Below are positions 1-46,364 of a stretch of 46,364 nt of DNA, piece after piece. The DNA is taken from the NCBI GenBank assembly GCA_035653255.1, contig DASRCF010000086.1, positions 1-46,364 on the forward strand. The letters run 5' to 3'. The notes under the pieces are model-generated. The model did no database searches. It was not told the DNA's origin and worked only from the letters and a program-made list of their open reading frames with translations. The first letter of the stretch is position 1; the number at the start of each line of letters is the position of its first letter. The position numbers were made by a program, and so were the translations under genes. The stretch comes from Chloroflexota bacterium (GTDB taxonomy: Bacteria; Chloroflexota; UBA5177; JAJPKF01).

Positions 1-186
1 GAGCTCCAGCTCGCCAGAAGGTTTCGGCTGCACTCCCGGTATGGGAATCAGCTTCGTCTCCTTCATGCAGTCCCGACACTTGCCCAGCCCTCGCACCACC
101 TCCGGGACGGCGACGTCGTCGTCAAGGCGGACGTCGACGGGGGTGACGTGGGTGCAGTCGAACCGCGTGCTCACCGACCGCTTCAT
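1..186 (-). CDS. hypothetical protein, N-terminal part only (gene runs off the left edge)
   Basis: ATG at 186 on the minus strand, open to the window edge: MKRSVSTRFDCTHVTPVDVRLDDDVAVPEVVRGLGKCRDCMKETKLIPIP... No family recognised. Confidence 0.3.
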   Translation of the reverse strand, partial: MKRSVSTRFDCTHVTPVDVRLDDDVAVPEVVRGLGKCRDCMKETKLIPIPGVQPKPSGELEL

Positions 187-241
187 TCGGCGAGCCCCGG
201 CGCAATGACGCGACGTCTCTGGCCGACGTGCGTCTCGGCTA

Positions 242-1762
242 TCAATGGGGCGTCACACTGACATCGTCGAACCATACCGTGCCGCGTCCAAAGAGGCCTG
301 CCGTCACCTCCAGCCCGATGGCTCCGGGCGGCACAGTGAGGGTATAGGTCTGATGGGTCCAGCCGGTGGTTCCCTGCATCGAAGGGAGCGCAATCTGAGG
401 CGGGCCCGTGCGGTAATCGTCGTTGATGAATTTGAGAACGAAGTTGGCGCTCGCGCCCGGGTTGGTTCCCGGTCCAAGGTCACAGGTATCGCAGGGCGCG
501 ACGTTCTTGGTCCTGATCCAGCCGGAGAAGGTGTAGCTCTTCCCGGGAGTCACTTTCAGATCTTGCTCCCAACGGATGAAGAGATGGGCCCTATTTGCCG
601 GCCAGCTGATCATTCCGCTGCTCTTGCCGGAGTGTTTGACCGAGGAGTCGAAGGTCATGTCGGCCCGCTGACCGGGGTGAAGCGTCTCATTGAGGAGGTC
701 GCCCCTCATCCAACCCTGCGGGCCGCCGGTCTCGAATCCACCATTGATGATCGAGGTGTGGAGAGCGCCGGGCGGCCAGGATGTCTTCCACTGCCGTACC
801 AGCGACCCGGCCGGCGAAAGCTCTATCGCCCCGTGAATACCGGAGTCACCCAGCAGCAGATCTTGGTTCTTGAGCACCTCGATGTAGTAAGGCTGAGGAA
901 TGTCGGCGAAGGTGTGGAGGATTTTCCCGGCATGATTGATCTCGAGGATCCGATTATCCTCGGTATCCGAGATGAGGTAATTGCTGCCGTAGGGGTTGAA
1001 GCTGCGCGGCCAGACGACCTTGGGGTTACCGTTGGCATCGAAGCCACCGTACTCGAACAGAATTCGGTTGCAGGCGTGGTTGATGATCAACGTCCGCCCG
1101 TTGTCCGAGTCGGCAACCATGAGATCGCCGTTGGGGAGCAGGCGCGGACGGTGCTGGCGCAGCATGAAGCGGCTGCACTTCCACACCACGTGTCCGCTGC
1201 GTGTAATCTCCCACACGGTGCTGTTGAACCGTGACGACAGGAGGATGTCGCCGTTGGTCATCATGTAGGCATCATTTGGATAGACGAGGTGGCCACCATC
1301 ACTGAAGCGGCCGGCGCCGGCGAAGCCTTTGCCGCCGCCGAGATTGTCGGTCGTCCAGATCGTCTTCCCTTGACGATTGATGATGAAGGCTCGGTCGTTG
1401 TTGGTGTCGCTGATCAGAATATCGTTCGAGCCGATGACGTAGGCCGAATGGGGAAAGTCGAGTCCACCTGTATACACCCAATCCGGCTTGCCGGAGGGCG
1501 TGAGCTCGACGATCTTGGCCCCGGTGCGGTCCCAGTTGCCGCCATCGGTGATAAGAAGGTCGCCGTTGGACTCCATCTCCGCCGTCTGCGGAAGGTAGAT
1601 GAAGGACTGCGCGGCGGTGGGGTGGAGAATGACGTGACCGGGCGCTGGTTTAAACTGCCCATGCTTGGCCGGAGGCGATGTGTTCTTGCCGCACGCAACC
1701 GCTGTCGCCGCCAGGACGACGATGATCAAGAGCCGCGCGAGGCGTGAGACTCCAATGGGCAT
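242..1762 (-). CDS. lipoprotein: beta-propeller (ASST/NHL-like repeats) with C-terminal CBM4_9-like beta-sandwich
   Basis: ORF 242..1837. Internal ATG at 1762 has GGAG upstream and gives the signal peptide MPIGVSRLARLLIIVVLAATAVAC with a lipobox Cys. Repeated SD(T/S)(N/D)N(D/G)R..I(I/E)N blades. C-terminal GGFETG...WFDDVSV resembles a carbohydrate-binding module. Confidence 0.7.
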   Translation of the reverse strand: MPIGVSRLARLLIIVVLAATAVACGKNTSPPAKHGQFKPAPGHVILHPTAAQSFIYLPQTAEMESNGDLLITDGGNWDRTGAKIVELTPSGKPDWVYTGGLDFPHSAYVIGSNDILISDTNNDRAFIINRQGKTIWTTDNLGGGKGFAGAGRFSDGGHLVYPNDAYMMTNGDILLSSRFNSTVWEITRSGHVVWKCSRFMLRQHRPRLLPNGDLMVADSDNGRTLIINHACNRILFEYGGFDANGNPKVVWPRSFNPYGSNYLISDTEDNRILEINHAGKILHTFADIPQPYYIEVLKNQDLLLGDSGIHGAIELSPAGSLVRQWKTSWPPGALHTSIINGGFETGGPQGWMRGDLLNETLHPGQRADMTFDSSVKHSGKSSGMISWPANRAHLFIRWEQDLKVTPGKSYTFSGWIRTKNVAPCDTCDLGPGTNPGASANFVLKFINDDYRTGPPQIALPSMQGTTGWTHQTYTLTVPPGAIGLEVTAGLFGRGTVWFDDVSVTPH

Positions 1763-1993
1763 AGACAAGTACTCCATAAACGACTGCGCCGCAGCCCTGT
1801 TCGCTCCCGGTGGTGGGCGTGCCGAAGCGCGCCTCACGATTCTACCGGCACACGAACCCGCGGACTCGGGCTCAATGCGATCGGTGCGTGTCCGAGGGGA
1901 GGTGGATGCTGCGGGTAAAGAGGATTGAGACGTGAGTCATCCGGCGGTACGCCAATCGATACAGTCGCCGCGTTGACAGTTGGAGACGCGCAC

Positions 1994-2725
1994 TTGGATG
2001 ATCTCGTAACCTCGCGAGATCGCGACCGGATCGCGGCTATGTTCGACCGCATCTCCGACCGCTACGATCTCATGAACCGAATCATGACCCTGGGACAGGA
2101 TCGCCGTTGGCGGCGGCTGGCGATCGAGGTAGCCGCCCCGCGGCCGGGAGATCGTGTCCTGGACGTGGCCACGGGGACGGGTGACATGGCGGTCGCACTG
2201 GCTCGCCAGGTTGGGCCGGCGGGATCCGTCCTGGGGGTCGACATCTCAGACTCCATGCTGAGGGTGGCGCGGCATAAGGCAGCCGGCTTGGCGGTCCAGC
2301 TTCGGCGCTCCGATGTCCTGGAGCTGACGGCACAGGGGGAGTTTGATGTGGCTTCGGTGGCGTTCGGACTGCGAAATTTCTCCAGTCGCGAGCTGGGGAT
2401 CGAGCGTATGGCGGCGGCGCTCAAGTCGGGCGGCAGACTGGTGGTGCTCGAGCTGACCCCGAGCGACAGCCGGCTGCAGGCACCCATAGGGTTCTATGAA
2501 CGGCGGCTGATTCCCTTCATCGCGCGGTTCGTCGCCGGGGATCCCTCGGCCTATAGCTACCTGCCCGAGTCCGTGGCGCGCTCGCTTAGCCGCGAACAGA
2601 TCGAGGTGCTGCTGCGGAACGCGGGGTTGTGCGAGATTCGCAGTGTGCGCCTAAATTTCGGCACCGTGGCAATCGTGTCCGGCACCAAACCCACGACCCG
2701 GATGAGGTCACCGGTAAAGAGCTGA
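1994..2725 (+). CDS. ubiE: demethylmenaquinone/ubiquinone C-methyltransferase (UbiE/MenG family)
   Basis: MFDRISDRYDLMNRIMTLGQDRRWRR and the SAM motif VLDVATGTGDMA. Longest ORF starts at TTG 1925; TTG 1994 is preceded by GGAGAC with a 6-nt spacer, so the start is uncertain. Confidence 0.85.
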   Translation: MDDLVTSRDRDRIAAMFDRISDRYDLMNRIMTLGQDRRWRRLAIEVAAPRPGDRVLDVATGTGDMAVALARQVGPAGSVLGVDISDSMLRVARHKAAGLAVQLRRSDVLELTAQGEFDVASVAFGLRNFSSRELGIERMAAALKSGGRLVVLELTPSDSRLQAPIGFYERRLIPFIARFVAGDPSAYSYLPESVARSLSREQIEVLLRNAGLCEIRSVRLNFGTVAIVSGTKPTTRMRSPVKS

Positions 2726-2936
2726 GGCGGCGAGGCCAGGCGAGGGACAGGTAACGGCAGCGGCACGCAGAGACGTGGAACGGCAGCAGCCTGAGACCTG
2801 ATTGCGGAGCGCCCACCGCCGCTAATCACTGACCGCGGATAGTAGGTGCTCCTCGAGGCGTTGAACGGTCCAGGCTGCACTGTGCCTGCGGGCCGCACCG
2901 AGGCATCGCGGCGCAATCGAGCCTCGACATCCGGGT

Positions 2937-4934
2937 CTAGGTAACGGACTGATCCGCCGCGAACTCGGAGGTTTGGCCCGTGGTGGTGTTCGTGACAGTG
3001 GCCGTGACTCGCGAGCCGGCAGTGGGTGCCTTGGCCGGCGTCACCGTCCAGGCCCCGGTCGCATTCGTGGTGCCGCTACCAAGGAACGTCTGCGCCTGCC
3101 CATGCCCACTCTTGTCGGGAGTGCTAGGGACGGCGAAGAGCTCGACCGTGCAGGAGCTGACACAGGATGACGTGCCGGTGACGAGGGTGGGCAGGGCGCT
3201 TGTGATTGCCGGGCAGGCAAGGTAGCCGTTGGGGCTGCCGCTGAGGCCGGAAGCGCAGCTGGCCGGAGCCAGACCAGCGAGGTAGATGCCGTTGCCGTTG
3301 CCGTACATGCGATTGCGACTGATCACCGCCGCGACCGCATCGCTCGTCGAGGCACCGACGACGACGCTGTAGCCGGAGTTGTTGATGATGGTATTCGGAC
3401 CCGTACCGCCGATCATCACACCGGTCGCCTTGCTGGTGATGTCGACGCCGGGACCGGCAAAGTTCTCGATCGTCATCCCCCTAACAGTCGTGTGAGAGGC
3501 CACGTCTCTGAGACCCACGGCCACACTCTTGTGACCGTTGAGGGTGGTGTATCCTCCGCCGTAAATGGCAAGACCCGATGCCGAAAGCCACGGAAGTGGC
3601 GCCTGCAGGCTTATGGCGCAAGGCTTTGGGCAGCCTGCAAAGGTGATGAGATGGTTGACAGTGCCGGCCAGCGCGTCGTTGTTGGCGTCGTCTACGGCAC
3701 AGCGGAGCAGGTAACTGGAGGTGCTCCCACTGTCACCGCCCGGGGTATTTGGGCACAGTGGAGTGGTGCCTCCCGGTGAAGCGTCGGCGGCTGAATTCAC
3801 TGGGAGCGAGGCCGCACGGTGATAGGCCATAAGGCAGTTGGCTGCAGTTTGGCCGGGGCCGACGGCGTTGCTCCACTCCTCTTGGATCAGATACTGGTGG
3901 CCGTGAAGGGTGACGTCACCGTTCTGCGTGGAAAGCGGCGCGAAGACGTAGGCGCAGATGTCGCCGATCTCATACCCGTCCGACGAGTCCACCCACCCGG
4001 AGTTCGGCATTGGGTCCGTAATCGTCTCCGACATCTCATGAGACATCGGGCTGATCTCGTAATCGGCCACGGGGTCTCCATTCGGTCCAGGCCCGTCGAT
4101 CGGCGGGTAGTGAGTTCCATTGACGGTCCAGTTTGGGCCACCGCAGGCGGTTGAGTAGCCGGCGTCGAACATGTTGGCATACAGGACCGGAGTCGCACCG
4201 GAGTTGTAGAACGCGCTGTGGTAGGCGCAGTATGCGTCGGCCGGATAGGGAAATTCCGCGTCGCAGTAGGTGAGAGCACTGGTAGTGCAACTTTGAACTC
4301 CACCGGGTGTGAAGACAAAGAACTCGACGCCCATCCCGCCGGTGGGCCAGGTCGAGTTCTTGGCGACCGCGTTTTCGACCTCTGCCTGGATGTCAGAGTT
4401 CAGCAGCGGATGTTTCTGGGTGCCGTCGACGCTCGTGTTGAACTGGTTGAGCGCGCCCGTGTCGACCCACATGCCTCCGAAGCTCAAGGCGTTGTGAACC
4501 ACATCGCTCGTATCGGAGTACTGGGTCAGGATGTTGTAGTAGGGTGTGGCGCCGGCATGCTGGAAGAAGCCGTCGATGAGCGTCTCATACGAGGTGTCAT
4601 GCGAGTCGGGGACAGACCCCTTCTTGAAGGCCTCTTCAAAGTGGTAGCCCGGCGGCTGCCAGAAGATGGCATAGGCCTTCAAGGTGTGGACGACCGGACC
4701 ACCGCCATAGCTGACATGGGAGCCGGCGGGAGGAGCCGGGGGCGGCTCTGCGCCACGCCCTGCCAGGGGCGGAGGCATCAGATGAATGGCCTGGCCGTGG
4801 CCGCCGCTGACGGTCAAACGCGTGAAGGCTGGTCCTTGGCGTGGCGACGGTCCCGCGACGGCCGGCGTGGCCGAGAGGAGCGGCAGAATGACCAAAGCCG
4901 AGAGGATCGACGAGGCTCGAAGGGCGGGCGGCAT
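2937..4934 (-). CDS. secreted protein: EXORDIUM/Phi_1-like N-terminal region plus right-handed beta-helix repeats
   Basis: ATG 4934 lies 6 nt after GGAGG. Signal peptide MPPALRASSILSALVILPLLSATPAVAG. YGGGPVVHTLKAYAIFWQP and PNGDPVADYEISPMSHEMSETITDP recall plant Phi_1/EXORDIUM motifs. C-terminal MTIENFAGPGVDI...IINNSGYSVVV...NRMYGNGNGIYL looks like parallel beta-helix. Confidence 0.6.
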   Translation of the reverse strand: MPPALRASSILSALVILPLLSATPAVAGPSPRQGPAFTRLTVSGGHGQAIHLMPPPLAGRGAEPPPAPPAGSHVSYGGGPVVHTLKAYAIFWQPPGYHFEEAFKKGSVPDSHDTSYETLIDGFFQHAGATPYYNILTQYSDTSDVVHNALSFGGMWVDTGALNQFNTSVDGTQKHPLLNSDIQAEVENAVAKNSTWPTGGMGVEFFVFTPGGVQSCTTSALTYCDAEFPYPADAYCAYHSAFYNSGATPVLYANMFDAGYSTACGGPNWTVNGTHYPPIDGPGPNGDPVADYEISPMSHEMSETITDPMPNSGWVDSSDGYEIGDICAYVFAPLSTQNGDVTLHGHQYLIQEEWSNAVGPGQTAANCLMAYHRAASLPVNSAADASPGGTTPLCPNTPGGDSGSTSSYLLRCAVDDANNDALAGTVNHLITFAGCPKPCAISLQAPLPWLSASGLAIYGGGYTTLNGHKSVAVGLRDVASHTTVRGMTIENFAGPGVDITSKATGVMIGGTGPNTIINNSGYSVVVGASTSDAVAAVISRNRMYGNGNGIYLAGLAPASCASGLSGSPNGYLACPAITSALPTLVTGTSSCVSSCTVELFAVPSTPDKSGHGQAQTFLGSGTTNATGAWTVTPAKAPTAGSRVTATVTNTTTGQTSEFAADQSVT

Positions 4935-5095
4935 GTGAACCTCCAGGGTCACTTGACGAGTGTGGCCGAATTTGCAACTTGGTCATCCTATCCAAGCTCC
5001 GGCGTCGCGACAATAGGAGCATGGGATTGTGGAGGCCGAACAAGCTCGACTCGTTCGCCGGGTGACAGTATGAGGAAAGACCCAAGGAGCACCTC

Positions 5096-6988
5096 ATGAC
5101 ACAGGACATTCACGCATGGCACGAGCTGGCCCAGCAGCTGCGAGTGGATAGCATCCGCTCGACAACCCAGGCGGGTTCCGGACACCCCACGTCATCCATG
5201 TCCGCGGCCGACCTCATGGCCGTGCTGATGAGCAAGTACCTGAAGTACGACTTTGATGATCCCAAGAATCCCAACAACGATCACTTCATACTGTCCAAGG
5301 GCCACGCCTCACCGCTGCTCTATGCGATGTACAAGGCGGCGGGCGCCATCTCCGACGAGGAGATGATGACCCTACGCGAGTTCGGCAGCCCGATCGAAGG
5401 GCATCCGGTTCCGGTTCTGCCATATGTCGACGTGGCTACGGGATCCCTGGGTCAGGGGTTGCCCATCGGGGTCGGAATCGGGCTCGCCGGCAAGTACCTC
5501 GACAAGCTGCCGTATCGTGTCTGGATCCTCTTGGGCGACAGCGAGACGGCCGAAGGCTCTGTGTGGGAAGCCTTCGACAAGGCCTCCCATTACTCACTGG
5601 CCAACGTCACCGCGATCATCGACGTCAACCGGCTGGGCCAGCGGGGTCAGACCGAGCTGGGCTGGAACACGAAGGCCTACGCGGACCGCGCGCGTGCGTT
5701 TGGATGGCGGCCTCTGGAGATCGACGGGCACGATCTCGAGGAGATCGATCATGCCTTTGGCGAGGCCACAACCACCACCGACGTGCCGGTGGTCATCGTG
5801 GCCAGGACGATGAAGGGGCGGGGCGTCTCGTTCCTCGAGAATCAGGACGGCTGGCATGGCAAGGCGCTGAAGCCGGAGCAGGCCGGCGATGCCATCCAGG
5901 AGCTGGGCGGCGAGCGCCACATCGTTGTTCAGGTGCAGAAGCCGGATGAGTCCCACCGTCCGGCGATCGAGCAGGACGGAAATCGCAATCCGCAGCTGCC
6001 GACGTACGACTTGGGCTCAAAGGTGGCCACGAGGAAGGCCTATGGGGACGCGCTAAAGGCTCTGGGTTCACATCCTGAGGTCGTGGCGCTGGACGGTGAG
6101 GTCAGCAACTCCACCTACGCCGACGAGTTCGCCCATGCGTTCCCGGACCGCTATTTCGAGATGTACATTGCCGAACAGCAGCTGGTGGGCGCGGCAGTTG
6201 GACTTCAGGTGCGCGGCTACAAACCGTTTGCCTCGACGTTCGCCGCATTCTTTAGCCGCGCCTATGATTTCGTCCGCATGGCCGCCGTCTCTCGAGCCAA
6301 CATCAAGCTGGCCGGCAGCCACGCCGGCATCTCGATTGGACAGGACGGACCATCGCAGATGGCCCTGGAGGATATCGCCTCCTTCCGGGCCGTGTGCGGC
6401 AGCACTGTGCTCTATCCGTCAGACGCCAATCAGACCGCCTCGCTCTGCGGGCAGATGGTGGACCGCGAGGGGGTGGTTTTCCTGAGAACAACCCGTGAAG
6501 CCACCGACGTGATATACAAGCCCCTGGAAGACTTCCCCATCGGGGGCAGCGTAGTCGTCCGACGGTCGGACAGAGACCGTGCAACTGTTATTGGGGCAGG
6601 CATCACCCTCCATGAGGCCCTCAAAGCTTGCGACCGGCTGGCTGAGGAGGGAATGGGCGTGCGCGTCATCGACCTCTTCTCCGTCAAGCCCATCGACGTG
6701 GCGACCCTCCACGAGGCGGCGCGCGACACCAATGGCAAACTGGTGGTCGTGGAGGACCACTGGATCGAAGGTGGCCTCGGCGATGCTGTGGCCGCGGCAT
6801 TCGCCGGCGATCGAGAAGCGCCGACATATGACGGGCCTCAGCTCAGGCTGATCAAGCTGGCGGTGACGGAGATGCCTGGCTCAGGTACGCCGGAGGAGCT
6901 CATGCACTGGGCCGGGATCGACGCTGATGCTATCGTCGAGGCCGTGAAAGCCTTGGTAGGCAGCCGGGAGCCGGCCGGAGTTCGATAG
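5096..6988 (+). CDS. tkt: transketolase (about 620-aa single-chain, mammalian-like type)
   Basis: SGHPTSSMSAADLMAVL, ILSKGHASPLLYAMY, ATGSLGQGLPIGVG, LLGDSETAEGSVWEA, NRLGQ, and IAEQ...GPSQMALEDIA are collinear with 623-aa animal TKT. AAGGAG lies upstream of the ATG. Confidence 0.93.
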   Translation: MTQDIHAWHELAQQLRVDSIRSTTQAGSGHPTSSMSAADLMAVLMSKYLKYDFDDPKNPNNDHFILSKGHASPLLYAMYKAAGAISDEEMMTLREFGSPIEGHPVPVLPYVDVATGSLGQGLPIGVGIGLAGKYLDKLPYRVWILLGDSETAEGSVWEAFDKASHYSLANVTAIIDVNRLGQRGQTELGWNTKAYADRARAFGWRPLEIDGHDLEEIDHAFGEATTTTDVPVVIVARTMKGRGVSFLENQDGWHGKALKPEQAGDAIQELGGERHIVVQVQKPDESHRPAIEQDGNRNPQLPTYDLGSKVATRKAYGDALKALGSHPEVVALDGEVSNSTYADEFAHAFPDRYFEMYIAEQQLVGAAVGLQVRGYKPFASTFAAFFSRAYDFVRMAAVSRANIKLAGSHAGISIGQDGPSQMALEDIASFRAVCGSTVLYPSDANQTASLCGQMVDREGVVFLRTTREATDVIYKPLEDFPIGGSVVVRRSDRDRATVIGAGITLHEALKACDRLAEEGMGVRVIDLFSVKPIDVATLHEAARDTNGKLVVVEDHWIEGGLGDAVAAAFAGDREAPTYDGPQLRLIKLAVTEMPGSGTPEELMHWAGIDADAIVEAVKALVGSREPAGVR

Positions 6989-7066
6989 CCGCTTGAGATG
7001 CATCCAGCAACCTCGCTCCGCAGTCGACCCGGTGAATTGCCCGGTCTCCTGTCGCTGCTCGGGAAC

Positions 7067-7732
7067 TTAGTCTGAGGACTTCGAGCCCTTGAGGAACTCG
7101 GCCACCACCTGATTGAATCGGGCGGGGTTGAGCGCTTGAGGCCAGTGCCAGTCGTAGGGCTCGATTCCCGCCGGGTTTCCGTCGATCACCTCCAGAGTGG
7201 AGCCGTCTATGGCCGCCTGCAGCTTCGGCGCGTGCTCATCCAGCGGCAGCAGCCGGTCCTCCTTCTGCCACACGATGAGTGTCGGAACGGTTATCCCTTG
7301 CCACCGCTCCGTCTGCTGACTGCCGGCTGAGTCGACGAGAATTAGCCGGGCCACGTCCTTGGGCCATTCGGACGCCAGCAGGAGCGAGGCAGCGCCTCCC
7401 GCCGAGAGGCCACAGAGGGTCACCGGTCCGAGGTCCAATCCATGGATCAGGTCGTGTACGGCCCGCGCGTTGATCCAGAACCATTCGCCGAAATCGGATG
7501 GGATGCCGCCTTCCGGACCGCTCGACTCTCCGTAACCGGGAAGATCGACGGCGATGATCCGGTTGTTTGTTGACAGCTCGTCGATGTTGGCGTTCCAGAC
7601 TCTCCAGGAGCTGATGGGGGCGTATCCGTGGATCATGACCACGGGGTCGCCTGTCCCCTTCTCCACGTAGTGCATCCTGCCCCCGCGCACGTCGATGTCG
7701 TTTCGCTTCAGGCTTCTTGCTTCTGTCGTCAC
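7067..7732 (-). CDS. alpha/beta-fold hydrolase
   Basis: GGRMHYVEKGTGDPVVMIHG and the nucleophile elbow GLSAGG. GTG 7732 is preceded by GGGAGG (7738-7743); the longer ORF to 7912 has no family-like N-terminus. Confidence 0.8.
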   Translation of the reverse strand: MTTEARSLKRNDIDVRGGRMHYVEKGTGDPVVMIHGYAPISSWRVWNANIDELSTNNRIIAVDLPGYGESSGPEGGIPSDFGEWFWINARAVHDLIHGLDLGPVTLCGLSAGGAASLLLASEWPKDVARLILVDSAGSQQTERWQGITVPTLIVWQKEDRLLPLDEHAPKLQAAIDGSTLEVIDGNPAGIEPYDWHWPQALNPARFNQVVAEFLKGSKSSD

Positions 7733-7913
7733 GGCAGCCTCCCACGCTTGGTCTCTTCGATTCTCCACCTTGGGGGGAAGTGAAAGAAGGTGATCGAGTT
7801 GGAGTTCACGTTTAGAGTTTGGAGTGCCTCTACTCGAGGCCAAGCGTGCTCGAGAGCGGCCAGGTTGGAGATGAGGACCGAACTGCGTCCACCGTGAACG
7901 TTGAACATGCAAC

Positions 7914-8456
7914 TTACTGCGGAGGGCGGCTCATCTCCAACATGCGGTTGACGGTGCGCCAGTTGCGCGTCGTTGCCCTGGCCCGCAGCTGTCGCTCCCA
8001 GAACGGATTAACGAGCATGGACCTTCCGTAGCCCTCTGGACAGTGGAGATAGATCTCACGTCCTGAGACTGCGAACTCATCAGGAAGAGCTGATGTTCGA
8101 TCGATGGTCGCCACGGCAGTGGATGCGGCTTCGGAAGAGAGGAACGTCACGTGCAGGGTCTTCGGGTCGATGCCCGGCTTGTCGAAGGGGTTAGCCTGCA
8201 CTATCGAATCAAGCTCCTCGGGCGTACGTGCCATAACCGTGACCGACAAGCCGAACTCATGTGAAATCACGTGCTCGACGTCCCTGCACAGGGCCTCCTC
8301 GTCTCCCTGCTCGCTCAGGAGTACCACGTTTCCGCTTTGGATGTATGTGGCCACGTCCTGATACCCACGATCGACCAATGCGCCGCTGAGCTGCTTCATG
8401 CTCAATATTTTGCCGCCGACGTTCACGCCCCTGAGCAGGACAGCCCAGGTGTTCAC
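7914..8456 (-). CDS. DUF1697 domain protein
   Basis: N-terminus MNTWAVLLRGVNVGGKILSMKQL is typical of DUF1697. It overlaps the upstream gene by 4 nt, which suggests translational coupling. Confidence 0.7.
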   Translation of the reverse strand: MNTWAVLLRGVNVGGKILSMKQLSGALVDRGYQDVATYIQSGNVVLLSEQGDEEALCRDVEHVISHEFGLSVTVMARTPEELDSIVQANPFDKPGIDPKTLHVTFLSSEAASTAVATIDRTSALPDEFAVSGREIYLHCPEGYGRSMLVNPFWERQLRARATTRNWRTVNRMLEMSRPPQ

Positions 8457-9283
8457 GTGGAACCCTGCCGGCTCAGCAGCGCCGTGAGCATCCCGTAGTA
8501 CACGTCAACCTCATAGGCAAGGACCTCGCTCTCGAAGTTCAGCTCCTCAACCGCACCTCCCAGGATCACGATCGAGCGGAGTCCATCCTGTGCCGCCTCC
8601 TTGGCCCAATTGAGGTCGAGGTCGAGAAGCGAGCGTAAGTTGCCGGAGCGCACCGCTCGCTCGATTACGGAGTCGAACTCGGCGGCTATCGGTTTGAACC
8701 CGTAGGGGCCCTTGGCGCTGTGTACATGTGAGAGATCGGAGCTGGCGACGAGGGCCGCCCGACGGCCGGCGCGAACGACGCCACTGGCTATGACTTGGCC
8801 AAACTGCCACTCGGTCTCAAGCGCGCGACCTGAAAAGGTAACCGGCAGTAGACTGCCTTCGAATCCGGCTTGCAACAGGTACTGCATAGGCCCGGTTATG
8901 CCCCAGTCCATTGGATAACTCGGCTCGCTGGTGGCTCCGTAAATCAGGCCGATGGCCTCGACGCCCAGCTCCGCGGCGGCATCGAGGATGAGCTGTGCCA
9001 GCTCCGGATCACTTTCGACGGAAAGCTCGTCCTGGCGCCAGGCATACCAGGTCGAGAGCTGAACCTGGTTGTGTCGGCACAGCGACACGGTGTTGGCGCC
9101 GGCGGCGCGGAAGCCATGCGGAGTGACCAGCACAACCACGTCGGGGTTGGACTCGACGACCCGTGAGGCCGCAGAGCGCATGGCCGCATCTGTCTGTGGC
9201 ACACGTTGCCGCTGCTCGTCCGGCATGTCGGGCACCACGCCGTGTGGAGCGATCCAACCCGAAACTAGCTGTCCCTGTCCCAT
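8453..9283 (-). CDS. LigB/MEMO-superfamily (class III extradiol dioxygenase-like) protein
   Basis: WIAPHG, VVVLVTPHG and SSDLSHVHS are His-containing motifs typical of this fold. ATG start at 9283. Confidence 0.6.
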   Translation of the reverse strand: MGQGQLVSGWIAPHGVVPDMPDEQRQRVPQTDAAMRSAASRVVESNPDVVVLVTPHGFRAAGANTVSLCRHNQVQLSTWYAWRQDELSVESDPELAQLILDAAAELGVEAIGLIYGATSEPSYPMDWGITGPMQYLLQAGFEGSLLPVTFSGRALETEWQFGQVIASGVVRAGRRAALVASSDLSHVHSAKGPYGFKPIAAEFDSVIERAVRSGNLRSLLDLDLNWAKEAAQDGLRSIVILGGAVEELNFESEVLAYEVDVYYGMLTALLSRQGST

Positions 9284-9351
9284 CTCCTGCTTCTCCTGTC
9301 AAGAGCATGCACCTGATCCTACTCGGGAAGCTGCCCGGGCCAGCCTCGGCC

Positions 9352-10278
9352 TTACCCGTTGCGGAAGTGGCTGGTATCCACGACCTGGAAGTCCGAACCA
9401 TTTATGCGGTCGATCAGGTGGAGCGTGTCGTCATTCCAGCGATTGTCGGGTGCGCCACTGATGAACCACGGACTGCCGTTGTCGGCCAGGATCATTCCGT
9501 AGGTCTTGAGTGCGGTGAGCAGTATCCTGTCAGTTCGATCGAAGCCCTTGAGTGAAACCGACGCCTTGAGCCGGACTCGCAACCCCATCGGTGGAAGGGC
9601 AGGATCATTACCAGATCCGGCGTCGTGCCTGGCCGGGTAGATGTGCATGCTGCGAGTGGGCATGGCGGTGAAGCGGAGCGCGTGGTTGATCACGCCGCGC
9701 TGGATATCAGAGTATCGAACCAGCCCGGGCAGAATCGGCAGCCCGGCGGCGTCGGCGCTAGTCCAGCCGTCCGGGCGCAGGGCATTCGAGTCGAGATTCC
9801 AGATTGCTCCGGAGCCGGCGTGCCAGCCATGCTTGTTGTGCTCTACGGCAAACAGCTCGTAGAGGTGGCAGTTGGCTTTGTCTAACACCAGCAGGTGATG
9901 ATCGCTTCCGGCCTCGATCTTGGGATGTGCGGGGATCGGATAGGGTCCCTGATCTGACTGATCGGCGTAGTCGAAGGTGAAGCGCACCTTCTTGGCCTTC
10001 TTGCCGACGAGGTTGTACGGGATACCGTTCGAAGGGTCGGAGCCGAAATCCGGATGGAGCCCGGTCTCCGTGCCGATGGAGCTGATGAGCTGCTTCGAGT
10101 TCTTGGCCACCGGCAGCTTCGTCACCGGCCGGTTCCATACGTTGGTGTTTGGGAAGATGGCGCATTTGCCCGCACCGGGCACGGTCACGCCCGTGGCACC
10201 TTTTGGTGGGCCGGCCGCACTGACCGTCACGCCGAGCAGTGCCGTTATCAACGTGCCCAGGACGAACCTACGAATCAT
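9352..10278 (-). CDS. secreted protein of unknown function
   Basis: Signal peptide MIRRFVLGTLITALLGVTVSAAG. 308-aa ORF with good coding character; conserved-looking DAAGLPILPGLVRY block. Lies downstream of the GT2/GT-C pair. Confidence 0.65.
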   Translation of the reverse strand: MIRRFVLGTLITALLGVTVSAAGPPKGATGVTVPGAGKCAIFPNTNVWNRPVTKLPVAKNSKQLISSIGTETGLHPDFGSDPSNGIPYNLVGKKAKKVRFTFDYADQSDQGPYPIPAHPKIEAGSDHHLLVLDKANCHLYELFAVEHNKHGWHAGSGAIWNLDSNALRPDGWTSADAAGLPILPGLVRYSDIQRGVINHALRFTAMPTRSMHIYPARHDAGSGNDPALPPMGLRVRLKASVSLKGFDRTDRILLTALKTYGMILADNGSPWFISGAPDNRWNDDTLHLIDRINGSDFQVVDTSHFRNG

Positions 10279-10409
10279 GACCGCCTCTTTGCTGAAGGAT
10301 GGGAGCTGGAGGGATGGCCCCTGCTCCAGGATGGCCTCCTCTCATGCCGGTTGGTCATAGGCATTGGATGCTAGCCCAATCTAGCGGTCTTACCGGCCGG
10401 TGCTCGCCG

Positions 10410-13076
10410 TCATCCGGTGGCCACAGCGCGAACGTTGCCGATGCCGAGGTTATGCAGAATCGCACTGCCGTTCGGTCTGAGTGGGATGAGCTGGGTGCCG
10501 TTAAGGCGGTAGTAGCGGCGGTGCGGATAGAGGCGCATGAGCCGCCGGTCGCGGTTGCGCTCATCTCTGGCCCAGATGATGTTTCCATCGAGCAAGGGCG
10601 AGTTTTGGTTGAAAACGCCGCCATAGGGCCACCAAGCCTGACGCGAGGGCTGCACCTGAAACACCAGCGCGTCATGGAGGTGGTGGCGTGCAGCTGTGTC
10701 AATAGCCACCGTGGCACCGGAGTCGAAACGGGTCAACAGAGAAATCGTGCCGGGCACATAGTTGACCATGCTGTTGATGGCGAGGACGACAGCAAGGCCG
10801 GCGGGCAGAAGCGCCGCCGCGACCGGCCTCGGCTCGCCTTCAAGCCTCACGCGTAGAGGTAGCCGGTACAGCTCCTGGAAGCCGCGCATAGTCAGGAGGC
10901 ACAGCCACGGAATGATGACGTACCAGTATCGCGGGTAGGTGTACCAGACGCCGTCGGCGAAGTAGAAGATGTAGGCGATCACCACGCTCAGGCTCGAGGC
11001 TGCGAACAGCCAGTCCCAACGGGTGGCTCGGGCGAGCAGGAAGGGCACTGCGGCGATTGCCAGGGTAACGTAGAAGGGCCAGCCGAAGAGGCCGATCTGC
11101 AGGTGCTGCAAGTCGTAGACGATATTCCAGAGCGCACGGGCAAAGTTATAGTTGGATTCATAGTGGCCGGGACCGCCGACGGTCCGCCCAAAGCCGAGGC
11201 GATCGTATGGGCGGCCGATAACGTAGGCATTGCCCAGAATTGACCCGGTGAGCACCTGGTTATAGGCGAAGTAGACAATGGCCGGAACTATGCCTCCGAT
11301 CCCTATCCAGACGACGGACAACGGCCGCTTCCAAAGAACCAACAGGAACGGCAGACACAGCACAATGGCGTCGAGCTGCCTGGTCATCACCGCCGCGCCG
11401 AATATCAATCCGGCCCCGGTGAGGTACTTCCAGCCTTCGCCGCTCAAGCGAAACCTCACGCGATCCCGATCGTGCGGCTGCGTGCGCTCCCACTGGAGCA
11501 GTAGGAGAATCGCCGAGCCGGCGAACAACCAGACGGTGGCGTGCGGGTAGAAGGAAGCGCCGACGAAGAGCAGGAACGGCGACGTCCCCGCCAGAAGCGC
11601 CGCGCCAAGCGCCAGCTTCCACCCGTAGGCCAGGCGGGCAATCAGATACAGGACCACGATTCCGGCGCCGGCCACGACTGGCCCGATCAGCCAGGGCACA
11701 TGCGCAAGCACGCCCAGTGTGAGCAGGGCCGGCCAGCCCGGGGGATACTTGCCGAAGCGGTGTCCATGTTCGATGACGACGAACAGTTGATAGAAGAACG
11801 AAGGCAATCGGGGTACGGGCGCCCACAACCGTCCCAGAGCCATGGTCTGGGCCTGGAACAGATAGGCGACCGCGTCCTGGACGTTGGGCAGGCCATGGTA
11901 GAGAACCTGCGCGATCAGGCTCATGGGCACAATTGCAATGACGCCGATGGCAACGCCGGCGAAGTCGGGCCAGCGGTCCGAGAACTTCACGCGCAGCCTA
12001 AAATCCGGCTTCCCGGTTGAAGGGAGCAGCTCTGCAACGGCCGAGGCCAAAAAGCCGAGCAGTCGATACACGGCGATGGCCATGGCGATCAGAACGAGAG
12101 CCACCAGCTCCGACGGCAGGCTGTAGCGGAGCAGCCTCTTCGCCATCTCGTCAGTCGCTGCCTGAAAGGTAGCCGTACCGTGCCCCTGCGGGGAGCGCGG
12201 ACCGTGGTTCCAATAAAGCCACCAAGCGAAGCGGCGATCCATCCGTATGGCCATGATGTAGCCGCGATCATGGGAGCCGACCCCGACAAGAACACCCTGC
12301 AGGCCGTCGGGCCGCATCAGATCGGCCGAAAGCACGAAGGTGCCATGTGGGGTGACGGGCAGGAAGCCGGCGGAGCCCGGGCTTCCCTGTAACTCGCCCC
12401 GAGGGTTGACGGCCCACGTGCCTTTCGTTTCTATGAGCCTGCCTATGTTGAGAATCGTCGGCCCGCGATGCCGGTGATGAAGTGCCAGCGTAATGTGAGT
12501 CCAGGCAGGCCCAGGCGAGATGAATCGCATGAGGCTGTCGAAGTCCGTCAGGAGGTTCGACACAATGGGCGCACCGTAGGCGCCGCTGGCCTGGACGTCG
12601 TAGGTGTCGGCCGCACCGGTGTACAGGCCGACGCGACCATGCCGGTGGTTGCTGACGTTTAGAGGGCCGCTGTTGTTGCCGACGATGGCCAGATAGCCTT
12701 GATGAGTGCTCTGAACGACGACGTGGAGCGTGTCTCCGAGTGACCAGGTATAGGCCAGAAGCACGATGACCTGAGCGGCAAAGGAGATCCTCAGGGCCGG
12801 TCGCCACGACGCCGATAGGAGAACCACCGCCGAGGAGAGGATCAGGACGGCGATAAGGACCGGATTCAGCTGCTCCTGCAGAATGAGAAGCCAGGCAGAC
12901 AGCAGCACCAGCGCCGCTGCCGTCCAGTGAATCGACCCCTTTACCAATCGGCGGCGCCGTCTCCGAGCAGCCAGACGCTCCCGTAACGGCTCTGGTCGGT
13001 GCTTCGGAGAGGGGGTAACCGTGGTCGCAACGGGCGCCACGAGCCTTCCAACAAGGCGCCTCGATAGATTAGTCAC
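10410..13076 (-). CDS. GT-C fold glycosyltransferase (ArnT/PMT_2-like) with large N-terminal extracytoplasmic insert
   Basis: 888 aa with GTG start, 27 nt after the GT2 stop. Arg-rich N-terminus, then 3 TM helices, then a soluble beta-rich segment of about 220-270 aa, then more than 10 TM helices with a PMT_2-like core (RFGKYPPGWPALL..., YFAYNQVLTGS). Confidence 0.7.
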   Translation of the reverse strand: MTNLSRRLVGRLVAPVATTVTPSPKHRPEPLRERLAARRRRRRLVKGSIHWTAAALVLLSAWLLILQEQLNPVLIAVLILSSAVVLLSASWRPALRISFAAQVIVLLAYTWSLGDTLHVVVQSTHQGYLAIVGNNSGPLNVSNHRHGRVGLYTGAADTYDVQASGAYGAPIVSNLLTDFDSLMRFISPGPAWTHITLALHHRHRGPTILNIGRLIETKGTWAVNPRGELQGSPGSAGFLPVTPHGTFVLSADLMRPDGLQGVLVGVGSHDRGYIMAIRMDRRFAWWLYWNHGPRSPQGHGTATFQAATDEMAKRLLRYSLPSELVALVLIAMAIAVYRLLGFLASAVAELLPSTGKPDFRLRVKFSDRWPDFAGVAIGVIAIVPMSLIAQVLYHGLPNVQDAVAYLFQAQTMALGRLWAPVPRLPSFFYQLFVVIEHGHRFGKYPPGWPALLTLGVLAHVPWLIGPVVAGAGIVVLYLIARLAYGWKLALGAALLAGTSPFLLFVGASFYPHATVWLFAGSAILLLLQWERTQPHDRDRVRFRLSGEGWKYLTGAGLIFGAAVMTRQLDAIVLCLPFLLVLWKRPLSVVWIGIGGIVPAIVYFAYNQVLTGSILGNAYVIGRPYDRLGFGRTVGGPGHYESNYNFARALWNIVYDLQHLQIGLFGWPFYVTLAIAAVPFLLARATRWDWLFAASSLSVVIAYIFYFADGVWYTYPRYWYVIIPWLCLLTMRGFQELYRLPLRVRLEGEPRPVAAALLPAGLAVVLAINSMVNYVPGTISLLTRFDSGATVAIDTAARHHLHDALVFQVQPSRQAWWPYGGVFNQNSPLLDGNIIWARDERNRDRRLMRLYPHRRYYRLNGTQLIPLRPNGSAILHNLGIGNVRAVATG

Positions 13077-13103
13077 GGCCGCCTTAGCTCGATCGCGCCG
13101 ACC

Positions 13104-13799
13104 TTAAAGGAACCGGCATCTCAAGAGCACTGATACGGCCTTCAGCCCGTCTCTCCAAGTGATCTTCTTCCCCTCGTCGTAGGTCCGCCCATAGTAGGAG
13201 ATGGGCAGCTCATACACTCTGAGGTTCGGATTCTTCAGGACCTGAGCGGTCATCTCGGGCTCGATGCGAAAGTCGTTCTCGCGCAGACGGAACCCCTGCA
13301 CAACCTCCCGACGAAAAACCTTGTAGCCGGTCTCCATGTCCGTAAGCGTGGAGTTGAAGAGGAGATTCGTGAGCAGGGTCAGCAGCCGATTTCCAACCAG
13401 GTGCCAGAACATATAGACCCGCTGAGGCCGACCGCCCGAGAGTCGAGAGCCATAGACGACGTCTGCATGGCCGGCCACGATTGGCTCGAGCAGCTGGGGG
13501 TACTCAACTGGGTCATACTCGAGGTCGGCGTCCTGAATGATGAAGATATCGCCCGTCGCCACCGAGAAGCCGGTGCGCACCGCGGCGCCCTTCCCCCGGT
13601 TGCGTTCGTGGTGGATGATCTTGAATTCGGGGTAGGACTCAAACTCGCCCAGCACCTCCGCCGTTCGGTCCCGTGAGCCGTCGTCGACGACGACGATCTC
13701 CTTGTCGAGCCCATTCAGCTCCACGCTACGCACGGCGTGCAGAACCTGAGCGAGGGTGGCCTGCTCGTTGTAGGTGGGAACGACGACACTGAGCTTCAT
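13104..13799 (-). CDS. GT2 polyprenyl-phosphate glycosyltransferase (Dpm1/GtrB/ArnC-like)
   Basis: MKLSVVVPTYNE, VVDDGSRDRT, NRGKGAAVRTG, IIQDADLEYDP. Confidence 0.88.
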   Translation of the reverse strand: MKLSVVVPTYNEQATLAQVLHAVRSVELNGLDKEIVVVDDGSRDRTAEVLGEFESYPEFKIIHHERNRGKGAAVRTGFSVATGDIFIIQDADLEYDPVEYPQLLEPIVAGHADVVYGSRLSGGRPQRVYMFWHLVGNRLLTLLTNLLFNSTLTDMETGYKVFRREVVQGFRLRENDFRIEPEMTAQVLKNPNLRVYELPISYYGRTYDEGKKITWRDGLKAVSVLLRCRFL

Positions 13800-13935
13800 G
13801 CGTTGTCACGGCCTCGTCTCAGAATGTTGACAAAGGAGATCATGGGATTGACGGGTGCGTCGCACTGAGAAAGTGTATCGCCTGCCGACCAGGCGTGAGC
13901 GCAGTAACGAGCGGTACTCCGAGCGTGGCGCCGGT

Positions 13936-15441
13936 TTAGCTGAGCCGGCCGTAAATCTCGCCGAACTTGCCTCTCAGGTAGCGGATGTACGGCTCGGTAG
14001 AGATGGGCTTGCCGGTCACCCGCTCCATCAGCTCCTTGGTCTCAAACTTCCGTCCATGGACATAGAGGTTGTCCTGCAGCCAATGGAGCAGCGTCTCGAA
14101 CTGGCCCTGGCCGATCTCATCAGGGATACCTGGGTTGTCGCCGACAGCCTTCTCCCAAATTTGTGCGCCAAAAACATTGCCGAGTGCGTAATTGGGGAAT
14201 CCTCCCAGCCCCGTCGCCCAGTGGGTGTCCTGGAGGATGCCCAGGCGGTCATTGGGCGGGGTCACGCCCAGGTACTCATCCATCTTGCGTCGCCAGGCCT
14301 CCGGCGCATCCTGTACTGACAGTCGCTCCTCCAAGAGCTCGTTCTCCAGCTCAAACCGCAGCATGATGTGCATGTTGTACGTCAGCTCGTCGGCCTCCAC
14401 CCGAATGAGCGATGGATAGACCTTGTTGACCGCGCGGTAAAAGGTGTCGAGTGATGCGCCTCCGAGCTGTTCGGGAAACGTCTTCTGCAGCTCGGGATAG
14501 AAGGCCTCCCAGAAGGGCCGGCTTCGCCCCACCAGGTTCTCCCAGAGACGGGATTGACTTTCATGGAAGCCTCCCGATGCTCCTCGTGCCACGGGCGTGC
14601 CCTCCAATCCGCGGCCGACACCCTGCTCGTACATCCCGTGTCCTGATTCGTGCATAGTGCCGAACAGGGACATAGAGAGGAAGTTGGGGTCATAGCGTGT
14701 CGTCAGGCGCACATCGTCGATGGCCAGCGCGATCTCGAACGGATGCGTCGTGCGATCGAGCCTCCCCCGGTTGAAGTCGTACCCATAGCGCTCGACCACC
14801 ATCCGTCCGAATGCCTCCTGTTTGGCCTCGTCGAATGGTTGGTGCAAGACCGAGTCATCCACTTGCTCACGTTCCGCGATCTCCTTGATCAGCGGCGTCT
14901 GCTCGCGCTTTAGGTCCCCGAAGATGCGCTCCAGGTCGGTGGTCTTGAGGCCTGGCTCGGCCACGTTGATCAGTGCGTCGTAGGGGCGCTCCTCGTAGCC
15001 GTAGTATCCGGCCAGCTCCCTGCTCAACCGAACCGTGTTTTGGAGAAAGGGCTTGAAGGAGGGAAAGTCATCTGTACGCCGGGCCTCGACCCAAACCTGT
15101 CGTGACTCCGAGCCATGTCGTCGCATCTCTGCCACGAAGGGCGCCGGCACCCGCTGCTGACGCTCATAATCTCTCCGGGTGATGCGGATGATGCTGGCAT
15201 CATCGCTGTCGTAGGGCAGGTCCGAAAGTTCCTCCGCCGCCGCGTTTAGCAGCTCACCGGTTTCCGCCGCCGTGAACATCTCATGGCCGAGCCGCGCCAG
15301 TGTTGCCATCTGCTCACCGCGAGCATGAACGCCCTCGGGGGGCATGTAGGTGTTTTGGTCCCATCCGAGAACAGCGCCGGCCTTGCCGATGTTGCTGATG
15401 GTGCGCAGCCGCTCACGCAGCGCCTCGTAGGCTCCAGCCAT
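13936..15441 (-). CDS. carboxypeptidase, M32 family (Taq-type)
   Basis: HESGHGMYEQG (HExxH), IRVEADELTYNMHI, about 500 aa. Confidence 0.9.
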   Translation of the reverse strand: MAGAYEALRERLRTISNIGKAGAVLGWDQNTYMPPEGVHARGEQMATLARLGHEMFTAAETGELLNAAAEELSDLPYDSDDASIIRITRRDYERQQRVPAPFVAEMRRHGSESRQVWVEARRTDDFPSFKPFLQNTVRLSRELAGYYGYEERPYDALINVAEPGLKTTDLERIFGDLKREQTPLIKEIAEREQVDDSVLHQPFDEAKQEAFGRMVVERYGYDFNRGRLDRTTHPFEIALAIDDVRLTTRYDPNFLSMSLFGTMHESGHGMYEQGVGRGLEGTPVARGASGGFHESQSRLWENLVGRSRPFWEAFYPELQKTFPEQLGGASLDTFYRAVNKVYPSLIRVEADELTYNMHIMLRFELENELLEERLSVQDAPEAWRRKMDEYLGVTPPNDRLGILQDTHWATGLGGFPNYALGNVFGAQIWEKAVGDNPGIPDEIGQGQFETLLHWLQDNLYVHGRKFETKELMERVTGKPISTEPYIRYLRGKFGEIYGRLS

Positions 15442-15673
15442 AACTCTCCCCCTGCTCGTTGAAGTTTCCAGGCTTCCAAGTCTACTAAGCAGTATCGGTC
15501 GACTTCAGATATGAAACCCGCCGTTTGGCACCCACCCACTGCGTTACACGCCGACGCAATACAGGGCTTCAGCCCCTCGATGTCCCGATTGTGCATGTTG
15601 TGGGTACCGAGGCGGAGTGACCCAAACCCGCCCCGCCTCTGGCCGTATCGTTCACGACGGAACCCGGGGCTGA

Positions 15674-16981
15674 CTACAGGATCTGCCCGGACTGAATCAC
15701 CATGGCAGCCTGGTTGGCGCCCGTCCGGTACGGCAGCATCGCCAACTCGTAGGCTTGCCAGACGACGACGTCTCCGGCCTTGCCCGGCTCGAGGGAGCCG
15801 ACCTCGGATTCAAGGGCAATGGCCCGAGCCGCATTGATGGTCATGCCCGCGAGGATCTCCTCCGGCGTCAGCCGCATCTCCAGAGCGGCCACGTTCATCA
15901 CCAGCTGCGACGATTCCGTGGGACTAGTTCCAGGATTGGCATCCGTCGAAAGCGCCACCGGTAGATCGAATTCGTCGATCATCCGTCGCGCCGGGGCGAA
16001 GCGGTGATCGCGCAGGTTGAAGGAGGTCGCCGGCAGCAGGACGGGAGTGACGCCGGCACTGGCCATGCTCCCGAGACCGGCGTCGGACGACGCGCGGAGA
16101 TGTTCGGCCGATACTGCCCTCACATCCGCCGCAAGCTCGGCGCCACCGATGGGCTCGATCTCGTCGGCATGGACCTTCGGCCGCAGTCCCCTGGCCGAAC
16201 CGGCCAGCAGTATCCTCCGCGACTGTCCGACAGAGAACACGCCGTGCTCACAAAAGACGTCGCAGAAGTCTGCCAGGCCCGCCTCGGCGACGGCCGGCAG
16301 CATGCGCTCGATCACCTCGTCGACATATCCATCCGCGTCGGACGCGAAGTCGGGGGGAATGGCGTGCGCTCCCATGAAGGTGGGGACTACGCGTAGAGGC
16401 ATGCCTCGCCCAAGCGCCTGAATGATGCGGAGCAGTCGCAGCTCCTGGGCCGTGTCCAAGCCGTAGCCGCTCTTTATTTCGACGGTGGTCACCCCATGCC
16501 TTGACAGCTCACGCAAGCGGATCTCAGCCGACTCAACCAGCTCCTCGTCGGACGCGACCCGCGTAGCCCGCACCGTGGACAGGATGCCGCCGCCCTTGGC
16601 AAGAATCTCCAAGTAGGGGACGCCACGGAGCTTGAGGCCCAACTCATGGGAGCGGTCACCACCGTAGACGATGTGCGTGTGTGGCTCGACCAGGCCGGGG
16701 GTGACCAGGGCCTGCCGGGCATCGATCACCGTGAGGTCCTGCTCCGAGCGGGTCACCAGAGGGGGCGGCGGGTAGGGATTGAGATGCCGGGCCGGTTCGG
16801 CGAGCGGGATGTCCGGTGGGTCCGGTTGTCGCCGTGGGCCGGCATAGACCACCCGGCCGTCCTCCACCAACACCTCGCCATCCTCTACCGGCTGGATCGC
16901 CGCTGCGTCTCCGCCGCGCGTCCCCGTCATGCCCACAAGGGAGTAAAGCGCGCCGATGTTCTTGATCAGCAGTCGTGACAT
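15674..16981 (-). CDS. hutI: imidazolonepropionase
   Basis: GLVEPHTHIVYGGDRSHE, HADEI, LSTDANPGTSP. ATG 16981 gives the family-like start MSRLLIKNIGALY; the ORF extends to 17101. Confidence 0.9.
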   Translation of the reverse strand: MSRLLIKNIGALYSLVGMTGTRGGDAAAIQPVEDGEVLVEDGRVVYAGPRRQPDPPDIPLAEPARHLNPYPPPPLVTRSEQDLTVIDARQALVTPGLVEPHTHIVYGGDRSHELGLKLRGVPYLEILAKGGGILSTVRATRVASDEELVESAEIRLRELSRHGVTTVEIKSGYGLDTAQELRLLRIIQALGRGMPLRVVPTFMGAHAIPPDFASDADGYVDEVIERMLPAVAEAGLADFCDVFCEHGVFSVGQSRRILLAGSARGLRPKVHADEIEPIGGAELAADVRAVSAEHLRASSDAGLGSMASAGVTPVLLPATSFNLRDHRFAPARRMIDEFDLPVALSTDANPGTSPTESSQLVMNVAALEMRLTPEEILAGMTINAARAIALESEVGSLEPGKAGDVVVWQAYELAMLPYRTGANQAAMVIQSGQIL

Positions 16982-17441
16982 GGATCCATCAGCCCGCGTA
17001 CTCGAGTCCTCTCGCGTAACCGTCACAAGCATTAGCGCAGCGCGCCACTGTGCTGGCCTGAAACTCTCGAAGTGGGAGCGAGGTGTTTCTCGTCCAAGCA
17101 ATTCTGACGGAAATTGAAATGACGTCGGGCCGTGCTGTGGCTATCGCCTCTCCGCCTTCCCTCCGTAGCTCTAGGTCGTCCCCGTCACGCCACCCATTCT
17201 CGATACCGCGGCTCGCATCTGTGCCACGCAAGGTCTCCGGGCCAACGATGCAGTTCAGCTATTCAGTGCACTCGCGACGCGGCTCGCCGATCCGACCTGC
17301 CGCAGCTTTGCTGCCTTCGACGGCTATTTGCGGCCGGCCACCGCCACCGAAGCCTTCGAACTCATCCCTCCTGAGGGTTAGTCAGGCGCCTTGCACCGCT
17401 CCTATAATCGTCACGACTCTGCAGGCGAAAGAGAAGGAATC

Positions 17442-17681
17442 ATGACGGTGGGACCAACGCGAGGCTTTCCGAAGGGCGTCTCCGCTCCCGCGATTCGGGC
17501 GCTGGAATCGGGGGGCTATCACGATCTCTCTGACCTCGCAAACGTACCGATTGCTGACCTTAAGAACCTCCACGGGATGGGGCCGAAGGCTGTGCGCGTG
17601 ATTCAGGCGGCGCTGGCCGAGCGCGGGTTGTCTCTCCGGGGAGGAGAGGAAGCAGATGAGTTTGGTGGTGAGGCTCGGTAA
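17442..17681 (+). CDS. small helix-hairpin-helix domain protein
   Basis: ATG 17442 follows GAGAAGGA. LSDLANVPIADLKNLHGMGPKAVRVIQAALAERG is HhH-like. A TATAAT lies at 17403-17408. Confidence 0.55.
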   Translation: MTVGPTRGFPKGVSAPAIRALESGGYHDLSDLANVPIADLKNLHGMGPKAVRVIQAALAERGLSLRGGEEADEFGGEAR

Positions 17682-17863
17682 GGCTCTGACGAATTTCGCA
17701 AGGCTGAGCCGAACTCCATACGAAAAAGAGGAGGACGCATTCGATCATCAGACGGGACGTCCTTCTCGCTGAGCTTACGAATCTGGGGGCCCCGAAATGG
17801 GGCGCGGCGATAATCGCTCCTACCGGCGCCGTCGAGTGCTGTAGGAACGAAGGTATCGTGTCC

Positions 17864-19537
17864 TCAGTCGCCGCCTTCCATGGGCATGCGGACATTGTGG
17901 CGGCGTGCTGTGGCGATGGCCTCGTCGTAGCCGGCGTCCGCGTGCCGCACCACACCGATGCCTGGATCCGTCGTCAGCACCCGGCGGATGCGGGCCTGGG
18001 CTTCGTCGGTACCGTCCGCCACGGTCACCTGACCGGCGTGGATGGCATAGCCGATGCCGACGCCGCCGCCGTGATGAACTGAGACCCAGCTGGCGCCGCC
18101 GACCGCATTGAGAAGTGCATTGAGGATAGGCCAATCGGCGATGGCATCGCTCCCGTCCTTCATCGCTTCTGTTTCGCGGTTGGGCGAGGCTACGGAGCCG
18201 GTATCGAGGTGGTCCCGGCCGATGGCCACCGGGGCTTTCAGCTCCCCGCGTCTCACCAGCTCGTTGAGTGCTACGCCGAATCTCGCCCGGTCGCCGAGTC
18301 CGAGCCAGCAGATACGGGCCGGTAGTCCTTGAAAGGCCACCTTCTCCCTGGCCAGGGTGATCCAGCGCCGAAGATGCTCGTCGTCGGGAAACAGATCCAG
18401 CACCAGCTGGTCGGTGCGGTAGATATCCTCGGGGTCTCCGGAGAGAGCCACCCAACGAAACGGGCCCTTGCCTTCACAGAACAGCGGCCGGATGAATGCC
18501 GGAGTAAATCCCGGAAAGTCGAAGGCGTCGGCGACGCCGGCAATCAACGCTTGCTGTCGGATATTGTTGCCGTAGTCAAAGACGACGGCACCCAGTCGCT
18601 GCATCTCCAGCATCGCCTCGACCTGCCGGCCCATGCTCTGTCGCGCCTGCTGGATGTAGCTTTCTGGGTTTGCCCGCCTCAGCTCCGCCGCCTCTTTGAG
18701 AGAGCAGCCTGAAGGGATGTAGCCGTTGAGCGGGTCGTGCGCCGAGGTCTGATCGGTGACGACATCCGGAAGCCGCCGGCCCAGGATTTCCGGGAAGATG
18801 TCGGCCGCGTTGGCAACCAGACCGATCGAGAGTGGCGTTCCCGCGGCAAGCGACTCGTCGGCCCACCTCAGCGCCTCGTCGAGCGATGCCGTCTGGCGGT
18901 CGCAGTACCGGGTGGCAATGCGACGTTCTATGCGCGCGGGATCGACCTCGACGTCGATGACGACGCCCCCGTTCATGGTGACGGCAAGCGGCTGCGCTCC
19001 TCCCATGCCGCCCATCCCACCCGTGAGGACCAGCCGGCCGGCGAGCGAACCGCCGAAGTGTTGTGCGGCCAGAGCCGAAAGGGTTTCGTATGTTCCCTGC
19101 AGGATGCCCTGCGTGCCGATGTAGATCCACGACCCGGCGGTCATCTGCCCATACATCGTGAGGCCTCGAGCCTCGAGGTCCCAGAAGTTCTCCCAGGTCG
19201 CCCATGCCGGTACCAGCATGGCGTTGGATATCAGAACTCGGGGCGCCAGCTCGTGCGTCCTAAAGATTGCAACCGGCTTGCCGGACTGGATCAGGAGGGT
19301 TTCGTCATTCTCCAGATCTTTGAGCGAGCGGACGATGGCGTCGAAGCATTCCCAGTTGCGAGCCGCCTTGCCGCTGCCCCCGTAGACGATCAGCTCCTCC
19401 GGCTTCTCGGCCACCTCAGGATCGAGGTTGTTCATGAGCAGCCTCAGCGCGGCCTCCTGCTGCCATCCCTTGCAGCTCAGCTCTGTACCTCGTGGCGCGC
19501 GGACGACTCGCGGCTGATGGAGCTGCTCAGTCGCCAT
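17864..19537 (-). CDS. hutU: urocanate hydratase
   Basis: 557 aa, collinear with urocanase: [32 protein letters not shown]. Confidence 0.95.
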
Positions 19538-19626
19538 TCTTATCCTCCCGGCCCGGATGTTGGCTTGTCTCCAGTGAGAGCTTGCAATGGACGCCAGCAG
19601 ATTCTAGAAAGTGCCGGGAGGGCAGG

Positions 19627-20871
19627 CTAGGCGATGGCGACCTGATGCTGACGAAGCGAGAGCTGCTCCGGCTCAATGGCCAGCATATCGTCCAGCGGCT
19701 CGCCTTCCGCGACTCGTCTGAACAGCTCGGCGTAGCGCTGCCCGACCAGTGGCCACCCGTCCAGACGCCCGTAGGCCGCAGTTCTGCTCTCATAGATTTT
19801 TCGTAGCTCAGGGTTGTCCAGAAGTAGGAGGAGGCAATGAGCCAGGGACTCCGAGCTTCGCAGCTCCATGAGCAGGCCTCGGCCTTCGGCCAGCGCTTCG
19901 GTGGCATGCGGATAGGGAGTCGAGACGATCGCCTTGGCCGAGCCTACCGCGAATGCAAGCGTGCCGCTGGTGATCTGAGTCCGGTCGAGGTATGGAGTGA
20001 CGTAGATATCAGATGCTTGGAGGTAGTCGACCACCTCGCGGTCTGACAGGTACTGGTTGACGAACCGAACATGGTTTGAAACTCCAAGATCTCGGGCCAG
20101 TTGACGGAGATCATTCCGGTAGCCTTCCCCGGCGAACTTTCGGAACTCCGGATGGGTCTCGCCCACGATCATGTACAGCACCTCGGGATGCCGTTCCACG
20201 ACCTCGGGCAGCGCGCCGATGGCATATTCGATCCCCTTGCGTGGATCGAGCAGACCCATGGTGCTGATGATCGTGCGTCCCTCGAGGCCCAGGCGCCGTT
20301 TAAAGTAGCGCCGCGGAGCCTGCTCGACCACCGGCACGCCGTGAGGAATACGCACGACGTTGTTTGGAGTGATCCCATACTCGTCCATGAGAATCATGGC
20401 GGCCATCCGTACCATCACCACCGTGGCGGCGGAGGAGTCGACGATCCCGGCCATCGTCTGGCGTTCGAACTCATCCGGGTAGGGGCGGACGGTGTGAAGC
20501 GTGCTGACGACTGGAACTCGAGGCACGAGATCTCCCGCCGCCTGAATGAGCGGAACGGCGTAGTCCTCCTCCAGACCATCGCTGCCCCAGATGCCCCAAA
20601 GGCCGTACTCGTGTTGAATGCAGATGAGATCGGCCCGGCTGCGCCGGACGGACTCCATAGCACGGAGGTAGCTCTCGAGGCCGTCCTGCGCTATCCTTCC
20701 GACGACGGGGCGGCCGTAGGGATACGATTCGTCGCGTGGCTCAAGTGCCAAGACGTGCAGCTTGATCCCGGGTTGAGAGGACAGCGCCCTGGCCAGGTCG
20801 GCGGTGAAGGTTGCTATGCCGCAGCGGCGGGGAGGGTAGCTGCCGACCAGGACGACATTGAGGTCAGACAT
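19627..20871 (-). CDS. GT4-family (GT-B fold) glycosyltransferase
   Basis: ATG 20871 gives MSDLNVVLVGSYPPRRCGIATFTADL. C-terminal VTPY...SGTLAFAVGSAKAIVSTP is a group-1 GT motif. Confidence 0.8.
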   Translation of the reverse strand: MSDLNVVLVGSYPPRRCGIATFTADLARALSSQPGIKLHVLALEPRDESYPYGRPVVGRIAQDGLESYLRAMESVRRSRADLICIQHEYGLWGIWGSDGLEEDYAVPLIQAAGDLVPRVPVVSTLHTVRPYPDEFERQTMAGIVDSSAATVVMVRMAAMILMDEYGITPNNVVRIPHGVPVVEQAPRRYFKRRLGLEGRTIISTMGLLDPRKGIEYAIGALPEVVERHPEVLYMIVGETHPEFRKFAGEGYRNDLRQLARDLGVSNHVRFVNQYLSDREVVDYLQASDIYVTPYLDRTQITSGTLAFAVGSAKAIVSTPYPHATEALAEGRGLLMELRSSESLAHCLLLLLDNPELRKIYESRTAAYGRLDGWPLVGQRYAELFRRVAEGEPLDDMLAIEPEQLSLRQHQVAIA

Positions 20872-21028
20872 GGCGGTGCCGGTCCTCATTGCCGTCCTTT
20901 CGGAGCGAAGTGTTCCAAAATGCAGCAAGTTTCGCGCCATGCCGGAGCTCGCCGACCCCAATTAGGAAGAGATCACCCGGGCATCGACTGACCGGGACCC
21001 GGTCGCCTCAGCAGACAGTGCGCGAGAT

Positions 21029-21237
21029 GGTGCCGGCCTTCGTAGCCCGGCCCTTCTGTGGCCGGGTGTCGCATGGTCTGCCGTCGCCCGCACCCTCACA
21101 ACGGGTCGAGAGCCGCCGAACGCGGATAGTGCCGGGCCTTCGTAAACCTTCGTAGCCCGGCCCTTCTGTGGCCGGGCGTCGCATGGCCTACCGTCGGCCG
21201 CACCCTCAAAACGGGTCGAGAGCCGCCGAATGCGGAA
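21029..21237. repeat. tandem duplication, two units with a 110-bp period
   Basis: Core ccttcgtagcccggcccttctgtggccggg(t/c)gtcgcatgg...aacgggtcgagagccgccgaa(c/t)gcgga occurs at 21038-21127 and 21148-21237, with about 6 mismatches in about 88 nt. Unit 2 has an extra aaccttcgta. Confidence 0.9.
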
Positions 21238-21316
21238 AGAGCCCCCCTCGTGCGTTGATCTCTTTTCGGCGGTTGAGCGAGCCGTTCTGAACTCCCGTGT
21301 CCTGAGAACGGAGCAT

Positions 21317-21395
21317 CACGCCCGGCCACAGGAGCCGGGCTACGTTCTCACCGGGACCTGGTCACCACGCCCGGCCACAGGAGCCGGGCTACGTT
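21317..21395. repeat. two identical 30-nt hairpin motifs, inverted relative to those in the tandem units
   Basis: cacgcccggccacaggagccgggctacgtt occurs at 21317-21346 and 21366-21395. It is the reverse complement (with a loop change) of cgtagcccggcccttctgtggccgggcg at 21041-21070 and 21151-21180. Stem is GCCCGGC/GCCGGGC. Confidence 0.9.
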
Positions 21396-21466
21396 GGGAT
21401 GACTCCCTAACTCGCCTTTTCAAGCCCATCGTTGCGGCGGACCGAGGCTCGCGTGGGTGGGAGACT

Positions 21467-21664
21467 CTAGCCCTCTACGACCTCAGGCTTATCCGTGGGT
21501 AGGCGGCTTTCGATCAGATCCCTATACTGGCGCGCCCGTTCCCGGAGATAGGGCAGGCTGTGACGGCGGCAATAGAATCCGCCCTCCCACTCCTCGAACT
21601 CGTCGCCGCCGAAAATGTCGCCACGGCATACGACACAACGTGCCACGATCTTCGCTTCAGCCAC
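21467..21664 (-). CDS. small putative zinc-ribbon protein (CxxC...CxxH)
   Basis: GTG 21664 (or GTG 21646) gives (M)AEAKIVARCVVCRGDIFGGDEFEEWEGGFYCRRHSLPYLRERARQYRDLIESRLPTDKPEVVEG. It has its own promoter-like element upstream. No family recognised. Confidence 0.4.
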   Translation of the reverse strand: MAEAKIVARCVVCRGDIFGGDEFEEWEGGFYCRRHSLPYLRERARQYRDLIESRLPTDKPEVVEG

Positions 21665-21691
21665 CCCCGACCCCCATCTACGCTTTGGGGT

Positions 21692-21721
21692 ATTGTAGCG
21701 CCGGAGCCAAGGGCGAGGCAA
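21692..21721 (-). promoter_or_regulatory. sigma-70-like promoter for the small ORF
   Basis: Minus strand reads TTGCCT (21721-21716), an 18-nt spacer, then TACAAT (21697-21692). Confidence 0.35.
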
Positions 21722-21838
21722 AGCTCCGACTGCAGAATGAGAATCGGCCGCCACCAGCCCGCCCCGGCTCCGTTGTCGTGTACCTCGACCCAGTGCAGTG
21801 TCAGGCAAAGGAGCTGCAGCCGAAGGGAGCCGGCAGGC

Positions 21839-23362
21839 CTAGGCCACAGCCTCTGCGTGTTTCTCGGCCTCGCGGGTATCCCGTGCTTCCGGCACGAGGA
21901 GCGACGATACCTGGCTCATCAATCCCGCGAAGTAGACCGGCCGGTCCAGACGCTCCTCGAGATCGCTTCGTTCCATATTGTCAAGCAGCCGCTGCCCGGC
22001 CTTGTCGAGCATGACCTCCGGCAGCACGACCACTTCTCCACGCAGGCGACTCCGGGCTTTGAGCACGTCGCCCCCGGTGAGCAAACCGGACACCTTGACT
22101 CGGCGGCCAAAGAAGGAGTTCTCCAGTACAAGCATCTCGCTCTCGATTCCGACCAGATTCGACCACTCGGCTACCATCGGAGTCAGAATGGGGGCCGCCA
22201 TCTCGGCCGAGACGAACGTGACCGAAGCGGGCAGTCCACATGTGTCTCTCCTGCTCCGCAGTCTCCGCCTGGTCCGGGACCAGTCATCCATGAGATCGCG
22301 CACCATGCCGATTCCGTTCTCGTACTGCGGGTACCTGTCATAAAACCGTGCCCCGGGTACCTCGGCCCCCGCCAGCAGATAGAACTCGTCCGACACATAG
22401 GCCAGTGTCCGACCGGTGCTACTCCGAAAGCCGTGCTGGAGCGGACGTAGCAAACGGATCACTTCCATGGCCTCCGCCGGCGTGAACTGGCGGAGATCCA
22501 GGTCAGCGGCACTCGGAAGTATGCGACTGCAAGAGGCGCCTGGACCCGCCAGAATCTCCGCGGGTGTTCTGGTCAAACCGACAGGCACGACCCCGATCGA
22601 GAGGACGTCAGGGTGAAGCTCTGCCAGATCAGAGACGGTTTTGACCAAGGCTTCACCATCGTTCAGACCTGGACACACCACAACTTGCGTATGTGTCCGG
22701 ATGCCCAGCTCCGCCAGCCGTCTGAGCTGGGGCAGAACGTCGGGAGCGCGGGGATTTCCGAGCAGCAGCCTGCGCAGCTCCACGTCCGTGGCGTGAACGG
22801 AGACGTAGAGCGGGCTCAAATGCTGCTCCCGAAGCCGCTTCCAATCCCGCTTGTTGAGATTGGTGAGCGTCACGAAATTGCCGTACAGGAATGAGTAGCG
22901 ATAGTCGTCGTCACGGATGTACAGGCTCGTGCGCATCTCGCCCGGGAGTTGATCGATAAAGCAGAAGGGACAGTGGTTGTTGCACTCCCGTATGGGAGTG
23001 AACGTCGGTTGGCTGAAGGTGATGCCCAAGGATTGGCCCTGATCTTTAACCAGCCGTAGTTGTCGTGGGCCCTCCCCGGTCTTCGGACGCTGCAGCTCTA
23101 AACTGAGGACCGAATCGGCCGCATAGAACTGGTAATCCACCGCATCGCGAAGGTGATGGCCATTGATGCTCAAGAGGATGTCACCCGGAGTGATCCCGAG
23201 ACGATCAGCCGGGCTGCCCCGCTCGACGTCCTCGATCACGCCGCCGGGGTGTGTCCTCTGACGTGTGCGTCCGTCGACTCGCTCCAGAGTGCCTATGAGA
23301 TCTCCCGGCGCACCGATGGGGCGGGATCCGGTCGTGGGGACTGACGTACTTGAGGGGGGCAT
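21839..23362 (-). CDS. PDZ domain-radical SAM protein (DUF512 / TIGR03279-like)
   Basis: N-terminal PDZ-like VIEDVERGSPADRLGITPGDILLSING, the cluster CNNHCPFCF, and a long DUF512-like C-terminus. ATG 23362 is preceded by GGAAGG with a 5-nt spacer. Confidence 0.8.
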   Translation of the reverse strand: MPPSSTSVPTTGSRPIGAPGDLIGTLERVDGRTRQRTHPGGVIEDVERGSPADRLGITPGDILLSINGHHLRDAVDYQFYAADSVLSLELQRPKTGEGPRQLRLVKDQGQSLGITFSQPTFTPIRECNNHCPFCFIDQLPGEMRTSLYIRDDDYRYSFLYGNFVTLTNLNKRDWKRLREQHLSPLYVSVHATDVELRRLLLGNPRAPDVLPQLRRLAELGIRTHTQVVVCPGLNDGEALVKTVSDLAELHPDVLSIGVVPVGLTRTPAEILAGPGASCSRILPSAADLDLRQFTPAEAMEVIRLLRPLQHGFRSSTGRTLAYVSDEFYLLAGAEVPGARFYDRYPQYENGIGMVRDLMDDWSRTRRRLRSRRDTCGLPASVTFVSAEMAAPILTPMVAEWSNLVGIESEMLVLENSFFGRRVKVSGLLTGGDVLKARSRLRGEVVVLPEVMLDKAGQRLLDNMERSDLEERLDRPVYFAGLMSQVSSLLVPEARDTREAEKHAEAVA

Positions 23363-23590
23363 TCGGGCCTTCCAGCTTGAGCACAGCCATGACAAGCTGG
23401 GCCAGGGTGAGGAGGAGCTGTCTCGAGTGTTGACAGAGGGGGTGCTTCCTATTTTGCCAGCCTCATGTCTCGCCTTCGCCAGCGATGCCTCTACGACAGG
23501 AGCCTGCCGTTTGATACCAGCTTCTCCCGGCGACGATTCGACGGCTTGGTCACGTATCCTGATGTGTCAGGTGCAAAGCCAAGCGGCGGA

Positions 23591-24256
23591 GTGGAGGACC
23601 ACGTGGAATTCGAAAATACTTTCACCGTCGACGCTCCCATAGAGCGTGTCTGGACTCATCTGCTCGATGTTCAGGCCGTCGCTCCCTGTGTTCCCGGTGC
23701 CGAGCTGACCGAGGTCGTCGGCGACCGCGAGTTCAAGGGCACCGTCAAGATCAAGCTGGGTGCCGTTCAGGTCGCCTACAAGGGCAGCCTGGTCATGACT
23801 GACGTCGACGAGGCAGCGCGCCGGGTGGTGCTGGTAGCCTCTGGAAGCGAGACTCGAGGATCCGGAAGCGCCTCCGGAACGGTGACATCGACCCTGACCG
23901 AGGATGCCCCAGGTCGAACCACTGTACTCATCGTGTCTGAAGTCAACGTCACCGGACGCGTGGCGCAGTTCGGCCGAAACATCATGCAGGATGTGTCCAC
24001 CCGGCTTACCAAGCAGTTTGCCGACTGTCTGCAAGCCTCACTGGAGACGCAGCCCGAAGGCGAGACGAACGAGCCCACGGAGCTGACATCGAAAGCTGAG
24101 CTTGCCGTGCAGATCCCTCCCGCGGTACGATCGGAGCCTGCCAGTCAAGTTCAAGGCGGTGAACTGAAGATCCTTCCCGTTCTTGTCGACGTGGCGCGAT
24201 CGCGGACGGCCGAGGGACTTCGGGCTCTGGCGCGGATTATTCAGCCCGAGGAATAG
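23591..24256 (+). CDS. SRPBCC-family CoxG-like protein
   Basis: FENTFTVDAPIERVWTHLLDVQAVAPCVPGAELTEV...KGTVKIKLGAVQVAYKG...VNVTGRVAQFGRNIMQDV. Start uncertain; GTG 23591 chosen, ORF extends to 23465. Confidence 0.7.
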   Translation: MEDHVEFENTFTVDAPIERVWTHLLDVQAVAPCVPGAELTEVVGDREFKGTVKIKLGAVQVAYKGSLVMTDVDEAARRVVLVASGSETRGSGSASGTVTSTLTEDAPGRTTVLIVSEVNVTGRVAQFGRNIMQDVSTRLTKQFADCLQASLETQPEGETNEPTELTSKAELAVQIPPAVRSEPASQVQGGELKILPVLVDVARSRTAEGLRALARIIQPEE

Positions 24257-24285
24257 CCTCGACTCAGGCGTTCGAGGATCGCCTG

Positions 24286-24783
24286 CTAACGCTTGTACAG
24301 CCCCATCAACGTGGCTTTCTCAAGTGTGCTGAAGTGTAGGTTGAAGCCCACCACCGCGGCCGGCGTATCCTCGGCGACCGGCAGGCTATCCTGCGAGACG
24401 GCGAAAACGGTGAACACATAGCGGTGCGGATGGTCCCCCTCAGGAGGACAGGGGCCCGCGTAGCCGGAGCGGCCGGCGTCGGTTCGTGTCTGGAGAGCTC
24501 CCGCAGGTAGGTTGCCGCCGGGATTGCCCGCGCCCTCCTGCAGCTGGGTCACTGTCGGCGGGATGTTCACGATGACCCAGTGCCAGAAGCCGCTTCCGGT
24601 TGGGGCATCGGGATCGTAGCAGGTGACGGCGAAGCTCTTCGTCCCCGCGGGAGCACCTTCCCATCTCAGGTGAGGCGAGATGTTGCCGCCTGCACACCCG
24701 AAGCCGAACTCGGACGACAGAACCTGTTCCCGGCTGAGATAGTCGCCATCTTCAAAGGTGTCACTGCTGAGTTTCAGTGTCAT
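24286..24783 (-). CDS. YbhB/YbcL-family PEBP (Raf kinase inhibitor-like) protein
   Basis: ATG 24783. NISPHLRWEGAPAGTKSFAVTCYDPDAP, FWHWVIVNIP, GYAGPCPPEGDHPHRYVFTVFAV. Confidence 0.9.
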   Translation of the reverse strand: MTLKLSSDTFEDGDYLSREQVLSSEFGFGCAGGNISPHLRWEGAPAGTKSFAVTCYDPDAPTGSGFWHWVIVNIPPTVTQLQEGAGNPGGNLPAGALQTRTDAGRSGYAGPCPPEGDHPHRYVFTVFAVSQDSLPVAEDTPAAVVGFNLHFSTLEKATLMGLYKR

Positions 24784-24907
24784 AGCCTCTCCGTCATCTG
24801 ATCCGGACGTCGCGGCGCACGCTGCCGGCGTCTGGAAGCGGAAGTCTCCAACCATTATCGGTCGGTATCCATCATCGGCAGCCGATGTGCCAACGCGGCC
24901 GCCGCCG

Positions 24908-27070
24908 CTAGAGGCGCTTCGTCACCCGTTTGTCGAGATAGTCGAGCAGCACCCGCTCACCCAGGTGGTACGGTCCGGTGAGGAACGCACGTCCCTGGTT
25001 GACGGCGGTCATGCGCTCCACGAAGGAAACCAGCTCCGGCGCATCGTCGAGCATGAACGTGTTGACGACGATGCCTTCGCGGTGACATCGTGCAGCTTCA
25101 GCCAGAGCAGCCCGGCGAACGAAACCCGGCGCCGGGTAGTGGACAAAGATGCCGTCCGGGAGCGCGCAGGCGGTGGGTTCGCCGTCGGTAACGAAGAGCA
25201 CCTGGCGGTTGCCTCCTCGATGGCGGGCGAGCAGGCGGCGGGAGAGTGCCAGCGCCATCTCGTAGTTGGTGCCTTGAACCATGTAATTCTCCGCCAGCGC
25301 CGGTAGCGCATCTCGGCTCAGCTCAAAGGCGACGTCGGCAAAGCCGATCAGGTACAGAGTGTCATGCGGGAACTGTCCGCGAATGAGGCTGTCGAGCGCC
25401 AATGCCGTTTTCTTGGCCTCGAGAAAGAGTCCCCGGAGGAACATCGAGCGCGAGGTGTCAATGGCCAGGACGGTGGCGTGGCGTACGGCGCGCTCGGTCT
25501 CGAATACCTCGAAGTCGTGCGGGTTCAACCGGACGGGGGATCTGGCTCCTCGCCGGACCCCGTTCATTAGGGTGCTCCGAAGATCGACGTGGAACGCATC
25601 GCCGAATTGGTAGGGCCGACTGTGGGGGGCGAGGTCCCCACCCTCGCCACGGCGATGCGTCTGGTGACCGCCCTGGCGGTCGTCCCTCAGCTTCTGAAAG
25701 ATCTCCCGCAGGGCGCTGTCGCCCAGTCTACGGATGGCTCGGGGAGTGAGTTCCAGGCGGTCTCCGTTGCGCTTGAGGTAGCCCGAATCCATCAGGGATT
25801 GGGCCATATAGCGCACGGCTCCGATCTGGGCGCCCATCCGACGGCCAAACAGGGAGGTCGGATCACCAAGGGACTCGGCGACGTCCGAGAGAGCGGCGAG
25901 GGGATCCCGAGCCAATGCGTCCTCCAGCTGCTCCATCGATTGCAGACGTCGCATCATGTCGAGGGACTGTCCGAAGCCCGGAGCATCCTCGCCCTCGAAC
26001 TCGAAGCCGCCGCCACCAATCGGGTAGCCCATCATCTGGAGGTTCTCGGCCAGCCGTGCCATGTCCAGCTGTAGGCGGTCATCCCGCAGCAGCTCGGCCA
26101 TCATGTCCAGCAGCTCCTGACGTGCCTGGGGATCCATGCTGTCGAGCAGGTCCTGAACCTGTGAGGCCTGGCGCTGGAGATGTGCCAGCAGGTCGTCGAG
26201 GTTTTCGATTCCGGGCGGCAGGTTCTGACCCCAGCGATCCATGAATTGCTCGAAAGCCTGCCGGTCGCCCTGACGGCTGGCCTCGATCATCTCATTCAGC
26301 TCTTGGATCATCTGCCGGGCGGCGGCCAGCTGCTCCGGAGTCATTTGGCCGATAGACTCCTTCAGACCTTGCGCATACTGCTGCAGCAAGCGTTTCTGCA
26401 TCGAGCCGATCAGCTCGTCGAACGCTTCTCGTGCCTCACTCGAGATGAAGTCGTACTCGCGCAGTCCCCGAATACGGCCGGCGTTGTCGGGAGGCAGCTG
26501 CTCGAGCTGAGACTCCTTCCGCTCCAGCATGCGCTCCAGCATCTCCTGCAGCTCCCGCTCGTTCTCGCTGGCCGGCACATTGGGGGTCCTAACGTCCGAA
26601 GCCTCAGAAGTTGGGCCGGAGGCGCCTGTCTGGCGGTGCGGCCGGTCTGCCCCGGACTCGGACCCACCCTCATCTGCGCCGGGTGCAGCCGACTGATCCG
26701 GCTGGTCCGCTGCGCCCTCAGCCGCTTGTGCCTTGCGCGATTCCCGACGTTCGGTGATACCCTGCTGTTCGAGATCGATGATTCGATCGAGCTGTTCCTT
26801 GATGCGGTCGATCATATTTGAGGGATCATAGCGCTGCAGCATGGAGTCCCGCTCCCGGCGCATCTGCTGAAGGAGGCGTCGTAGCCCGTCGAAGCGGCGG
26901 CCATCCGGCAAGGTGAAACCGCGCTGCAGCAGATTCCTCAGGGCCTTCCGGGGATCCCCGGCGCGCAGCAGGTCATCCGCAAGCTGGTCCAGGATCTCGT
27001 CGGCAGAGAAGTCGGCGATCTCCTGGCTTCCGTCCCAGGCAGAATATTGATAGGGCTGGCTGGCGTTGAT
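24908..27070 (-). CDS. large VWA domain protein (CoxE-like VWA family), start codon unresolved
   Basis: C-terminal VWA: VLAIDTSRSM (DxSxS MIDAS-type motif), GTNYEMAL, VLFVTDGEPTA. Mid-region LTPRAIRRLGDSALREI...HRRGEGGDL..RPYQFGD. First canonical start is TTG 26911, but the frame is open to a stop at 27098-27100 and encodes the family-like N-terminus YQYSAWDGSQ...; 27070 is an ATC preceded by GAGGA. Confidence 0.75.
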   Translation of the reverse strand: MNASQPYQYSAWDGSQEIADFSADEILDQLADDLLRAGDPRKALRNLLQRGFTLPDGRRFDGLRRLLQQMRRERDSMLQRYDPSNMIDRIKEQLDRIIDLEQQGITERRESRKAQAAEGAADQPDQSAAPGADEGGSESGADRPHRQTGASGPTSEASDVRTPNVPASENERELQEMLERMLERKESQLEQLPPDNAGRIRGLREYDFISSEAREAFDELIGSMQKRLLQQYAQGLKESIGQMTPEQLAAARQMIQELNEMIEASRQGDRQAFEQFMDRWGQNLPPGIENLDDLLAHLQRQASQVQDLLDSMDPQARQELLDMMAELLRDDRLQLDMARLAENLQMMGYPIGGGGFEFEGEDAPGFGQSLDMMRRLQSMEQLEDALARDPLAALSDVAESLGDPTSLFGRRMGAQIGAVRYMAQSLMDSGYLKRNGDRLELTPRAIRRLGDSALREIFQKLRDDRQGGHQTHRRGEGGDLAPHSRPYQFGDAFHVDLRSTLMNGVRRGARSPVRLNPHDFEVFETERAVRHATVLAIDTSRSMFLRGLFLEAKKTALALDSLIRGQFPHDTLYLIGFADVAFELSRDALPALAENYMVQGTNYEMALALSRRLLARHRGGNRQVLFVTDGEPTACALPDGIFVHYPAPGFVRRAALAEAARCHREGIVVNTFMLDDAPELVSFVERMTAVNQGRAFLTGPYHLGERVLLDYLDKRVTKRL

Positions 27071-27223
27071 GTCGTCCTCTACCGGCTGTAAGGGTAGTCA
27101 ATTCTACGGCTGAGCCTGCTCGGCCCCGAGGGTATCGCTAGTCGGGTGGGCACGTCGCAGCCAGGCGCCTACCCCGCCAATCGTTCCTGCCTTGGCCCTC
27201 CAGCAGGTCTCGCAGTGGCTTTG

Positions 27224-27604
27224 CTACCCCGCTCGGTCCTGATACCCCTCGCCAGTGAGGCCGACGAAGTGCAGCAGCGTCGCCAGCGTGAACGGCTTCG
27301 GCAGCCAGCCCTCAAAGCAGGCCTGAGAGCGGCCTCGATCGACCATGGGGTCCACTTCGCTCATGGCGATGATCGGCACCTCCCGACAGGAGTCGGACTT
27401 GAGCCGTTCGGCCAGGTCGATCCCCGCGCACACGGTCGGCATCAGTTCCATGAGCACCAGGTCCGGAGCCTGCTCTTCAACCAGTCCAAGGGCCTCTTCG
27501 CCGCTTGGCGCCACGCGCACGGTGTAGCCTTCCTCGCTCAGCGCCGCGCTCATCACCCGCGTAAGCGAGAGGTCGGCGTCGACGATGAGGACGTCGATTC
27601 CCAA
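27224..27604 (-). CDS. single-domain response-regulator receiver, atypical (Glu at the phospho-acceptor position)
   Basis: TTG 27604 follows GGAGGA. (M)GIDVLIVDAD...PDLVLMELMP...PIIAMSE...LPKPF. The conserved Ser/Thr and Lys are present, but the DxxxP acceptor reads MELMP (E53, codon 27446-27448). Confidence 0.8.
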   Translation of the reverse strand: MGIDVLIVDADLSLTRVMSAALSEEGYTVRVAPSGEEALGLVEEQAPDLVLMELMPTVCAGIDLAERLKSDSCREVPIIAMSEVDPMVDRGRSQACFEGWLPKPFTLATLLHFVGLTGEGYQDRAG

Positions 27605-27751
27605 CCCATCCTCCGTCCGTTCTGCTTGAAGCGTACCACCAGGAGCCGCCCTCCTTCACCTCTGAGTCCGACCTCAACAGCGACACGGAAACGATTGGAT
27701 TGGTTCCGTCTGGAATCGAACTTATCCTTGAGAGAAAGGCGGGAGACGCCC

Positions 27752-28669
27752 ATGAAGATCACCGTGACGGGAGCCACCGGCTTCATCGGACGCCACCTCG
27801 TGACCGCCCTGGTGGACCGAGGCGATGAGGTGATCGCCCTAAGCCGGCGACCCGATAGGGCGGAAAGCGCTCTTCCCCCTTCGGTCACAACTGCCGGCTG
27901 GGCGCCCCCGCTCGTCGAGCCCGGCTGGTTGACCCTGATCGACGGCTCTGACGCTGTCGTCAACCTGGCTGGAGAGTCGGTGGGCGATCGCAGATGGACG
28001 GCGGAAGAGATGGAGCGGATCGCGTCCAGTAGGAGAGACGTAACCAATGCGATAGTGGCTGCGATTGGTCAGGCCGCGAAACGACCTGACGTCATGGTCC
28101 AGGCATCCGCCATCGGATACTATGGGCCTCGCGGCAGCGAGCGACTCGACGAGGAGAGCCCTCCCGGGTCGGACTTCCTGGCTCGAGTGGAGGCGGATGC
28201 GGAGGCGGCGGCGGCCAGAGCGGAAGAGTTGGGGCTGCGGGTGGTCTACCTGCGAACGGGCATCGTGCTGGGTCTCGACGGTGGCGCACTTCCGAGAATG
28301 GCCATGCCTTTTAAGCTGTTTGCGGGCGGAGTCATGGGGCCGCCCGACCAGATGATTTCCTGGATCCACATCGACGACGAGGTGGGTTTGATCCTATTCG
28401 CGCTTGATGGCGAACTCTCCGGGCCGGTGAACGCGACTGCTCCCGGTTCCGTCTCGATGGCGGAGTTCTCGAGTGCGCTTGGTGCGGCGTTACGCCGTCC
28501 GGTTTGGGTGCCAGCCTTGCCGGTACTGATGAAGCTGGCTTTGGGCAAAAGGGCCGAAGCCGTCTTCGCCAGCATCGACGTGGTGCCCAAGCGGGCACTC
28601 GAGCATGGTTACCAGTTCAAATACACCCAGCTATCGGAGGCGCTGGCGGCCGCTACTCAAACACGATGA
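27752..28669 (+). CDS. TIGR01777/YfcH-family NAD-dependent epimerase (SDR with DUF1731)
   Basis: ATG 27752 follows GGGAG. MKITVTGATGFIGRHLV. C-terminal VVPKRALEHGYQFKY is typical of DUF1731. The upstream part of ORF 27146.. is antisense to the receiver gene and was discarded. Confidence 0.85.
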   Translation: MKITVTGATGFIGRHLVTALVDRGDEVIALSRRPDRAESALPPSVTTAGWAPPLVEPGWLTLIDGSDAVVNLAGESVGDRRWTAEEMERIASSRRDVTNAIVAAIGQAAKRPDVMVQASAIGYYGPRGSERLDEESPPGSDFLARVEADAEAAAARAEELGLRVVYLRTGIVLGLDGGALPRMAMPFKLFAGGVMGPPDQMISWIHIDDEVGLILFALDGELSGPVNATAPGSVSMAEFSSALGAALRRPVWVPALPVLMKLALGKRAEAVFASIDVVPKRALEHGYQFKYTQLSEALAAATQTR

Positions 28670-29741
28670 CCGAGCGCAGCGTCTCGCCGTCATGCATGGC
28701 CCGAAAGGCCTCGGCCGTATCCTCCAGCGATATCGTGCGAGTGACGACGTCGTCGAGGTTGAGTCTGCCTTTCAGATACAGGTCCGTGAGCAGAGGGAAG
28801 TCGCGCGAGGGGAGGCAGTCGCCGTACCAGCTGACGCGCAGCGACCCTCCGAGGCCAAAGAATCGGGCCAGGGGGAGTTGAATCGAAGCCGCCGGCCCGT
28901 GAACGCCGATCATCACGCACGTTCCTGCCAGGTCGCGGCACCAGAGCGCCTGCTCGAGGGTTTGCGCACGTCCCGCGGCCTCAAAGGAGTAGTTGACGCC
29001 ATTACCGCTGGTGATGGCTTTGATCTGGTCCACCGGGTCGCCGTCTTTGGGGTTAACGGTATGAGTGGCGCCGAAGCCGCGCGCCCAGCTCAACTTGTTG
29101 GAAGCGATGTCGACGCCAATGATAGTTTGGGCCTGGGCCAGCGCCGCCCCCTGGATCACGCTGACACCTACCCCACCACAGCCGAAGACGGCCACGCTGC
29201 TGCCCGCCCGGACACCGGCCGCGTACATCGCGGCACCGACGCCGGTCATCACCCCACAGCCGATCGTCGATGCCTGAGGTGGAGGGATCTCGCGCGTGAC
29301 GGGGATCGCCTGACTTGCCGCCACCACGGTGTGAGTGGTGAATGTACCCAACCCCAGCGCAGGTGTCAACGCCTTCCCATCCGACGTCGTCATGCGAGTG
29401 GTCGCATTCAAACTATCGGCGCACAGCTGCGGCGAGCCGACGAGACAGAAACGGCAGCGGCCACATGGCGCCCGCCAGGCCAGAATGACGAAATCTCCCT
29501 CAACAGGCTGCTCGACACCGGGCCCTACCTTCTCGACCACCCCGGAACCCTCATGACCGAGTAGGTACGGGAAGTCATCGCCGACCTCGCCGTCGAGGTA
29601 CATCAAGTCGGTGTGGCAGACGCCGCTGGCAAGAATTCGAACCAGGACCTCCCCAGGGCCCGGCTCCCCGACGGTGATGGTTTCGACCTCTCCCGGACCA
29701 CCGGGTCGGCGAACGACGACTCCCCTGGCGCTTGTTGCCAT
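28653..29741 (-). CDS. Zn-dependent class III alcohol dehydrogenase, S-(hydroxymethyl)mycothiol dehydrogenase-like
   Basis: ATG 29741 follows GGAGAAGG. GVCHTDLMYLDG, LLGHEGSGVVEKVGPGV, FGCGGVG, SWYGDCLPSRDFPLLTDLYLKGRL. Collinear with mycobacterial MscR as I recall it. Its 3' end overlaps the convergent gene by 17 nt. Confidence 0.88.
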   Translation of the reverse strand: MATSARGVVVRRPGGPGEVETITVGEPGPGEVLVRILASGVCHTDLMYLDGEVGDDFPYLLGHEGSGVVEKVGPGVEQPVEGDFVILAWRAPCGRCRFCLVGSPQLCADSLNATTRMTTSDGKALTPALGLGTFTTHTVVAASQAIPVTREIPPPQASTIGCGVMTGVGAAMYAAGVRAGSSVAVFGCGGVGVSVIQGAALAQAQTIIGVDIASNKLSWARGFGATHTVNPKDGDPVDQIKAITSGNGVNYSFEAAGRAQTLEQALWCRDLAGTCVMIGVHGPAASIQLPLARFFGLGGSLRVSWYGDCLPSRDFPLLTDLYLKGRLNLDDVVTRTISLEDTAEAFRAMHDGETLRSVIVFE

Positions 29742-29934
29742 GCCTTCTCCACGCTCGAATCTGAGTGGCCCGATTCTACAATTGGACACTCCAAATGTTG
29801 AAATGTGCTCACCCTCGACCTTCAAGCAAGCCAACACCCCGGGTTCAGCCGGCTGAGGCTACTACAGGAGGTTGCGTTTCACCGACTGGGTTGGCTCCTC
29901 TGAGCACGAGGCGAGCCGGCGGGGGAAGGCGGAG

Positions 29935-30963
29935 ATGACTACCGTCGAGGAGAAAGCTGTCGAGTCCCGGTCTCGGTCCGCCATGCCGGTGGTGTTCTCC
30001 GGCATCCAGCCCTCCGGCTACCTCACTCTGGGCAATTACCTGGGAGCGATCCGGAACTGGGTCGAAGAGCAGGACCGGTTCGACAACATCTTTTCCATCG
30101 TCGACATGCACGCCATCACTGTCCCTCAGGTCCCGGCCGAGCTTCGGTCGAGCATTCTTTCACTGGCAACGGTATTCATGGCGGCCGGCATCGACCCGGC
30201 GCGATCCACCATCTTCGTTCAGTCCGACATAGGCGAGCACGCGATTCTTGCGTGGCTGCTCAACGGAGTGACACCCGTCGGCTGGCTGAACCGGATGACG
30301 CAGTACAAGTCCAAATCGGCCAAGCAGAAGGAGCAGACGAGCGCCGGCCTCTTCGACTACCCGGTCCTCATGGCGGCCGACATCCTCATGTACGGGGCGA
30401 ACTATGTGCCTGTCGGTGAGGACCAGAAACAGCACGTCGAGCTCACAAGAGACATCGCGGAGCGCTTCAACGCCGAGTATGGTGAGACATTTGTGGTTCC
30501 GCGACCGCTGATCCGAGAGGTTGGCGCTCGCATCATGAGCCTCACCGATCCCTCCTCAAAGATGAGCAAGAGCGAGCCTCAGGGTGCCATCGGGCTACTG
30601 GATCCTCCCGAGGTGATCAGCAGGAAGATCATGCGTGCTCAGACCGATTCCTTCACCGATGTCGTGTTTGATCGCTCCCGCCTGGGATTGCACAACCTGC
30701 TGACCATCTATCAGCTGCTCTCCGGGGAGGATGCCGGGTCGGTGGAGCGGCAATTTGCCGGCAAGGGATACGGCGACCTCAAGCGCAGCCTGTCAGAGCT
30801 GGTGGTCGAGTCGCTGCGGCCGCTGCAGGAGCGCTATCGAGAGTTGGAAGCCGAGTCTGGGTACGTGGCCGGCATCCTTCGGAGCGGTGCCGAAAAGATG
30901 GAGCCTAAAGCGCGAGCGCAGGTCGCGCTGGTCAAGGAGCGGATGGGGCTGGGAGTTGAATAG
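29935..30963 (+). CDS. trpS: tryptophan--tRNA ligase
   Basis: VFSGIQPSGYLTLGNYLGA (HIGH-type motif) and KMSKS. Start is ATG 29935 or ATG 29983. Confidence 0.93.
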   Translation: MTTVEEKAVESRSRSAMPVVFSGIQPSGYLTLGNYLGAIRNWVEEQDRFDNIFSIVDMHAITVPQVPAELRSSILSLATVFMAAGIDPARSTIFVQSDIGEHAILAWLLNGVTPVGWLNRMTQYKSKSAKQKEQTSAGLFDYPVLMAADILMYGANYVPVGEDQKQHVELTRDIAERFNAEYGETFVVPRPLIREVGARIMSLTDPSSKMSKSEPQGAIGLLDPPEVISRKIMRAQTDSFTDVVFDRSRLGLHNLLTIYQLLSGEDAGSVERQFAGKGYGDLKRSLSELVVESLRPLQERYRELEAESGYVAGILRSGAEKMEPKARAQVALVKERMGLGVE

Positions 30964-30979
30964 CACGGCTCAAGTCCCA

Positions 30980-31339
30980 ATGACGGCAGTTCGGTCGGAG
31001 GAGCTGTGCCCGAGGTACTGCCGCGCCATCGAGATTCTTGGAAAGCGCTGGACCTGCCTGATTCTGAGCATCCTTCTCCAGGGACCGCATCGGTTCTCAG
31101 AGTTGGAACACTCAGTGCCGGGAATCGGCGGACGGATGCTGACCGAACGGCTCAAGGACCTAGAGAGTCACGGTATTCTGAAGCGCGAGGCGCGTTCCGA
31201 GTCCGCAGGCAGGGTGGAGTATTCGCTAACCTCTAAAGGGTACGGCCTGCGCCGCGTGATCGCGGAGATTCAGAAGTGGGCGGACGAGTGGGACCAACCT
31301 TTAGACCATCTGCTTGAGCCCACGAAACGGTCGATCTAG
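30980..31339 (+). CDS. HxlR-family winged-helix transcriptional regulator
   Basis: CPRYCRAIEILGKRWTCLILSILLQGPHRFSELEHSVPGIGGRMLTERLKDLESHGIL. Confidence 0.88.
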   Translation: MTAVRSEELCPRYCRAIEILGKRWTCLILSILLQGPHRFSELEHSVPGIGGRMLTERLKDLESHGILKREARSESAGRVEYSLTSKGYGLRRVIAEIQKWADEWDQPLDHLLEPTKRSI

Positions 31340-31497
31340 TACTGCAGGTGGAGGCGGACTTGACGGGCCCAGTTCTTGCTTTGCAGTGTGACTACGAGAG
31401 AAGCCAGCTCCTGAGTTAGGCTCTAGGCGGACGAAGTGGTGCGGGGATTGAGGATGGGAGCGTGGTAAGGCCGCGCCGTGGAAAGCGCGTGGTTGAC

Positions 31498-31764
31498 ATG
31501 ACCAACCAGGAGGCTGGAAGTTTCTACGTTGGCCGGGCACGCTTGGCGGAACGTGAAGGTGACATCCCACGAGCGAATCGTCTCTTCCGGACCGCAATCC
31601 TTCATGACCCCCAGAACGGCGAGGCGCGGTCAGGTGCGGAACGCACCGACCGGCTCTGCGAGCACCAGGGCAATGAGGACCCGTACTCTTCGACCGGCCA
31701 CGTCCAGCGCCGCCGTCGGTACCGCAAGAAGCGCAAGCCATGGTGGAAGCGCCTCTTCGGCTAA
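31498..31764 (+). CDS. small hypothetical protein (one TPR-like motif, very basic C-terminus)
   Basis: ATG 31498: MTNQEAGSFYVGRARLAEREGDIPRANRLFRTAILHDPQNGEA...RRRRYRKKRKPWWKRLFG. Codon third positions are GC-biased like neighbouring genes. No obvious RBS. Confidence 0.35.
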   Translation: MTNQEAGSFYVGRARLAEREGDIPRANRLFRTAILHDPQNGEARSGAERTDRLCEHQGNEDPYSSTGHVQRRRRYRKKRKPWWKRLFG

Positions 31765-31877
31765 GCCTGTCCGCCTTCGCTGCTCTCCACGCCGATAAGT
31801 CCAAGCGGGATGGCCAGCCTACGCTTAGACCGGCGACATGCTACGGGCAGCCAGTGGCACTACCATTCGGCCCCTCA

Positions 31878-31921
31878 CTCGAAACCTCAGCTCGAAACTC
31901 GAAACTCGAAACTCGAAACTC
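31878..31921. repeat. heptanucleotide microsatellite (CTCGAAA)n
   Basis: ctcgaaac-ctcag, then four perfect CTCGAAA units (31891-31918), then ctc. Located 75 nt upstream of the rfbB ATG. Confidence 0.95.
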
Positions 31922-31994
31922 ATCATCCCCCGCTATCATGATGCTGATGCTTTTTTGACGGAGCCCGGGAAAGCGGGTACTGCGGGAGAACCTG

Positions 31995-33011
31995 ATGCGA
32001 TTGTTGGTGACGGGCGGAGCCGGCTTTATCGGCTCCAACTTCGTCCGTCTGGCCCTGGCCGGCCGCGCCGATATCTCAGTCACAGTCCTGGATAAGCTGA
32101 CCTACGCCGGCAACCGTGAGAACCTTGCCGGTCTAGACGAGGACGGCCGGCTGCACTTCGTTCAGGGAGACATTTGCGATGCGTCGTTGGTCCATGACCT
32201 CATTGGGGACGTGGACGCGATCATCAACTTCGCCGCGGAGACGCATGTCGACCGCTCCATTCAGGCCTCGGGTGATTTCGTGCGCACCGATGTCGAGGGC
32301 ACGCGGACACTTCTCGACGCGGCTCGGACGAAGGGAGTGCGCCACGTGCAGATCAGCACCGACGAGGTGTATGGCGACATTGCGGCGCCCCTGCGTTCCG
32401 ACGAAACGGCTCCTCTCCGGCCGCGCAGTCCGTATTCCGCCTCGAAAGCGGCAGGAGACCTCATGGTGCAGGCCTACGTCCACACCTATGGACTCGACGC
32501 CATCATCACCCGCTGCTCCAACAATTACGGGCCATTTCAGTATCCTGAGAAGTTGATTCCCCTGTTCATCACCAATGCCCTCGAGGGATTACCTCTGCCC
32601 GTATATGGCGACGGAATGCAGGAGCGGGACTGGCTATTTGTGGACGATCACTGCCGGGCGCTGATGCTACTGCTCGAGAGTGGCCAGCCAGGCGAGATAT
32701 ACAACATCGGGTCTGAGCTGGAGCGCCCGAATCTGGAGGTCGTCAACGCGATCGTGCGACTGACAGGCGCCGATCCCGCCATCATCCGCCACGTTGTCGA
32801 CCGTCTTGGCCACGACCGGAGATACGCGCTCGACTGCTCCAAGCTGCACTCGCTCGGGTGGTCGCCCGCGGTCTCGTTTGCGGATGGTTTGGGGGCCACG
32901 GTGGAGTGGTACAGGGCACACGAATCATGGTGGAGGTCCTGCCGGTCCACTGCCTTTGACACCTACTATGCCGGACAGTACGGCGAACGGCTGGAGACGG
33001 CGCGCGCATGA
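31995..33011 (+). CDS. rfbB: dTDP-glucose 4,6-dehydratase
   Basis: MRLLVTGGAGFIGSNFV, STDEVYG, YSASKAA, about 338 aa. Confidence 0.93.
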   Translation: MRLLVTGGAGFIGSNFVRLALAGRADISVTVLDKLTYAGNRENLAGLDEDGRLHFVQGDICDASLVHDLIGDVDAIINFAAETHVDRSIQASGDFVRTDVEGTRTLLDAARTKGVRHVQISTDEVYGDIAAPLRSDETAPLRPRSPYSASKAAGDLMVQAYVHTYGLDAIITRCSNNYGPFQYPEKLIPLFITNALEGLPLPVYGDGMQERDWLFVDDHCRALMLLLESGQPGEIYNIGSELERPNLEVVNAIVRLTGADPAIIRHVVDRLGHDRRYALDCSKLHSLGWSPAVSFADGLGATVEWYRAHESWWRSCRSTAFDTYYAGQYGERLETARA

Positions 33012-33874
33012 AGGCCCTGATCACGGGTGCAGAGGGACAGCTCGGGGTGGAGCTGGCGAGGCTGATGCCCAAGGCGATTGCCGCCGGCAAATCGACTCTG
33101 GACATCACGGACGAATCGCTGGTATGGACGCGGCTGACGCGATCCAGCCTCGATGTGGTCTTCCATTGTGCGGCCAAGACGGACGTGGATGCGTGCGAGC
33201 GGGACCCCGCCTCGGCCCGTAGGGTCAACACTATTGGAACACGGAACATAGCCACAGTCTGCGGTGCACTGGGCATCCACCTCATCGCCTTGAGCACGGA
33301 CTACGTCTTCGACGGACGGACCAAGCAGGACAACGCCGAGGACGCCGCGGTCCATCCTCTTTCCGTCTACGGCAAGACCAAGCTGGATGCCGAGGAATGT
33401 GTCGAGCAGCTATGTCCGAGTCACGCCATCGTGAGGACATCATGGCTCTACGGCAGCGGACCGAACAACTTCGTCCGTCGGGTGGTCGATGGGCTCAGCC
33501 AGGGAACGCAGATGGGAATGGTGGTGGACCAAATCTCCAATCCGACCTGGGCCCGCGATCTCGCACCGGCTCTGGTCGGCCTGGCGCAGAAGCGAATGAC
33601 AGGGATCTTCCACCTCATGAACGAGGGCGCCGCCTCCCGATACGAGTGGGCTCGTTGCATCGGAGAGCTTGGTGGGTTTGACCCCGGACTGGTTCATGAG
33701 GCGTCCTCTTATCCCGCCCTCGCCCGACGTCCCGGCCGCTCGGCCCTCAGGAACCTCCGTGCCAGTCATCGCGGCCTGACTCTGCGTCCATGGCAGCAGG
33801 CGCTGGCCGAGTACATGAGCTTGGACACCGGAATCCAGGACATGTTGAAAGGAAGCAGTGGCGCCGTAGCCTAG
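33008..33874 (+). CDS. rfbD: dTDP-4-dehydrorhamnose reductase
   Basis: MKALITGAEGQLG, STDYVFDG, YGKTKLDAE. Overlaps rfbB by 4 nt. Confidence 0.9.
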   Translation: MKALITGAEGQLGVELARLMPKAIAAGKSTLDITDESLVWTRLTRSSLDVVFHCAAKTDVDACERDPASARRVNTIGTRNIATVCGALGIHLIALSTDYVFDGRTKQDNAEDAAVHPLSVYGKTKLDAEECVEQLCPSHAIVRTSWLYGSGPNNFVRRVVDGLSQGTQMGMVVDQISNPTWARDLAPALVGLAQKRMTGIFHLMNEGAASRYEWARCIGELGGFDPGLVHEASSYPALARRPGRSALRNLRASHRGLTLRPWQQALAEYMSLDTGIQDMLKGSSGAVA

Positions 33875-33978
33875 ACTTCGCTTGGCGCTCGGTCACCGCT
33901 CCTCAGTCGTGACGGCTCAACGGGCTGCCGGGAGCGACACCCTATGCTTCTTCAATCACGTCCATGAGGAGGTAAGGT

Positions 33979-34905
33979 ATGGCGACGACAACAAAGGAAC
34001 TTCCGCTCCCTGAGTGGTTCCGGGATCCGGATATCAGGGAAGAGATTCGAGCGAGGCTGCGCCGCTTCCTCCAGCTTCCGGTTGCCCTGGCTTCCTTGGT
34101 GCTGCTGCTGTTCGCCGTTATGGAGCTCATGGGAAGTGTCAATCGCCAGTCAGAGTACCAGGTCACGGTTTTGGGGTGGGCTCTTTGGGCATTCATCGCC
34201 GCTGAATTCCTGACGCAGCTCCTCCTCGCCTCGGACAAGCTCAGGTTTCTTAAGGCGAATTGGCTGCTGGCGGTAGTGGTGGTCATTCCGGTTTTGCGCG
34301 TGCTGACCGCCCTCCGCTTGATATCCCTGACCCGCGGCCTTCTGACCGCGCGGCTGGCCCTGAGCGGGGGACGCAACTCAACCGCGTTTATCAGAATCCT
34401 GCGGCGCCGGCATCTGGGGCAGCTCTCCCTGGTCAGCGTGGGCGTGGTCCTGATGGCCGCGGAGCTAGTGGGGATAAGCGAGATCGGCGTGCATGGCGCC
34501 AACATCGGAAATTTCGGCAACGCACTGTATTGGGCGGCGGCAACACTGACCACTGTTGGGTCCAACTTCTACCCGACGACCACCGGCGGAAAGGTCGTCG
34601 CCATTCTACTGGACATGTATGGAGTGGCTGCCTTCACCTATCTGGCCGCGTCGTTGGCCTCCGTTCTGGTTGGGTCAGATCGGGCGACCGGTGCAGCTGC
34701 TCAACCCTCTCCGTCACCGCCCGAGGCTGCCGGCAAGGAGCCGGCAAGTGCCGAGCCTCAGGAGACGCCCCTCTCTATGATGTCCCTGGCCGAGGAGATC
34801 CGGTCTTTGAGCCGGGCTCTGAATGAGCTGCGGGCCACCCTCCAGGCTCACCCGGCGTGGCCCGACGCTCGAGGGGAGAATCCGCCCCCACCGTCAGGGA
34901 GCTGA
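33979..34905 (+). CDS. 6TM ion-transport (voltage-gated-like) channel protein with non-canonical pore filter
   Basis: GAGGAGG upstream. S4-like VLRVLTALRLISLTRGLLTAR, pore NALYWAAATLTTVGSNFYP, then an inner helix. Pro/Ala linker and a C-terminal coiled-coil-like SLAEEIRSLSRALNELRATLQ. Confidence 0.75.
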   Translation: MATTTKELPLPEWFRDPDIREEIRARLRRFLQLPVALASLVLLLFAVMELMGSVNRQSEYQVTVLGWALWAFIAAEFLTQLLLASDKLRFLKANWLLAVVVVIPVLRVLTALRLISLTRGLLTARLALSGGRNSTAFIRILRRRHLGQLSLVSVGVVLMAAELVGISEIGVHGANIGNFGNALYWAAATLTTVGSNFYPTTTGGKVVAILLDMYGVAAFTYLAASLASVLVGSDRATGAAAQPSPSPPEAAGKEPASAEPQETPLSMMSLAEEIRSLSRALNELRATLQAHPAWPDARGENPPPPSGS

Positions 34906-34950
34906 CGCCCTGATTCGTTGCTTGGGCGCTAATGTGAGGTGGGAGGCGCC

Positions 34951-35373
34951 ATGAACGAGAAGCCGTTGGTCAACCGGGTCCGCTCCACCTCAACGCGAGT
35001 GCCGCTGAGGGCTCTCAACCAGGTGAGAAGTCACCACTTCGTCATCGACAGCGCACACGGACCCGACGAGGAGATAACTCCGATCGACGCCTTCCTGTCC
35101 GGCATCTCGTCCTGTGCCGTACATCAGATGGAGATGTTCGCCGAGCAACAGGGTGTGAAGCTCGAGCAGGCGGTAGCCACAATCGAAGCCTTCCGCAGGC
35201 CTGAAGACCCGACCTTCTTCGACCGTGTCGACCTCCACCTCGAGCTTTTCGGGCCCGACCAGGAGCAGGCGGAGCAACTGGTGGAGGCCTTCAAAGGCCG
35301 CTGACCGCTGTATCGTACGGTCGCCGTGGCGACCGCGGTTCACGTGGACGTCGTCGCCCGACCGGCCTCCTGA
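34951..35373 (+). CDS. OsmC-family protein with in-frame TGA at 35302-35304 (candidate selenoprotein, or nonsense-truncated gene ending at 35304)
   Basis: ATG 34951 follows GGGAGG. First family Cys present (GISSCAVHQ). The ORF stops at ...EAFKGR-TGA, and the same frame continues PLYRTVAVATAVHVDVVARPAS to a stop at 35371-35373, which restores the family C-terminus. Confidence 0.6.
35305..35338 (+). other. SECIS-compatible stem-loop immediately 3' of the in-frame TGA
   Basis: GGTCGC (35319-35324), loop cgtg, GCGACC (35329-35334), flanked by CCGC (35305-35308) and GCGG (35335-35338). The loop begins 21 nt after the UGA and contains GU. Confidence 0.35.
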
Positions 35374-35602
35374 CCTGCACTAACAGGTGGCAGGCCATCG
35401 CCCCTTAGATTGACTACCACCGTTCACGGCTGCCGCGACGGAAGGCGCCAAGCTGGACGTCTTCTCGTGGAGTTTTGCGAGCCCAAGTACCTGTTGACAC
35501 TCGGGCAGCCTCATGATCGGCTTTGGGGCACGAGAGTTTCTCATGCCGATCGAGATACCGTGCTCACGTGGGCTGCAGTTGCTGCAACGAGGGAGTGGTG
35601 GG

Positions 35603-35893
35603 CTAAGCTTCCACCGGTTTCAGGTAGCCCTCGTCAGTGAAGAGGCGCTTGGCTTCGTCGAGCGTGATGTCCGAAGGCGGCAGGATCAGGTCCGATCCCA
35701 CCACCTGCTCGTCGGGCACTTCGGTCCCGTTGTTGATGACGTAGTCCACGAGGGCACTGAGCTTGCCCGCGAAGGCTTCCGCGTCATCACCCTGAACCGC
35801 GTCGTAGAGCTGCCGGTCGAGGTCCTCGAGAATAGGCCGAGCGTCCTGGTCGAGCTCATACTGCCCTTCGCCCCCCTGGATGCGGACGATCAT
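35603..35893 (-). CDS. pspAA: PspA-associated protein PspAA
   Basis: MIVRIQGGEGQYELD...LILPPSDITLDEAKRLFTDEGY matches my recollection of the PspAA family. Overlaps the pspA stop by 4 nt. Confidence 0.75.
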   Translation of the reverse strand: MIVRIQGGEGQYELDQDARPILEDLDRQLYDAVQGDDAEAFAGKLSALVDYVINNGTEVPDEQVVGSDLILPPSDITLDEAKRLFTDEGYLKPVEA

Positions 35894-36666
35894 GCGTCGG
35901 GAGCCTTCCCTTGCGCCTGTGCCGGCTCGGGCTCACCCTCGGTCAGCTTTGGTTGGGCACCGGGCGATGGCAATCCCATCTGTTCCTTCATCTGCTCCAG
36001 CTGCAGGTCGACAGAGTTTCCCTGGTCGAGCTGCTTGAGCTTTCGATCGAGGTCGTCCTCGTTGCTGGTGTAGTCGGTCAAGGCGCCTGAATCCATCAGC
36101 TCGTCGATCGCACCGGCCCTCGCCTGGAGCTGCTGGGTCTTGTCCTGGGCGCGCTGGACGGCGAGTCCCACGTCGGCGAACTCTTCCGAGATGCCCGTCG
36201 CCGCCTCGCCGATCTTCACCTGCGCGTTGGCGGCGTTGTACTGCGCCTTGATGACCTCTTTCTGAGTGCGGAAGGACTCGATTTTGGCCTGCAAACGCTC
36301 CTGGGCATCGGTCAACTTCTGCTGCTGCTCCTCCAAGCCGGCAATCTGCTGGCTCAGACCGTTGAGCTGGTCGTCGATGACCTGCTTGCGCTGCAGCGCC
36401 TCGCGGGCGAGATCCTCTTGTCCCGCCGAGAGTGCCTGCCGTGCCTGGTCCTCACGTTTCTGCGACTCAGCCCGCAACTTGTCCGCCTCGAGCTGGGTGC
36501 GACGTTTGGAGGTCACGAGCTCGGCCAAGCCCCGCTTGACGTTCTGAAGCAGCTCCAGCTGCTTCTGGTAGGAGTAGTCCAACGTCTCGTTGGGATTTTC
36601 GGCTCTATCCAGGACCTTGTTCATCTTGGCCCCGAATATGGTGTTCATTCGTCGGAAAACGCTCAT
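35890..36666 (-). CDS. pspA: PspA/IM30 (Vipp1) family protein
   Basis: MSVFRRMNTIFGAKMNKVLDRAENPNETLDYSYQKQLELLQNVKRGLAELVTSKRR, followed by long coiled-coil sequence. Confidence 0.93.
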   Translation of the reverse strand: MSVFRRMNTIFGAKMNKVLDRAENPNETLDYSYQKQLELLQNVKRGLAELVTSKRRTQLEADKLRAESQKREDQARQALSAGQEDLAREALQRKQVIDDQLNGLSQQIAGLEEQQQKLTDAQERLQAKIESFRTQKEVIKAQYNAANAQVKIGEAATGISEEFADVGLAVQRAQDKTQQLQARAGAIDELMDSGALTDYTSNEDDLDRKLKQLDQGNSVDLQLEQMKEQMGLPSPGAQPKLTEGEPEPAQAQGKAPDA

Positions 36667-36724
36667 ATGCTATCGATCACCTATCCTATGGAATCGCCGT
36701 TGAAGCAGGCAAGGCTTCTGAGAT

Positions 36725-36753
36725 AGACTAGTTGTTACCGGCTGACCTGTCAA
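36725..36753 (-). promoter_or_regulatory. sigma-70-like promoter of pspA
   Basis: Minus strand reads TTGACA (36753-36748), a 17-nt spacer, then TAGTCT (36730-36725), about 60 nt upstream of the pspA ATG. The -35 element overlaps the stop of the upstream gene. Confidence 0.45.
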
Positions 36754-37649
36754 CCTGGCGACTGCGTCCCGGCAAGGGGCGGGCGGCGACTCATTCCGGC
36801 ACGGAGCCAGCTGGCCGAGCGACGTCCGGCCGCCAGGATGCCTGCACTGACGGCCACCACGACCACCGCACCGGCGGCATCGAGTATCCAGTGATTGGCC
36901 GAGATGAGGATCACGGCCAGCATCACCGCCGGGTAGACAGCGCCGATCGCCCTGATCCACCACCGACGTCCCACGACCACCAGCGAGAGGCCGACGATGA
37001 GGGCGTAGACCAGGTGAAGACTGGGCATGGCGGCGAATGGATTGTACGTGTAGGAGGTGAGCTGCGCCCCGCCGGCAGCCGTGAAGCCGAGAGCCTGGCT
37101 GGGGTCGAGGAAGCCGTAGTTGGTAAACATGCGCGGGGGCGCAGTGGGGAAGACCATGTACACCATCAGCGCGATCGCCGTCGACAGATAGAACAGGTTG
37201 CGGACGAAGCTGAAGCTGCTGTTGCGCCGCAGGTAGAGCCAAATGAGGAACCCGAGAGTCACGAAGAGGTGGGCCAAACCGTAGAAGACGTCGACGCTGT
37301 GCATCAGAAGGCTATCGGGCCAGAAGAACCTCTCGATTCGGGCTTCCACGAAGAATCCGTGGTCGATCTCGAAGTCCAGCAGCTTGTATCCGTTCGAGTA
37401 GGCCGTCGCCGTGAGCTGGCCGACGATGATGTTGGCACGTGAGAACTCATACAGCCGCTCGAGCATGAGCGTGACCCCGATCTGTACGCACAGGCCGAAA
37501 AACCGGCTCACCCTGGGGAGCTTGCGATGGTTGAGGAAGTGGTCGTACGCCCGCCAGCACAGCCACGAGAGCAAGAGGGTCACCGCCACCACGAAGAGGA
37601 TGTCGCCTTCAAGTACGTCGGCCGCCAGGGCATTTAGCCAGTTAAACAT
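36750..37649 (-). CDS. PAP2-superfamily membrane protein (PAP2_3 / Aur1-like)
   Basis: Multi-pass membrane protein. NPFAAMPSLHLVYALIV resembles the PAP2_3 signature. Confidence 0.55.
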   Translation of the reverse strand: MFNWLNALAADVLEGDILFVVAVTLLLSWLCWRAYDHFLNHRKLPRVSRFFGLCVQIGVTLMLERLYEFSRANIIVGQLTATAYSNGYKLLDFEIDHGFFVEARIERFFWPDSLLMHSVDVFYGLAHLFVTLGFLIWLYLRRNSSFSFVRNLFYLSTAIALMVYMVFPTAPPRMFTNYGFLDPSQALGFTAAGGAQLTSYTYNPFAAMPSLHLVYALIVGLSLVVVGRRWWIRAIGAVYPAVMLAVILISANHWILDAAGAVVVVAVSAGILAAGRRSASWLRAGMSRRPPLAGTQSPG

Positions 37650-37882
37650 CGGGCACCATCGGTTCAGGGTTCTGACAAGTCTACCAATGTCAGGAGAGCT
37701 GCCCGGTCCATGGGTTTACGGAAACCGCGCAGCATCGGACCCTACGGTATCCATCGAGAAAAGCCCGGATTTCAGTGTTCAGAACTGCCGGACGCAGCCC
37801 AAAATGACGGCAGCCCGAGTCGCAGCGACGCACGACCCTTAAGGCCACAACACGACAGGTCCGCTCGCACCTCTGGATTCGT

Positions 37883-38407
37883 ATGATCTGGCTCATCCAG
37901 GGTCTTGCTGCATTCGTATTCCGAGTCGCCGGCGTCGCCGTTCCTGGCCAGGTAGTCCTACTGCAACGGTTTGAGGAGCACGATTGCTGGTGCCTGCCCG
38001 GTGGAAGAGTGGAGATGCTGGAGCCGGCAGCGGAGGCGTCGCGGAGAGAGATGCAAGAGGAGACGGGCTGCTCCGTTGGTGTCGAACGTCTGGTCTGGGT
38101 GGTCGAGAACTTCTTCACGTTTGAGGGCAGAGAGCAGCACGAAGTCGGGCTCCACTTCCTCATGTCGTTAGAGCCATTCGCTCACCTGGTCCGCTGGGCG
38201 GAGTTCTATGGATGGGAGAGCGAGACGCCGATCGTGTTTCGCTGGGTCTCGCTTCCAGACCTTAGACAGCTCGACCTCTACCACACGTTCTTGCGCACGA
38301 CCCTTATTGAGTTGCCTCAAGAACCGAAGCACGTGGTGCATCGAGACGCATCCTTTGTGACGCGGCCAGATCCGTCGAGGGAAAACGTCAGACCCGGAGA
38401 GGCGTGA
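37883..38407 (+). CDS. NUDIX hydrolase
   Basis: Nudix box LPGGRVEMLEPAAEASRREMQEETG. Confidence 0.85.
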   Translation: MIWLIQGLAAFVFRVAGVAVPGQVVLLQRFEEHDCWCLPGGRVEMLEPAAEASRREMQEETGCSVGVERLVWVVENFFTFEGREQHEVGLHFLMSLEPFAHLVRWAEFYGWESETPIVFRWVSLPDLRQLDLYHTFLRTTLIELPQEPKHVVHRDASFVTRPDPSRENVRPGEA

Positions 38408-38540
38408 CGCCCCGGGCAAGGTGCGAGAGGCGTGCGGTGTCGACCCGGCTTGCCTCGACGGTCAAGTCCAGCGGGACTGAATGTCGCGGGAATCGAGAGT
38501 ATTCCTGGGATAATCGAGAAGACTGTGAGAGGAGAGAGTA

Positions 38541-39506
38541 GTGGAATATCGAACTCTGGGACGTACCGGCGTGAAGGTGAGCCCGCTCTGCTTGGGAACC
38601 ATGATGTTCGGACAGCGGGGCAATCCCGATCACGAAGACTCTGTCCGAATCATCCATCGGGCACTTGACGCCGGCATCAACTTCGTCGACACCGCCAACG
38701 TCTACAGCGACGGCGAGAGCGAAGAGATCGTGGGCAAGGCTCTGCGGGGCCGGCGCGATGAAGTCATTCTGGCCACCAAGGTCCACGGTGTACGGGGTCC
38801 GGGACCAAACGACCGCGGCAATAGCCGCGTCCACATCCTGAGAGAGGTCGAGAATTCCCTGCGCCGCCTCCAGACGGACTACATAGACCTCTATCAGATC
38901 CACCGCCCGGACCCAGACACATCGATTGAAGAGACGCTGCGGGCACTGGACCAGCTGGTACGCGACGGGAAGGTTCGTTACATCGGCAGTTCCACCTTTG
39001 CGGCCTGGGAGCTCGTGGAGAGCTACTGGGTTTCCGATCGCTACAATCTGGTCCGATTCGAGTGCGAGCAGCCTCCATACAGCATTTTTGTGCGGGCTAT
39101 TGAGAAGGATGTCCTGCCGGTGTGCGTCAAGTACGGCACGGGCGTCATTCCATGGAGCCCGCTCAACCGTGGCTGGCTCGCCGGAAAGTACCGCCGCAAT
39201 CAGCCCGTCGACCCGCAGTCTCGTGCCGGCCGCAGCGACCCTTTCATCGACAGTCCGGAGTCTGAGTCCGGCAGACGGAAGCTTGAGCTCGTCGAGCAGC
39301 TGATTCCGATGGCGGAGGAGATCGGTGTGAATCTGGCTCAATACGCGTTGGCGTGGACGCTGATGAACCCGGCCATCACGGCGCCGATCATCGGCCCTCG
39401 AATCATGTCTCAGCTAGAGGACAACTTGAAGGCCGTCGAGGTCAGAATTCCAGAGGAGCATCTGCGCCGGATAGACGAGTTGGTCCCGCCGGGAACCGAC
39501 GTCTAG
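38541..39506 (+). CDS. aldo/keto reductase
   Basis: GTG 38541 follows GGAGAG. (M)EYRTLGRTGVKVSPLCLGTMMFG, INFVDTANVYS, LYQIHRPD. Confidence 0.9.
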   Translation: MEYRTLGRTGVKVSPLCLGTMMFGQRGNPDHEDSVRIIHRALDAGINFVDTANVYSDGESEEIVGKALRGRRDEVILATKVHGVRGPGPNDRGNSRVHILREVENSLRRLQTDYIDLYQIHRPDPDTSIEETLRALDQLVRDGKVRYIGSSTFAAWELVESYWVSDRYNLVRFECEQPPYSIFVRAIEKDVLPVCVKYGTGVIPWSPLNRGWLAGKYRRNQPVDPQSRAGRSDPFIDSPESESGRRKLELVEQLIPMAEEIGVNLAQYALAWTLMNPAITAPIIGPRIMSQLEDNLKAVEVRIPEEHLRRIDELVPPGTDV

Positions 39507-39534
39507 CTGCCACACGGACTGGGTTGTCGGCCTC

Positions 39535-40713
39535 CTATCTGAGGCTCCGGGCCAGAGCCGTGAGCAGGCTGGTCTTGGGATTCAGGGTATCGTCCGCAAG
39601 GTCCCACACCATGGCTCCGGCGAGGTGGTAGGACCGGATGAGCGCCACCTTGGCACGGATGGTGGATGGTGCATCGAAGCTGATGAAGATGCCACCTCGC
39701 TTTCCGGGCCGGTAGAGCCACGATTCCTGCGAGTAGCGGTCCGGCCCGTACCGACGATAACCCTCCTTGCCGATGTAATGGGCGACAAGATCTCGATACT
39801 CAAAGACGCCCGGACCGATGGTCCCGAAACTCGTCGGTCCGGAGTAGGGTTGATAGAGGCCGCGATTCCTGGGACGGACCCCGGCGTAGCCTCGCCCGTA
39901 GAAAGGAATCCCGAGCATAACCTTGCCGGGTCGCACGCCGTCGTGATGAATCAGGCGGTCCAGGTTGCCGACCACGGAGTAGCCGTGTTTGTACTCGGGA
40001 TCACGCGGGTTAGCCCGGACCGGCGCCAGAAAGTCGGTGACCCTGTCCCCCCATGGGCCGTGGAAGTCGTAGGTCATGAGGTTAATCCAGCTGAGCAGCG
40101 GGCCGACGTGTTTCCAATCGATGTTGAAGTAGGTGGAAACGGCGGCGGTGACGGGAGCGGCACGACCGAGCCGTCGGCGAAAGGCCCGGATCAGGGCCGT
40201 GTACTCGCGCCTCTCACGGCTGGTGTGTGGACCTTCCCAGTCGATATCCACGCCCGAGAACACGTGGCTGGACCTGATTACCCGGTCGCAGTTCGCCACC
40301 AGGCGGTCGATGCGTCGACCTGAGGACACGGCATCGGCAAACGATGACCCGGATCCACTGCTGTTGACCGACAACAGGACCTGGAGGCGCGGGTAGCGTC
40401 GCCGGGCGCGGCGAAGGATGGGGAAGTCGCGGGTGGCGTCACCGGTCCGCAGCGCGCAGGAATCCTTGGAGGCGTCAGCAAATGCAAAGATCAGGGCTGA
40501 GAGGTGCCCAAAGGGAACCCGGGTTAGCGACAGGCAGGCGCTGCAGTAGTTGTCCCAGTCGGCGTAGTACCCGACGATCGCCTTCCCGCCCTTTGCCGGT
40601 TTGGCGGCTAGAGCCGGCGCCCCCTGATGCGGAAGCAGTCCAGCCGGGGTCAGCAGCAATAGAGCGAGTCCGGCAGCGCCACGGAGCCCGAGCCGGAGTC
40701 GCTTAGCGCCCAC
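39535..40713 (-). CDS. secreted GH18 glycoside hydrolase (chitinase-like)
   Basis: Signal peptide, then FSGVDIDWEGP (DxDxE catalytic motif), MTYDFHGPW, LAGAMVWDL. Confidence 0.85.
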   Translation of the reverse strand: MGAKRLRLGLRGAAGLALLLLTPAGLLPHQGAPALAAKPAKGGKAIVGYYADWDNYCSACLSLTRVPFGHLSALIFAFADASKDSCALRTGDATRDFPILRRARRRYPRLQVLLSVNSSGSGSSFADAVSSGRRIDRLVANCDRVIRSSHVFSGVDIDWEGPHTSRERREYTALIRAFRRRLGRAAPVTAAVSTYFNIDWKHVGPLLSWINLMTYDFHGPWGDRVTDFLAPVRANPRDPEYKHGYSVVGNLDRLIHHDGVRPGKVMLGIPFYGRGYAGVRPRNRGLYQPYSGPTSFGTIGPGVFEYRDLVAHYIGKEGYRRYGPDRYSQESWLYRPGKRGGIFISFDAPSTIRAKVALIRSYHLAGAMVWDLADDTLNPKTSLLTALARSLR

Positions 40714-41176
40714 GATTGAGAGTTTGCCGGCGACGTGCCGACATAATGGCGACTAGGGACCGCTTCAGCTGCCAGCGGAAAAACCGCGTTCCTCCACCCC
40801 GCGTGGCTATGCTGAACCTCATCACGCCGCCTCGCCAACCCACGAACCGGCGCTCGATGTTCACCTCTATGGTGGACCCGCGGCCATTTTGAGGTTTGAT
40901 GCGCATGTCGATCATCCCGCCTGGAGCCAGGACGTTGGAGTCCTGCACGACCGACCATATCCGTCCTGGGGCTGAGAAGTCGTAGCGTTCGATGGTCCAG
41001 AATGGCCCCGCTCCCTCCCTGACCACGGCTACGCCGTCATGCCGCTCCAAGACTTGGTAGGTCTTACGGCTGAGATTGGGGAAGTAGTCCGGCCTGCTGT
41101 CGCTGAAGTCGGTCAGCATGGCGAAGAGCTGATCGGCCGGCACCGGACAGTCGACGGAGAACCGATAGGCAGCCAC
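40703..41176 (-). CDS. SRPBCC-family (polyketide cyclase/dehydrase-like) protein
   Basis: MAAYRFSVDCPVPADQLFAMLTDFSDSRPDYFPNL, 157 aa. Confidence 0.6.
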   Translation of the reverse strand: MAAYRFSVDCPVPADQLFAMLTDFSDSRPDYFPNLSRKTYQVLERHDGVAVVREGAGPFWTIERYDFSAPGRIWSVVQDSNVLAPGGMIDMRIKPQNGRGSTIEVNIERRFVGWRGGVMRFSIATRGGGTRFFRWQLKRSLVAIMSARRRQTLNRGR

Positions 41177-41180
41177 AAGG

Positions 41181-41585
41181 TTACGAACGCATCAGATCGA
41201 CGTAGAGGCGGCGACGCCGGGGACCGTCGAACTCGCATAGATAGATACCCTGCCACCGACCCAGCGCGACAGTTCTTCCCGAGATCGGAATCAGGAGCGA
41301 GAACCCCATCAGACTGGCCTTGACATGCGCCGCCGAGTTGCCCTCCGCGTGACGATATGCCGGATCCTCCCGGGGAACGAATCGACACAGGGCATGCAGT
41401 ATGTCGCGCTTGACGTCGGGGTCGGCATTCTCGTTGATCGTGAGCCCGCAGGTGGTGTGCGAGCAGTAGACCGCGCACAGACCATCATCCAGCCCCTCAT
41501 CTTGAACCAATCTGCTCACAGGGCCGGTGATGTCCCGCAGCTCCTCACGGCTTCGGGTCTCAACATCCAGTACATGGCGGCTCAC
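41181..41585 (-). CDS. yjbQ: YjbQ/UPF0047 family (secondary thiamine-phosphate synthase) protein
   Basis: HTTCGLTINENADPDVKRD, HAEGNSAAHVKASLMG. Confidence 0.88.
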   Translation of the reverse strand: MSRHVLDVETRSREELRDITGPVSRLVQDEGLDDGLCAVYCSHTTCGLTINENADPDVKRDILHALCRFVPREDPAYRHAEGNSAAHVKASLMGFSLLIPISGRTVALGRWQGIYLCEFDGPRRRRLYVDLMRS

Positions 41586-41693
41586 GTCTCAGTCTGGCAA
41601 ATGGTTGTCATGCGAGGGGCAGGAGTCCTGCCGGAAGCTCGTGTCGCGGGTCTAGCATAGACCGGTCGGACCAAGACGGCGTGGAGGCCATGG

Positions 41694-43070
41694 GTGTTCT
41701 TCCAGCAAATCGTTGACCAGGACCTGGGTTGCGCATCCTACATCGTGGCCTCCTCGAGTGAACAGACCTGTTTGATCGTCGACCCTCGATGGGAGATCGA
41801 GCCCTATCTCGAGGTGATTCACACGCAAGGGTTCACGGTGTCGGGTATTGTGGAGACCCACACTCATGCCGATCACGTCTCGGGGCACGGGAGACTGGCC
41901 GAGGCAACCGGCGCCCCGATCTACATTCACGAGTCCGCGGACGTCGAGTACCCCCATCGCAGCCTGAGAGATGGCGACGTCATCCGGCTGGCCGAGGTGT
42001 CACTGCACGTCCTGCACACGCCGGGACACCGACCCGAGCACATAGCGCTGGCTGTTGAGGACGGGGCAAGGGGCGCCGATCCGTGGCTCGTGATGACCGG
42101 AGATAGTCTGCTGGTGGGAGACGTCGCCCGGCCAGATCTGGCGGTTGATGGAATCCAGGGGGCCGAGCTGCTGTTTCAGAGCTTGCACGAGAAGCTGCTG
42201 ACCCTGCCCGAATTCACGCAGGTCTATCCCGCACACCTCGCCGGCTCGCTCTGCGGGCGCGTCGACAGTCACGTCTCGGGCACGACATTGGGCTACGAGC
42301 GGAGATACAACGCCGCGCTTACCGTCGCCGAGCCGGAAGCCTTCGTCGCCTTCATGAACCGGGATCTTCCGCAGCGACCACCAAACATGGAACGAGTTGT
42401 GGCTCTCAATCGCGGGCCACTCAACAGCAGAGCTGACTTTCCAGCGCGCCTCTCACCGGAGGACGTATCGGCCCTGGATGACTCGATCCTCCGACTCGAC
42501 GTCCGCCCATCCGACGATTACCTCTGCCTCCACATCCCGGGATCCGTCCATGTTCCGGTTTCGGGTTCTCAGTTCGGCACCCGAGCGGGTTTCGTGGTGG
42601 CGGTTGACACGGAGCTGGTGTTGGTTTCCCAGGGAGACGACGACTGCCGGGCTGCGGTGAATGGGCTGCGGGCGGTTGGGTTCGAGAAGCTGCGCGGCTT
42701 TCTGCGTTTCGAGGACTGGATCGAATCGGGACGAGAGGTCGCCTCTATTCCGACCATTTCTGCCCGGGATCTCAGCTTCCATCTGGGGCGGGACGACGTC
42801 GCGGTCCTCGACGTTCGGGAACCGTCCGAGTGGAAGCAGGGAGTCGTCGAGGGGGCGCAGCTGCTGCCGTACCATCGCATCATGGATCTAGGGGTTCCGC
42901 TTCCCCAGGCCGCATTGGTGGCAACGGTGTGCGAATCGGGCGTCCGGAGCGCCATCGCGGCCGCTCTGCTCGAACGGCGGGGACTGTCGAACGCGGCCAA
43001 CGTTTCCGGAGGGATGACAGCTTGGGTGGAAGCGGGTCTTCCTGCGGTTCCACCACCCGACAGGAAGTAG
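41694..43070 (+). CDS. MBL-fold persulfide-dioxygenase-like protein fused to two rhodanese domains
   Basis: GTG 41694 follows GGAGG. ETHTHADHVSG, HTPGHRPEH. The middle rhodanese has a degenerate loop (VLVSQGDDD, no Cys). The C-terminal rhodanese has the active loop VCESGVRS. Confidence 0.85.
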   Translation: MFFQQIVDQDLGCASYIVASSSEQTCLIVDPRWEIEPYLEVIHTQGFTVSGIVETHTHADHVSGHGRLAEATGAPIYIHESADVEYPHRSLRDGDVIRLAEVSLHVLHTPGHRPEHIALAVEDGARGADPWLVMTGDSLLVGDVARPDLAVDGIQGAELLFQSLHEKLLTLPEFTQVYPAHLAGSLCGRVDSHVSGTTLGYERRYNAALTVAEPEAFVAFMNRDLPQRPPNMERVVALNRGPLNSRADFPARLSPEDVSALDDSILRLDVRPSDDYLCLHIPGSVHVPVSGSQFGTRAGFVVAVDTELVLVSQGDDDCRAAVNGLRAVGFEKLRGFLRFEDWIESGREVASIPTISARDLSFHLGRDDVAVLDVREPSEWKQGVVEGAQLLPYHRIMDLGVPLPQAALVATVCESGVRSAIAAALLERRGLSNAANVSGGMTAWVEAGLPAVPPPDRK

Positions 43071-43223
43071 GTACGCGCCTGGCGTAGCGACTATGGCCGT
43101 CAAGGTGGCCAAGCATTTCTGACTCTCGGCGCGCCGCCGAGATCAGACAACCTTTATGGTCATGGTATCAAAGTCCCTTAGCTGATAGCTACAACTTACT
43201 TGCTACTTCAAGACTAAAGGTAC

Positions 43224-43252
43224 TTGACAAAAGTGGCAGGACATGCTATGAA
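43224..43252 (+). promoter_or_regulatory. sigma-70-like promoter of hsp20
   Basis: TTGACA (43224-43229), a 17-nt spacer, then TATGAA (43247-43252), inside the only AT-rich stretch of the window (about 43140-43320). Confidence 0.5.
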
Positions 43253-43338
43253 GTAAGTGAAGGGTTCGAGAGAACCCGATAGACGAAGGCAAATCATGAA
43301 GCGTTCGTCGTAGCACTATCTTCATGGAGGTACGAACT

Positions 43339-43788
43339 ATGGCAAACACTTTGACCCGCTACAGCCGACCCGACATGGTACCGACGCGTTCGCTCATCGA
43401 CCAGCTTCTCGAGGGCAGTTTCTTCGCCCCCTCGGCGATGGACCACTGGTTCAATCCGACCACTGGGGTGCCCGCTAACCTGATCGAGACGGCGGACCAC
43501 TACATCGTGCAGGTGGCGCTGCCGGGCCTGGATGCCGACAAGCTCGAGATCAACGCGGTGCAGCGCGATCTGCGCATCAAGGGCGTGTACGAGCAAGAGA
43601 ACGTCGAGAATGCCAACTACATCTGGCACGGGCTTCCCTCGGGTGAGTTCTCGCAGACCTTCACCCTACCGGCTGAGGTCATGGGAGAGAACGCCGAGGC
43701 AACCTATACCAACGGCATCCTCAGCATCAGCATCCCCAAGGCTCAGAACGCCCGGGTCAAGACGATTCCGGTCAAGAAAACCGTCTAA
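43339..43788 (+). CDS. Hsp20/alpha-crystallin small heat-shock protein
   Basis: GGAGG lies 8 nt before ATG 43339. ADHYIVQVALPGLDADKLEINAV...FSQTFTLPAEV...ATYTNGILSISIPK. Confidence 0.92.
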   Translation: MANTLTRYSRPDMVPTRSLIDQLLEGSFFAPSAMDHWFNPTTGVPANLIETADHYIVQVALPGLDADKLEINAVQRDLRIKGVYEQENVENANYIWHGLPSGEFSQTFTLPAEVMGENAEATYTNGILSISIPKAQNARVKTIPVKKTV

Positions 43789-43806
43789 GGACCCCGGGAA
43801 AGTATT

Positions 43807-43840
43807 CGAGGCCCTCGATTCGAGGGCCTCGTTTTGCTTT
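43807..43840 (+). terminator. rho-independent terminator after hsp20
   Basis: Perfect 11-bp stem CGAGGCCCTCG-att-CGAGGGCCTCG followed by TTTTGCTTT. Confidence 0.75.
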
Positions 43841-43867
43841 CCCGGTCAGACGAAGACCGAGCCGGGA

Positions 43868-45301
43868 TTAATGCACGTAGTGCTGAATGAACATTACAGC
43901 CACATACGGGCCCATCCAGACCAAACCCAAGACACTGATCAGAGCGGCCCAGTGCGGATGCTTTGTCAGTGGTATCAATTGCGGCACTGCAGATCGCCGC
44001 GCCACGAGCCACTGAATGGCCCTGACGGCCAAGGCCGCGAACAGCGCCATTTCGAACATGAAGACCGCGTCGTGGGTCGCCATTCCGAGATGCCAGCCGT
44101 AGATGTACAGCTTCCCCCAGATGTGACGGCCGAAGCTCTGGCCGAAGATAGGAAGCAGCATGCCTCCGTCGAGCTGGCTCCCCGAGTTGACGATATTGTC
44201 GACGAGCAGCCACACGTTGATGCTGCTCCATAGACCGAGCAGGAGCATGTCCCCGGCCGCCAGCAAGAGCACCATCGGCACCAGCCAGACGAGCCACTGC
44301 GAGAACCAGAAGGAGAAGAGGAACACCGTGAGGAGCGTCAGCACCCATAGGGCGGCGATATCCTCCGTTTGACGCGGCTTCCGAGCTGCAATCCACGCCA
44401 GGAGGAGCAGGGCGGCGTAGGCTACCAGAAAGAGGTGCAGAGGATAGCGCTCGTATCCATTGGCGGCCAGAATCGAGGACCCATCATGGGCCTGGAGCAC
44501 GCGTTGGACGAATATGGAGTTCCAAAATGGCAGCACTATGAGGACGGGAGGGAGGATGCCCGCCAGACCGAGCTTCATCACGTCGAGCGGCCTTCTGTGT
44601 GACAGCAAAAGGGCTGTCAGCGGCACGAGCAAGAGGGCGTAGTTTTTGAACGCCGCTGCCAGGCCCAGCAGCAGCATGCCCCAAATCAATCGCCGCCTTT
44701 GAAACGCGACCAGGGCGCCCAGGGTCGACACCGCCGGAAAGATGTCGTTCTGCGTCTGCATCAACACCGACACGATAACGGCCGGTGACGTAAGCCACAG
44801 GATCAAGCCCACACGGGAGGACAGCCGGTCTTTCACCAACATGAGTACCAACGGCACCGCGCCCACCAGGGTCAAAGCGAAGGGGAGCTTGATTAGGATC
44901 ATACCCAGCCAGAACCTCGGTCCTCCGGAGTGGCCGAACAGGTAGTGAAACATGCGCCCGGGCGTGGGGGCGATGGGATCCAGGCGTAGCAAGAGCAGAA
45001 GCTTCAGATAAGCCCCGTCGAGCAGGTACGAGAGCGGCGGCATGGTGGTCTTTGTGCCGCGCAGGCGGTGCGTATGAGCAAAGTAGTCGTAGACCTGAAT
45101 GTGTCCGAGCGCCACTTGGTTGGCGATGAAGGAGTTCTGGAGCACATCTCCCTGCTGGAAGAACATCATGGCACCGACGGCCATCGCGAGGTAGCCAAGG
45201 CAAGTCAGTCCCGTTAAGAGGCGGAGGACGATGATGTGGCGTCCTTCCCGCTCCAAACCTCCGGCCTTGGCACTCTTGGGTAGGGCTACAGCTTCGGCCA
45301 T
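43868..45301 (-). CDS. polytopic membrane protein, GT-C-like glycosyltransferase (DUF2029/GT87-like)
   Basis: 477 aa, more than 10 TM helices. AAAFKNYALLLVPL resembles the DUF2029 mannosyltransferase motif. Confidence 0.5.
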   Translation of the reverse strand: MAEAVALPKSAKAGGLEREGRHIIVLRLLTGLTCLGYLAMAVGAMMFFQQGDVLQNSFIANQVALGHIQVYDYFAHTHRLRGTKTTMPPLSYLLDGAYLKLLLLLRLDPIAPTPGRMFHYLFGHSGGPRFWLGMILIKLPFALTLVGAVPLVLMLVKDRLSSRVGLILWLTSPAVIVSVLMQTQNDIFPAVSTLGALVAFQRRRLIWGMLLLGLAAAFKNYALLLVPLTALLLSHRRPLDVMKLGLAGILPPVLIVLPFWNSIFVQRVLQAHDGSSILAANGYERYPLHLFLVAYAALLLLAWIAARKPRQTEDIAALWVLTLLTVFLFSFWFSQWLVWLVPMVLLLAAGDMLLLGLWSSINVWLLVDNIVNSGSQLDGGMLLPIFGQSFGRHIWGKLYIYGWHLGMATHDAVFMFEMALFAALAVRAIQWLVARRSAVPQLIPLTKHPHWAALISVLGLVWMGPYVAVMFIQHYVH

Positions 45302-45447
45302 TGCTCCTCACCATCGCTCTCCAAGACATCTTGGAGTTGGCGGTTGAAGACTTGAGACGTCAGCGGCATCGAAATCTGGGGCTGCGCCGGAAAATCTCAG
45401 CGACCGGCGGACTGAAAGTATCGTATCACGGAGTGCTAAACCACATG

Positions 45448-46359
45448 CTACAGTTCTGTTCGCACTCTCGAACGGCGGTCCTGTACCAGGTTTCCGCTGT
45501 GCAGGATTCCTCGCATGGCGCGATCCCGCCAAGCGGCGGTCGAGTCATAGAGGTCTTGCTCCGTATCGACCTCCGATATCAGCATCCCCGTCATGTGCCG
45601 CCTGAGTCTCCCGGTAATCACCCCATCAGGTCGAACGAAGAAGCTGGGCCAACAGCTCTCTCTGGCAGAGCTGTTTGGACAGCTGATCCAGAGGTGGTTG
45701 GCGGCCGCCGCAGCCTTCATGGTTGCCGGCATCGTGATCTCGGGTAGGCTGGCCCCAGCTCCGAAGCCGCGGCTCGAGCCGACGTAGGCGCGGCCGGCCT
45801 CCGCGCTCTCAGGCGAAACGTGGGCCGCGTGGAACGAGTGAAACACGAGCTGAACACCCAGCTGCTTGTACTGGCGGTACAGCTCCGGGTATCGGTATTC
45901 GTGGCAGACCAAGGTTCCGCAACGAATGCCCTCAATTGAGAAGACAGAGGTGTGGTCACCCGGACTGTACTGGGCCAGCTCCCCGCTGTTCTCATCTGCA
46001 CCGGCACAGAACCGCTTATCGTAGCGATCGATGATGGCGCCCCGGGGATCGACGATAAAGAGGCTGTTGTGCGGCCTATGCGAGCCGGACAGCCGGTGGG
46101 TCGAGCCAAAGATGACCCAGATGCCCAACTGGGACGCAGCCTCCAGCACTCGGTTTGAGGCACTACTGAGGAGATCCCAGTCGATGGCGGCCGTCGATTC
46201 GATGTCCGCCGTGGCATAGCCGGAGAGGCTGCACTCACAAAAGTGTGCCACTGTCGCCCCTCGTGCCTTCGCCGTCCGCATCAGGCGGAGCGTGTGGTCG
46301 CAGTTCCGGCCGATGTCGGCGTCCACGGGAAACTGACAGGTGGCCACGGTAAGCTTCAT
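45448..46359 (-). CDS. carbon-nitrogen hydrolase (nitrilase superfamily)
   Basis: MKLTVATCQF. Glu in FCECSLSGY, Lys in YDKRF, Cys in GTLVCHEYRYPE (E-K-C triad). Confidence 0.85.
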   Translation of the reverse strand: MKLTVATCQFPVDADIGRNCDHTLRLMRTAKARGATVAHFCECSLSGYATADIESTAAIDWDLLSSASNRVLEAASQLGIWVIFGSTHRLSGSHRPHNSLFIVDPRGAIIDRYDKRFCAGADENSGELAQYSPGDHTSVFSIEGIRCGTLVCHEYRYPELYRQYKQLGVQLVFHSFHAAHVSPESAEAGRAYVGSSRGFGAGASLPEITMPATMKAAAAANHLWISCPNSSARESCWPSFFVRPDGVITGRLRRHMTGMLISEVDTEQDLYDSTAAWRDRAMRGILHSGNLVQDRRSRVRTEL

Positions 46360-46364
46360 CGAGA

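Follow-up and report, generated by a model that had tools for sequence, protein, structure and literature searches.

A probable selenoprotein of the OsmC/Ohr family with UGA at the position of the resolving cysteine

In the Ohr proteins, Cp-SOH formed at the peroxidatic cysteine (Cp) condenses with the resolving cysteine (Cr) to a disulfide, which is subsequently reduced by lipoylated proteins, and the residues Arg19 and Glu51 activate Cp (PMC5962072). Selenocysteine-containing relatives of these proteins, the OsmC-like selenoproteins, became known through the survey of the Sargasso Sea marine metagenome (Zhang et al. 2005). The protein shown in the supplement of that survey has Sec at the position of the first Cys, in the sequence AGIGF-u-LLT ("UxxT"), and Cys at the second position, in the sequence KQG-C-FAEN (Zhang et al. 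2005). In a catalogue from 2026, which lists 119 selenoprotein families and subfamilies split by the position of Sec, there is one OsmC-like entry, and it is of the UxxT type. The initial annotation of the locus described here had noted that OsmC-like selenoproteins were listed in metagenomic surveys, which is correct, but the proteins listed there form another subfamily, in which it is the first Cys that is replaced by Sec.

The locus was analyzed in a 46,364-nt stretch of Chloroflexota DNA (hereafter, the window). The data indicate that the region 34951-35373 very probably encodes a selenoprotein, in which the UGA at 35302-35304 is decoded as Sec118 of a 140-residue protein of the OsmC/Ohr family. 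This reading, put forward as a candidate in the initial annotation, is supported by the presence of TGA in 87 of 89 related loci, by the conservation of the reading frame downstream, and by synonymous constraint on the stem of a hairpin that follows the UGA. In the comparison with the Sargasso protein, its U aligns with C55 of the window protein. The NCBIfam model NF041052, named 'OsmC-related (seleno)protein', has a cutoff of 95 bits, and the Sargasso protein scores 157.4 bits against it, while the window protein scores 29.4 bits; none of the other NCBIfam models claims the window protein. The score below the cutoff, together with the proposed location of Sec at the other redox position, indicates that the window protein is not a member of the published family of OsmC-like selenoproteins.

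Organization of the gene and its surroundings

The gene is located on the forward strand and starts with the ATG at 34951, which is equivalent to the start methionine of the homologues. Direct reading of the sequence shows a Shine–Dalgarno-like GGGAGG at 34941-34946, 4 nt 5′ of this ATG. Codons 1 to 117 (34951-35301) match the Pfam OsmC family (PF02566) and end with LVEAFKGR, after which comes the in-frame TGA at 35302-35304, which is proposed to encode selenocysteine as residue 118, where Ohr/OsmC have their resolving Cys. The same frame continues for 22 codons (35305-35370) as PLYRTVAVATAVHVDVVARPAS, which is kept in frame in all relatives, and reaches the true stop codon TGA at 35371-35373. 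The course of the reading frame through the TGA to the second stop is thus as the initial annotation had described it, and so is the presence of the first conserved Cys, which is encoded by the TGT at codon 55 (35113-35115), in the sequence GISSCAVHQ, and aligns with the Ohr Cp in 1n2f. Readthrough of the UGA was also claimed to restore the normal OsmC length, and the resulting 140-residue protein scored 61.7 bits against PF02566, compared with 47.9 bits for the truncated one (cutoff of 27.5 bits). The segment following the UGA hence adds 14 bits to the Pfam score, and the coverage of the model extends from positions 1-80 to positions 1-96 out of 100.

The same truncated reading frame is encoded by four contigs on record. 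The contig L369, which was assembled independently (SRR5579884), is 100% identical to the window over 521 nt, including the TGA, and this identity indicates that the base call, including the A at 35304, is reliable and does not result from an assembly error.

The gene is preceded on the same strand, with 46 nt in between, by a K+-channel-like gene (33979-34905). Directly on its 3′ side there is a convergent PspAA–PspA (phage-shock/IM30) gene pair at 35603-36666 on the reverse strand, followed by a PAP2 phosphatase gene, and this layout is the same in the contig L369. Elsewhere in the window, the 760-bp region 17101-17864, between the amidohydrolase and urocanase genes of a histidine-utilization cluster, is without a confident gene in calling based on GC3. 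The forward-strand gene at 41694-43070, which adjoins the UPF0047 and Hsp20 genes, encodes a fusion of a metallo-beta-lactamase fold with rhodanese, an architecture like that of persulfide dioxygenases. Rhodanese domains are a known context of selenoproteins; this fusion gene has no in-frame TGA, and no further selenoprotein candidates were found within the window.

Related loci and the protein fold

To compare the locus with its relatives, 89 related loci were collected, which comprised the DNA of relatives found in the protein search and 80 loci from reference genomes. The relatives from the protein search were 42-77% identical to the window protein, and nearly all of them were annotated as proteins of 113-121 residues, ending at the UGA column. 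The codon in this column was TGA in 87 of the 89 loci and TGC in two (L008 and L041), while neither TAA nor TAG was present in any of the 89. The terminal stop codons of the same genes were, on the other hand, of all three kinds (45 TGA, 28 TAG and 11 TAA; n=84). The frame downstream of the UGA is conserved as PLY[RK][TA]VA[VA]AT, after which the residues alternate as in a beta-strand. It is free of frameshifts, and across the family 19-39 codons, with a mode of 21, come after the UGA.

The pairing of Sec with Cys in this column was also seen in a library of 1.84 billion representative proteins, in which 185 clusters matched at E <= 1e-10. Among the best of these matches 58 end exactly at the UGA column and 59 continue beyond it; 58 of the latter have Cys at the UGA column, and the Cys forms run on as CPLY.... 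Such pairing of Sec and Cys in one column is typical of genuine selenoprotein families.

The carriers of the family include Chloroflexota, Methylomirabilota, Dormibacterota and others, from soil and groundwater. The nearest OsmC relatives of the window gene are from Chloroflexota, and its closest relative in the reference genomes is the locus L009. The urocanase of the window likewise gave a tentative placement in Chloroflexota, with a best match of 79% to a MAG of this phylum. The OsmC-TGA gene was also found in MAGs labelled as Nitrosotalea (an archaeon), Verrucomicrobiia, Bacillota, Planctomycetota and Binatus (L081, L084, L057, L075 and L044, respectively); because these genes are near to the Methylomirabilota or Dormibacterota versions, mis-binning or horizontal transfer is likely. 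The OsmC gene has no conserved neighbor that might point to its reductant: at most 9 of 81 loci had a neighboring gene in common, and the highest-ranking cluster in this comparison was an antisense artefact.

The protein has the OsmC/Ohr fold, as determined by the Pfam match, the search of PDB sequences, and the Foldseek analysis of a Cys-form model. In the phmmer alignments with PDB sequences C55 corresponds to the peroxidatic Cys of P. aeruginosa Ohr (Cys60, in GYSA-C-F), and the UGA corresponds to the resolving Cys (Cys124 of Ohr, in QV-C-PYS, and the Cys of KR-C-PAHNT in 1lql). These alignments, along with the occurrence of TGA in 87 relatives and TGC in two, agree with the original placement of the TGA at the conserved C-terminal Cys. 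The similarity to the solved OsmC/Ohr members was low, with 13-22% identity and the best phmmer E-value of 2.6e-4. The AlphaFold model of the Cys-form homologue P0006 (pLDDT of 84, pTM of 0.79) has the first Cys on a long central helix and the second Cys at the junction that precedes a short helix and the final beta-strand, which both have pLDDT values of about 95. When this model was used in Foldseek, all 47 matches at E <= 1e-3 were OsmC/Ohr structures. The alignment of the family additionally showed that Arg20 is invariant, Glu40 is nearly invariant, and position 46 is always occupied by Asp or Glu. Some Cys-form proteins of the library, including P0009, P0064, P0068, P0098 and P0115, have 325-714 residues and consist of 2-4 tandem OsmC-like repeats. 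All such tandem proteins are Cys forms with a CPIYTT motif, and their concatenated architecture is unusual; the OsmC fold is normally a domain-swapped homodimer.

Since the tail in the P0006 model consists of a helix and a strand of the core, a product truncated at the UGA would miss both of them, as well as the second redox residue. This bears on the possibility that translation genuinely terminates at the TGA, which would give a functional OsmC-like protein of 117 residues with one Cys, and that the conservation downstream serves, for example, RNA stability, a terminator hairpin, or a small ORF. Such an explanation would be consistent with the products of 113-121 residues annotated by gene callers and in databases, and some truncated product is expected in any case, given that Sec decoding is never fully efficient (PMC4513850). 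However, the internal stop is exclusively TGA, whereas the terminal stops use all three codons, and the sequence downstream is conserved as an in-frame protein, which matches the C-terminal 16 positions of the Pfam OsmC model. The Cys forms continue directly with CPLY..., the tail corresponds to the helix and core beta-strand predicted with pLDDT of about 95 in the Cys-form model, and a search for a terminator-like site found none. These observations make genuine termination very improbable, and the conserved frame downstream shows that the orthologues do not truly end at the TGA.

The stem–loop downstream of the UGA

The published model of the bacterial SECIS (bSECIS) requires a loop of 3-9 nt with a G in its first two positions, a stem of 4-16 bp, a distance of 16-37 nt from the UGA, and an MFE of -7.5 kcal/mol or lower (PMC13188914). 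The hairpin of this type in the window gene, located at 35318-35335 on the forward strand, has the sequence GGTCGC-CGTG-GCGACC at 35319-35334, in which 35319-35324 pair with 35329-35334 and the loop CGUG occupies 35325-35328. With the additional C35318:G35335 pair the stem has 7 bp. The distance from the UGA to the loop is 20 nt and the MFE is -11.5 kcal/mol, and hence the 4-nt loop with its G, the stem of 6-7 bp, the spacing and the MFE all agree with the model. A hairpin at this place had been reported in the initial annotation, and its perfect 6-bp core and its spacing within the bSECIS range stood up in the comparison with related loci. The lower-stem extension CCGC/GCGG, which had been proposed along with it, was rejected, because it is not conserved in the relatives.

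Considered in the window sequence alone, the hairpin is not thermodynamically significant, and this candidate line of evidence was rejected: single-sequence folding of the 65-nt region was no better than that of shuffled sequences (z = 0.28). A rule of the bSECIS type was also passed by 3 of 33 in-frame TGA sites in GC3-rich frames of the window. As the hairpin alone is within chance in a GC-rich sequence, its significance comes from the comparative data. No match to the hairpin beyond chance hits was found in Rfam, in scans at the gathering and at permissive thresholds.

The stem GGUCGC/GCGACC is essentially invariant in the 84 TGA loci that were long enough for this analysis. The conserved stem is the 6-bp core, and the seventh C:G pair is present in 38 of 82 distinct sequences. 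The loop is variable among the 84 TGA loci (GGUC in 49, CGUG in 20, GGUG in five, AGUU in four, and others), and a G is present in its first two positions in 84 of 84 loci, while the MFE of the hairpin lies within the limit of the model in 83 of these 84. Because the conservation of the protein (T-V-A-V-A-T) could explain a part of the invariance of the stem, the third-position entropy was measured at conserved fourfold-degenerate codons. The data showed entropies of 0.13, 0.16, 0.16 and 0.00 bits for the four stem codons, compared with 0.93-1.84 bits for 31 columns elsewhere in the gene, while the two loop codons located between the stem codons had values of 1.09 and 1.17 bits. Synonymous sites are thus frozen in the stem and free in the loop, which means that selection acts at the RNA level and is confined to the stem. 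In the loci L025 and L086, the latter of which lies on the chromosome OZ250185.1, the stem is GGUUGC/GCAACC, with a compensatory change of C:G to U:A at pair 27-36, in which both substitutions are synonymous, and this pair is not broken on one side only in any locus. As the stem is almost invariant, true covariation is seen at this one pair in these two loci. In the Cys-form loci the stem is mismatched (L008) or absent (L041).

The comparative data also bear on the pseudogene explanation mentioned in the initial annotation, according to which the TGA arose recently by a nonsense mutation of TGC or TGT in a two-Cys OsmC gene and the hairpin is fortuitous. While this would agree with the chance-level folding of the single sequence (z = 0.28, and the rule holds at 3 of 33 comparable sites) and with the lack of Sec machinery within the 46-kb window, 87 of 89 loci, from several phyla and at 42-79% protein identity, have TGA in this column. 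The frame downstream is intact in these loci, without frameshifts or additional stops, synonymous change is constrained in the stem, and the sequence is identical in the independent assembly L369. The related loci are also too divergent to be artefacts assembled from one sequence. Hence, a recent nonsense mutation is excluded for practical purposes, and the probability that remains for a pseudogene is negligible.

When compared with the SECIS elements of the E. coli fdhF type and the consensus bSECIS, the hairpin of the family is similar in being located in the coding sequence right after the UGA, and in having a small apical loop containing G and an upper stem rich in G+C. Its loop, which is mostly NGUN or GGUC, also resembles the fdhF loop with G23 and U24 (PMC8659212). 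In contrast to these elements, the conserved part of the family hairpin is very short (a stem of 6-7 bp and a 4-nt loop), and it has neither a conserved bulged U nor a conserved lower stem. The very compact and almost invariant 16-nt stem–loop could provide a convenient minimal SECIS for studies of SelB recognition in non-model phyla.

Proposed selenocysteine decoding, predicted chemistry and comparison with known systems

No tRNA, and hence no tRNA-Sec, was found by ARAGORN in the 46-kb window, and the Pfam analysis of the 38 called window genes did not reveal any sel genes. In tblastn searches, probes of E. coli SelA, SelB and SelD gave no matches, either in the window or in the DNA flanking the OsmC loci; these probes were validated by strong matches beside tRNA-Sec elsewhere. 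In one of the carriers, the 307-kb contig L014 from a MAG labelled Proteobacteria, a tRNA-Sec gene (10585-10683 on the reverse strand) is located 170 nt downstream of the OsmC-TGA gene, and no selA, selB or selD is present within the 10-kb flanks. The other neighbors on this contig include a molybdopterin oxidoreductase, an ECF sigma factor, and a PrkA/YhbH/SpoVR cluster.

A pattern scan of the reference genomes for tRNA-Sec gave at least 120 matches, and ARAGORN called a tRNA-Sec in all 120 of those listed. Among the matches listed, a tRNA-Sec and an OsmC-TGA gene occurred in the same assembly in two cases (L102 with L020, and L189 with L009), while about 0.05 shared assemblies would be expected by chance under independence, a value which is approximate, as the pattern is biased to GC-rich lineages. 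Together with L014, a tRNA-Sec was thus found in at least three genomes that carry the family (those of L014, L020 and L009). The scan of the reference genomes based on SelA gave no assembly in common with the OsmC loci among the 600 candidates listed. The tRNA-Sec sequences were too variable, even within Methylomirabilota, for a lineage-specific pattern. In a Chloroflexia MAG (L137:1387-2563, reverse strand), tblastn matched the selA gene beside tRNA-Sec as two segments that differ in frame, which suggests a frameshift, resulting either from a sequencing error or from decay of the Sec pathway.

The occurrence of tRNA-Sec in three carrier genomes also argues against readthrough or reassignment of the UGA without selenium, in which a suppressor or near-cognate tRNA would insert Trp, Gly or Cys. 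The UGA-C context, which is leaky, could be seen as favoring such readthrough; all of the 84 loci have this C, which is also the first base of a conserved Pro codon. However, of the 39 other called genes of the window 11 end with TGA as their normal stop codon, as do 45 of 84 genes of the family, which indicates that the code is not reassigned. Moreover, the homologous residue is a redox-active Cys, which is a known site for Sec substitution, and a conserved hairpin of the SelB type, with G in the loop and canonical spacing, would be needless for decoding without selenium. Thus, readthrough of this kind appears about as improbable as genuine termination at the TGA, and the decoding of the UGA as Sec is the preferred explanation.

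In the proposed mechanism of Sec decoding, the hairpin 20 nt 3′ of the UGA would act as a bacterial SECIS, to which SelB with GTP and Sec-tRNA(Sec) would bind and, competing with RF2, deliver Sec at the UGA. If translation ended at the UGA instead, the product would have 117 residues and be without the last helix and strand. The full-length protein is a predicted thiol/selenol peroxidase, in which, by homology with Ohr, Cys55 with the invariant Arg20 nearby would reduce an organic hydroperoxide and be converted to Cys-SOH. The alignment of C55 with Cp and of the UGA with Cr, as well as the presence of Arg20 and of the acidic residues 40 and 46, suggests that Cys55 is the peroxidatic residue and that Sec118 is the resolving rather than the peroxidatic one. 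Sec118 could then attack Cys55-SOH, and the resulting intramolecular selenenylsulfide would be reduced by a thiol reductant, the role played by lipoylated proteins in Ohr. The presence of Sec at the resolving position might make the resolution faster, shield Cys55 from over-oxidation, and render the oxidized bond easier to reduce. The reverse assignment, with Sec118 as the primary nucleophile, is also conceivable.

To our knowledge, it is nearly always the attacking catalytic Cys whose place is taken by Sec. If the assignment of Sec118 is correct, Sec would have entered one fold twice and independently, once at either redox position, which would constitute a natural test of selenium as the attacking nucleophile versus the resolving or leaving-group partner. 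A Cys-first/Sec-second family next to a sister family with the opposite order would allow nucleophilicity, resistance to over-oxidation, and reducibility of the Se–S bond to be separated. As gene callers cut all members of the family at 113-121 residues, and there is no NCBIfam or Rfam model for it, the selenoproteomes of abundant soil phyla are under-counted, and the proteins of the family are annotated without their second active-site residue.

The window family is almost certainly a selenoprotein family, and it represents an OsmC subfamily of its own, in which Sec would take the place of the second redox Cys, a position absent from the published catalogues searched. In the part of the literature covered by full-text searches, a form of OsmC selenoprotein with Sec at the second Cys was not described, and its priority is accordingly uncertain. 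We consider the chances to be roughly balanced that this is an uncatalogued and widespread subfamily, mostly in the Sec form, of two-Cys OsmC/Ohr peroxidases with Sec at the resolving position, and the mirror image of the marine form.

The window family shares its fold with the known Ohr and OsmC proteins (Xylella Ohr 1ZB8/4XX2, P. aeruginosa Ohr 1N2F and E. coli OsmC 1QWI), and in all of them the first Cys is on the central helix and the second redox residue is in a C-P motif about 20 residues before the C-terminus. Its invariant Arg near residue 20 also appears, as judged from the alignment, to resemble Arg19 of Ohr (PMC5962072). The difference is that the resolving Cys of Ohr/OsmC is replaced in the window family by the proposed Sec. 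The protein described by NF041052 and the Sargasso sequence has the same PF02566 domain and a similar size (137-144 aa), and it is, like the window protein, a predicted thiol/selenol peroxidase, in which one Sec, encoded by a UGA with a bSECIS behind it, is paired with a Cys at the remaining redox position. On the other hand, Sec comes first and Cys second in that marine protein, whereas in the window family, which occurs in soil and groundwater Chloroflexota, Methylomirabilota and Dormibacterota, the Cys comes first and the UGA second.
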